DNA of 63,505 nt, counting the filler, from Hausera hauseri (taxonomy: Eukaryota), in assembly GCA_046269625.1 (NCBI GenBank). It is 12 parts of 12 records of this genome, joined end to end, with 100 filler letters (N's around TTAATTAATTAA, not from the genome) between each part and the next. Parts side by side here need not be neighbours in the genome. Positions count along the whole stretch, not along the records: positions 4,594 to 8,537 come from JBJURY010867850.1; 11 more parts are not named here. One strand, given 5' to 3'. The stretch's first letter is position 1. The number at the start of each line of letters is the position of its first letter. Below the pieces are notes generated by a model that did not search any database, was not told the origin of the DNA, and saw nothing but the letters and a program-made list of their open reading frames with translations. Shown piece by piece: positions 1-63,505 of the stretch. Made by a program: the position numbers and the translations under genes.

Positions 1-200
1 TGCCTCTCGCTGTCTCTCTGTCTCTCTGTCTCTATCTCTCTCCAATCCTCCCCCTCTGTTTCCCTGTCCGTATGTCTCTATCTCTCTCCCTCTCTCTTTA
101 TCTCTCTCTCTCCTTCTCTTTGTCTCTGTCTCTGTATCTGTCGTTCTCTCTGTCTCTGTCTCTGTCTCTCTGTCGATCTCTCGCTGTCTCGCTCTCTCTC
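1..200. repeat. (CT)n/(CTCTGT)n microsatellite
   Basis: Pyrimidine-rich tandem CT/CTGT units; explains the RD-rich tail of ORF 98..418. Confidence 0.9.
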
Positions 201-715
201 AAACGCTTCATAACACTCACATAACAATGTTTGTTGACTGTTTTCCCCTCTGGAAAGAATTCCGAATGGACAACACTACGACAGTCAAAGAAAATAGTCA
301 ACAGGACTTTGATTTTTGAATGACGTTGATGTGGTTTTTTCGGTTTTGGCTCTTTATTGAAGCGCCATTCGAAAGATTGTTGGCTGGCTTGCATGTCAAA
401 CTCGTAAACCCACGTCATCCGATATGATGCGTTTTATGAATGTAGTGTCCGAATTGACTCGTTCAAGAATGTCTTCAGCAGCCTGTTTGTGGTGCTTTTT
501 GAAGAAAATTCAGCCCTTTCGTAACAACCCGTGCTGCAACGCATGTCATACCTAAAACATCAACGAAAACGGTGCAAAGGGATTCATGACACATGTCCAC
601 ATCCTGAGTCATATCTTTTAAGCTTGCATGACGATTTTCCATCACTTACTTCACTTTGTTGATGTTTTTATCAGTTAAAGACGTTGAAGATCGACCACGA
701 GGCAAGTCTTTACTT
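200..715 (-). mobile_element. mariner transposase remnant
   Basis: TWVYEFD...KIKVLLTIFFDCRSVVHSEFFPEGKTVN matches mariner catalytic-domain motifs; truncated by the microsatellite. Confidence 0.85.
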
Positions 716-927
716 GACAGAATGTATATATGTACCAGATACGATTCACATTTAATCTATATTCATTCATTTCAAAAAATAACTACAAAAATTATTGCAG
801 AAGAATATTAAAAATAAAATTCCATCTAGTGTATTTTCAAACTAGTTATATACCGCTATAAAATGAATTACAGAAAATGTATAAGAATGCTAAGTATTCA
901 TCGTTCCTTTTATTGTACTACTGGACT

Positions 928-1343
928 TCATTTGAAAATTAAAGCATACAAAACAAAAACCAATGTAAGTCCAACTGACATCCGAATGAATTTTCCTGAG
1001 TTGCAGTAATTGGCATTTTGACAGCAGTACAATCCATTAACACCATGGGCGTAAATACAATACGATACTGAACACAATCGCGTGATTATAGTACCGGTTG
1101 AAATTGTTGCTGTAATTGTGACTTCCTGATGAGTGGATGTATAGTAAGTACTCGACATTCCCGGTAATGTCACTATTTTCCAACATGATGAGCAACCAGA
1201 TACGACTGTATAATGATGATAACAATACAATGCACTTGAATCCGATATTAATACTGTATAATATATTAGAACAATTGAATGTAATTATTGATAAACTTAC
1301 ATATTAGAATTATGGATGTTAAAATGAAAACTTTATTGACCAT
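928..1343 (-). CDS. Ly6/uPAR three-finger (CD59-like) GPI-anchored protein, 2 exons, 122 aa
   Basis: Exons 1343-1301 and 1253-928 with a 47-bp GTAAGT..ATACAG intron give signal peptide MVNKVFILTSIILILLISDSSA, then LYC..., terminal CCQNANYCN motif and hydrophobic C-terminal tail. Confidence 0.85.
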
Positions 1344-2168
1344 TTTTCACAATGCATATTCTTCTAATTGTTGACTATTTATATTCTTTTGAAAATTTCT
1401 ATGAGTAATAAGCATTGCAGTTACTATGCTGCTTAGTCTACTGTTGGAATATACCGAAATTATGCGACCATTGAGTCTACCGTTCGATTGTGCAAATATT
1501 AATTGCTTATCATGTTAAAAATATGCAAACATTAAAAAATAAATAATGACATAATTTTAGTTTATCTGGGTAAAGGCAACTTCTATTATTATAAATCATT
1601 TGACAATTGTTGATGTTTGTTCACCATTTTTTGTTGTGTACAATTCCATTATCCTGTATACTGAATAAGTATAAATAGAGTATAATTTTTCATTCAAAGG
1701 AGTGATTATTAACGCGTTGATTCGTTGACGATTATTTTTGCTTCACGTAAGTATTGTTGATAGTCTTATTGCATATTGTATTGTTGTTTTATCTGTAGTA
1801 TGTCGATTACAATACACATATTTAACTTTGGTACGTTAATGATTTCTTTGTTCTCTATTAATTTTCAGTAATATTACATAACTAAATAATAGATCAGTCT
1901 CTTAGCCGTCCACGTCAAATCTACTAGACGGCAACCAGTAAGTAATTTGAGAGCCAAGTAAAACATTAGATTAAAGGTAAAATAGCCCCAGCGACCACCG
2001 CCTTGTACACATTACATATAAGTTAGGGTTAGGTATGATCCTATAGTCTGCCTCGCTCTCTATAACCTTCAATACTTAGCGTAATTGATCGCTTTGTTCG
2101 CCCCATTAATTCTCCTACTATTTTAATTGCAAGTCTCTCCAAGTCGGAATTAGTGAGGATTGAACAAC

Positions 2169-2187
2169 TGGTACCGTGACCCGGGAT
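2169..2187 (+). other. LTR retrotransposon primer-binding site (tRNA-His-like)
   Basis: TGGTACCGTGACCCGGGAT just after a ...AACA LTR-like end and upstream of gag. Confidence 0.55.
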
Positions 2188-2331
2188 CTTTTATTTTTGC
2201 ATAAGTAGTTACTTAAAAGAAAGATTACGACAAGGAAAGGCACAAGATATCAGGAAATCAAGACTTCAGAAGAAGATAACGGACCACATTACGGTATATT
2301 GTACTTGAATAACTTATTCGAAGAAGACGAA

Positions 2332-4493
2332 ATGGCGGCAAATGAGAATACAAACGTAGTAGAACAACATGTTCAATCAAAAGCTGACTATACTCTTCCT
2401 GTGAAGAAATTCTCATGAAAAGAGGACATACAGGATTTTATGATGGAGTATGAAGTATATTCGAAAAGTTTTGGATGGGACGATAAGCAAAGAATGGAAC
2501 GCTTACCTCTTCATCTAAAAGGAATTGCACTGGCAATTTATTTCCAAATGCCGGACGATGAAAAGAATGACTGGAAAAGTATAAAAGAAAAGATGCCGAA
2601 GAAGTTTCTAGTTGATAAATCTGGAAAGGGGAGAATAGACGAATTTATAAGGAGGCAACGTAAAGATCTAACAGTCCAGGATTTCGTTTGTGCGATGGAG
2701 AAATTAGCAGCTAGAGCATACCCAGACGCCACGATAAGGAACAATGCATTGTTAGATCAATTCCAATACGGATTGGAAGAAAAGTTAAGGACAATAATTT
2801 CTCAAGCAGACCCGTCTATGTTCCAAGAGGCAATAAGGAAATCACGAAAAACTGAACGTGATGCGGAACTATATAGATAGAATAAGTCCAAAAGTAATAA
2901 TAATAATTATGATAGACAAAAGAATAATAGTACACGAAGATATCAACGATATGATAAGAACAGGGGCCCATCCCAAAGATCATCAACAGAATCTGAATCA
3001 GATGTGGAAAAAAAGGTTAGATTTAAGCTGAAAAATGGAGAAAAGTCAAACTATAAGAAATCTTCCATAAATGGCGGAAGAACGTTACCTAATATAGATA
3101 CTAAAGGGAGATTAAAATGTTTTAATTGTAATAAATATGGACATATAGCCAAAGCATGTAGGTCACGAAAAGGGGAATCCTCAAAGCCCAATATTAAACA
3201 GAAGAATGATTATATGTCAGCAACCTCGGATGAATGATCCGATAAAGAATATGAAACAAAGGATAATGAGCATGAAACTAAAAAGATAAAAAGAAAGAAA
3301 GTGTAAACTATGTTAACAAGATATTATCTTATCGTATGAAAAAGCAGCTAGCTATAGAATTAAAGGATTATAAAACTCAACAGAGACGTTTAAGAGAAAA
3401 TAGTATATACGTAACGGAAGAAAAGTCAAAAGGAGGAAAACCTCGACAAGGAAGAAAGGAGGGTAATAAAAAATAATTGATGTTCTTCTAAGGAGAAAAG
3501 CGATGTAGGACAAAAGAAAAGAGGACGAAAGAAAAGTAAGCCTGGCGAGTCAACGTCAGAGGAAAGTGAGAAAGAAGCTCAACCCACAAAAATTTTTGAC
3601 GAAACCGTCATCGAACAAGTAATACATGACATAGACAGACGTAGATGCCGAAGATGACCTTATTCAAGCAGTAATTGCTATAGATCCTGAAAATATAGTT
3701 GACGTAAACCAAGCTACAAGCACAATATTAAGAGTAATAGATAATAAGGTATTTACAATTAAGATAAACGAAATTTTATTTCAGTTACTATTACTCGTGC
3801 ATGATACAACTCCAATAAGAGAGATGGCTCGTACCATATTAACTTAAGTAACTGAAGACGAAAGAGGAAGAAATGAAACAGTAAGAATAACGTTGAAAGA
3901 AGGAAATCAAGATATGAGAGTTATTCGAATGAATGAGACAGATGATATATTGGCTTTGAGATAGAAGATTGAAGAGATAGAACTATTCTACAAAAAAATG
4001 TATACGGATAAAATTTCTATGGAAGAACATTATACGGTTATGATAAATTACTAAGAATAGGATATAGAAGCGAAAACTATAACCCAATCACCATAACCGA
4101 GATACACCTTGAAGCAAGTGCGGAGGAAATAATAGAAAATATAATGAGGAAACTACAACCACTGGAAGTAAAGAGCAACCAGTAGGTGACACGCAGGATA
4201 TCACAATACACACTGAGGCTAAAAGAAGAGAACGGCCAAAAGGAACTAAAATAAGTTATATTCGAAATAAGAGAGATAGGAACGAATAAATTGTACGACG
4301 TTTGTTATTGGCAGGAACAGATACTACACCATAAACTATAGATATAAACCCATTATTAAGAACGCTGCTGGCAAAATTACACACATCGTCTGCATCATTC
4401 GATATGCAAATTACCATACCCAAGGAGCTATTTCAGACGTTGCGTAATAGTATGCTAAGAATTAGCAGGCAGTTTTATGAGAATATTAATGAA
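2332..4493 (+). mobile_element. Ty3/Gypsy gag pseudogene with CCHC knuckle and decayed A-rich downstream ORF
   Basis: Retrotransposon gag-like segment (GWDDKQRMERLPLHLKGIA...DQFQYGL), CFNCNKYGHIAKAC knuckle, multiple stops. Confidence 0.8.
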
Positions 4494-4593
4494 NNNNNNN
4501 NNNNNNNNNNNNNNNNNNNNNNNNNNNNNNNNNNNNNTTAATTAATTAANNNNNNNNNNNNNNNNNNNNNNNNNNNNNNNNNNNNNNNNNNNN
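4494..4593. other. Artificial contig linker (first of 11: 4494, 8538, 15389, 20294, 24934, 29099, 33449, 37703, 47144, 51652, 57648)
   Basis: Identical 100-bp N44-TTAATTAATTAA-N44 blocks with stops in all six frames. Confidence 0.97.
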
Positions 4594-6910
4594 ACTGAAT
4601 CTATATGCCGTTGGAAAGTTTGTGCTGCGTTCTTTAAACCGAACGGCTTGAATGCGTATTCGAAAAGACCGAAAGGTGTTATAATGGCCGTTTTTGGTAT
4701 ATCTTCTGGTGCTACCGGTATTTGGTGGTAGGCTTTTTCGGGATCTATGGTTAAATAAATCGTAGTATTGTGTAAAGAATGCAATATATTCTTTATCAAC
4801 GGTAAAGGATAAGCATCCATGGTTGTGACATTATTAAGTTGCCGATAGTCGCCACATTGACGGAATGTGCCATCTTTCTTTGGGACGACGTGCAGTGGGG
4901 ATGCCCATGGTGATTTCGAGCGCCTTATGATTCTGGCTTGCTCGAGTGCAGAGAATTCCGCTTGTACTGCCTGTCGATGGCGTGGTAAAAGTGGACGGAG
5001 TTTCTGCCTAACGGGCCTAAGGTGACAATATAATGGAACGTCGCGTTAGCCGGTCGGAATGCTGAGTCTTTTTTTATTGTGTGAAAGCAGGACTTGGCTA
5101 AGTATTGCTGCATTTCCTGACTAAGTGTAGTGAAGGATGTTGTTGTCGCGACAGTGGTCTGATTGGACTTAATATGTGAAATTCTAGAGATTGCATCGCC
5201 TAAATCATCCTTGTGAACGCTTTTTGAAGGTTCTTTTAGTATAGGTTTTATAAGTGAAATAGATTGCATGACTTGTTGGTTATTTGAAGAGGTGAATTTT
5301 GTTGGACTGCTCTTGACGATCTGACGTTGTCTACAATCTACAAGGAGGTTATAGAAAGATAGAAAGTCAGATCCAAGTATTGGCAATTGTGTGTCGGCAA
5401 CGATGAATGTCCAATTGAAAGTGTCGGGGAATGATGGTAGTGAATAAGACTTTGGACGTGCCGAAAATGCGTAAAGCTTGGCCGTTTGCTGTATACAGTT
5501 TGATGTTAGACAGTGAGATAGATAGTGTTTTGATGGATGGTGGTAATAAGGAAACGGCAGCCCCTGAGTCTATGAGGAAGATTGGCTGATTAGGTTTGGA
5601 TGTCAAGGAGGCTTTTAATGTGAAGACAGCATTTGTGCGGCTGTAGCAATGTCGAGAGTAGCCTTTACCAGCATGCGCCAGAACATCTGGCGGCTTTATT
5701 AGATTTTTTTGGATAAAAGAATTTAGAGAGTCATAAGAATTACGATGGGATTAGTTAAATCGACTGGAAAACGTGCAACCGTCGATGCATTTTCGGCTTT
5801 GTTGTTGAATCTATTATGGTAAATGCAAACGATGTCAGGTTTTTGGAAAGCTGATGTATAAAATTTGCACCACAAGCAACATTTGTTGGATTGGTTTTTG
5901 AATTTACTGTGGTAATAGCACACCATATGTCGAGTAGGGGATCTAGTGGAATTTTGTGATAAAGCACGGCTGTGATTAGGTGTGAATCGATTGCGTCGCG
6001 GTATTGTTAAATTGTCCAGTTTGGAAGTTTGAGCAGAAATTGCTTGTTGTATTGCCGTGTTTTCAGCTCGGAGAGTGTTTATTTGATTATTCAGCGCTAA
6101 GATTTCAGCACTGGATGGTGTTATAGGCGGTTGCAATGTGGCTGCGACGATAGGAGTATGATGTGTATTTAGTATGTTGTAACTTTTATCAGCCAGTTGT
6201 GCTAACTTTTCTAACGTAGCAGTATCTTCAACTACTGTTAGTAAAGCGCGTATTTCTTTCGGTAATGATTGAAGGAAATATCTGTGCAATAAGTCGGCAA
6301 TGTTGGTTTGGTTTACTCCCAACTTACTCAATTAAGTCAAAGATGTTTGCAAAAATTCGGAGGGTTTTAGTGTGTCTATGGTGTTTTCATTAAAATATTT
6401 CTGGATAATGTTATCCAGAGAAGGCTCGGAGAGTTTAAGGATGGCGTAGAATAGTGTTTCGTATGGGTCTACGGTCTGAAAAATATCGGAAAGATTTGGG
6501 AGTAGCGACTTAAGGCTGGCTGGTAAAAGTATTAATAGGCTATTGGCTTTGAAGAAAGGGTCAGTGATCTTATTCGATTTTAGCCATTGTGCATGGAATT
6601 CTAGCCATGTACGACTGGAATATTGTTTATCTGTAAAATAGTCGACACAAGAAAAATTGACCAAATAGGATGCTGCAGGTAGAACTAAAGGGGACTGCTT
6701 TAGAGAAACGTGTATGATAGGAATATCGGTGAATTCCTGAGGTTCGTTTAATGCAGATTTTGTGTCGGAGCCACCAAATAGGCGTGAACATAAAGTTATT
6801 ATTAGTGGTGAAGGTGGGGATAAAAAGGATGACATTAAATCGGAATAATGAAGATGGTATCCGTTTATGTTTAGTGTGTAACATTTTAAGTTAATGCAAT
6901 GAGCCAAATC
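4594..6910 (-). mobile_element. CsRn1-clade-like Ty3/Gypsy, gag-PR-RT (copy A, degenerate)
   Basis: gag CYYHSKFKNQSNKCCLWC (CHCC), protease FLIDSGAAVS, RT DAYPLP..KAYHQIPVAPEDIPKTAIITPFGLFE. Confidence 0.9.
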
Positions 6911-7814
6911 TACAAAATCTGCTATTGTTGCTTTAATGTGTGTGCGGTGTGTGTGGATATGTTTATTTTGAAGGAAAAAAAATAGGGAAAAAGGTGAGTG
7001 CTATGTCAGGGATATAGTGCGCTACCGGGGACACAACCGTGCCCCAAATCCCTGCATTGTAATGGTTGATCTTTCTGACCGGTGAGATCATTGATTTGTA
7101 TTGCAATGGTTCATTGCTGGCTTTAAGATAATTCTGGAGAAATTGCGGACTATTGTCAAAATACGAGGCAACCAACTCTTCGGGTAAAATTGTATATTTT
7201 AATAATTTAGTAGGTTCATTATTATATGCATAATGAAAATATGACAAATTCACTGACTTTTTTTCCTATCTTTTTTAGGTCTTTTGGGACTCCAGTGATA
7301 GACCCCGATAATAGTTGACGTAGTAATACATGGTAATTGATGAGTAAGTTGGGGAAATTATGTCACCATAAGAGTATTGTACTGGCGGCGCTTTTGTATC
7401 CTATTTGAATAAGTTTTTGTAGGTGGAGATTATTGAGATTTGGATGTAGAAATGAGAATAGATCCCGGAGTAATTGAATGTATAGTCCATGTGTGTGTTG
7501 CATTGCTGTACGATGGAGCATTTTAGAAATGAACGATTGATTAGAAATGAGTTTTAGCCATGAGAATATGAATGATGCGGCACAATTTGGTCTGGTGACA
7601 TGGAAAGTATGTGAAAATGCAGTCAGAACATGAAATTGGGATTCGACTATTTGTTCTTCAATAATAAATTGATGTAGTTCATTGAGGACTATCATAAGGG
7701 TTCGCTGCAATGATATTGGGTGAAACCAATCCCGCCGTACCTCAGGTTCGAGCAGTAATATACCGGAAATAATCACCAATGACTTATTTAATAAACGCAA
7801 CCTTCCTGTCACTT

Positions 7815-8537
7815 CATTCTTATTCAGTTTACAGGGTCTAAAATGTCGACTTAGATTATTAAACTGTTGGCACTTGTTGGCTCGACAGTTTGCGTCTCGG
7901 CAATGATATGAATGTTCGAAGAGAATGGTAAAAAGAGACTGGTAAATTTCGGAAATGTTTAAAGTCAAAATATTTGTGGAATCTTTACCGCCAACTTTTT
8001 GAAGTTCATGCGTATGGCCCTGAGATTTAGCACATGATCCACACAGTTCGAATTCTTTACGAATTCTTCGTGAGCAAGTGTACCGTACATCATCGAGTAA
8101 CATATCACATGAATACATGAATATATAACATCAAGGCATAATTCTAGATGCAATTCGTAACACATTACGAGTGTCGCAAATTTTACCCGACGAATTGTGG
8201 AGAATTTCAAATGCCTTTTCAACTTTTCTTTAGTCATTGATTCCCTTCTTTTCTCAACATGAGTTAAATACTTCAAGACGTATTTACTTATTTCCTGAAA
8301 CATATTAACTTCATAACGTTCATCCTCAAGGCAATGTATTTGTTCTTCGTAAAAGTGCTTTATGAATGAAACTGTCGGTGTATCTTCTGACATCATAGAT
8401 GGCAGGTAACCATCAGATAACGATTCGTAATATAATCCGAGCGAAACCCCAGCTATGGTAAAAAAATCACGCCGATCATTGAGTGTACCATATGTATCAT
8501 TGTGGGTTAAATATTTATCATCAATAACAGGATAATT
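7815..8537 (-). pseudogene. CBP/p300-like HAT C-terminus-ZZ-TAZ2 fragment carrying an in-frame Sin3 HID-like insert
   Basis: NDRRDFFTIA / KRHLKFSTIRRVKFATLVMCYELH (HAT end); YSC..RYTC..EFELCGSC..GHTHEL (ZZ); LFEHSYHCRDANCRANKCQQF..HFRPC (TAZ2); 8-bp duplication at 8108-8123 shifts the frame. Confidence 0.8.
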
Positions 8538-8637
8538 NNNNNNNNNNNNNNNNNNNNNNNNNNNNNNNNNNNNNNNNNNNNTTAATTAATTAANNNNNNN
8601 NNNNNNNNNNNNNNNNNNNNNNNNNNNNNNNNNNNNN

Positions 8638-8881
8638 TCTTCTGGATGGTCCGTAAAAGAGTATGCCGCTTCTGGAACAGCGGTGAAAATGACCGGAAAG
8701 TCAATATCTCAGCCTGTAGGTCACCTTTTCCCCGTGTCCTTACGGCTTTTTCATCCGGACACGCTTTTTACGTCATTTCCTCCCCGAAAATTACGCAACT
8801 TCCTGTGGAAATTGCGCAATTCCACACCGGAAGTTGCGCAAACGGGGGGTGGGGGCCCAGAACCGGCAATTTTATACTACT
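8638..8881. mobile_element. Probable Polinton/Maverick terminal inverted repeat end
   Basis: GC-richer tract with hairpin at 8794-8838, ending in TATACTACT (reverse complement AGTAGTATA, the usual Polinton 5'-AG terminus). Confidence 0.5.
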
Positions 8882-10271
8882 AACTGACATACCGGAAGAT
8901 TATTTAAATAAGATTTTCCATGCAAAAATATTGGACATAACTATGGAGAAGTCTAATCGTGAAGAGAACGTAGGTCTTGGTACTGAAGGGACTTTTGACA
9001 AATTGAGGACTTTTATTGTCAGCTGGAACAAACAAAGTAAACCGAATATTTTATATGTTCAGGATTCACTTTTCGGAATTTCAATATTTAAAGCAACATT
9101 GAACAAAAATAGATCCAAACATATTCGAGGATTTTTAAAATTTTTTTGTCAAAATATCTGGATCTAAACGTAAAACTAGGAAAATTTTCAATAATAATTT
9201 GTGGAAAAGGTATATTTTACAAAAAAAATCTAAAGTTTCAATTAACATAATATCCCCATTCCAAGTAAGCCTAAAATATTGAATCAACATATGGCGCTTA
9301 TGAGGCATTAATAATAGTTAACAATGATTTGCCGTAGTCAGGAAGATTGAAAGTTATTCTCGAATTATATACATTACTAATTTAATATTATTTTGGAAAT
9401 TTATTTCCGTATTTAAAACGTTTTTTTTTCTTATTTTGAAAACTGAAAAATTAACCCCAAAACATGAAACACCAATTTTGGTGCACTTTATGGTGTCCAC
9501 CTAACTCGGCTATATTCCTAAATCTAATTTCCGTATTTTACTCTTTACATACCGCATATATCCTTCAAAAACAACATTAAATTTGTTACATAAAATAAAT
9601 CGCGGAAAAATAATTTTCACTCAAACTTTTGAGATACGTGATTTTACAATCTACAAAATGGATAAGTCACAAAAATAGTTGAATTTGTTTAACTGAATCA
9701 AATTCATTGTATCTCACATTGGTAATTCGAACAGTTCATGTACAAATGAGTGAATGGTATTTGTCGTTATGCGGTGATTTATCAACGGTAAGAATTGACG
9801 TTATTGCGTTGCGAAATAACCGTACCACCGTTACGTAGAATTGGACCGAAAAATGGAACGCATAGTCACCGGATTTTCCCGTTTGTTTTCAATATTTCGA
9901 ATGTTCTATTATCGTTCTGTCGTATGCCGTTCTCTGTTTGCTGTACGTTTGGTGGTTATTCCGTCAGAATATTGATGGACGAGATGTCAGGCCGTTGTTT
10001 ATTGTGAAATTGATGAGATTTTCTGTGGTTGTGGTTTTGAGACTTTTACGTAATTACATAATTTGATTGTTGTAATTATGGATTTCTGTTGTTATTCATT
10101 TGTTGTATTTTTTATATTGCTGTTTAATTTCATTATTAATAAATTAAATTCAAAAGCTTTCTATAACACCAGACATTGACCGTCATGGAAAGGGACGAAA
10201 TGATTTTGGACATTTTGTACAATCTTGTTTAAGGTTTTCAGTTAAGGTCAAAAACGCAAGTCCCAGGTTGC

Positions 10272-10660
10272 TTTGGAGGCCAGGAGCCGTGGAGTGAATC
10301 GGAAATTAAAGCATACATTAAGAAAGAATTTAATGTTCAATTCGACATGTTTTCGAAAATCAATGTCAATGGCGACGATGCCCATCCATTATTCAAATAT
10401 TTGAAATTGAAGTTGAAAGGAAGTTTTGGAGAGTAATGACGTTTTCATTATGAATTGTTTTGAGAATTAATTTTTCACAGTTCAATTAAGTGGAATTTTT
10501 CGAAATTTCTCATCGATCGACATGGACAACCCGTAAAGAGATACAGTCCAACAACAAGTCCAAAGGTATTTCTTACTATTATTTTTACTGAATAAAGGTA
10601 ATTTTGTGTTTGTTGCAGGATATTCAGCCTGACATTGAGGCTGAATTAGAAAAAGAGTAA
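10272..10660 (+). pseudogene. Glutathione peroxidase (GPx4/PHGPx-like), 3' three exons only
   Basis: Exons 10272-10432, 10481-10565, 10619-10660 with GT-AG introns of 48 and 53 bp: [46 protein letters not shown]; N-terminal catalytic exon not found. Confidence 0.85.
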
Positions 10661-10675
10661 TATTCATTTTATTAT

Positions 10676-10734
10676 CAGTCATTATGATGGGTTCATTCTA
10701 AATTTATTGAATGTACTCTGATGTTTGTCGACTG
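10676..10734 (+). promoter_or_regulatory. SECIS element
   Basis: CAGTC/GACTG helix I, ATGA..GA core, helix II GGGTTCATTC/GAATGTACTC, AAA in the apical loop; begins 16 nt after the GPx stop. Confidence 0.85.
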
Positions 10735-12599
10735 TTATTTGAATATATCTTCTTAGTTTTGTATCTGTTTGTCTGACTTAATCCACTGCATAAGTTTTAC
10801 ATGAACATTGATCAAATCAGCACTTGTTCGATATTCTGCCCACCTTTGTCATTTATAGAAATTTCTCCTTGTTGACGAAAATTTGTTAGTAAAATATAGA
10901 ACGGAAGGTGACTTTTAGATGGGGATTAATCCTGCAATTGTTGAAAGTTAAATTTGGGCGTTTATTGATTATTCCCAGCATAAGTATAAAATTTCTACTG
11001 GAAAATATAAAATACTCTTGGATCTTCTATATTTCAAAATGCTGCGCATGTAGATTGGTGGGCGCATAATGCAGAAGCGCCGATAATAGTATAGAATTCG
11101 ATTCCCTACAATGTTTTGCAAATATGAAAGTAAATGTGCGTTATATGTCATACTTTGACGTTGAAAATCCAATTTTCTCGATTGCTTTAGGGCCAAGTAG
11201 TTTTCAGAGGCCTTCCATAAATTGCATTGAAAAAGAAAATGGAAAATATTTGAAGGATGGCTTAATTCTTATGAAAGATTCGGTACTTTTGTTAATGTGT
11301 AAGTGATCAAAATTCGGTCAAAAAAGAATTCGTTTTGAATTGGAAGTTAATGGAAACTAAAGATTACGAATAATCAACAAATCTGCCTGTTGATCGATAA
11401 CGAAGAAAACTACGAAGTGACAATTGGCACAGCATCAACGAACCGAAAAAGATCTTCAAAATGGTACCAAGATGTACTTCACGGCCTTTACGGTTCTTAA
11501 GATATTGTGTACATATTTTTTCATGGGGCATTCATCTTTTGTTTTAATGTGTCAAAGTGAAAACGGTAACAGAAATGATTTTTGGTATAATATTTAAATA
11601 TAGTTTTTTAATTTCTTTGACCTTGAAAATTTGAGAAGTTTTGAACTATAAGGAAATGATTACAATTGTATGCTGGATTGGTGAGACTGTTCCTTTGAAT
11701 ATGAAAAAAGTAATTATTTACGGAAGTGTTTATTTACGGTACATGCACAATGTAAAAGTGAAATTCGTTTGCTTACTCATAATTATAACATGTTGAGTAA
11801 CGGAAGAAAAATATAAAAATGAAAATTTTTTAAAGGAGAATCCCCTGGAAATACGTTGGTAAGAGAAGATTATAATTTATTATTCCCAACGCAAGTCGGT
11901 TATTTATGCATCATATCTATGCAAAACATGTCAGTCATTTCGTTATATTTAATTACGGATTTTACGAGTTCTACCGGAAATACAGAGCTTTAGAAGGTTT
12001 TTATGAAATTATTAGACGAAATATTGGTGCAACGTGAACTGGCATAGATGTAAAGTGATGAAGTTCCCAGATAATTTAACTCCAGTTTATGCAGGCGATA
12101 TTTCTCGGGAAACTGGTAGTTAACGGTCATTCTACTTACAGATGAAATTTGATAAGCCATGCAACTTCCACCAGAATCCAGTAGAATAATCTGATTAACT
12201 GCTGGTCCGACAAGCTTTAATCAACATAAGTCACGCATCGCACTGACCGCTGAACCAATATCCGGAACATAATATTTTAAAGAACTTAATGAGGAAGGTC
12301 CATAACGCCATGAATTTGTTCAGTGGTTATCCGTTGACTGCATCTATTGACAATATCGAACTGTTAATTCCCCAAATTCGACTTTGGGAGATGGCTGCCA
12401 CAGAACATATCTCACCGACATCGTGAATTACCGAATTAGGTGGAATTCTCGTCAATTGGTGACATATAGATATTGAGAATGGGGAGTTTGTTATTGAAAT
12501 CGGCAGGGTAGAAGCAACATTTCAAGGCCTATCGGGATTTCTTTATACTGTGCAGTGGCATGAGTGAGAAGATACGCAGAGGTAGCTAAATAACCATTA

Positions 12600-13818
12600 G
12601 CGAAATATGACATTGCCGATCCGGAATATATTAGTACCGATGATCATCTCGTCGTTAGACCGAAAGGCAATTTGAATACAGATGGAATTGATAGTAATAA
12701 AAACAATCAGGCCGGAAGTTATTGGGGGAATGGATATTTTAAAGGCATTTGGTATGAAAGTAATGAAAACCGGTATTAGTGGATCTCGAAGGAGAGATAT
12801 CAGCGGTGACAACCACGGTGACAACTGAGGGTCAATTAGTGGAAGTTGTAAAACTCTGATTAAGTGTTTATAAAACATGATTTAGGATTTACGAATCTGG
12901 TAAAACAGAATTGAAACAGGGTAAACCGATTGTTTTGAATCCTAGAAGACAATCAGTGCATCTGGAAGGTAAAATGGAAGAATTTTTGAAAGACCTAGAG
13001 AAAGCAAATATTATTCGGAACTTCAAAAGTGAATGGAATTTGTCTTTAGTAGTCGCTCAAAAGGAAGATAGGGCAATGCGAATTTGGATTTCAGAAAGAT
13101 AAATGAAATAGGAAAGAAAATTTCTTTTCCAGTGCCGGAAAGTCAGGCTTTATTTGATGCGTTAGGCAGTTCAAGAATGTTCTCAAGTATAGAATTCGCG
13201 TTTGATGCAGACTCAAGAAAAAACAGCCTTTTGCACGAAATCACAACAGTATTGTTTCAACAGAGTACCATTTGGCCTTTCCACGGCCCCTGGAACTTTT
13301 CAGCGGGTGATGAACACACTGTTCGGAGACTTGTTGTTTGCGGGTGCTGTCATATACTCAGATGATGTGCTGATTTACTCAAAGACGATTTCGGAACATT
13401 GCAAACTACTAGAAGAGGTGATGAAAAGATTGAAAAATTCAAATCTAAAAGTGAATCCCGAAAATGTAATTTTGGTGTTTCGGAGTTGATATTTCTTGGA
13501 CATACCATTAGTAATCAAGGAGTGTTAACAAATCAACTAAAATTCACAGAAATCCAGAATTTTTCAGTCCCAAATTGTACGCGGCCGTTGAGAGCATTTT
13601 TAGGTCTGGCCAACTAATAAAGAAGGTTTAACAAGAATTACGCGCCCGTTGCGGCTTGCAAGAGTACTTGTAGAAAGTTGCTTTGATCAAAGGAGTGTGA
13701 AGAAGGTTTCAAGATATTGAAATTGAAGCTATATGAAGCTCCAGTATTAACCTTCATGGATCCAACGAATGATTTTATTTTGGATACAGACGCATCGTTT
13801 GGTACTTTAGGAGATGTA
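12600..13818 (+). mobile_element. Degenerate Ty3/Gypsy pol (PR-RT-RNase H start)
   Basis: DFRKINE, FNRVPFGLSTAPGTFQRVM, IYSDDVLIYS, FILDTDAS; interrupted by Tc1. Confidence 0.88.
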
Positions 13819-14955
13819 CTGTACTGGTAAAAAGTTTAGAAAAACCCAGAAAAACTGGAGATACAAAAGAAGTTATTTTTTCTTTATTACATAGAGAATT
13901 CTGTGTTTTTATTGACAATTTGTTCAAAATGCGAAATGTAAGGACCTGACAATGTTACTCGTGTACAGGTGAAAATAATGAATGAAACAGGAAAGTCATA
14001 CCGATTCATTTCTAAGAAATTGGACATTGCTCTTTCGAATGTATCTAAAACACTTTCCAGAATTGAAGAAACTAAGGGTTCTTCATCAAGGAAACGATCT
14101 TGCCGTATCCACAAATATGTAGTAATGAATCCATTTGATTCACCTTCCGTAATTCGTTCTCATTTACCAATTAACGTTACGAAACCTTGCTCAAGAACCG
14201 TTATAAAGTGCCTTGCAAATGAATTTAATTTGAAAACAAACAGACCAGTTAGAACATCATTTTTGACATCAAAAAATGTGAAAGACAGATTTGCATTTTG
14301 CAATCGGTACATAAATTGGACAGCACAGGACTGTTGTTCTGTTACGTTCTCTGATGAAACCATTATAAGTCAATTTCATAGTAACCGGCCTTTTGTAAGA
14401 CGTCCTAAAAGCAGTCGATTTGATCCACTTTACACCATTGCAACAGTCCGCTCCACTCCGATGGTAATGATTTGGGGGCTATATCAGCTTCTGGTCCTTG
14501 TGTTCTTTATTTTTTACCAGAAGGTGAGACCACTAATGAAGAAAGATATCTAAAAATTAACCATGAAAAATTCCTCCATTCATGGAAATTCGGAATACAG
14601 ACATATTTCAAAATTATGGAGCTCCACCCCATCGAGCTAAAATCGTTACATCTGGGTTGAATGCTGCTAACATCCAGACCCTACAGAACTGGCCTGGAAA
14701 TTCTCCCGACCTGAACCCAGTCGAAAATTGTTGGTTTCAGGTTGAAAAGAAAATCCAGATAAAGTCATCTGGTTCTATTGTTGATCTCAGATCTGCTATT
14801 ACTGAGGTTTGGACACGTGAAATAACTTCAAACTACTGTCGGAAAGTAGTGGAATCCATGGTCCAGCGTATTTAAGCTTGCCTGCGAAACAAGGGAAAGT
14901 CCACCAAATGTTAATTGAACAGTTTGCTAAATATGCAATTTATGATAGACTGTCC
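13819..14955 (+). mobile_element. Tc1-like (DD34E) transposon, degenerate
   Basis: Starts after TA with CTGTACTGGTAAAAAGTTTAG; FSDE, VMIWGAIS, GAPPH, WPGNSPDLNPVENCW motifs; frameshifted. Confidence 0.9.
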
Positions 14956-15994
14956 TTATTACATAAGAAGTACTGTTGGTTTTAAAATAAGACAACACAA
15001 TAAATAACATAATCTTCCTTCTAAAGGAATGGTCATGCTGATCATTAACTCTTTTTCTAACATAAATTCTTTTATTTCTCGCCTGGGCCCATTTAACTCT
15101 ACTTTTATCGGGGAATCTTTCCTATTAGTCTCCACTTGAACAATACGCTCGTTTATATACACCGTGTGATTCCATGCATCCCTTGTGGCCTTGATCACCC
15201 TTAATTCATCTCTATGTTTCGTTTTCTTTAATGTATATAACCCCATATGTTCCCAACCTCCCTTATCAGAAATATACGTATATATAGGACCTTCAAAATT
15301 AAGTGCTCCAGTTTTCGCAACCGTTGATATCGGAGGGTTGCTCTCCGGGGGAGTTTCTCCACCATTAATTTTACTGCAAACAAGCATCNNNNNNNNNNNN
15401 NNNNNNNNNNNNNNNNNNNNNNNNNNNNNNNNTTAATTAATTAANNNNNNNNNNNNNNNNNNNNNNNNNNNNNNNNNNNNNNNNNNNNTTCAGTTAAATG
15501 AACGCCAACAAAAAAATCAAATAAATTATATAAATTAAAAATTTGTTTCTTTTTACCCAATAAAGACGGTAGAATTTTTCTATTTAGATTTCAACAAATA
15601 ATGCAATCCGAAGAAATCATCAAACTGTCAAATCACCAACTCGACAAAGGAGAACACGGTTTTTATGTACAACATGACTTGGAAATAAATGGTATTACAC
15701 AGACTCCACGTTTCGTCCCATATCTCAATATATTATCTGATGACGTGAATACAGGTTTTATTTCTTGCCGTGAGTACACTGGTAAATGCGTTCTGAAAGA
15801 AATACTAGGTTTGCTTTTATCGATATGTGTAATGGTTGTACGTTGGACCAATTCAGTATTGTGGTCGGCTGCGTCTGTAAGTTTCAAGAAAAGCTCAAAG
15901 AAAATAAGTAAAACCATACTGGAGTATCTACCCAATAAGAGGTGAACTCGGTAACTATAAAAGTCCCGACTACTATGTTTTTGGGATAAAACAG

Positions 15995-18900
15995 CTACTT
16001 TGGTTCTACCACTTCTGTAGAGTTTAAATCGGACTCGTATGAATTCATTATACGATGCTGGTGCTCTTGTAACTCATTGTACGGATACCGCTTCATATTT
16101 ATTAGGTCCCTTTTGACAAAAAGAGTTTGTGGACGTAGGTCTACTACTTTATACGATACGTGTCCGGTACGTGTCAATGACAACGACTTTCCTTTCTTTA
16201 CGACGGGATAATATTTTATTATGTACTCACCAATTTTATAGGTGTGTGGACGCTCCTTTTTATTGAACTGTTTCAGGTAACCGGCTTACATTTTTCTTCG
16301 AAAGTTTTGTCTTCCTTCTGACAGTATTCCAGTCTTTTAAGTAGGTCTTGGTATTGATCATTCATATGGTCACTTATTGTTAAAGAAGACGGCAATAATT
16401 CGGTATTTAATGGTAACAAAGGTAATCGTCCAAACACCAATTTAAATGGTGAATTATTTGTACCTTTCGTAGGTGTAGTATTGATCGCAATAGCTATGGT
16501 TTTTAAATGAAGTTGCCAATCTTTTTGGTCATGGGAATCTTTTGTAGACAAAATACCTTAAATTGTTCGATTTATTCGTTCAACCATACCATTACATTGT
16601 GATGGTATTATGTGGTTAGCAAGTGTTTACACTGAAATATCCTTGATAAGTGTCGAAAAATTCACTGATAAAATATGGTTCTCGGTCAGTTAGTAACTGC
16701 TTTGGTGTGCCTAATATTGCCACTATTTCGCAGAAGGCTTGCGCTACAGAGCTACTTGTCATATGTTTCAAGGGACCTAAGACAACGTATCTCGAAAATT
16801 AATCTACGAGTGACAGAATCTATTTATATATAGAATCTGACGTTATGAAGGGTCGTGAAATGTCCATTGAACAAACTTCAGTTGGTTGTCATGCCTCCGG
16901 AAGGCTTCTCAAAAGTGGGTTTGCACGAATTCCTCTATCTTTCCGAGTTGCACACATTTTGCAAGAACGTACCCATCCTTCAATGTGTTTATTCATTTGA
17001 GGCCAATAATACTTTGCAGTTATTCGCTTTAGGGTTTTGTTTAGTGATGGGTGACCGGCTAAATGCGAATCATGTTCCTGTAGCATCAGAGGTTTAACTG
17101 CTGGAGTGGGTACCATTATTAATTTCCGTTCTTTACTCTTAAGTTTCAAAACACCATTTTTAATTTCTAATTGTTTTTTCCGTTTCTCATAAAATGTATG
17201 AATTTGGCATAATATTGCTCAACCGTGTGTCCACTGACTAACTGTTTGACCTGAAAAATGAATGGATCTTGGTTATGTAAGGCTTTGATGTTTCAAATCT
17301 GAACTTGTCGTTGTTCATGTAACATGTCTTTCATAATTTTTTCATTCAATTTCCTATCTTTCTTTTTGTCCATTGGTTTATGTAGAGCAGCTACTATTCT
17401 ATCATAAGGTAACCTTTAAATTGCGTATGCGTCTGCATTTTCCTTTCCTGGTTGATATCTATACTCGATGTCATAATTTAAGAGCTCAAACTTCCATATT
17501 TGGAGTCGGCTCAATATATTTTGTTATCAGAAGGCAATGATAGTAAGGCTTTTGTGATCGGTATATACTATGATCTGTTGCCCATAGACATAATATTCAT
17601 AGTGACGTAATCCGTCAGGTATTGCCAACAATTCTAATTCTGTAGTGGAGTATTTTCTTTCAGCGTTATTTAGACTTCGCCCTCAATAGGCAATCACATG
17701 TTCAATTAATTCGTCTGGGCTTTGTTGTGCTAAAATTTAACTGATAGCTTTAAGGCTGGCATCTGTTTTCAAAATATACGGCAAGGAAAAATCTGAATAT
17801 TTCAATATTGATGCTCATACCAACCGTCTTTTAATTTCATCGATTACTTCTTGATTTTCTTCGGTCCATTCCCACTTTTGATCTTTCTTCAATAGTTTTT
17901 ACTGAGGTTGATTAATTTTGGAAAAATTTTCAATAAATGTAGCAAAAAATCCTCCTAATACTAACTAAGCTCTCATCTCGTAGACGCTGGTAGGCGGACG
18001 ATATTCTAATATCTTGGATATAAAATCAGAACTTGTCGATATTTCTTGGTTTGAGACTACAAATTCTAGATATCTGACTTCCGGTTTGAATTATTCGCAC
18101 TTTTTGGGTTAAACTTTAATTTGGCAGTTCTAATTCGATCGAATACTTCTCGTAATTCGATTAAATGTGCTGATCATGTTTTTGATGCGATTAGAATGTC
18201 ATCTATATACGATAAACCGCGTACTCCTTTTAAAACTAAACGAATGAATTCTTGGAAAAAGGTCGGTGCTGTCTTTAGATCGAAGGGCATACGCGTAAAT
18301 AGATAAACTCCTGCGTGTGTTTTAAATGCTGTTTTCCAACGATCTTTTTCGGCTACTGGGATCTGCCAGATTCCACTTTGCAAATCCAATGTGGTGAAGT
18401 ATTTACACTCCTTCAATTCATCAATAATGTCCCGGATACGTGGCATTGGATAAGCATAATTCATTAAATGCTTGTTCAAGCTAACATAATTTACATACAA
18501 GTGGTGTTTGGTAGTATTGGCTTTCTTTGCCATAACTATAAGAGATGGCCATGGCTAATGGCTAGATTTAATGATACCTTTATCTAACATTGCTTGTATT
18601 TCTTCTTCTACTTCCTTTTGGAGTGCTTTCGGAGGTGAATACCATTTTGGAATAGGTTGGCGCAATAAATCTATTTCCTTTCCTGACTGAGGATCAGTCA
18701 TAAATGACATTCTGAATTCAACTAAATCAGTTCTTCCGATATCAGTTTCATCTTTAGCAAATATATCAATATATTCATAAATTTATTCTGAGAAATTATC
18801 CAAATATTCAAGTGATAAATTTTTCTTCGCTTTTGCGAGAACAAGGTCGAACGCATTTTCAACTTTCCTTTCTTCATCCAAAAAACTGGTGCACGTTTAC

Positions 18901-19230
18901 CGTCGATTTCGTATGACGAACCGTTTCGTAAACTTGTCCAATTTTTCTTCTTGGAGATAATGTAATATATTTTGGTGATGGATTCAATACATCAATAGAG
19001 ATTGTTCCTCCGGTCGCGTTGACACAATATAGAGGTAATATAAGTCCATTTAGAAGAATTTTTGGTATAAACTCAATAATGCTGTTGTCTGGAAATATTG
19101 TTCTGGCATGTATAACTATTCTGGAGTTCTGTGATATTTTCTTATTATGTCCTATCCATAAATACGTTGTTCGGAATGTAAAGAACCATTCCAATTGACG
19201 AATCCTGTGGTTAGATACACACATCATAAG
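15995..19230 (-). mobile_element. Degenerate Ty3/Gypsy pol (RT-RH-IN)
   Basis: YFTTLDLQSGIWQIPV, SYIDDILIAS, KTDAS, integrase HDSHLAGH..CKMC, SPFKLVFGR. Confidence 0.9.
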
Positions 19231-20393
19231 TGTTCAAATACCATTTGCAATAAAGAGATACAGTTGAAGGAAATCATCATAATGAATAAGATAACAATTG
19301 ATCAACGGCGGCTAATTCGGGCGTATTACAATTCACCTGTGTGTAATGAACACGACTGCAACTACGAGTCTAGAGAAACTGTATTAAAGAAACCCATTGA
19401 CCGAAATGGCCATACCATTTGTCACCATTGCGGCGACGGAGAGACGAAACCTACGGTACCGGCTGCTCAACTGTACAAACAACTGTGTTTCTATGAATAT
19501 CTATTTCCAACAAAATAAATGGACAATTCCACTCTATATCCGTCGGTAAAACGGATACACTATGAGGTGAGTTATGTTATTGCGTACTATTCGTCTGGCA
19601 ACCATTATTTAATTTACTTATTAACGATTTCTATTTCCCGTTTTTCTTTTATGTTTTTGTGTCCAGCACTAACGAGGTTAGTTCGTTAAAATGACCACTG
19701 CTGGGGTGTAATAATTTCGGATGTGCTGTCTTTGATGCAAAGTTATCGAGCGTTATCACTTGTTGACTTTGATACTAAACAAGTATTTTCGGATCAAATA
19801 CTTATGGAGTACATATTGCTATCGTTTTTCGTCGACGCTACTATTCTGAACGCTAGAATAGTTTTCAGCGAGTGTATAGTATATACCTTAACTTTGATTG
19901 TTTGACTGAACTCAGTTCAGGTTGTTAGTTGACCAATTAACTTTAACAACTCAAGACAAAATGTTTATAGACTGCAACGACTAATGATCTATCGATGAAA
20001 CAATAATGTATAAGGCAGCCTACCCAACCCTAAACTGTAATATGACTCAACCTTCAAGAAATTCAATTCCACTAAACCTGAGGTACATTTCTATGGCAAT
20101 TAAATAATGGATGTCTGCTTAGTTTGACAAGTCCATTGTAATCGTGCTTCGTGCTCACTTCCATTTATGTGACCACACGTTAATTCAACGTCAGATGATC
20201 AGATCACTTTCACAGCACACAAGATACGCCAAAAGTGCTCCGATTTTCATCCTCAGCCAGCACGCAATGACCGACTACAGTTCTGTGTTCGTCNNNNNNN
20301 NNNNNNNNNNNNNNNNNNNNNNNNNNNNNNNNNNNNNTTAATTAATTAANNNNNNNNNNNNNNNNNNNNNNNNNNNNNNNNNNNNNNNNNNNN

Positions 20394-22150
20394 TTTCTGG
20401 AAGAAATTGCATTTGGCGAAATTGATTTGCAGGTTGCTTTGATGCAATCTGTGGAAAATAATTCTAAGGTTCTCATGATGTTGTTTAATCAAAATGGAAG
20501 CAACTAATATCTCATCTATGTATGGGTGAGCAAAGTAAAGACCTGAGAGAACGGTGTCAATGTGGCGCTGAAAGGTCTGAGATGCGATACGTTGGCCGAA
20601 AGGCATGATGATGTTCTCATAAAGACCAAATGGTGTAATGACAACCATTTTTGAAACTTCATCAGGTGCAACAGGAATTTGATGGTAGGCCTTGTGCAGA
20701 TCAATGGTAGAGTAGGTATTGGTGTTATTGAGGCTATGAAAAATATCATTAATTAGTGGTAGTGGATAGGCATCTGTAATAGTTGGGTTGTTTATTTGCC
20801 AATAGTCGCCACATGCCCTGCAAGTACCATCTTTCTTTATTACTACATGAAGAGGAGAGGCCCATGGAGAATTCAATCTACAAACAATGGCAGACTTTTC
20901 CAGTTCATTAAATTCCTGTTCCACAGCTTTACGTCACCGTGGCGACAAAGGTCTGACCTTTTGTTTGATATGTTTCTGATGCTCCGTTACTATATTGTGA
21001 TAAGTTGTGGATGCAGGCTTGAAGTTGACGTCCCTTTTGACTATGCGAAGGCAAGACGTTGTAAGGTATGATTTAAGATGGGAGTCTAAAGATAAGAATG
21101 ATTGGTTCATATCATTAAAAGGAACTGCTGCAGTGATTGACGAAAAGCAACTGGCATTGCTACTTTCGACACCTAATTTGGATTTTTGTTTTAGAATAGA
21201 TTTATGATTGTTGTTCATAGTTGAAGGAATACCGACTTTATCGGAAGCTTTTTTATAGATGAAGAAGCGTTCAACATGTTTACAGATGTGCAAAGAATTG
21301 CTCGGTAGGCTGTTTGCGAGACACATGTTTGGAATTGCGATCAAATTCCTGCTCAAAAAACAGCCGTATTTGCAATCGACCAATGGATCAAGTCTGTTAT
21401 GGTAGATTTAATATTGGCCACGTGGAACTTCCAGACAAACTTATCTGGCAAGTTGGCGAATGTAAAAGTCAATTCCGTGGTTCCTGAAACGTACAACGGT
21501 TGACCACTGGCAGTGAAAAGCGGTGGACAGGAAACTATAGTGGATGTAGGATTGAAGTACAAAGGAAGGAGTGAAAAATCAGCTCCTGAATTTGGTATGG
21601 AGAATCGCAAAGGATTTGTCAGTCATTATTGTTAGTTTTACGATAGCAGTCAACAACTGTGAGTAAGGCTCTGATTGAGGTGGGCAAAGATGACAAGAAA
21701 TAACGGCGAATTAAATCCGCGTTATTCTTAGGTGTCACTCCTAGAGCGCTAAGCTGCAGAATGGCCGTTTGGAGGAAATACGATGGCTTTTGGTTTCCTA
21801 TTGCATGATCGTTAAAGTATTTTTGTATAATGTGACCTATCAAAGGATCAGTGATATGGAGTACAGTCTCACAGAGTGTTTCGTATGGTGTCGATGATTG
21901 GAACAGTTCGGAGATGTTAGTAATCTGCTGCTTGACGTTGGCAGGCAGAAGTATCAAAAGACTATTGGCCCACACAAAGGAGTCGGTGATATTGTTAGAT
22001 TTTAGCCACTGTTGGTGGAATTGGAGCCATGGTTTGGTGTTGTTTTTATTAAGAAAAATTTACACAAGGTAGATTTAGCGAGGTTCGTGTTTGTTGACAA
22101 TTTGGTAGACGATAAATATTGTATGTGTTCGTGAATTTATCATCCGAGAA
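20394..22150 (-). mobile_element. CsRn1-clade-like Gypsy gag-PR-RT (copy B, CHCC region deleted)
   Basis: gag homologous to copies A, C and D (QKPSYFLQT..IRALLTVV); RT SPWASPLHVV..AYHQIPV..PYIDEILVAS. Confidence 0.88.
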
Positions 22151-22282
22151 AGACGGATTTGAGTCCGATCCACCCGAAGACGAAGATGGAGCACAAGATG
22201 GATGACTGGACGTTCGTGGCTTGCGAAAGACAAAAGTGAGTCGACAGGGTGCACAGTGATACTTTGATGCGTGAAATAGAAG

Positions 22283-24933
22283 TCATTGTCGAGTGAGGAG
22301 GATAGAGTTGTATAAGGATTGGACTGTGCCGTTTAGTGGCGCTCTTATTGTTTTCGTATGTTGATTGTTGCTGAAAATCAGGAAGAGTTGCAGCGAAGCA
22401 ATCTCAGGAGAACGGTGAAATGCATGGGAGGAGGCTTGGGCGGTTTCCTTCTGGGTTATGTAAAGTTTCGGGCATGCAACCGGGGAAGTAGTAGCAACTG
22501 ATGATTGTAATAAAGGAATATCCAAAGTTATTGAACTTAAAAACCCTTTTAAATAAAAATTGGTGTTGGCTATGAAAAGTTTGTATATGCGCAAAAAATG
22601 GTCGCACCCGTGGGCGCAAATCAGTAAAAAGAATTTCACCAACCTGCGTGTAAACATCCTCGATCGTACAACGTCCACCGGATTTTGCCATATTGGAATT
22701 ATTCTATTATCCGGATTCTGACGCATGATATTCTTCTGCATTTCATGATGAAATCGTGTGTGACCCAACGTAGGTTTTGACTCACTGTTCTGTTTCACTT
22801 CCCCTGTTTTGCTTGATAGAGTGCATCGGATATCATTGGATAAATTTGAATCCTTCGAATCCTTGTTTAACATTTTAGTGGTGCCTTTGCTGAATGGGTT
22901 CCAAAGAGTGTCCACAAGGTTCGAATAGCGTAGGATAGTCAATCAAAGTAGGATAGGGAAAACTTCTGCACATATTGTCTAAAATAAGCTTTGTGGAATT
23001 ATTAGAGTTTCTACCAATCACTGGATTCGAATGTTTTATTTCTAACGTCTTTTGTAACGCAATGAATGAGAATAGGTAAAAGCGTGATCGTTTTCAACAA
23101 AGACGGGTAAATACTGAGGTACTGTCTTATTTTGAAATGTTCTCTGAATCGTACTAATACTTGAAATATTTGACGAAAATGTCCGTTGAAGGTTTGGAAT
23201 TGAACTGGTCGTGATTAATTGCAATTTTATGGCAGAATCATAACTTAATAAAGACTCATGTTGAGGAGGACTAAGGAAGGTCATAATATTTAGACTTGAA
23301 ATGCTGTTAGAATTGAAAGATTTCAATACACCATGAGACGCGACAGTATGACAATAAATATTCGAAAGTGGTTGGTAATACAAATTATGTAAAGATTTCC
23401 AGACCAGTTGATTCGTTGTTTCTTCTAATTTTTGATCCGTTTTCTCGTCAGTAAAATTTGCCATAAATTCTGTAACCGGTGTACTAAAACGCCGTAAAGC
23501 CTGATAAAGAGCCCCATCTGATGGAAGAATAGTGTCACCGATAAAAATCTGAATTTTTGCTAAAGGTTTTGTTGTGGAGTCGGCAATTAACTTTCCGCTG
23601 ACCGATTCTATAGATTTCGCTGATAGATTCGTTGCTAAAGATGAAGTGCAACCTGAAGTAGACGGAGTGACGATCTGTGATTCAGAATCATTTTGTGATT
23701 GTCTAGTACGTCGTCAATTGGCTAAAGCTTTCAATACACCTTCCCGAATTTTTGTTAGTGGATTATGAATCACTTTTGTTGTAGGGACAGGATTAGTACC
23801 TTTTGAAACTGATTGTTTACTCCTAGTTTTACGATCAGTGCAGGCCTTGGATGCGATGATTGATGATAATTGAAATGGATTGAAAGTCCTTAATTTGTCT
23901 GAATCAAACCTTGTGTGACCTGAATTAACAGAAAAACTGGCTTCAGCTAAATCTGACGTATCATCTTGGTAATCTCCACTATATATATCTCTACTAAGCA
24001 GAGATTTATTTATGGCCTAGCAATCGTAATCATCATTAGAATCACTAGAACCACTTATAGATGCTAATTCTTTGGACAAGGCAGTTCCAAATCTTTTGTT
24101 AATTCGTCCGTGCTTGGAAATTTTTCTCGTAACTATTTTTTTAATATTAGACACAGTTGCTAATACATTTATAAACACATTGAATGATGTATTGAAATTG
24201 ATTAAATCACCAGAATACCACTTTTCATATCCAAATTCAGCATTCCTTGGGTGAACATCATTTGGAAACATTGTAAAATAAGTGGACTGTAAAATAACAC
24301 TGGACTTCGGTAAACTTTCCTCGAAATAAAGACGGCTCTGGTAAAATGCTTGGCAATGACCTTGCTTCAATAATAGAGGAGTCCAAATTTCTTTATGAGT
24401 TGTCTAAACGTTTGGAGCGGATATTCTGTTAAAAACATCTTCCGTTAGGGCTTGAGTTAGATTAAACCGTGATTGTATAACATTTCTTGAAGGCATATTA
24501 TCCATGAATTTAGATTCTTGTTCTTTAGATTCTTGACCCGACCCATACGCCGGTTGCATATTAACACCATATACCTAACCAGGTGTATTTTCCGCAGTAG
24601 CATCACTACCAAAATTTGGTCTACTGTATCCACGAAACGCAGGTTGACCTCTTCATTTCCGCATTTGACGTATATGTATTTTGTGCTTTATCAGACTGAT
24701 TTGACTGTAGATCCTGCATAACAGATTCGTTTCAAACGATAACAGGGTCAAAATCAGAAGAGTATTTTTGATATCCTTGTAGTCCACTGTGATGTTTTCA
24801 GTTAATGATGCCAATTTTTATTCCGTGAATCGGTTAACACGGTTGTTTCAACTACAGCATACTCTTCTTCATTACCGCCACCATCAGATTGTTCCACGTT
24901 CGGCCCAATGCTATCGGTTGCCATTATATATTG
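22283..24933 (-). pseudogene. Unidentified degenerate host-like coding fragments
   Basis: Chain of long same-strand ORF pieces without TE motifs; product not recognised. Confidence 0.3.
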
Positions 24934-25061
24934 NNNNNNNNNNNNNNNNNNNNNNNNNNNNNNNNNNNNNNNNNNNNTTAATTAATTAANNNNNNNNNNN
25001 NNNNNNNNNNNNNNNNNNNNNNNNNNNNNNNNNACAAAAGAATAACAAAGAATAATAATGT

Positions 25062-28000
25062 CTACAATGCTACATGTCCATGAGGTAGTGTGTGCCTTCC
25101 ATCGCTTAGGATCTGCTTCTTGTCGTCCATCCAATCTAGGCATTTCTTCTCTAAGGTTACAGTTTGTACGTTATGATCCCTAGATTAAATCTGTCTCATC
25201 TCTGATATGGTGTGAGTCTGCTCCTGCAGAACTCTCACATAGTCATTGAAGTCAATCTTCTTGACCAATGTGGCCCTTTGAACCCCTTTTTCCCGCTTCT
25301 TTACTTGACCACATACGTCTAGAGCATACATTTTAGATCTGAGAGCCACAAATCTCGATATTATTGCCCCATTCACTTCGTCTTTGAATTTCCGAAGGAC
25401 CTTTTTGTTGGCAATTGAATAATTCGGATGATGCTTCGGATAGTCCGAGGTATCCATGTGTTAAGCCAACTGGGCAAAGTCCTCATAAGTATCCTCTCTA
25501 TGGATACGATAGATGAAACTATCTGTATCCATATACATAAGCTGCATGGACTTGAACTTTGGGACCATGATGTCGTAGTGAAAATGATATATCAGGGTCT
25601 TTGATAGGTCGAGGATTGCCATACCCACATATATGGGCTTGTTGAATACCAATGCTGTTTTCAGCATATGGATGCTGAGCAAGTTCTCCGTATATATGGT
25701 TTTGCTGTGGAAGTTAGGCTTGGCAATAATCTTATTTTCTCGCTTCCAGTCACATACTAGCTCGATGTTGATCCTGTTCCGGATATTTTCCATCGTCTTG
25801 CCAAAGACCAAGTTGTTGTAAAGCTTGAACTGGTCCTTCTCAAAATCGTTCTTGGCATTTGTCCGCAGTTCGTATTGAGATCTTTGTAGGGTTGCAGCCA
25901 CATGGACTGGCTGAACTGCAGAGCTCTATGGATCTTTGTGATGCGGAGTCCATGTCTAACTGTCTGCTGGAGATTGATGTAGTGAACTACATACATCTCC
26001 CTATTATCCAGATGGCAGATCAGCTTTCTATGCTTTCGAAGGGGCGGAGGCCTGCTCTCAGGGAGGAAAGGCAGCTGTTGATGCCTTGCGTGGATGGAAG
26101 CCAGATATTCCATATCCACCTCCAGTATGTATTCCGTATCTCCAGTGAGATCCAGATCCAATATAGGGATGTTTTCAGGCTTCTGGACCCACTTGAAGTA
26201 ATCATATGGCAATGGGGCGCTCATTGCATATCCATACAAGTTGTTGGTATCCAGGTATAATATATATGAGGGTTCCTTGGATGAGTCATACTGGGCCATA
26301 TACTTGTTGTTGGCCTTGCTATACCAGTGAATGGCCTGGCATATTCCGCCCCTAATGCCTCTCGATCATAAGGATCATGTCGTAATCCTTAATGATCTGC
26401 AGCCTAATATCAGTATATCTCAGCATAGCTGCCCAACTCATCCCCGGAGCCGTAAAGAAATGAGATTGATCCAATGCATGGCTCTTTATTGTAACATCCC
26501 TAAAACTCTGAAAGACATCTGTCAGAAGCAGTACGTCCGTCTTGAGGTATATGTCGCTGTATTCTCCTATTGTCCGGCATTGGAATGCCTGCCAGATGTT
26601 CTGAGCATGCTGATAGCCCTCATTACTGATATTACAGTCCGATAGCTGGCTATAAAATTCATCCTTGGGCGGTAATGTGGTATCATGCAGTGTTTCCCAT
26701 GATGTTATGTGGTCGTAGGGAAACATTCTTTTCTTTTTAACTAGGTCAAAGTTAGTGGGAAAAAACAGCTTCATCTCCTTGAGTTTTTCTGCAGGGAGGC
26801 TATTTACTAAACTATCCAGTGACGAGCTCATGAGGCGGAAGCTCTCTACGAATCGAAGTATAATGTGGTCCACATGCTTCGTGAAGGTTATGTATTTTTC
26901 CTCACTATTGGGAATGACATCAATGTTCCCATCAATGTAGCGCTGTTCCCGAACAATTAAGTGGGAATCATAGATACTGAGATTGTGGAACACTACAGGC
27001 ACATATGTACATGTTTTGCAACGGAGATTGCAGTTATTGCATGCTGCACCTCGATATATGCCTGTAAAATGGCAATGATCCCTGACTTTATGATTTCCCT
27101 TGGTGAAGGACTTGTCGCACAATTAACATGTTGTTGCCTTGCGCCATTCTTCTTTTTGCTGCTTCGACATGCTCATATTATCCTTATGCTGCTGAAGCAT
27201 GTTTTCAAGCCTGTGAGCCATGTCTTCAAGTCGTTTCATAAAATGTGCTGCTGCACCTGGACCTCTGAATAGAAATGGTTCATTGTCCAGTCCTTTGGCA
27301 TACATGCAATATGATGAGAGTTCATGGTATTGGTATGCCGTTGTTATGCTATGTTGAGGATTAGGGCTGCAGCTGTGAACTGGCCTGAGAATAGCTTCAA
27401 AGTCGCAACAGATAACTACTGGGACCTTAAGCTTCTTCCCGAACTCCTTGAATTCAATATAGTCCTCCTCGGGAAATTCTGGCCTTACACAGTAATTGTT
27501 GCTGCAGTACATTTTGTGCTCTGCAAGCTTGTCCACGGCCTCATCGCCGATGAAATGAAAAAAGCATCGTTTGCATATTTCTATTCTTGTTATGTGTTTC
27601 GTAATTTTGGATCTGACTAGACGCTCAAAGTTCTTGATCCAAACATAATGTTTCTTTTCTCCATCGTCTAGCAAGAGCAGATCCCTATGATCTTTCAATT
27701 TAACATCGCATATCTGCAGGGAATAGAATTTGTCATCATCATCTAATCCAATGATGTTGATGGATTTGTTGTTGATTCGACTGAACTTCTTAATTTCATC
27801 TATAAATGGAGGGCATGTGATACATTGGAAGTCATAGTTGTGTTGCACTGCCTTATATAGCCAAACTCGATCTACTGCATGTTTTTGATCCTGTACGAAT
27901 TTACGTAAAATGGCACACATGAAACACTTGTTGTCATCATTAAAGACATTGACACATGCCTTTTTATTAGTGATCTATTTCGGAAGCTGTATATAGGAGC

Positions 28001-28995
28001 TGCCCCGCATGGGAGAGTACTTGTGCACATACATAATCAGTCTTTTGATGATTGGCAGAGTCGATCCACTCTTATTATCCTGGCTGTTATCGGCTTCGCG
28101 GATCAGCTTCCCATGTTCATCATTAAGCCATTCCATTATATTGGTGTTTTCCAATATGAGTCTATTTCTGGTCTTGAAGACCCTTTTGGACTCTTCGCCA
28201 TCAACATTGACGTATGTGGCTTCAAGTTTCATATTGACTTTAAGGGCTTTGAGTTTAGTCATATTGTCCTGAAGAATCCCTCTGTTTCTTCCTTTGTGTA
28301 CTCCAGGAACTCATTGATGGTTGTTTGACTAGCTGCCTCAATGACATATTTGCGGCATTTCCTCTTTAATGTTGCCGCATCAACTGGCCTCTGTCTTTGG
28401 CTTTTTGGTGGAGCCGCTACATCTGATGGGCCTGATGCGCCTGATGGGTGTTTTAGTCCTGCATCTAGCTGTACTGCAGGCTTTGGTACTGCAGGCTGTG
28501 GTACTGCAGGCTGTGGTATTGCATGCTGTGCAACTGGCTTATGTTCATTAAATATGATCTTCTTTGACTTTGATGAGAAGTCAGTCAAATGGTGTTTGTA
28601 ATCTTCATAATACTGTATGTATTCTCCATCACATACAGCCTCACATCCTGGGCAGATATAATAGATGGTCCTATTGAATTTGTGTCCATAATAGCTCCTC
28701 ATGGTATTGTGGCAATTCTGAGGGTAGTGTATTGCACTCCATTTTCCTTTGGAACGAAAGTCATTATTGGCATATTGGTACTGAATATTTGTTTTTTCGA
28801 CTTCGTGAAGGAAATCAAATGCTGTTTATGGACGTTGTAAAAGTCTTCATAACTGGATTGGCACACTACTTCACATGTAGGGCATATATAATACTGAATC
28901 CTGTTGTATATATCGCTGAAATACTTCTTCATAATATTGTGGCAATTTTCAGGCTCGTGGATTTGAGCCAAGCATTTTCTGTAGAGTTTGCACAT
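25062..28995 (-). mobile_element. Polinton/Maverick protein-primed DNA polymerase B pseudogene (Zn repeats-TP-vOTU-EndoVII/exo-pol)
   Basis: RGSSYIQLP; NDDNKCF and HYVWIKNF (vOTU); VRDHCHFTGIYRGAACNNCNL (EndoVII); VVFHNLSIYDSHL; YLDTNNLYGYAMS; KLYNNLVFGK; YMDTDS; stops and frameshifts. Confidence 0.92.
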
Positions 28996-29198
28996 CTAAA
29001 AACCAACCAATTATTTTGAGGAGCACAATTAAAAAAGTCACCATTCGTTGAAGTGATATTGGAAATAATGAAATATATTGCCATATCACCATGCACTGNN
29101 NNNNNNNNNNNNNNNNNNNNNNNNNNNNNNNNNNNNNNNNNNTTAATTAATTAANNNNNNNNNNNNNNNNNNNNNNNNNNNNNNNNNNNNNNNNNNNN

Positions 29199-32100
29199 GC
29201 CACCGACAGTATTTTTCTCTTTGAGTCAATTAACGCCGCCCTCGATCGTATTTTTCTCTTTGAGTCATTTAACACCACCTAGCACTATCTAGCGCCACCT
29301 GAATATTTCCTTATTACCGCTATATTAGTGCACCGCCGCAAATACGTCCCCGATTCCCATACTATACTACTCACCATGCTGATGAACCATATTCCACGTG
29401 AGGTCGAATACCCTGCTAATATATATTTTCTTCTTCAGGGTTCTATCATTTGCCGCAAAAAGGGTATTATTTCAGGCTGCCCAGCTAGGCGATAAGGAAA
29501 TATTCAGGAGCAAGATGACGGCTTGTAAGGGGAGAGAAGAAAAATATTCAGGCGCAAGGTTGCGCATGAAGGGGCAGACAAATTTTGTATATTTTTGTCT
29601 TTTAATTAGGTAATTATGTTGTTGTTTTTAATTAGGTAATTCAGAAATTGTGTTTTGTAAAATTTATTGTTTTATTTAAATAATAGTTATGTAATTGTGT
29701 TTCGTGTAAATTTAGTAGTTAATTGTTAGGTAATAGGTGTTTCGTGCTATGTATGTAATACCTGATAAGTGTGGTGTCGTCAGCGGGTGGGGTCATGTGA
29801 CGTCACGAGGTTGGTACCAGGAAATTAGGTCAAGAGGGTCTTATAGGCAGGTGTTCTATAGGTAAAGGGGGCGTGTAGTTATATAAGTGTAGTGTGTTGT
29901 TTATAGTTCTTAATTATCGTTCTTTTTATGTGTGTATTTAGAGGTAATAGAGCGAGGGACGTGTGTAGTGGTGTTATTTTATAAGGCATTATTGTTTTAA
30001 TGATGATGGTGGTTTAGGTCGTCTTCTTCATGTTTAGGGACATGTCGGAAAATTAAAGGGACACATTTTTTCTGTTAAGGTCGTGTTTCTTACGGCTGCT
30101 GGCGGTGGTTTAGGACATCTTCATGTTTAGGGACATGTAAGGGGTATTTTTATGTTAAGGGCGTGTTTCTCAAGAGTGATTAGTCTGATAAGTCGTTTTC
30201 ATCATGTTTAGGGGCAAGGCTTCATAAGGAAAATAGTACACTTCATAAGGCAAATAGTACATGTTTTGTTTGATAAAGTACAACTATACAATTTGTGTAG
30301 TATTATGACACATTTTTTGTTACTTAGAACATGAGAAAATTTTGTCACTTACAGTTTTTGTGAAGTCGGCCATCTTAAAACAGTTGTCTGGTCTTCTAGT
30401 CGAAATTTTTTTAGTTGCCATGGGTATCTTAACGTTGTATGCTTAAAGTTGTATGCTTATTCTAACAGCGCATGCATATTTTTCCTAAGTAAAACGATGA
30501 ACTTAGCTAAAAGCGATCAATAATTTTCACATTTTTTTCAGGCAACACCTTAGATGAACCAAACACAGAAATGTTATTCTTAACCAAACTTATCCAACAA
30601 CAGCGGAACATTCCAATGTTTACACATTCCTCGGATAATCCCGATAACGTCTCGCTTGTTGCTGTCCAGCGAAACGTTCAAGCAATACACACACCCGACC
30701 AACGTGAATAAATCACCTGACCAACAACCCAGTGTTTGTCCGCATACAAAGGGATAAAGCCTTCCTTTGTTTTGCTATCGCTCAAGCAAAAACGCCTCTG
30801 AACATTCACCTGACCAACCGACCTTTCAAACTAACCGTATCTCATTAATATGGATCACACTTTTTGTTTTGCACACGCGTTTTCTCTCGACCCTAAGACG
30901 ATGTCGTTCAGAAACACTCGCGTTTTTCGCTCGACACGTTTTCACCCGTTTTCACCCGACGCAGAAACCCAATCCACTTGTGATGTGGACTGACCGAATC
31001 ACCCGAAACACACCAATGAAATATCACATCCGAGACCCGACAAGGGCTTTCCGTAAACAGCGACATTCCTTGTCGGCACTATACAAACACGAAGTTTGTC
31101 TTATGACCCGTATCAGCAACCATAAAATATTTGACCTTTGTCATGACAAAGACCAGCAATCGTTAACAGCAGCCAAAATTACTCGAACACGCCCGTTGTA
31201 TTCTTCCGTTCGTCCACTTTCTTTTCCCTCATACACTCCTTCCTATGGATTCTCACCACACGATGTCGTCCAGAAACACTCGCGTTTTTCGCTCGACACG
31301 TTTTCACCCGACCCAGAAACCCAATCCACTTGTGATGTGGACTGACCGAATCACCCGAAACACACCAATGAAATATTACACCCGAGACCCGACAAGGGCT
31401 TTCCGTAAACACAGCGGCATTCCTTGTTGGCACTATACAAACGCGAAGTTTGTCTTGTGACCCGTACCAACAACCATAAAACATTTGACCTTTATCATGA
31501 CAAAGACCAGCAATCGTTAACGACAACCAAAATTACTCGAACACACGCGTTGTTAAAGGGATAAATTTTGCCTTACACGCAGATTGTTTACATGACCGCA
31601 CTATAAGGCAAACCGTTCACACTATACCGACAACACGTCCGTTTGTTATAGGACTAAGTTTGCATAATACGACCATGAAGGTCGTTTGTTAAAGGGATAA
31701 AGTTTGCAGTATACGACGTCCGTTTCTTAACGGACACAAATCTACATTACACGACAACACGCCCGTTTGTTCAGCACAAACACGACGTTGTTCCACCCTA
31801 CATACTCGTTGTCGACACGAACGTTAAGTTTTCGACCAATGGCACATGATGATGATAACTAATAAAACATTTCCCCAATGCAACTGTCACTACAACTCTA
31901 TCAAGGAACATGATAGTGTTGACTGATAGAACCACAAAACACAACAAGTAACAACATTTCCCTGTCACTACAACTTTACCAAAAACACACGTGTCCCTAA
32001 CACAAATGTCATTACAACTTTACCAAGATACATGAGCGACAAAACACAAAACAAACAACGTGTTCACCAATAAAAATGTCATTACAACTTTACCAAGAAA

Positions 32101-33448
32101 CATTTCCCCAACCCTTATTTTCACTGTCATTACAACTCTATCAAGGAGCATGATAGTGTTGACTAATGGTCGAAGGAGAAGAACTCGTTCCCAACCTGGG
32201 CACACGATAGTGTTGACTGACAGAACAACAAACAAGATGCAAACAACCAACAACATTTCCCCTATTCAACATTTCCCCAATACAAATGTCATTACAAGTC
32301 CAAGTCCGAGCCGTCACCCAACGACACATGATGATGATGACTATTTGAAGACAAAACGATGAGCACTAACAAATAATGATGATGTTGACTAATGGAAGAC
32401 AATAATACAACAAGACACTAAATAGCAACATTTCCCTATTACTACAAGTCCGAGCAGTCCACCAACGACACACGATGATGATGATGATTTGAAGACAAGC
32501 GAAGATTACTAACAGTACAAGCAATGATGATGTTGACTGATAGAACAACAAACCAAGAAACAAGACACAAAACAACCCATAACATGTCACGAAACCATCG
32601 AACGTTGTTAAGTTTCCGACCAAAGACACTTGATGATGATGATTATTTGTAGACAAACAATGATGATGAGCACTAGAACAAGTAATGATGATGTTGACTG
32701 ATAGAAGACAAGAAACATGTCCCAATACAACTACAAGTCCAACTTTACCAAGATACACGATAACAAATTGACTCATATTTGAAGACACAGAAGAAGAAGT
32801 AGAAGATGCCACAATGGGCCCCAAATGACCACTTATCTGGCTTAATTAAGCCCCATAGCAAGTATTGACACACTTTGTACAAAAAAAGCAATTAATAACT
32901 TGCCAAATTAGACGCCTCCAATTAGTAGTAGTATAACCGTAATTGGGCGCACCTTTATGCATAAATTATCTCCCCTTACATCTCCCTTACACCTAATTAC
33001 CTAATTATTACCCGAAAAACAAAAATTTAAAATAGTTGTCTGCCCCTTAAAAAATCTCCAAACAAGTAGTCTCCTCTAGAACACCTCCTAGCACCTCCTG
33101 AAATACCTTGTTATTTGAGTCAATTAGCACCTCCTAGCACCTCCTGAAATACTTTGCTCTTTAAGTCATTTAGCGCCTCCTGATCACCTCCTGAAATACG
33201 ACTCAGCTTGCGGCTATACGGTCACAAGACAAATAAGTCAAATGTTTGCTTTGTGCAAGTATCGGGCGGACTTGTTTGTCGTTAATGATTGGTCGTCAAG
33301 CTAAGTGGTGACACAGGTCACCGACAAAGGTCACGACCCATTGGACAAACAGGCCTAGTTTTTATGCTTGCTGACAAAGGTCACGAACCTTTGACAAAGG
33401 TCACGCGACATTAGACAAAAAAGGTCAAAGGTACAAGCCGTTGGTGAC
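29199..33448. repeat. Non-coding modular repeat / inverted-repeat contig (TIR-like)
   Basis: Shared motifs in direct and inverted orientation, ~300-bp direct duplication (30899-31199 / 31261-31553), many short tandem units; ORFs are low-complexity artefacts. Confidence 0.75.
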
Positions 33449-33548
33449 NNNNNNNNNNNNNNNNNNNNNNNNNNNNNNNNNNNNNNNNNNNNTTAATTAA
33501 TTAANNNNNNNNNNNNNNNNNNNNNNNNNNNNNNNNNNNNNNNNNNNN

Positions 33549-33872
33549 CCTCAACAGAACGGTGAACTGCCGTATTTCACTGGTAAACAGTATGGCTATG
33601 GATGGTTGAGTACATTGACACGTTTAGCATTTCCGATGTTGAAGCGTATTGCAGCCGTGGCAGTCAAAATAGCATAGGATGTACTATATGAAAACAAATC
33701 GATTTTAATATCACTGAAGGAACACGCCTTATCAGAAATAAAAAGCGCTGAACCGGGAGTCGTTGAATTAGTCAAAAAGCAATTTGCTGGTAGTGACTTG
33801 AGAAAATGCAGTACAGCATCATCAAGCTCATAAACTATAAACAAACGTCGTCTTTGTACGATTTTCGATTAA
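33549..33872 (+). pseudogene. Polinton small core/PM-like protein
   Basis: YFTGKQYGYGWLSTLTRLAFP (QxGxG motif) directly upstream of MCP; one internal stop. Confidence 0.6.
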
Positions 33873-33887
33873 TTAGTTGATAGGCAA

Positions 33888-35120
33888 ATGGTATCTGCAA
33901 AATCTGAATAGTGTATATTCGACAAAGCTGAACCACAAGTTGTTATGAACAATGCAGCATTTGAAGAAATCTACCCCGTTGATTCGGTTTCAACGGACGA
34001 TAACATTGACATTCAATTTAACATTATGACATCGGAAAATGAATAGCCGATTTGAACGATACTCTATTCTATGTAAAAGTCATTGTTAAAAAGGATGCAT
34101 CAACGGTTCTCGCCTCAACAGATACTGTTACACCGGCCAATTACCTTTTCCTCACACTGTTTCAGGAGGCTTCATCGACTTTAAACAGCGTCAAAATTGA
34201 AGGCAACACTAGTCTACACAGTATCAAAGCACTCATTGAAGCGGCTTTGAATTTCAGTGCAGACACAAAAACGACTCATTTGACGAAAACCATCCGATAT
34301 GACGCCACTGCGGCAAACCGTAAGGCATAAGTAGTAGAATCAAAAGCGCTTACCATGTGTGTACCGGTGTACTTTGACTTTTTCGATGAGCCGAAATACC
34401 TACTGCCCGGTGTTAAAGCCATGATTCGGCTCAAACTCAGCGACAATGTCTTTTGTTTGAAAACTGAAGTTGCAAATCTCAAACCCATACTAAAAATTAC
34501 CGAGGCACGATTATACATACGTCATGTAAAGGTAGAACCATCTGTGCTCATGGAACATCGATTGGGTTTGGAAACACAAAATGCCTGTTACCCGATACAA
34601 CGCACAGAAATCGTCTTTTACACCATACTCAAAGATTCAACTACGTTTTACAAAGATGCACTGTTTGGCGACATGCAATTGCCGAAATTTGTGCTTGTTA
34701 CATTTCAAACGACTTCTCAACAAACGGGCAGTTATACCACCGATTCGGAAACGTTTACCCATAGTAATGTGAATTACATCAGTGTGAGTCGGAATGCGGA
34801 TTTCGTTGAGACGTACAAGCAGGATTTCGAACTGACGATTATGTTTGCACATATATACAATCTATCGTGAGCAACATGGGTTTGCTGAACAATAATGCCA
34901 ACAATGGCGTATCGATGGATTTTTTCAAGTCCACCTATCCATTCTTCACCTTTGTCCTGGCTCCAGATTATGACGTTGAACAAACTCAACTACCTCAGTA
35001 CAAAACCTGGGACTGGAGGTTCACTTTGCTAAAGCGTTGGAGCAATCTACCGTGATGTACTTTTACGGTGTATTTGATGCCGAGGTTGAAATAACAAAAA
35101 ACGAAACCATCATTGTATAA
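33888..35120 (+). pseudogene. Polinton double-jelly-roll major capsid protein
   Basis: LNDTLFYVK, PANYLFLTLF, DFFDEPKYLLPGV, ARLYIRHVKVEP, ACYPIQRTE, LPKFVLV, GLEVHFAKAL; stops and frameshifts. Confidence 0.88.
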
Positions 35121-35188
35121 ATAAAATCCCCTGTGTCTCACGTTGTCTTCGCCTTCGTCTTCTTCGTCGTACTATGAAGTAATTTATT

Positions 35189-35578
35189 TTGATAACTACT
35201 ACTATTATGCTTAAATCACATTTTACATGTAGCTCCACTGAGCTCAGTCACTACGGAAAACTGTTCTTGGGCGCAAAATTTCTTGGCGTGTTTCCACTGG
35301 ACTGTGCGCCGCGTGATTTGCGACAAACTGGCGGCTTCATTGTCAATACACACACTTCATCGCTGTCAGGCGAACATAGGATTTTTGTGTACATCCATCC
35401 GACCGTCGTCAAATTATTCGATCCGTTCGGATTTTACTATCAGTCATCGTTAGTTTCTCAAATTGAAAGACAATCATCATACCGTGTTGAATATATTAGG
35501 CTTTATTATCAACATCCAATGACTATACTGCGTAGACATTACTGCTTATTGTGGCTTACATTACAATCACTTTTGTGA
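35189..35578 (+). pseudogene. Polinton adenain-like cysteine protease
   Basis: FLGVFPLD, FIVNTH...GEH, FDPFG, YQ..HYCL; catalytic Cys appears mutated. Confidence 0.8.
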
Positions 35579-36579
35579 AAAAGGTTTTATGAAATATATT
35601 TTATTTTGTTGTTGCTGTTGATGATTTTGGTTTTTTTGTGTGTGGTGAAATTCCCTTACGATAATCTATTATCGGTTTTGTAAGCAAAAAACATAAAACG
35701 TGACTTTTACAATAATGATGATGATGATTTTGAACGACGTTTTTCACCGACTTGCAATCGTCTGATCGTGAGACGGCTATAATACGAAATGCTCAACTAT
35801 CGATGAACTACGTGCTCAACCCATTTCCACCATTACGTGCCTTGTGCAAGGGAGAATTTTGCCAATTTGAAATTTCACCATCGATTTTTCCCCATGTTCC
35901 CTTGGTCCAACAACAATGCAACCGTGTCCATCGATTTACCCCTTGTACAACATGTTTCCTGTTACGCATGACACATTTTCTGTTTTGCTTCTTCCTCTTC
36001 TAGCGCCTCTCTCTTATATTTTACGTATACCCCACCTATATTAACTTTTGCTCACCTCGTCACGCGCTATCGATATCACTTGGTCCAAAGTCCATTGCTC
36101 GACGTCCTTTTCGGCCAGGGGGTCTGCGGAATTTTTAGTCAAATAATCGGAATAGCTAATCAGGTGGGGAAGTGGTTTTCCGACCAATCAGAGAAGTGGA
36201 ATGGAGGGCTCACTTCTACCTACTATTCTTGAACAACAATGGCAACACAGTGTTGTGACATATTACCCGTTAGTACATGTTCTTTATAAATTTTATTTCA
36301 TTGTTATTTTTTTGCCTGCATCATGTTTATCTGTCATATAGATGTGTTGGGAAATAAATTGTGTATGAGCGGAATAATTAATAGAAAATTTATACAATAG
36401 TTATAGTTGGAGATAATAAACTACTACCGAAAAACAATTTAAATTAATTCACTTATTAATCCAATAATAGGTAAATGAATGAATGATTGAACCGATTAAT
36501 TTTTGAAATATGTTCTTGTGTTTTATTGCTAAGTATCAACTATATATAGCAGTGTGAAAATCAGAATATTTTACAATTT

Positions 36580-37702
36580 TCTACCATGTGCCTGAAACTC
36601 TATCAACCACTGGCTTATGAGCTTTAACCACCTTGAATGTGTTCTTCAGCTAATAGCTTGAAGATTCTGAATCCACTACTAGTGTGATTTTCTGTCCTCC
36701 ATTAGAATGATCTATAGTCGCAGTGTGCGTATATGTATTATTGTTCCACCATTTGGCGTGAACAATGATCGCTGATAACAACGTGCTTCAAACTGTTTTA
36801 TTCAGCCGTTAAATACGTACTTACGCACCGCAACAGTCAAGTTATTTCCAATATATACACACGAAGGCTCTATAGTGTCATTATAACAACAAAATTTTGA
36901 TACCCTCAGATTTGATTATACTGATATTTATCGATCAAAATCAAAATAAATGTATGGAATAATGCATGTATTTCCAACTAGAGATTTTTATATATAATAA
37001 AAGTAATAGGTATATAATAAAAGAAATCTATGTAAAATATTATACGTTTGGACATGTTTTAAGATTAAAATGAATTTAAAAAAGCGAAACGTGAACGTAA
37101 ATATCAGTGAGTTTCACACAAAAACTTACGTTAATTTTAGTCCGTATGTCTGCCAAAGTTGTTATGGTAACATGAGGCTTTATACCAGATCCAGCTAGAA
37201 GTGATCCAGATCCCAAATTATGTTGACAGAAAAGAATGAACGAATGAATATGGTCTTTCATTTCCATCCACACCTGATGTAAAATATTCCGTTCGATTTT
37301 TGCTGCCTGCTCGGAAAATGCCACGTCCGCAACAACATTTTCTGTACTTGAGACCTCTTCCAAGCTCAAAGGAGAAGACAATGAATCCGTAAAACTGTTT
37401 TCTCGAGTTTCGTAGAATTTTGATTCAATAGTTTCATCTAATGGCTCCTGATCATTTATATTCATTTCCTTAATCTACAGATGGATTAAAATGGTGACGA
37501 ATTACATTTTGATCAATTCGTACCGCAGATTTCTGGTAATTATTCAAGGAGGTGGAAATCTTTTCTATTTTATCCGCAACATTGTTGTATTTGTCCATAT
37601 CAACATGTTTCAGATCATTGTCATCTACAGAAACTATTTTAGACGCCGCTTGTCTTAATTGATTGGTTCTCGTATACAAACTGTCAATTTTCTCTTCAAT
37701 CG
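36580..37702 (-). pseudogene. Unidentified intron-containing host gene fragment
   Basis: ORFs 37470..37679 and 37076..37465 with a GTAAGT donor near 37129; product not recognised. Confidence 0.3.
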
Positions 37703-37944
37703 NNNNNNNNNNNNNNNNNNNNNNNNNNNNNNNNNNNNNNNNNNNNTTAATTAATTAANNNNNNNNNNNNNNNNNNNNNNNNNNNNNNNNNNNNNNNNNN
37801 NNAGCAACTGTGCCTAACGCCACCGTCGCCTAGCACATTACCGATCGGTAGTGCACAGTGTGCACTATCGATTGGCACATGTGCAAAATTGAATTATCGA
37901 TTGTTCTCCCGGGGTGGAACAGGACATACATTTTCTCCCTACTC

Positions 37945-38508
37945 GTACACAACTACTCGGTTTTTTTCCCAATACAAGTCTGCACTCGTTGAACGATTTA
38001 AACGAACTTTACGGGGTCGCCTAAACAAAATCTTTACGTAGCAAGGCAACAAGCGCTATATAGATGTACTGCTGGATATTATTCATGCATACAATCATTC
38101 AACGCATATTGGCATAAATGGATTACGGCTGGTGACGTAATCGATGATATAAACATGTGGCTTTATCAAAACCGAACACAACGAAAGGCAATTAAACGCC
38201 CAAAATATAAAATCGGTGCATACGTACGTATTTCGAAAATATGTACGACGCCATTCATTAAGAATTTCAATCAGAACTGAAGCGACGAGGTTTTCCGCAT
38301 TTCGACAATGAACACAAAACAAATACCTGTCATGTACGTTTTAGAGGATGAAACAGGCGAGGAACTGCAGGTACTGCCCGAGAAACCCTATGTGTATCGT
38401 ATTCAGGAAATTCTATGTTCACGTGGCAAAGGTTCGAATAAACAATATCTCGTCAAGTGTCACGGACACATTGTACCGAGTTGGATTTTGGTATCACAGA
38501 TTCAATGA
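37945..38508 (+). pseudogene. Polinton retroviral-type integrase C-terminal half with chromodomain
   Basis: ALVERFKRTL, RYIDVL..AYNHS, KYKIGAYVRISK, EVFRI, YRIQEIL..QYLVKCHG..SWI. Confidence 0.85.
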
Positions 38509-39571
38509 GCAGCAGCATTTACGTGATACTTGACAGTAACAGATCATTATCACAACATGACAACAATGACAATACGGTTAAACAGTTTACCATACACTTA
38601 GACCAGCCGGTCGATTTACGCCACGGAGCCTGGGAAGTGGCTTTGACGGAATTCACATTTATATTTTCACCAATGACAATACGTGAGAACAGTGGTATTT
38701 ACTTTACCTGACAAGAAATGTAACTTATTTCAATTCGTTTGCGGACAATCCGACACAATTACCGATATATTCTTCGCAATTGTTCGCAAGAAAATTTCTC
38801 GGTTTATGCTTATTTTTCAAACTATCGTATGAAACTAAGGCATCGAAATCCAATTGAAATGCAGTTTAATTCTATAGCTGATGCTCAGTCATAGGGTTTT
38901 CAGTCAGTCAATATACACTCAAAACGTCTACAGCTAGATGGACATGTTATAATTGGTGAAAAATTGGACTTTTCATCCGATGCGGAATTCAATATTATAG
39001 TAAAGTTGACTAAGTCAGAATCACTCTTCCGTTTATATATTATACCACACGATTTATTAATGGAAACGGAACTGGAATTGTGTAAGTACGTCAAGAAAAC
39101 GGTTACATTAGCCGTAAAGACATGTGAAATAAGTGCAGATGGTCATATTTCGATTATACTATATGACAAGGTTATATATTTTGCCTTTGATAAATTATTG
39201 GATCGGAATCTGGGCTTTAAAAACGCGAATTCTATCAGACCATTGTTGGACAATCTAGTGTTGTCAAACACAAATCACAACTCTATGGAGCATTTCACCG
39301 AATCAACATTTTAGCGAACTTAACCGAAGCCGTATTCGTTGGTGGAGAACGTAAACAACTACTGGCTTTTATGGAACTGGATTCTCACATGTACAAAATA
39401 TCAGGTGAAACTGTTCTAGTTAATATGCTCAGACCCATGTATTTATCATTGTCTCACAATATTGTGCGCAGTATTACCGTGTATATGCTTGATAAATTTT
39501 AGGAACCCATTAAATTTTTATTTAAGTCAATGACACATTTGATGTTACATTTTCGACGTCGTCGTCGATAA
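38505..39571 (+). pseudogene. Polinton minor capsid (penton) protein 1
   Basis: MSSSIYVILDSN..FTIHLDQPVDL..WEVALTEF; VFVGGERKQLL..PMYLSL..LHFRR; ATGA overlap with the integrase stop. Confidence 0.82.
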
Positions 39572-39634
39572 TAAACAAACTGCGTCATCACTATCATAAT
39601 CATCATCATCACCATCATTATCGTCATCGAGATC

Positions 39635-40622
39635 ATGAGTATTTACATGGTGTTGCCGAGCAACAGTTGTCCGACGACTCATCCGAACAATTCAGCCAGT
39701 GAATACGTTGTAGATTGCAACAATCCTTTGGATTTATCTACTGGACAATGGGAGGTTGCACTGCCGGAATTTAACTTTCCGTACTCACCGATGACATTGA
39801 AAGGTAGTATAAAAATAACGTACAACAAGACGGTTACTGAAAGCAAAACACATTCTTGTCCTCTGACACTTACTGACAATAAAATAACAGTTGGAGAATC
39901 GGGCATTTGCATGACCGAATCAAATTATGGTATATTCGTCAAGATCGGTGTTTTTATTTTAGATCAGAACTTACGTTTCATGACAGATTTTGAATTTACC
40001 GCTACCTTTGAGTCCTCTGAGATGGCTCCGAAATTTGGATTCAAAAATATAGAGTACAAAGGTAAAGATATTAAAAGTGAATATGCAGTTGCTTCAAGAT
40101 TAAGTCCCGTATATTACCAGATAACGGTGAAATTTACTCTGCAACAGAAAGGTGTCAGCGTCATAGGTATCGATTGGATACAATGTCTATTGCGAATCTG
40201 TAGCACAACTCTGTCAACACTTTTCTTTTTCTTCAAATCAGAAGTACAAGGCGCTATTTAATGTTTTCGAGTCAAATGCAAATGGGTACATTACATTTGT
40301 ACTGGCTAAGGATATTGTCGACATTTCATTGGAAAAATCTTTGACTACGGCATTGAGTTTTGAAAAACAGCAGTTTTAGTCATCGACGAATAAGAAGACA
40401 GCGGCGGCACATTTTGCAACACCGAAAGGATTTTGGTCGGTGGAGTACGTGTATCGCTACTCCGTGCAATTTATCCGGAAAGCAGCAAGTACACTTTCGG
40501 CGACAATGTCAGTCAAGTTCGATAATCTAATGTACCTACCCGTGGCATCTACATTGCTAAACAATGTTGAAGTGAATAATATGTGACGCGGGCTACCTTA
40601 TTGAATTTCCGTACGGTATCAC
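39635..40622 (+). pseudogene. Polinton minor capsid (penton) protein 2
   Basis: MSIYMVLPSNSCPTTHPNNSASEY..PLDL..WEVALPEF; LVGGVRVSLLRAI..MYLPV. Confidence 0.82.
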
Positions 40623-41701
40623 TGTACAATTCTTGAATAATATCCATTTATTGGGAATTAAAAATATCGGAAACAATAATTGCAAGCATCAACAGAGTCA
40701 AAAATTAATTCATTGAAAACTTCTAAAAATGGTTATAAATCAAAAAACATGTCATTAATCAAATTTATTCAATTACTCAAACAAAATATTTTTTTCTCTG
40801 AGTATAAAATAACGTATTTAATGTTCACATGCAACAATTAAAATATTATCGAAGGATACGTAAGAAACAATGTCACATGTCAAATAAATGTTGTCGAAAA
40901 AATTATCAGATCACCAGTATAGCGTTGCATAAAATTGTAGAACCACAACTGTTATCATTGCAATCGAAGATTAAATGATTAGATTCGCACTAATATAAAC
41001 TGGAAGTGTCTAATTGAATCAAAAATGCACAACTAATCTGGTTCTGACGCAACAGACTTCCCATGTTTTTTCTGGCTTCGTTTGGTGAATTTGTTGAATT
41101 TCTATTGATTTAACACTGGAATTTTCTTTAACTACAGACATTGTGCATAAATAAGTCTGATGTATAATTGGTTATTGCGTAATTTCTGCGAATGTTCGTT
41201 AATTAGAAGATGATGTAATTTCGTTCGAATTTAATCGATCGTTAGTCGGAAAGTTGTAAAGACTAGATCTTTGTCAATGAGTAAGACAATTACAACGTTT
41301 GGCCTGTTCGAATTTTCTCCTTTAAATGTGGAAGAGGCTTTGTAGAAAATATTGATTTGACGGGAGAACAGTGGAGAATCATTGTTGAGACAGACGATAG
41401 ATGTCATTGAGGATGATTTGATAATCTTTCCAACTGTTGTTGCAATATGGGATGATGATATGGGAAGTAGAGACTCGATACGAAGTCGTGGACGTCGACT
41501 GGATCATAGGAGCCTTTGTATTCGACAAAATAGATTTGATACGTACGCTACCAATTGCGGAAATCGGATGGGTTTTAGGACTCGCTGACGTTTGCTTTTA
41601 GTGTTCCAGCAGTTAATGGACATAAAGGGCACTTTATATTCAGTATATCGGCAATATGAATAATATCCTTTCGGCGAATTAGACTTTTAAATTATCTGAA
41701 A

Positions 41702-44700
41702 TGTGTAGAGATGTAGAAGTGCTAGTCTGAAATTTCGGCTCACGGAAATTTTTGAGTCAGTAGATCGGGACCCGACTATGGGCCCGACGCAGCGGCAACG
41801 GACATCCGATCGCGCCCAATCAAATGGGCCAGAGGGCGCCGGCCGCTGTGGGCACCACATCACCCCTCGTGGCAAGGCGAAAACTATGAAGAATATAAAA
41901 AAGAGAAAAAACCGCAAAACGAGAAAGTGTCTGTGTCAGTCGGTCTTAGTGTGGACAAGACGTTGGGAGCCTTCTAGTGATTTTCCCCTGCTCTATTTGC
42001 TGAATGTGACTGCGTGTTTTGTCTTTATGCTGTGTATTTGTTTGCAGAGACTGAGGTTGGGGAAAATTGGTAGATTTTTGTGTATGTGTTGTGTCGTGCG
42101 AAGATGAGTCGAAATAAAGAGAAGAAGACGAAGAAGGAAGAGGGATTGTTGAAGACGGATGGTTAAAGGTATTGAAAAGAGTGTTAGAATACGAAGGAGT
42201 GATGAAAGGTGTAATGGCAGATAAAGGAAAAGAGGAAAGAGTTGGAGTAGAGACTGGAATTGTGTTGAGTGAAAGAGCTGAATAGGAAAATAGAACATGG
42301 GGAGTGGTAGGAATAGAAGTAGAAAGTGTAGAAAATGATGGAGCAGGACTAGGCGTAGAAGAGGAAGGTGGAAATGGTGTAGCAATAGATATGGGGATAG
42401 CAGGGAGTGGAGAAGTGAGAAAAGATGTTGACGTGTCGACTGGTAAGGTGTCGTCGACAAAGAAAGCGGGCTTTAAGTTGGTGATGTGTACTGTAAGGTG
42501 TTTGCCGTATTTAGAGATAATGGCGTTGTGTGAGTGCATCTGCATTAGTTTATAGGGCCCCAGGTACCATGGCTGAAAACCCCAAGGCGTTTGATTCTTT
42601 AGCCATACGAATTTTGCAGAATACAGATCTTCGGGTAAGTATGTTTTTTCTTTGTGGAGTGGTGTTGGATTCTGCAAGGATTCGTATTGACGTTTTGAAT
42701 GTTCGGTAGAAACGTTCTAGAAGGCCATTCGATTGGGGTGATAAGGCATAATATGTATGTGGTAGATCCCCAATCGGCTAACTAGGGATTTGAACAGGTT
42801 GGATTCAAACTGTGGACCCTGGTCCGTGATAATGAAGCGAGGTAATCCAAACCTGCTAATCCATGTACGAATGAAAACATCACCTATAGTGTTGGTGTTT
42901 GTGCTCCGCAGAGGGACAGCTTCTGGCCATCGCGAGGAACGGTCCATCATGCTGAAGATAAATTGATGTCCGTTGTCTGGAGGAAGAGGGCCAACGATGT
43001 GGATATGCACGAATTCCAAACGCCATGTGCAGGGAAAGTGGAATAGTAATGGCTTTAAATGCTTAGCTGTTTTGTATTTTTGGCAAACCACACACTCCTT
43101 AATCCATGCCTGCAAATCAGAACGCATTGACGGCCATATTACTTGTCGATGAAGTAAAAGAAAAGTGGCTTTAGCACCAGGATGGTGTAGTGAATGCACG
43201 CTGTGAAATGCTTGCCTTTGCAACGGTGGTGCTAGAATTATTACGGAATGGCCTGGTTTGGAAGTGTTTAAAGACACGCCGTCAACGATTGTGCAAGACT
43301 TAAAAGAATTAAGCATGTCCTGAGGTGGCTGGTTCTGTTGAAGTTGATCTTGCGTAAAAATCGGTGAAAAATTAATCGAACTAACCGACCTAGATAAAAA
43401 ATCGCCAACCAAATTGTTAACCCCGTTAATGTGTTTAATGTCGAAGGTAAATATCGATAAATATGATATTTGTCGTTCTTGGCGTGTGGAAGGGTGTTTC
43501 ATAACCATGGTGTTAAGTAAGGGCTTGTGATCGGTTTGTATAGTGAAATGACGAACAACAAGCAGGTGGGAAAAATGCTTTAAAGCGAAAACGATTGACA
43601 ATAGTTCTCGATCGAACGTTGAATATCTGGTTTCAGGGGATGTTAGCTTGCGAGAGAAAAATTCTAGTGGTTGATTTTTGTGGTGCCGCTTTTGCGGGCG
43701 CCGCCACCACTGACGACAAGCGTTTGGCGACTGAGTGCCTTTCGGATGGATGTTCCACTTGTCCCGATTTTAGTCCAATGACTCTCGTTCAAGAATTGAA
43801 CGGAAGTCAAAAAGATTCTACAAACCCATTGGAGATCGCCTTGTCAGGGTGATTTAATTGACCCGATAATTTAGTTATTTGCAGCCTTATTACGTAATGT
43901 AAAAGAATTTTCACGTAGCCGTGTCATACCTTGTATTTTTGCATCAGCTCAATTTTTCAGTTGCACATTTATCTACGGATGTAAACTGATGAAAAACCTC
44001 GAAATTGGTTTAGCTTCAGTTTTAGTTTTAGATCAGAGACAAAAAAGAAAAAATTAATTAATCAATTTCACTCAAGAAATGAAATATTTTATTTGCTTTA
44101 AATTATTTGCTGAATTGCAAAAGTTCATGACAAATTTAACCGTTGTATTTTTTTAATTGTGCCCGAATCATTTTGTATCGTAAGTTGGCAATTAACAAAA
44201 AGATAAAAAAGTAGTTTTAGTAATTTCAGGCTCAGCGTACATAATAGACGAGTGCAGAGGTGCGTTGCACAACCGATTTACCCGACCTATTTTTTTTCTT
44301 TAAAAAAACAAAAAAAATCTAAAGAAAAATTGTGTTTCAATTCTCAAAAGGTTTTTGCTTCGAGAATTTTAACCTCCATTTTTTACGCTGTTTTCGGTAA
44401 TAAAATTTTGGCGATACTTATTCGATTCCTTTTACCAGGCCTGATTTTTTATACCGTGGAATTTATTTGGTTGAAAATCAAATTCCCTTCGATGATTTAT
44501 GATAGCAGTATTGGGAGGAATGCGACCATTTCTGGGGGTGGGTTAGCTCTCCCAATAAACCCTGGTATAGTGGTTTCATTTTTCAAAACTAAGTCAATTC
44601 AGGAACAATTCGGATACAACAACAAAGAAAATAACAATTGGTATCAGAAGAACAACACAGAAATTCACAATTTTCTCCCGTGTAGATCTGGTGGAATACA

Positions 44701-47143
44701 GCGCCTACTGCAGTGGTTGACGCGTCTGTAGTAAGGATAAGTTCTGCATCAGGCTTGGGGAAAACGAAAATATTGACGGTCTTAATTCCTTCGCGTAGGT
44801 AATAAAATTTGTCAACCAATTCAGGTGTCCACTGGATTGGTTGATGTTTTTTGCCACCGTTTAGTTGTGCGAATGGTGCTATCAATTCGGAGCAATATGG
44901 TACATATTTATGTAAAAAGTGTAATGTACCAAGGAAACTGCGCACTTCAGTGGTTGTTCGTGGCAACTGGATATTTTTAAGAGCTTCGACTTGGTCTGGT
45001 TGGGCAGAATGACCGTCTGGTGAAATAATGTGGCCTAAAAAGTTAATGCGCTTTTTGAAGAAATAACATTTGTCGAAATTGACTTGGAGATTATGGTGGT
45101 TAAGACGTTGGAATATTGCGCGAAGATGTTCCTCGTGTTGTTTGGCAGAAGATGAAACGACTAGAATATCATCGATATAAGAATGTGTAAACGGGAAATC
45201 TGAAAGAATTTAATCAATGTTTCCCTCAAAAGTTTGTGCAGCATTCCGAAAACTAAATGGCATAAACAGGTATACATAGAGACCAAAAGGAGTAGTGACA
45301 GCAGTTTTTTCTATATCTTCGGGTGCCACCGGTATTTGATGGTATGCTTTAGCTAAATCAATGGTCGAATAGATAGTGGTTGAATTAAAACGATGCAGGA
45401 TATTCTTGATGAGTGGTAAAGGGTACACATCCATGACAGTCAAGTTGTTCAGCTGTCGGTAGTCACCGCATGGTCTAAAAGTACCGTCCTTTTTGTACAA
45501 CGTGTAAGCGTGATGACCAAGGAGATTTGGAACGGCGTACTATGCCGGAACGTTCTAGTTTAAGAAATTCGGCTTCTACGGCCTGCCTACGACGAGGTGA
45601 CAGAGGTCGTACCTTTTGGCGTATTGGACGTTGATGTTGTGTAACTGTGTGGTGTAATATACTGTTTGCGGGAGTAAACTTACGGTCTTTTTTAAAGACG
45701 CGTGGACATGATGTGTTGACGAAATGTTGTAAAGTTGTAGGTAACTGTGACAGATTTGGTGGAAGTGGTTAAACGGTTTGAGTAGTAGCGGATGCATTTT
45801 GTGAGTTGTTAGGTGATGTGCAGTCAAGTGGTATTTGGTGTAAGGTGGTCGAATTGAAAATGGTGTTGGATGAAGTATTTTCGTCGAATGAATTAACGTT
45901 GGTCGTAGTGCCACACTTATCGACATCGAACCTCAATCGAATATCAATATTATTATTTAAAAATTTACGAATTGAATTATTGTTATGAAAATTCGAATTA
46001 TTCATTGATTTTTTAAAGATAGATCTCCGCGTCCCGGTCGACTGCGCGGTAGTCGAAATGATATTGACATGCCCAGAAATGTCGCCAATGGTTCCGTTCC
46101 TCAAACATCACTGACTGAAGTCAACCAATAAATTATAATGTGATAGGAAATCAGATCCTAAAATTGCCATCTGGACGTTAGCGACTGTGAACGTCCAGTG
46201 GAAATGTGAAAGAAAAGTTGGTAATGTGAAAGATAACTTAGCCATGCCAGAAATGTGCAGCGGTTAGCCTGAAACAGTGTATAAGGCCTTGATTTGAATG
46301 GAGAATTTTGTACAGGAAAGGTTTGTGGTAATAAAAAAATCGCTGCACCTGTATCGATGAGGAAATCAACAGATTGTGTTGTAGGAGCGGTGATTGCAGC
46401 CTTTAGAGTACAGACAACAAAAGAGACGTGTCGGCGTTCAGAAAGTGAAGTAGTGTCTTTGCCAGAGTTTGCCGTGACTTCTGGCGGCAAACTTAGTTTT
46501 TTTGAAAGGGTGAATTAGGATGACTATTATAAAAGAAGGTAGTACGTCCGTCGTTCGTAGTTGATTTGAAAGTGCAGCTTGGAATGCATTTACGAGCCTA
46601 ATTTTTGAACCTTGCATGATAGATGCAAACAACGGTGTTATAAAATTTGCAACTTAAGCATCATTTCTGAGCATTAGTGTTAAATCTGCTGTCGGAATAG
46701 CAGATTGACAAACGCGCAGGCGATAGTGAGCGGTTTCTAGATGCAGAACAAACGCGGTCAGCGACAAAATCCCCTCGGCGGGACAGAGAAAGTTCGTTTA
46801 ATTTATTATTAATATTGTTGATTGTTGCGTGTAGTGCAAAATTTTCAGCATGTAGCTGATTAAACTGTTGTTCTATTGATGTGTTATTGGTTTGAATATC
46901 GTTAGCGGCAACTGCTGCTGAAACAACTGGTGAGAAAATTACGTGTACCACGCCGTGTGTCCTATCGGCTAATTCGGCCAATTTCTGAAGAGGCATGGAG
47001 TCTTTCACCACGGTAAATAGGGCCCAGATTTGGATGGGTAACGCGTTGAGGAAGTAGTGGAACAGTAGTTCTGGGTTGTGTTCTTTAGTGACGCCGAGGG
47101 TATGTAGATGTGCCAAAGAGGTGCGTAAGAATTCTGATGGTCG
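41702..47143 (-). mobile_element. CsRn1-clade-like Gypsy (copy C): gag-PR-RT-RH-IN, PPT and short 3' LTR
   Basis: FLIDTGAA, SYIDDILV, LTTDAS, FTIQTDHKPL, HSLHHPG..CVVCQ, SRWPEAVPL, TDQGPQFES; PPT GAGGGGTGA then LTR TGTGG...CA (41859 to ~41702). Confidence 0.92.
43680..44680. mobile_element. ~1-kb composite insertion splitting the RNase H of copy C
   Basis: RNase H breaks after AVFHQIY (~44685) and resumes at NQPLEF..SRKL (~43675); AT-rich MITE-like core bounded by CAGGGT..ACCCTG. Confidence 0.65.
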
Positions 47144-47549
47144 NNNNNNNNNNNNNNNNNNNNNNNNNNNNNNNNNNNNNNNNNNNNTTAATTAATTAAN
47201 NNNNNNNNNNNNNNNNNNNNNNNNNNNNNNNNNNNNNNNNNNNTATTGGTTATAAAATCTTTTCAAATTGATTCTCACAGTCAAAAATGTGAAATCAAAT
47301 TTTCCGACCCGAATAACATATCGAACCTGGAAAGATTTTCGACCTTCTATCTAGCGTTACACTCATTTCCGATGAATCAGCAAAACCATGTTCAGAAGAG
47401 AAACTATCTGTTTCCACAATCTCAAAAGTATTCGACAGTTTCCAAATTCCTTTTCATTCCAAAAATTTTAGTGTTTACTAATCAAAATTAAAAATGGTTT
47501 TGTAAATGTTAAAAAACGGCAACGAAAAATGGCACCCTTTGTCTATCGG

Positions 47550-48837
47550 ATATACAAATAGATGTTAAGAAATACTGAAATTATTACCAGCTCGATTACT
47601 GTTAGAAATGTTAGTGTCAAAGATATCAGTACTAATGGTTTATTGTACACAGATATACTTTCCTTGGCCCTTGGAAATAATGAGAATGTAAAGATTCCCG
47701 AAATTAATGAAAAGATTATCAAAATGCAAATCGAACGCCCTTCCAATAGTCAAAATACCGAAATATCTTGTTTCACTCCCCATGTCGTCCGCATACACTC
47801 CCCAAAAATTTTGGTGTCATTGGAGGACTGTACATCTGATTTTATTTCTTACCTCTCACGACAAAAAAATAATATCAAAGCATCTCCGATAACGGCTATT
47901 TTTCCAACGGTAACTCGTAACAAGCAACATGAATTGTTACCGAATACCAAAGTTAATTTTAAAACTCTTTCCCATTTTAGTTTTTCCACAAGAAACGGGG
48001 TCTAATGACGTCATTGTTGCGCATCTCGATAACATCTTGGTTACCAACGAATCATTTTTTATTAATGTTTTGTTTTCCGACGCTCTTGTTATGTCTCGAA
48101 AAATGAAAGCGTCTGATCTGACAAATGTTGAGATGTTCACAAATACAACGAATGGTTTCTCCGTATTAGAAAATGTGGACTTTTCGTTAAAAATATTGAA
48201 AGTAAATCGCACTCATCGGAGTTTTCAAAAATGTATATTAATTTACACCGAATTTTCACCTTCACTTTCGTTGTCACTTTCAATTATTGATCATATATTC
48301 TGGTATCAGCTGATGAATTTTCAACAACAGAAAACTAATCAACCTCTTTTCTTCACCACTTTCCACCGATTACCAAACATATAAATAAAATAAATATTTC
48401 CTCATGTCCGGATTTATCGACAGAATTTCCATAAGACAATGACTTAGAGCACGACATGTTTCTGTCTCCATTTCAATTACGGACTAGCGAATCAGCAAAA
48501 GAAAGAAAACAAGAAGCAATAGTATTTATATTTTACATTCCCCAATTGCATCACCGTTTGAAGATTATAATATGGCTATGCCAAGTCTAAAATATCTCTT
48601 ATAATAAGTGTTCGATTAATCGATATAAAAATCCCATATTTCGATGCCGAACACGATTCGATCAATCGTAATATTGATGCCGACTTCAACGATCTCACAC
48701 TTCGAGTTATTATGGAAATTTGGGTGGTTTTGCTAGACTTCATATGTCTTGGAAGTCGATTTTATGATCCAAATGACCTTGTTGATTTGGCAGATGTTTC
48801 GAAAGTATTGCCGTCACCCAATAAGAAGTACAATGAG
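47550..48837 (+). pseudogene. VPS13D-like fragment
   Basis: ISVRLIDIKIPYFDAEHDSINRNIDADFNDLTLRVIMEIWVVLLDF resembles recalled VPS13D (NRSIDVDFNCLDVLITLQTWVVILDF); PILVFP..DVIVAHLDNI VPS13 repeat; frameshifted; GTAAGA donor at 48838. Confidence 0.65.
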
Positions 48838-49319
48838 GTAAGATTTATCATTGTGTACTATTTGCTCGACAAATATTCTTAATATGATTTTTATTAACGA
48901 TGTCTTCCTCACTTTTCCAATATATTTTTGTCCATACCATCGTTGACACAACATCACCCCTTTTAAACTTCGCCCTCCGTTGCGGTTGTCCTTTACAGCT
49001 TATTTACTTCGATAGTTCATATTTTTGTCCGCATGTGCGTAACAATACTTTTGAGTTCCAAGTAAATCACAGCGTGACTGACTACCCACCTGTCCGTCCA
49101 ATTCCAGTAGGTCCCACACCGTGGTTTTTTTCATCGCCACACTACCCAATAGGGTCTGTGACACCCCTCTCGTTTTCCTTTTAATGCATAACTTTCAAAT
49201 ACTAACACACAACATTAAATACCATATAGACTCACTGCACTTACACAAATACGTACAACATTTTACTGCTCTTTCAGACTTTTACTTCTATTAATACTCT
49301 ACCACTCATTAATGACAAT

Positions 49320-51651
49320 GTGCGCAATTATTTTTATCCTTCGACCCCACATCTCGTTATCCATATACATTTGTGCATACGTGGTGGAATGGACTCTTCA
49401 CCCACCATTGACACTACTGACAAAACTACCTCTAAAATATCACATTTTGCTTTTAACCAAAAATCGTCGACCGTCACCATGCCATTTACTTTCACCAGCA
49501 ATACGTTTTCCATCCTGCCAGCCAAACACACTTCTTCTCAGTGTACGGAGTAATTTATTCATCACGAAAACTCCACAAAAACCTTGCTCAGCTTTCACAA
49601 ACTTTGGCTGCAGTCTAATAACATTAGTGATCCCTCAGCAAAAGCTCATAGTTTGCTTTGTCTCTTACCAAACACAGTTAAGACTTTTCTTCACAACATT
49701 TTAGATATTTTTCAACAAGCCGACCCGTACACACATCTCTATAACGCAGTCTTAAAACTTACCGAACCGTCAATGGATTTCATAATTCATAGATTCTTTA
49801 ATAATAACGCCATTGGAACACAAAAGCCTTCTGAGTTCCTACGTACATCGTTGGCTCACCTACAAACGCTAGGTGTAACTAGGCAGCATAATTCAGACCT
49901 TCTGCGAATATTTTTCTTAAACGTGTTGCCTATACAAAGTAGGGCACTCCTTACTGTTGTCGAGTAATCTACGGCGTTGGATAAATTGACGGAATTGGCT
50001 GATAAAGCACATGAAGTGCTACAATTGAATTCCCGACCAATTGTATCAGCAGCGGTCACAACAAGCGACAATCAACTTCATACAACAATAGAGCAACAGT
50101 TGAGCCCATTACTCGCTGAAAATTTAGCACTACAACAGACAATAAATAAGATTAATAATAGGTTGAACGATTTATCATTACCACGACAAAGTGTTCCTAT
50201 TCATAATCATACTCGTTCTGTTTTTAGAAACAGGTCACCATCGCCTACACGATCTTTTGTGTGCTATTATTATAGCAAATTTCATAATAAAGCTAATAAA
50301 TGCTGTTTAGGGTGTAGATATTACACTCCAAATTTACATTCAGACAAGATTGTTTGCATCTACCATGCGAAATTCGGATTTCACGCTCAGAAATATCTTT
50401 CAGGCTGCAACTATAAGAAAAACACTAACCATTTTACGACAGACGTTCTATTTCCCCTAGTAATAGTCGGCCGATCCCACCGCTCCAAAAAAAACTAATT
50501 TCGCCGCCAGTATTCACGGCAGAGTCGGGCAAAGGCAACTTCTCTAATACTACCTGCCGACACACTTCTTTTGCAGTCTTTAAACTAAAGGCTTCGATAA
50601 CCTCACCAACAACTAAATCCATTGATTTCCTTATCGACACAGGCGCTGCGGTTTCTTTGTTACCACTCACTTTCCCTGTAAAAATTCACCATTCAAAGCT
50701 AAACCGTTATTTATGGCTTCAGGAGAACCGCTAGACATTTCGGGTACATATAAATTGTCGTTCACCTTGCCAAACTATCAGCCAACATTTCATTGGACGT
50801 TTACCGTCGCTAATGTCCGCACTGCAATGCTAGGTTCGGATTTCTTATCGCACTGTAATCTTTTAGTTGATTGCAGTCAACAGTGTCTGAAACGTAAAAC
50901 TACTGGACATCTTAGCGAGCGAATAAATATGACATCCACTAGGACGCAAACGATCTTCCCACGGAAGGCTATACTCAAAAATCCTCTAAGTAATCCAAAC
51001 GTCTTTAACAAGCATTTTTCATTTCTTAAATTTTTTAATGATAATATCGATATTCAGTCGAGATTTGGTTTTGACAACTACAATTGTGTTGGTTCGGTAC
51101 ATTCACTAGATAAAATTACCTCTTCAAACACTATTTTTAATACTACTATCCTACATTAAATTATCCTTGATTTCAATAACTCGCAAACATCACTCGTCAC
51201 TGCACATATTGACTCAACACCATCAACATCACCCAACCTCTTGCAATTGCCTTTAAGTCTACGGCAATACATACAAAATTCATGCCCCCGCCTAATCAAG
51301 AATGACCGAACCTTCACATCTACAAACAGCACTTTTCATCGCATCATAACGCAACATCAAAGACCTTTTCGTCAAAAGGTACGTCCATTGTCACTTCGTT
51401 GTAGGCAAGCTGTCAAAGCGGAATTTATAGACCTTGAACGCTCCGGCATTGTACGCAGATCTAAATTGCCGTGGTCTTCGCCTTTACACGTTGTCCAAAA
51501 AAAGATGGATCCTTCCGACCATCTGTGATTGCCGTCAACTAAACACATTGACTGTTATGAACGCATACCCTTTACCATTAATTAAGGATATCCCGCACCG
51601 GCTTAATTCCACTACAGCATACTAAACCATAAACTTAGCCAAGGCATATCA
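49320..51651 (+). mobile_element. CsRn1-clade-like Gypsy gag-PR-RT (copy D)
   Basis: Twin CHCC motifs, AAAAAAC-TAA gag end, FLIDTGAAVS, PWSSPLHVV, NAYPLP. Confidence 0.9.
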
Positions 51652-51759
51652 NNNNNNNNNNNNNNNNNNNNNNNNNNNNNNNNNNNNNNNNNNNNTTAAT
51701 TAATTAANNNNNNNNNNNNNNNNNNNNNNNNNNNNNNNNNNNNNNNNNNNNAAAACACA

Positions 51760-52340
51760 TACGTGGTGAGGCCAAAAAGTCCTTAAAATAAAAAAGATAC
51801 GTGGACCTAATTTTATATTTGAAACAACAAATATATAGAGGTTTTATTTTTCCACATAATTCACATAATTCAACAACATAGCTCACAACAATTCAACGCA
51901 CACTCACGTATTTTTCCAGCATTCGACCATGGTTTTGAACCCCATTTCGAAGAAATCTGAACCCTTTTCCGAGAAAAATTTCACATTTTCCTTCAGATCG
52001 TCCTTGGAATCGAATCTCTGGCCTCACAAATGTTTCTTGAGGTGGTTAAACAGCCCATAATCGCTGGGTGCAATATCAGCGCTGTATGGAGGGTGGTCCA
52101 TGAGCACGAATCCACTTTTTCCAATTGCCTGCTGTGTTCTATGCGATGGCTGCACAGGAGCGTTGTCGTGCAGCAAATAGAGGTCTTGGTTGCGCGGCTT
52201 GCGTTGGAGGCCCCTGACTTCATTGACCGGATTGATGTAGTACTCAGGATTGATGATTTCCTGCGTGAAATCAATCTTTCCGACTTATTTGGAGTCCAAA
52301 AGATGGATGGGGTTAATCGAAGGGAGAAAAGTCGATTTCT
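51760..52340 (-). mobile_element. mariner transposase C-terminal remnant with TIR
   Basis: LHDNA, HPAIMG/PSDYGLFNHLKKHL region (YSPDLAPSD-like); TA-CGTGGTGAGGCCAAAAAGT terminus. Confidence 0.8.
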
Positions 52341-54449
52341 ATAATAACAATTAAACTGAAAACGATAGACGATCTATTTCAGAAATATCCGCATTCGAAC
52401 GGTTAACCGCAGTAATGTGCGAATAGTAAAAAAGCCGAATAATCGAAAATCTGATAGTACGAATAGTTGTTGTAACCAAACATCAGAATCCTCCTTGTAT
52501 TGATTCTATGTACATTTCACCATGCGCTGTCATTTCTAGACTCAAACCACCACCCGCTATGAACTGGGGTAACGTTCGAAATCTCCAACAAGGAATCTTA
52601 AATATCGGAGGAAATCAAGAAGTACAACGAAAGAAATTCTGTGGAAAGTCGGTCACGTGAATCAAGTATTGTTGACAAGTCATGAAGAGTCGAGGAATCA
52701 GAAAAGAGTATTACATTTCCTACTGTCATTGAATCAAAGTATAGAAAATGAAACATCAGTAAGTCATGAAATCAATGTCGAAGAATGTCGAATGTTTGCA
52801 GAAACAGAAAATGATTGGGTCAACGATATTCATAGACAAAAAGATTCATTCATCCACCATTCAAATAACACCGTTGTAGAATCCGATGAGTCTATACCAC
52901 ACATTGATCGGAATTTCCTGTCGTTTACCGTTCAAAAGTTTCAACTAGGCACTCTTCTGCTATTAGAGTAGACTAACCAGAATCTTTTAATTTTTTTACC
53001 GTTAGCAAGAACACTCTCTAATGCCGTTTTTTCTAACATAACCACGGGTCATTTCGTTGATCAACCATTTAGCCGGATCATTGTCGATATGCTTATCATC
53101 AGTGTTGATGCTTTTACGTGCCAGTTTTTTATGAATTTTATTTCCATGTTTCTTATCCATTTTCTATATATCTTTCTATATCTTTGTTTCATTTGTCTCC
53201 TTTTTCTTTCCTCAACTTTGCGTATTGATAGCCCATTTTTAAAACTCACAATTTTTACCTATGCTACCAATGAGTAACGAACTGTATAAAATTGTAAATG
53301 TCTAACTTCCCTACAAAATTGCCAACCTAAACATTGGCCTAGTGTGTCTCACTGCGATAATCTTCTCTCACACACAAAAATCGAACTTTGGTAAAAAAAT
53401 TTGCAATTTCCAATAAGAGGAAATCAAATGGATTATTGATATAATTGAAATAATGATTTAGTTTGAGTACTGCAGTATTTTTTTCATCGAATTTCAAATG
53501 AATTCGTACGTGTGACATAACAACTATTCGAAATTAACATAATTTATAAAATATAGTCACAATTTCATTGGGTTACTGAGGTTACCATAAACATTGACAT
53601 AATTGTTACTATTTAATAAAATGTTCACACACACACGCACACACAAATTTGAAATTTAAATTTTCCCATTTTTGTTACTTTGTTGAATGTTGTCACCATT
53701 TCATTGGATTGATGAAGTTATATAAACATTTACCAAATGGACAATGACAACTATTGAAAAAAAACCAAAGTAAGTTTCTTACAATATCGTAAAGAATGTT
53801 TTGTTTTATTAATTATCGATTATTTTTTATTAAAATTCATTGAAATTAATATTTAATTGATTCTTCATAACGATTGTACAAATAAATAATTATTGATGAT
53901 GACAATTTTATGTATGATTAAATAATTGTGCAATGATATGATTTTCATTGATAACCAGACTTAATGACAATCCAAATGAATAAGTGCCATAAAATTACCA
54001 ATGGCATTGAAAATTGAAATAAAATTCATTGAATTGATTAATCGTAATTTTAAATTTTGTATTCGCTGAAATTATTTGATTTAATTATTCATTGATTTAA
54101 AAAGAAATGGTGAATATGAATGATTAATTGATTGTTGTGAATATTGTTTAGTTAAAGAACCTTCAAATAAATAAGGATATATAATTTTAGCCATAACGTT
54201 GAAAATCCGTGATCCACAAAATGACTATATACACGGAATAAGCAACAAACTGTTCATAATAATTATAATAATCAGTCAATTTGATGTAAAAATGAAAAAT
54301 CGTGTATTTTTGATGATACAAATTGATATATAAATGCATATACTTGTATAGAATCCATACAAACATGTGCAATTGAATTTTGACCGTTTTTTGAAACTAT
54401 ATAGATGCATTAACATTATTATCAATAAAATGATTTTCATTTTTTAGAT

Positions 54450-54656
54450 ATGATCAGTCCAGCAATAATTCTACTATTCGTTTCTTTCTTCATTTTTGAC
54501 TCAATTCAAGCCAATTGCATTAATGCCTGTTTTGATGGGAATAAGCGTTGTAAAGATAAATGCATTGATCTATTTTTTGATGGATTGGATGCAATTGCAG
54601 CTTGTCGTGCAAGTTGTAAGAAAGTATACAAGGATTGTCGCATAAAATGTCTATAA
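54450..54656 (+). CDS. Secreted 8-cysteine peptide (disulfide-stapled helical hairpin, toxin/antimicrobial-like)
   Basis: Signal peptide MISPAIILLFVSFFIFDSIQA; C-x3-C-x6-C-x3-C twice; intact ORF; TATATA about 50 nt upstream; AT-rich flanks. Confidence 0.8.
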   Translation: MISPAIILLFVSFFIFDSIQANCINACFDGNKRCKDKCIDLFFDGLDAIAACRASCKKVYKDCRIKCL

Positions 54657-55357
54657 TCCCAATACGAAACAGTAGTATTGGAAAAAAAGTCGATTGTTGA
54701 TCACAAATAACTGTTGTGGTTTATTAATACATTTTTATTTGTTGTGTGTTATGCGTACCTTTCTATCAGTTCAATTACATAGTTTTATAATGATACACAA
54801 TTTTTGTACTTCTCTATTTTCCTCGCAACATGAAAATTTCCATACGAACGCCATGTAGAACAGGACATAAGATTAATAATTTGAGGATATCACTGTATTG
54901 CAAAAAAGACGAAATTACCCAACAGTAACAATGACTCATTGTAAATATTCGATTTCGTGTTTAATCACGTTTCAAAGCGGAAATGCTGGTACGCATGACT
55001 TTGCGGATATTCCGAAGGTTGATGGAGGCTGGAAGTTTCTTTTGTAATGTAGAAGTTTGAGACACTTTATTATATTCTGGTCTTATATGCACTTCAATTT
55101 GAACACGACATGTTGCTTAGTGAGTTGTTCGGAATCTGCAGTTGATAAATTAGAAAAATATTCGAGAAATTGTCTTCAATAGTTTTTAATTAGTGATTTA
55201 ATCGAAAAAATGTTTTGCAATATTCATTCATTAGAGGACAGATTCCTCATCATTAAAAACCTATGAAAATGAGTTTGTCATTATTTACGAAAAACACTCA
55301 CTCGTTCATTAAATATTTTGCATCAGGTGAAAATTGTATTGACGCCAAACATAGAAA

Positions 55358-56124
55358 ATGTTGGACATTTTAATAGAAAGGTTTGAAGAAGTCAATTGTT
55401 CGGCGGTTATGGGTACTGTGCAAGTTTTGTTGTGGTATCGAGTTACTATGATCACATTAAATGTTGTGGTATATCTCATTATTTTCATAGGTCTTGTATC
55501 GAATTGTTTGGTGATGGCAGTCATCATCAAATACCTCATGAAGTCAGTGGCGTATCATTTAATGTTGTGGAATGGTGTAACTAGTAATATTCGACTTTTA
55601 GCCGACTAGTTCGATTTCCTCGTACATATTTTGTTGTCATTTGTTGAAGGGAATTCAGAATGTGTTGTGAGGTCCATGCAGTGGATATTTTATTTAATTT
55701 CAGTGGGTCCAACTCAAGTAAATTGACGATTTTTCAATAGGTTGCGATTACGAGACCATTTTAAAATGTGACACATCGAACTTCAAATATGATAGCTTGT
55801 CTACTAACTGCAATACAATTTGACATGTTTATCCAGACTCAATATTGGGCTACTGAAGGGAAATTCAGTCCAGTCGTAACAACTGTTATTGTAGTTACTG
55901 TCAGTTTGTTGATGATTAGAAAAAGTCGACAATCGAATAAGTTCAGAAAAGAAATCAAATTCGAAACATTGAACATTATTCTATCAGTTCTCCGATTTGA
56001 CTTCATTTTCTTGTTGCGTAACATCCCGAATGTTTTCTATACGACTCTCATTCTATGTGATAAGTTTATGAGGTTCGAAAGAAGTTTGGGTTTTCGCCAT
56101 CCTAAACTTATACTCCTTCCTTGA
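55358..56124 (+). pseudogene. Rhodopsin-class GPCR remnant
   Basis: TM1 IIFIGLVSNCLV (GxxxN); TM5-TM6-like LLMIRKSRQ...FLLRNIPN; internal stops. Confidence 0.55.
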
Positions 56125-56794
56125 TTCAAAATAAGCCTAGAGTCTCTCCTTCCCCTAAGGCTACAGATTTATTGTTTAATCTTAGAAGCAGCCTGTGGGT
56201 CTGCTTGGAGTTTTGTTATCCCTAGTGTGAATACTGTTCAGGAGGTACACTGACGGTTTTATCCCCTTTATTCTTATCCAAATTTGATTTTAGATGCCGG
56301 TTTCTTAACAGCGGTATGAAAGGAGGGCCCTTTTTATAAGTTTAATCAAATTTACAGTAAACTCCTTAATTAATATGATATAATCAAAAGTAACTAATTA
56401 AATAAAGATTTAATAAGTATTAAAATGAGACGATGGAAATAAAGAAAATAAAAACTTACAAACAAACTTTGACATGATTATGACTTTCAGCAATTTAGTT
56501 TTTCAACAATGTTTCTTTTTTGGTTGTTTTTATCCAAAAAGGCCACTATATATGTATATATTCCAAGATACAAAGGAATTTACAAATAATTGAAGAACAA
56601 TAAGAAAATTGACCAGATAAATAAAAATGATTGTAGTGTGTACTCAATAAAATTCCAAGATGAATTAAACAAATGAAAAATAATCATTGTAAATCGTTCT
56701 GATATAATTTCGGCTAGACTAATTTACACAGTTCTAGATCCGATGACAAATTAAGTCTCATCAATAACTTGGATCACAGTTTAGTTTATCTTGT

Positions 56795-57335
56795 TTAACG
56801 CCTCCCCTTCCAGTTGAAGCCGTCTTCGGCTTCTATAGGAATTTCATATTTTTCATTCATAAAGTCCGGGATTGTTTTGTACATTTTTAATATAACTAGA
56901 GCTTTATCTTTCGTTCTTTGGAGGTATCCAATTCTGTTATATGCCATTAAAATATTTCTAATAGTAGAATTCTGCGCAGGATTTATTCGATTGTGATAAA
57001 AAAGGTCTCTTATTCCCATAACATTTGTATACATTAGGATGTACTTAAGAGTATAATATACGTTGACACCAACAATAAATTTTCCAGCAAAATGATTCTT
57101 TATGATTGATCGTGCTTCAAAGAAATCCAATTGTCCCACAATTTCTGATTCCCTTAAGCCAGTTATGTGACTATCATAATTGTCCACTCGATCTCGGGAG
57201 CAAATTGTTCGATTTATTATTATTTCTCCTTCTAAATTCATTATGATCATTTCTATTAAGGCTATCTCTTTTTGTCTAATAGGTTGCATTAGATAGGCAG
57301 CATTCGTAGCGATAATAACTATATCTTCATTTTTA
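56795..57335 (-). CDS. DEDDh exonuclease-like (REXO4/ISG20-like) domain, catalytic residues apparently lost
   Basis: VDNYDSHITGL, DFFEARSII..GKFIVGVN, IRDL; ExoI region reads IVIIATNAA instead of DxE. Confidence 0.6.
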
Positions 57336-57747
57336 AAGGTAGAGGTTCTTATAAATGAAATGCCGGCTTCTAATTGAGGATCTGATGGAAAAGAGATTGG
57401 GTACTGTATTTTATCTGACTCAGCTTAGAAGAGGCGTTCTCATTTGATATTTTCGGTACAGATAATAGGGTGAATATTACTGTTTGATCTGACCGTTATA
57501 TCTACATTCTTAAAGAATTCTTCGTCCAGTCTTAGGGTATTTTGTGGTATGATTTCCAATTTATCCGTAATTTTATTTATATGAGCTGTACTTTTTAATT
57601 GAAAGAATCCTTTGCCACTGATATATAGATGGCCATCGTTCTTGATGNNNNNNNNNNNNNNNNNNNNNNNNNNNNNNNNNNNNNNNNNNNNTTAATTAAT
57701 TAANNNNNNNNNNNNNNNNNNNNNNNNNNNNNNNNNNNNNNNNNNNN

Positions 57748-58990
57748 TTTGAATCGAACCTATTCAAATCTTTAGTTAATCGACTGGGCATAAATCACAT
57801 ACACACAACTCCATATCATCCCCAGTCGAACGGCTTATTAGAACGTTTTCACCACACGCTCAAAATCTCATTAAAAATCCTGGCCGAAAGTCATAAGAAT
57901 TGGACAACCATCCTCACTTTTGTCTTACTCGGGTGGCACAACACGCCGTCTACCACCATTGGTTGCGCACCCGCTGAAGCACTTTTCGGTACCACCATTT
58001 GGGCACTTTTTGAACTCACCGACTTGAACAACACACCAACTAATGAAACAATCAGATCTGCACAAAATCACTTTGTTCAGCTAAGCCAGGATTCTTTGTG
58101 TAAAATAGTACATGGAGATAAAACATACTTACACGAATCACTATTTAGTGCCAAGTTCGTTTGGTTAAAAAATCCGTCATTCTCTGGTTTCCAACCAAAC
58201 TACGTAGGACCATTTAAAGTCCTTAACGTCACATCACATACAGTTACTATATTAAAAAATGATAAGGAACAAAACGTTCACATATCTAAAGTAAAACCTG
58301 CATTTTTCGTCAACGACACGCCTGAACTCTCAACTGAGTTTACACAAAAATTTCTTGATTCTTTCAATTCTTCTCCAATTCTTCCAGCACGACAACCTGC
58401 TACTCCAAAACCTGCATCAACTCAAAACATTACTCAAAACGACATACCGACTAGTTCTCAAGCTGCTGACACGTCAAATCAAAACTTAACTTCCTCTCAA
58501 CCAACTCAGCAAATAATCAAACAACACAGTAAGAAACATAAGACAGTTACTTTCAGCAAATACAGCAGAAATCAGAATGTTGACAAAATTCAACGCCTTG
58601 TCCATAGAAAGATGCAATAGCTCACAAAACGTATTCATTCCACGTTTCTGTTTCAAGCACATCAAAAATTTGCTTTTTTGAATAGTTCGCTTACACCTCA
58701 CTGATTTATTTTTCTATTTCCTCACCGGCAGTGTCATTTTATAACGGGGGATGGTGTGATGCCGCGGACTGTGGCGCCACCACGGTCCAACAATACCGAA
58801 TTCAGTTGTAACAAAATAAGAAAGCATCGCAATCTATCGTCAGTCCCAGTTGCCAATCAAATCCCAATGAAGACTATTTTCTTGGTTTTGTTGCTGACAA
58901 ATGTATCTCGTCAAAGTTATTTGTACCAGTTATTGTACCAGGACATAAGATAATGTATCATACAAAGACATTATGTGTTTCTATCGAATA
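57748..58990 (+). mobile_element. CsRn1-clade-like integrase C-terminus, PPT and 3' LTR start (copy E)
   Basis: TPYHPQSNGLLERFH, GPF-module VWLKN..PNYVGPFKV..VHISKVKPA; GGGGGATGG then TGTGATG at 58755; right boundary approximate. Confidence 0.85.
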
Positions 58991-60219
58991 CAATTTCACA
59001 ACAATTCCCATCTTAATTTCGTTTGATATTGTTTTGTTTTTTATTTCTCTACTTGTCCAAAATCATTCATGTCAATTTGTGCTATTTTGCAGTTTAGAAT
59101 CTTTCTTATTTTCAAATTTATTACTAAAGCATTTTTATCAGGCGTAACGTACTGCTCGACTAAAGCCTTATAATCCCATGAAAATTATTTATTTTTAGAA
59201 ATAATAATTGAATTTAATGAGTTTCAGATAATACCAACAAAATTATACACAAAGACGAACACCTTGTTGTTGCACCGAATTATTTCCGGGACTGGAATAT
59301 CAGCCTGCACATTTTTCAAAAATTATTCCTGGAACAAATGGAACGCTGTGAAACCCTCACAAATAATGCTGACGATCAATGATGTAATTCATGTTGTTGT
59401 GTCTTGGTTGATCTTTAATGTTATTCAAAATGACTCGATAACATCATGGTTTACTCCTGGTAACATCGTATACAGTTATCCCTGACCCACAGCAACGATA
59501 CAAGTACAAAATATACCATATTTGACATTTGTGGCATTTTAATCGTGATATGATTATGTCAAGTGACAGTACATTATGCAATGTAGATCAAGGATTTTTT
59601 TGGCACATTCCACACTGGAATTATGACCTGAAGAGTTTCAAAAACTAAAGTATGAAAACGCAGAGTTAAAAGAACAAAATGACAGGATCAAACAAGATTT
59701 GGACAGTAAGGGAGAACAATAGAAGAACCAAAATATGGTGTTACAAAAAGAACTTGACACAAATCTAAAAAAGTTATCGACGTTGACCATTCTGTAGAAA
59801 ACCGGAGTCGCGACCGAATTCGCTACACCACAATTGTTCTCCAAACAATCATTTGTATATGCTTACTGTACCACTAAATGATATGAGATTTATTTCGACA
59901 CTAAAAGGACAAAGTTTTGGAAAATATGCGAAAAAAGTTGGCTGTTTACTTGAAATCAAATTCATAGTTCCTGTTACTTTTACTTCCTTTTTGTGTTTGC
60001 CTTACATGATTAGTGAATTATAAATTTTATAAATATTTTTACAAGCTATTGTTCTAGAATCATTTTTGAGTGTCGTATTGTTTTTGTTGTATCTATGCAT
60101 TGACAATGTTGAGTCTACAATACTAACTATTGACTTTACGTAATAAATTAAATAGAGAATTTTGAGTTTTAAAATATAAACGTAGATTTGGAGTTACTGC
60201 ATTGTTTTTCATATTAGAT

Positions 60220-63200
60220 TTATCCTATGGTGAATTCTTTTGGATTATATAAAAAATAACACGTGCCAAGTCGCGATACTGGAGCTCGTACATTCGCAAC
60301 TTGCTTAGGTCCAATATCACTTGTCCCATGTAGTTTGGTCGGTCCAGTACGACTTCTTCCCGGTTTAGAAGCCGGTGACCAATCCGTCGGCAATGTGCAT
60401 TGACCGCCTGAACTGAGCATTTCTGGTGTACGTAAGCAGTCGTTTTTCGTTGTTGCACAGACGCACATTGAGCCTCTTCTTCAGATTTTCCACTGCTTTC
60501 TGGTAGAGTGAATTGTTTTTGAGCTTGTAATAGTCCTTTTCGAACTTTGTACAAGCTGCAGCTCTTTTCCCGGAATTTTCATCAATGTACGCCTTAAATA
60601 TCGGCGCCTGATTGAAGTGGATTGCCCGATGCAGCTGTGTGACACGTACACCGAGTTGCATGTAAAACTGCAGCAGACGCCAATAAACCAAACCAATCAA
60701 TGTGATAGTACTCATGAGCAGTTTCTGTACTTTTGAGCCGCCGGGTGGACATTGGCTAATTGGTGCGACCGGCAGTTCATCCAGAAAGTCATGTAGCTCA
60801 TCCGGTACCACGAGATCAACTTCCATTATGTAGCCGCCTGAGGTGCTTTCTGTCGTGTTTGCTGCTTCTGCTGGCAGACTGTCCAGCAATTTATCCAGTT
60901 CTTGTTTGTCAATTATCCATTCAAATGAACCGTACGGCAAGGGTTGCGAAAGCGCACAGTCGTAGAGGTCATTAATATTGATGTACAACATTGACGTTGT
61001 ATCATCGTCATCACTGGTTACGTGATGTTTGTTGAAAAATGTTATTCAGCGACAAATTCCAACGTCAAACTGCCGATACATTTCCGGGTCTTGTAGCAGC
61101 TCAATGTCCCGATCAAGTGACATTAGTGCCGATGCCCAACTCATTCCCGGTATTGAGTAAACGTTGCGCGGTTTCAACCTATCTTCCTCCAACACTTTAG
61201 CCCAAAATGTCTAAAACATATCAGCTAATGGGTACACATCGAGCTTTAGATACTGAAGCATGTAGTCCAACATGTTTCTACAGCCGAGCTCTGTCTAAGA
61301 TTCCTGTGTTCTGTGATATTCATCTTCTGTGATACCTGTCCATCGCGGCGGTAATTTCTCTGTTGTCCGGAGTCGCTTATATGACACGGCAAAGTCATAT
61401 GGGAATATGCCTTTGATGCGTGCAATATGTGTGGGGAACTGCGTCAGTGTTAGCGGAACATCCGGCAAGGCATTTATGAGCTTTGCTAGAGACTCATTGA
61501 GGAACTGCAACCGTATTTGAAACCGGTTTACGCGTGCCGATAGAGACAGGTACTTCTCCATCGTTATTGGGATTATGGATATTTCCCAGTGCGGAAATCC
61601 GTTTATGGCCCATTTCAAAATATGGTGACAGTCATAACCTCGAAAGTTATGAAATATCACCAGCAGGAATTGCCGATCCCGTCTTGCCAAATTGCATGCA
61701 TTGCATTCTGCTCCCAGGTATCAACCGTTAAAATGGCCGTGATTTGGTACGAGCCATTCCGGTAATATTTTGTGGCACAAGTAACATTCATCGGTGGCTG
61801 CAAACGTCAGGCGTTCATCTTCATCTGTCCAAATTAGGGGTTTTGTGCTGTTATTGCGATACCACGGTGCGATTTCCGTTTCTACTGTCGTTTCCAAACG
61901 CTGCAGGAAATCACGCACACGAGTTCAGCTGTGAAAGGCATAATACTTCGGCTGACCGACCGCTTGTATTGGGACAATCAGCATACCAACTGCGATTGAA
62001 ACGTGTTTTTGATCATACACGTTGTGCCGTGGTAGAATTGCCTCAATATCAGCATATACCACATATGCTGGACTGTCTGTTTTTGACCAATCTGTGAACA
62101 TGAGTTCCTTTTTGACGGTCATGTCATACATTATGGTTCCCGATGAATTTTGTCTGCACAGAGTCTCATGATTCTCCCATGATGTTTCCGACCTGAATCC
62201 ATGAAGACATACAGGACACCATTTGCACTGTATACACTTTTGGACAAACTGATGGTGATCCATGTTAAGTATTCTGTCAAAGTTGGTTACTGCCACGTAG
62301 TGAAATTTATCTGCTTGCTCCAGTAGCAACAGATTTACTACTGCGTGACCATTTGGGTTCCGACTTCGATAGAGTATATCTACATGAGGGTTTTATAAAT
62401 TTCTTCATCCGCCGGTATTTCTACGACTGTGTTGTACCGGAACACGTTGATTGTCATGGTCGGATTACATAGTTCAAAAGCCCGAATGGATTTCAGTTTT
62501 ATCTGCATCCAGCTTTCATCGAAATCCAATTCGGAAAAATATTTTTGATACTGTTTTGGACGAGATGCACTATGTCTGTCCACTTCGCCGTATTTCAATA
62601 CCGCCTGAATACTGTAAAGAAAACAGTATTCATCGTTGGTATTTTTTACATTCATTACCACCACAGACTGCTTCAGAGCTGAGGTTTTGGTATGAATGAT
62701 CGTCCAGACAAATATATCATATCACTCGACTTTGCTATGATAAAGCCGAGAGTGACAAAGCGTATAAATCGCCATCTACTACACTTTTCGGTGTAGTTGG
62801 CGATTTTCTCCTCGATCTTTTCGCCTACGTCGGCAATAAAATCTTCAGAATACGGTATGGCTCAATGTGACAGGTACCACTGTTTCCTGTCACCTTCCAA
62901 ATTTTCAAATTCTGCAAGTGCATAATATTGCACTTTGCAGTGGTGTTGTTGGAATTTGGTCACTTCTATTTCCAACCGGTTACGCACATGAGCGGATACA
63001 TCCTTTAATTTCGTGGCTGTTTTTGCCGTCATGTCTACTTTCATGTCCACGTACGATCTGTTCAGGTCGTACTTGACTGTAATGTTGGGAATATTGGTCT
63101 CCTGTTCTTCTTGTTGATGCTGTTCCTCCTCCTCCTGCTGTTGCTGTTGCTGTTGCTGAGTACTGTTTCTGATTAAGTCGTCAAGACTTGTTGAGGCCTG

Positions 63201-63505
63201 ACGTTTCCTATTAGTTGATTTTGTTGTTGTTGTCGTTGTTGAGGGGATGATGCTGCTGCTGTTGCCGCTGTTGTTGTCTATAAATAAATGTTTATTCGAT
63301 CACTTAAACTGGTTTAAGTGGTCCTTGTGCAAATTATAGAACTGTTCATAGTTGATTTGATTATCATCAACTATAGAACAACAATTGGGACAAACATAGG
63401 CCCGTTTACTGTGCAGCGTTGTGGTGATGCCATAGTACTGCTCCATTGCAGTATGGCAACCATCAACGTTATGCACTCTACTAGTACAGTAGTGTGGATA
63501 TGTGG
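60220..63505 (-). mobile_element. Second, divergent Polinton pPolB pseudogene
   Basis: NVKNTNDEYCFLYSI, HYVAVTNF, YADIEAIL, VIFHNFRGYDCHHI, KGIFPYD, YININDLY, KLKNNSLY; 3' end lost before motif C. Confidence 0.9.

What the first reader, a model, noticed from the sequence alone, without database searches (positions are those of the whole stretch)
7815..8537. CBP/p300 acetyltransferase fragment with an in-frame Sin3 HDAC-interaction segment (coactivator-corepressor chimera)
Seen: one stop-free minus-strand frame from the contig edge reads ..NDRRDFFTIA-[GVSLGLYYESLSDGYLPSMMSEDTPTVSFIKHFYEEQIHCLEDERYEVNMFQEISKYVLKYLTHVEKRRESMTKEK]-LKRHLKFSTIRRVKFATLVMCYELH..YSC, followed by ZZ and TAZ2. Knowledge (recalled): in CBP/p300 DGRDAFLTLA and RDKHLEFSSLRR are contiguous, and the bracketed ~76 aa (about 8223-8450) aligns with the Sin3 HID ([42 protein letters not shown]). 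Inference: an in-frame, intronless insertion of a deacetylase-recruiting module into an acetyltransferase. It could be a lineage-specific chromatin regulator or a retro-recombined mosaic. I know of no described protein with this architecture.
Basis: partly seen in the sequence, partly recalled or inferred. Interest (0 to 1): 0.85.

Follow-up and report, generated by a model that had tools for sequence, protein, structure and literature searches.

The report
Retrotransposon-carried mosaic of host gene fragments
The reported CBP/p300-Sin3 "chimera" is real sequence, but it is one stretch of a broken, intronless patchwork of pieces from three host regulator genes (CBP/p300, Sin3, CNOT1) lying against the long terminal repeat of a flatworm-type retrotransposon, a known by-product of reverse transcription and not a working coactivator-corepressor protein.

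Summary
A 76-codon Sin3 piece (8450-8223, minus strand) scores above Pfam's cut-off for Sin3_corepress. The 36 codons after it hit only p300/CBP.

- The CBP homology changes frame at an 8-bp tandem duplication (8122-8107). The ZZ finger keeps 5 of 8 zinc ligands, and TAZ2 is cut off in its second zinc site.
- TAZ2 is fused in frame to 167 codons of CNOT1 (7821-7321; tblastn E 6e-32), interrupted by a stop at 7363.
- The mosaic ends at a purine tract. Then come a moderately repeated ~480-nt stretch, a tRNA-Trp-type primer-binding-site match, and gag (CHCC signature), protease and RT of a CsRn1-clade Ty3/gypsy element, all on the same strand.

Contigs of one public run hold several diverged copies of the mosaic, three of which bridge the 8450 junction.

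Best reading: host mRNA pieces joined by reverse-transcriptase template switching and carried in an LTR retroelement, as in LTR-mediated retroposition (Tan et al. 2016). This copy is decaying. It is a new member of a known kind.

One loose end is that all three junctions are in frame and stops are fewer than expected, so the ORF may once have been kept open.

The parts
8451..8537 (-). 29 codons, probably the C-terminal tail of the CBP/p300 HAT region (..PIVD..DGRDAFLTLA equivalent). The frame is cut off by the edge of the piece.
   Evidence: Translation. No PDB hit. A recall-based alignment was reached by 34 of 5000 shuffles.
8223..8450 (-). 76-codon fragment of the Sin3 HDAC-interaction region (partial Sin3_corepress), in frame on both sides.
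   Evidence: Pfam PF08295, E 5.9e-8, 33.1 bits > 25, profile positions 37-97 of 98. SIN3B 8bpa E 1.7e-4 and yeast Sin3 E 0.02.
8115..8222 (-). CBP/p300 HAT C-terminal end (KHLEFSSLRR..VYTC equivalent).
   Evidence: p300/CBP chains take 22 of the 24 listed rows, including the top 21, E 0.016.
8107..8122 (-). 8-bp tandem duplication (ATTCATGT twice) that shifts the CBP homology by +2 into another frame.
   Evidence: Sequence. 'YSC' is read once in each frame.
7990..8121 (-). ZZ zinc-finger remnant of CBP/p300 that keeps 5 of 8 zinc ligands.
   Evidence: Alignment to p300 8hag_K 626-669; 1tot and 6ds6 ZZ chains at E 0.13-0.15.
7822..7923 (-). N-terminal part of TAZ2: first HCCC site intact, second site cut after His and one Cys.
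   Evidence: zf-TAZ 21.4 bits, below the cut-off of 25, profile positions 7-42 of 72. p300 TAZ2 chains E 0.04.
7321..7821 (-). 167-codon fragment of the CNOT1 C-terminal Not1 domain, fused in frame to TAZ2.
   Evidence: Pfam Not1 E 7.3e-15, profile positions 2-101 of 372. Human CNOT1 5fu6 E 1.3e-26. tblastn E 6e-32. It groups with flatworm CNOT1 on a very long branch.
7363..7365 (-). In-frame TGA inside the CNOT1 homology.
   Evidence: Homology continues past it to 7321.
7257..7293 (-). Purine-rich tract (core AGGAAAAAAAG, 7267-7257), read as the polypurine tract of an upstream element.
   Evidence: It is one of only two purine runs of 10 nt or more on this strand of the piece. It abuts the point where summed depth rises and where the exact-match contig ends, 30 nt further on.
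6779..7256 (-). Putative LTR (~480 nt) with no protein homology. It is moderately repeated and contains TATATAA and AATAAA.
   Evidence: Summed depth 138-1200, against 22-70 in the mosaic. No Pfam or PDB hit. Sequence. This is an inference: no second LTR copy is in the piece.
6765..6776 (-). tRNA-Trp-type primer-binding-site match, TGGTGGCTCCGA.
   Evidence: Two mismatches to the CsRn1-clade PBS quoted in PMC2582038. It is the only match in the window, on the right strand, between the putative LTR and gag.
5723..6760 (-). gag of a CsRn1-clade Ty3/gypsy element. It carries the CHCC signature at 5920-5867 and an in-frame stop at 6334-6332 that other copies lack.
   Evidence: CX2HX9CX3C was found once, against 2 of 500 shuffles. 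The motif definition is in PMC2582038. At 6334, A>G is read in 11 contigs.
5370..5606 (-). Aspartic protease remnant (..LIDSGAAVSLLP..).
   Evidence: ORF translation. Weak gag-asp_proteas match, E 0.14.
4594..4820 (-). Reverse transcriptase, cut off by the edge of the piece.
   Evidence: Pfam RVT_1, E 3.9e-9, 36.9 bits > 29.6.

Best explanation
The CBP-Sin3 'chimera' is one stretch of a chimeric retrocopy. Partial, intronless pieces of at least three host mRNAs were joined head to tail on one strand, most likely by repeated template switching of a retrotransposon reverse transcriptase. The pieces are the CBP/p300 HAT tail, ZZ and half of TAZ2; 76 codons of the Sin3 HDAC-interaction region; and 167 codons of the CNOT1 Not1 domain.

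The mosaic sits at the 3' internal end of an LTR element. It runs into a polypurine-like tract and a ~480-nt putative LTR. That LTR is followed by a tRNA-Trp-type primer-binding-site match and by the gag-protease-RT of a CsRn1-clade Ty3/gypsy element. Two elements therefore appear to share one LTR.

The unit has been copied a few times in the genome, which is probably a flatworm's. This copy is decaying: it has an 8-bp duplication frameshift, a stop in CNOT1, and lost zinc ligands.

Shown: the homologies, the frame breaks, the same-strand order next to retroelement genes, and the existence of several diverged copies.

Inferred: the RNA-level origin, the LTR/PPT assignment, and that the element itself carried the mosaic.

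The locus is not expected to make an acetyltransferase or to recruit HDAC.
For: Homologies.
- Sin3_corepress is above Pfam's cut-off, and SIN3B hits in PDB.
- p300/CBP matches are collinear across three pieces: 8hag_K 597-630, then 626-736.
- CNOT1 matches at E 1.3e-26 in PDB and 6e-32 by tblastn.

Breaks.
- The 8-bp tandem duplication.
- The TGA at 7363.
- 3 of 8 ZZ ligands lost.
- 4 of 21 CNOT1 columns that are at least 90% conserved have changed.
- The terminal branch is 1.6, against a median of 0.37.

Retroelement context.
- RVT_1 match.
- CHCC signature CX2HX9CX3C, as defined for the CsRn1 clade in PMC2582038.
- PBS match.
- The 11-nt purine run lies exactly at the repeat boundary.

Copies.
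- The mosaic has summed depth 22-70 with 2-4 variant contigs, against 5.8 for the exact contig.
- Three variant contigs bridge 8450.
- Deletion variants exist.

Precedent. In LTR-mediated retroposition, partial retrocopies replace internal retrotransposon sequence. Retrocopies from two to four genes are joined at one locus, and the loci are re-copied as non-autonomous elements (PMC5131818).
Against: - No second LTR copy, target-site duplication or upstream element sequence is visible, because the piece ends at 8537. The LTR and PPT assignment therefore rests on depth, position and short motifs.
- The PBS match alone is not significant window-wide (0.38 expected).
- The parent genes of this genome were not available, so absence of introns and microsimilarity at the junctions could not be tested.
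- Simple serial template switching does not readily predict that the Sin3 piece sits between CBP residues that are adjacent in p300, with no visible loss.
- The depths come from contigs of a single run and are not copy numbers.
Confidence: 0.6

Rival explanations
1. Two unrelated events. A processed-pseudogene mosaic already existed, made by another reverse transcriptase or by capture of cDNA pieces at a repaired DNA break. A CsRn1-clade element later inserted next to it with its own 5' LTR. The purine tract and the shared orientation are coincidences, and the few mosaic copies come from segmental duplication.
For: - Only one side of the mosaic is visible, and no retroelement sequence lies 5' of it within the piece.
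- The precise, loss-free position of the Sin3 piece inside CBP fits an insertion event better than serial switching.
- The mosaic's depth (22-70) is far below that of the element.
Against: - An 11-nt pure purine run sits exactly at the repeat boundary, where a PPT belongs.
- The mosaic shares the element's strand.
- A variant copy keeps the mosaic joined to the same A-rich stretch and the sequence below 7264.
- The CNOT1 piece shares the element's C>G strand bias.
Confidence: 0.2
2. The mosaic is, or until recently was, a translated open reading frame kept open by selection. It could be a C-terminal extension of the element's polyprotein or the ORF of a non-autonomous derivative. Its role could be to tether integration, to blunt host silencing, or simply to avoid nonsense-mediated decay of the element's RNA. 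On this reading the present copy is a recently broken member.
For: - All three inter-gene junctions are in frame (chance 1 in 27).
- There is one stop in 403 homology-frame codons, where 4.5-5.8 are expected if amino-acid divergence from the parents is about 20% (P 0.01-0.07).
- The ORF ends only ~70 nt before the purine tract.
- The frame is still open at the edge of the piece.
Against: - The domains are fragments that cannot fold as such: half a TAZ2, a ZZ missing three ligands, 61 of 98 Sin3_corepress positions, and 100 of 372 Not1 positions.
- The 15 visible differences among copies split 6 synonymous to 9 non-synonymous, close to neutral.
- No laid contig is reported to lack the 8-bp duplication.
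- The stop deficit vanishes if divergence is 8%.
- No relatives were found in the protein databases.
Confidence: 0.08
3. The Sin3 piece entered CBP at the RNA-processing level before any reverse transcription. A Sin3-derived exon would have been spliced or trans-spliced between two CBP exons, and the chimeric mRNA was then retro-copied. This concerns only the CBP/Sin3 junctions and is compatible with the best explanation for the rest.
For: - The insertion is precise, in frame and 228 nt long (a multiple of three), between residues that are adjacent in p300.
- The CNOT1 fragment points to a flatworm host.
- Spliced-leader trans-splicing occurs in parasitic flatworms (PMC12582326 abstract).
Against: - No exon structure of the parent genes is available.
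- The junctions show no remnant splice signals, and none would be expected.
- Retroviral-type reverse transcriptases are also known, from my own knowledge, to insert foreign RNA segments by a double switch.
Confidence: 0.12
4. One reading: a functional lineage-specific protein at this locus that combines acetyltransferase activity with HDAC recruitment.
For: The Sin3 piece is genuine and in frame. The frame is open at the edge of the piece, so a HAT core could lie upstream.
Against: - There is a frameshift and a stop.
- Zinc ligands are lost.
- TAZ2 is truncated and fused to a CNOT1 fragment.
- The locus sits in a retroelement context.
- Several decayed copies exist.
Confidence: 0.02
5. An assembly chimera joined unrelated reads.
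For: The piece is short, and bridging of the 8222 junction could not be read from the output.
Against: - Three variant contigs of a public run carry differences at both 8439 and 8454, with at least 51 letters to their nearest end, so they bridge 8450.
- Every depth bin is covered.
- An exact contig spans 7228-7430.
- Diverged paralogues that share a junction cannot come from a mis-join.
Confidence: 0.02

Closest known systems
LTR-mediated retroposition and chimeric retrocopies in animals (Tan et al. 2016, Genome Res, PMC5131818)
   Same: - The retrocopies are partial, truncated at both ends, and lie in the orientation of LTR-retrotransposon sequence.
- Several parent genes are joined at one locus. 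The paper's examples are the fly CG4799_CG11924_r and a mouse 'Super' retrocopy of four genes.
- There is no poly(A) tail at the fragment ends.
- The locus is re-copied as a non-autonomous element.
- Retrocopies are often in frame.
   Different: - Here the host is probably a flatworm and the carrier is a CsRn1-clade element.
- One fragment (Sin3) lies inside another (CBP) with no visible loss.
- The copy is old and decayed.
- Only the 3' flank is visible, and microsimilarity at the junctions could not be tested.
Retroviral and plant LTR-retrotransposon transduction of host genes (acutely transforming retroviruses; maize Bs1).
   Same: Host mRNA-derived, intronless sequence lies between element sequence and the PPT/3' LTR, in sense orientation. 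Several host genes can be represented in one element.
   Different: No evidence here of an expressed fusion protein or of any phenotype. The fragments are sub-domain pieces.
CsRn1-clade Ty3/gypsy retrotransposons (CsRn1, PwRn1, AgCR; PMC2582038)
   Same: Gag has the CHCC signature CX2HX9CX3C. The PBS is of the tRNA-Trp type. The gene order is gag-PR-RT. The clade is known from trematodes.
   Different: Described members carry no host-gene passenger. This copy has a stop and several frameshifts. The LTR pair and the 4-bp target duplication are not visible.
Complex LTR-retrotransposon insertions in which two elements share one LTR (PMC1950507, abstract only)
   Same: The order PPT - LTR - PBS, with internal sequence on both sides of a single LTR.
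   Different: Those cases were described in Triticeae. Here the upstream internal region is host-derived, and the arrangement is inferred from one LTR only.
CBP/p300, Sin3 and CNOT1 proper
   Same: Clear sequence homology of the respective pieces.
   Different: None of the three proteins is present as a foldable domain set (see the membership test).

Membership tests
CBP/p300 (KAT3) acetyltransferase | HAT_KAT11 catalytic core | tested here: inconclusive
   No HAT_KAT11 match in the visible 190 codons; only about 65 residues of the post-core tail are present. The frame is cut off by the edge of the piece at 8537, so upstream content is unknown.
CBP/p300 (KAT3) acetyltransferase | ZZ finger with eight zinc ligands | tested here: not met
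   In the ungapped alignment to p300 626-669, 5 of 8 ligands are kept. The positions of the 2nd, 3rd and 4th Cys read L, R and R. Which residues are ligands comes from general knowledge of ZZ domains.
CBP/p300 (KAT3) acetyltransferase | Complete TAZ2 with three HCCC zinc sites | tested here: not met
   zf-TAZ scores 21.4 bits, below the cut-off of 25, over profile positions 7-42 of 72. Homology stops after the His and first Cys of site 2, where CNOT1 begins.
Sin3 co-repressor | Sin3_corepress (HID core) domain | tested here: inconclusive
   The match is above the gathering score (33.1 > 25) but covers only profile positions 37-97 of 98. The first third of the domain is absent.
Sin3 co-repressor | PAH domains and the remainder of the HID (Sin3a_C) | tested here: not met
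   No PAH or Sin3a_C match in any piece. CBP sequence flanks the piece on both sides.
CNOT1 | Complete Not1 C-terminal domain (372 profile positions) | tested here: not met
   Only profile positions 2-101 match. tblastn homology ends at 7321. There is a stop at 7363.
LTR-mediated chimeric retrocopy | Partial copies of host mRNAs, truncated at both ends, from more than one parent gene | tested here: met
   Sub-domain pieces of CBP/p300, Sin3 and CNOT1 lie in one strand and order.
LTR-mediated chimeric retrocopy | Flanked by LTR-retrotransposon sequence in the same orientation | tested here: inconclusive
   Met on the 3' side: purine tract, putative LTR, PBS match, gag-PR-RT. The 5' side lies beyond the edge of the piece.
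LTR-mediated chimeric retrocopy | Absence of the parent genes' introns | not testable with these tools
   Homology is uninterrupted over 167 (CNOT1) and about 140 (CBP) codons.
LTR-mediated chimeric retrocopy | Microsimilarity between donor RNAs at the switch points | not testable with these tools
   This needs the parent mRNA sequences.
CsRn1-clade Ty3/gypsy retrotransposon | Gag CHCC signature CX2HX9CX3C | tested here: met
   CYYHSKFKNQSNKCCLWC at 5920-5867; 2 of 500 shuffles give any such motif. Definition in PMC2582038.
CsRn1-clade Ty3/gypsy retrotransposon | PBS complementary to tRNA-Trp (TGGTGA[G/C]CCCG[T/A]) | tested here: inconclusive
   TGGTGGCTCCGA at 6776-6765 has two mismatches. 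It is the only match in the window and is correctly placed, but 0.38 matches are expected by chance window-wide.
CsRn1-clade Ty3/gypsy retrotransposon | Paired LTRs with TGT..A(A/T/C)A ends and a 4-bp target-site duplication | not testable with these tools
   Only one candidate LTR lies in the piece, and its exact ends are uncertain.

The most novel reading that the evidence does not exclude
The patchwork is not a passive passenger. It was kept as an open reading frame of the retroelement, as a C-terminal extension of its polyprotein or the ORF of a non-autonomous derivative. On this reading, remnants of host chromatin and RNA-decay modules served the element: an H3-tail-binding ZZ, a Sin3 HDAC-contact piece and the CNOT1 Not1 domain. 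They could have tethered integration, acted as decoys against host silencing, or simply kept the RNA out of nonsense-mediated decay. The copy seen here would be a recently broken member.
Probability: 0.07. Interest if true: 0.7.

Novelty: new member of a known kind. Interest (0 to 1): 0.3.

Why it matters
The apparent coactivator-corepressor fusion would have been a striking new protein architecture, but it is a retro-mosaic pseudogene, so it should not be annotated or pursued as a chromatin regulator. As a positive result it is a clear multi-gene example of LTR-retrotransposon-mediated capture of host mRNA pieces, with at least four junctions. The genome is probably a flatworm's and the carrier is a CsRn1-clade element, a combination that my three literature searches did not turn up. 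The in-frame junctions and the shortage of stop codons give a small, testable hint that such passengers may be kept open for a time.

Tried and rejected
- **Protein searches for mosaic relatives.** The 255-aa ZZ-TAZ2-CNOT1 piece, the 141-aa CBP-Sin3-CBP piece and the gag C-half gave nothing by word-indexed search. The exhaustive phmmer search found only CNOT1 proteins matching residues ~105-253, and none matching both parts.
- **ESM Atlas.** No meaningful neighbour; best score 0.81.
- **Metagenome scan.** A scan for the 8450 junction 24-mer gave 0 hits.
- **Rfam.** No RNA family in the piece.
- **Repeat search.** No LTR pair or meaningful repeats within the piece.
- **CNOT1 extent.** I first thought the CNOT1 homology ran on to about 6990. 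phmmer and tblastn reject this; it ends at 7321.
- **LTR.** I first thought the element lacked a 5' LTR. I replaced that idea with the PPT-LTR-PBS reading.
- **Selection test among copies.** Only 15 differences were visible, 6 synonymous and 9 non-synonymous, which is inconclusive.
- I did not search a joined CBP model with the insert removed, or any read-through of the frameshift. All pieces were searched apart. The CNOT1 stretch was read through its stop with X, and only inside a script.
- **Complex prediction and structure prediction.** Not used, because the report claims no binding or fold.
Full report
**What is in the sequence.** All features lie on the minus strand of the piece 4594-8537.

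The 76-codon stretch 8450-8223 is a genuine Sin3 fragment.
- Pfam Sin3_corepress scores 33.1 bits (cut-off 25), E 5.9e-8, over profile positions 37-97 of 98.
- Human SIN3B (8bpa) matches at E 1.7e-4, and yeast Sin3 and fission-yeast Pst1 chains match more weakly.

The 36 codons after it (8222-8115) hit p300/CBP chains in 22 of the 24 listed rows, including the top 21, and align to KHLEFSSLRRAQWSTMCMLVELH..VYTC (E 0.016).

The 29 codons before it give no database hit. An alignment to the p300 stretch that I remember as preceding RDKHLEF was reached by 34 of 5000 shuffles. On present evidence the Sin3 piece does sit between residues that are adjacent in p300, in frame on both sides.

- At 8122-8107 the octamer ATTCATGT occurs twice in tandem. 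The CBP homology leaves the first frame there and continues in the frame of ORF 8130-7366, and 'YSC' is read once in each frame. The original frame runs on as non-homologous text to a stop at 7965.
- In the new frame the ZZ finger aligns without gaps to p300 626-669 but keeps only 5 of its 8 zinc ligands. TAZ2 keeps its first His-Cys3 site and stops after the His and first Cys of the second. Scores are p300 E 0.02 and zf-TAZ 21.4 bits, below its cut-off.
- At about 7821 TAZ2 is fused, again in frame, to the C-terminal Not1 domain of CNOT1. The evidence is Pfam Not1 E 7.3e-15 over positions 2-101 of 372, human CNOT1 chains at E 1.3e-26, and tblastn with nine CNOT1 proteins at up to E 6e-32 over 7821-7321. 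A TGA at 7363 interrupts this homology.

So the visible part is CBP | Sin3 | CBP | CNOT1. None of the pieces is a complete domain, and no HAT_KAT11 core is in view.

**How decayed it is, and whose genes these were.** The exhaustive search of 1.84 billion representatives found 187 proteins. In the 150 listed, the best-scoring stretch lies in the CNOT1 part in all but one; the exception (P0094) matches the ZZ region through nine repeated stretches. The highest identities are 38-49%, and 41-43% among hits that cover most of the fragment. No protein combines a CBP-like and a CNOT1-like match.

Named top hits are CNOT1 of a pipefish, a wasp, a fly, a monogenean and a trematode. Over the same region fish and fly CNOT1 are 65% identical, while the window fragment is 30-38% identical to everything.

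In a maximum-likelihood tree the fragment joins the flatworm CNOT1 group (support 92/95). Its terminal branch is 1.6, against a median of 0.37. The placement of so long a branch is unsure, but it agrees with the retroelement type described below.

Of the 21 alignment columns that are at least 90% conserved in 67 CNOT1 homologues, the fragment has changed 4, including the near-invariant His and Arg of the SHR motif.

**The surroundings.** Downstream on the same strand lie:
- a gag gene (about 6760-5723) with one in-frame stop at 6334-6332, which 11 contigs of other copies read as a sense codon;
- a protease remnant (LIDSGA);
- a reverse transcriptase (RVT_1, E 3.9e-9), reached through several frame changes.

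Gag carries CYYHSKFKNQSNKCCLWC at 5920-5867, that is CX2HX9CX3C (2 of 500 shuffles give any such motif). This 'CHCC' signature replaces the usual CCHC knuckle in the CsRn1 clade of Ty3/gypsy elements of trematodes and insects (PMC2582038).

The same paper gives the clade's tRNA-Trp primer-binding site as TGGTGA(G/C)CCCG(T/A). The only match in the window, with two mismatches, is TGGTGGCTCCGA at 6776-6765, on the right strand just upstream of gag. It is not significant on its own, but it is correctly placed.

Between the end of the CNOT1 homology (7321) and this site there is no protein homology.

Laying the contigs of the one public run that holds the sequence gave the following summed depths:

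| Region | Summed depth |
|---|---|
| gag-pol | 10^3 to 9x10^4 |
| 7233-6838 | 138-1200 |
| mosaic | 22-70 |
| exact-match contig 7228-7430 | 5.8 |

That contig ends 30 nt inside the point where the depth rises. This is what a k=31 graph does at a repeat boundary near 7257. (That Logan's contigs come from a k=31 graph is from my own knowledge, not from a tool output.)

Directly upstream of that boundary lies AGGAAAAAAAG (7267-7257), one of only two purine runs of 10 nt or more on this strand of the piece. I therefore read 7293-7257 as a polypurine tract and 7256-6779 as an LTR. The order is PPT-LTR-PBS. On this reading the mosaic is the 3' internal end of an upstream element that shares one LTR with the downstream gag-pol copy. 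Such shared-LTR arrangements are described for plant elements (PMC1950507, abstract). This step is inference: no second LTR and no target-site duplication lie within the piece.

**Copies and the chimera question.** In the mosaic, 2-4 contigs carry differences from the window. Three of them differ at both 8439 and 8454, with at least 51 letters to their nearest end, so they bridge the CBP/Sin3 junction at 8450.

Other variant copies also exist. One has two in-frame gaps (8295-8351 and 8417-8455). Another lacks 7265-7893 but keeps the A-rich stretch and the sequence below 7264.

Diverged paralogues that share junctions rule out a mis-assembly and show that the unit was copied after it was formed. 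Bridging of 8222 could not be read from the rows shown. The run provides contigs only, so these depths are not copy numbers, and the run may not be independent of the assembly.

No RNA run was listed.

**Mechanism.** The closest described process is LTR-mediated retroposition (Tan et al. 2016, PMC5131818). During reverse transcription of an LTR element the enzyme switches to co-packaged host mRNAs and back. The paper reports the following:
- The retrocopies are partial, truncated at both ends, and replace internal element sequence.
- They lack L1 hallmarks.
- They can combine two or more parent genes. The paper's examples are a fly two-gene case with three switch points and a mouse 'Super' retrocopy of four genes plus an Alu.
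- They are often in frame.
- They can be re-copied as non-autonomous elements.

The present locus fits every feature that could be tested here. On this model minus-strand synthesis passed the PPT region, switched into CNOT1 mRNA, then into CBP mRNA inside TAZ2, then made an excursion into Sin3 mRNA and returned to CBP. It must have rejoined element RNA somewhere beyond 8537.

The weak point is the loss-free return to CBP. There are three possible accounts: a double switch near the point of departure, capture of a Sin3 cDNA piece at a break in an existing CBP retrocopy, or a chimeric mRNA made by splicing or trans-splicing before retro-copying. I cannot separate these without the parent genes.

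**A loose end.** All three inter-gene junctions keep the reading frame (chance 1 in 27). The 403 homology-frame codons contain a single stop and one frameshift.

Suppose amino-acid divergence from the parents is about 20%. That is my estimate from 3 of 14 zinc ligands and 4 of 21 conserved CNOT1 columns being lost, and its confidence interval is wide. A neutral simulation then gives 4.5-5.8 stops, with one or none in 1-7% of runs. At 8% divergence there is no deficit.

The density of lesions in the mosaic, 2 in about 400 codons, is similar to that in the adjacent gag-pol copy, about 4 in about 720. This is as if both had been open until this copy was laid down.

Against selection on a protein, the 15 visible differences among copies are 6 synonymous and 9 non-synonymous. 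In addition, the domains are fragments. I score the kept-open reading at about 7-8%.

**Verdict.** It is a new example of a known process in a probable flatworm genome, carried by or abutting a CsRn1-clade element.

- I did not search a joined CBP model with the Sin3 piece removed, or a read-through of the frameshift. All pieces were searched apart.

Noticed in passing
window 5827-5774 (minus strand): A second, degenerate CHCC-like motif (CIYHNRFNNKAENASTVA) lies 13 codons after the intact one. The element's gag may originally have had two tandem CHCC knuckles.
   Followed up: partly
window 4594-7000: The retroelement has a strong strand asymmetry: on the coding strand C is 25-27% and G is 11-15%, a GC skew of about 0.3 on the plus strand. 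The CNOT1 fragment shares the bias (C 23.6%, G 14.1%), whereas the Sin3 and CBP pieces do not. CpG observed/expected is 0.67 in 6908-7289 and 0.86-1.31 in the other segments, so there is no general sign of CpG depletion.
   Followed up: partly
window 8295-8351 and 8417-8455: One contig of the public run (depth 31, higher than the exact-match contig) lacks both stretches. In each case they are replaced by the same three letters, TCG, and both changes keep the frame. The first removes the most conserved Sin3 motif (YEEQIHCLEDERYEVNMFQ) and the second spans the CBP/Sin3 junction.
   Followed up: no
window 7265-7893: Another contig joins 7894 (inside TAZ2) to 7264 through 27 letters that resemble 7291-7265. 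This is a copy lacking the rest of TAZ2 and the whole CNOT1 fragment while keeping the A-rich tract.
   Followed up: no
window 6966-7265 (minus strand): A 100-codon open frame crosses the putative LTR with no Pfam or PDB match. A 222-codon open frame (7000-6335) runs from the putative LTR through the PBS match into gag. These are probably chance open frames in an A/C-rich strand, but the true gag start was not located.
   Followed up: partly
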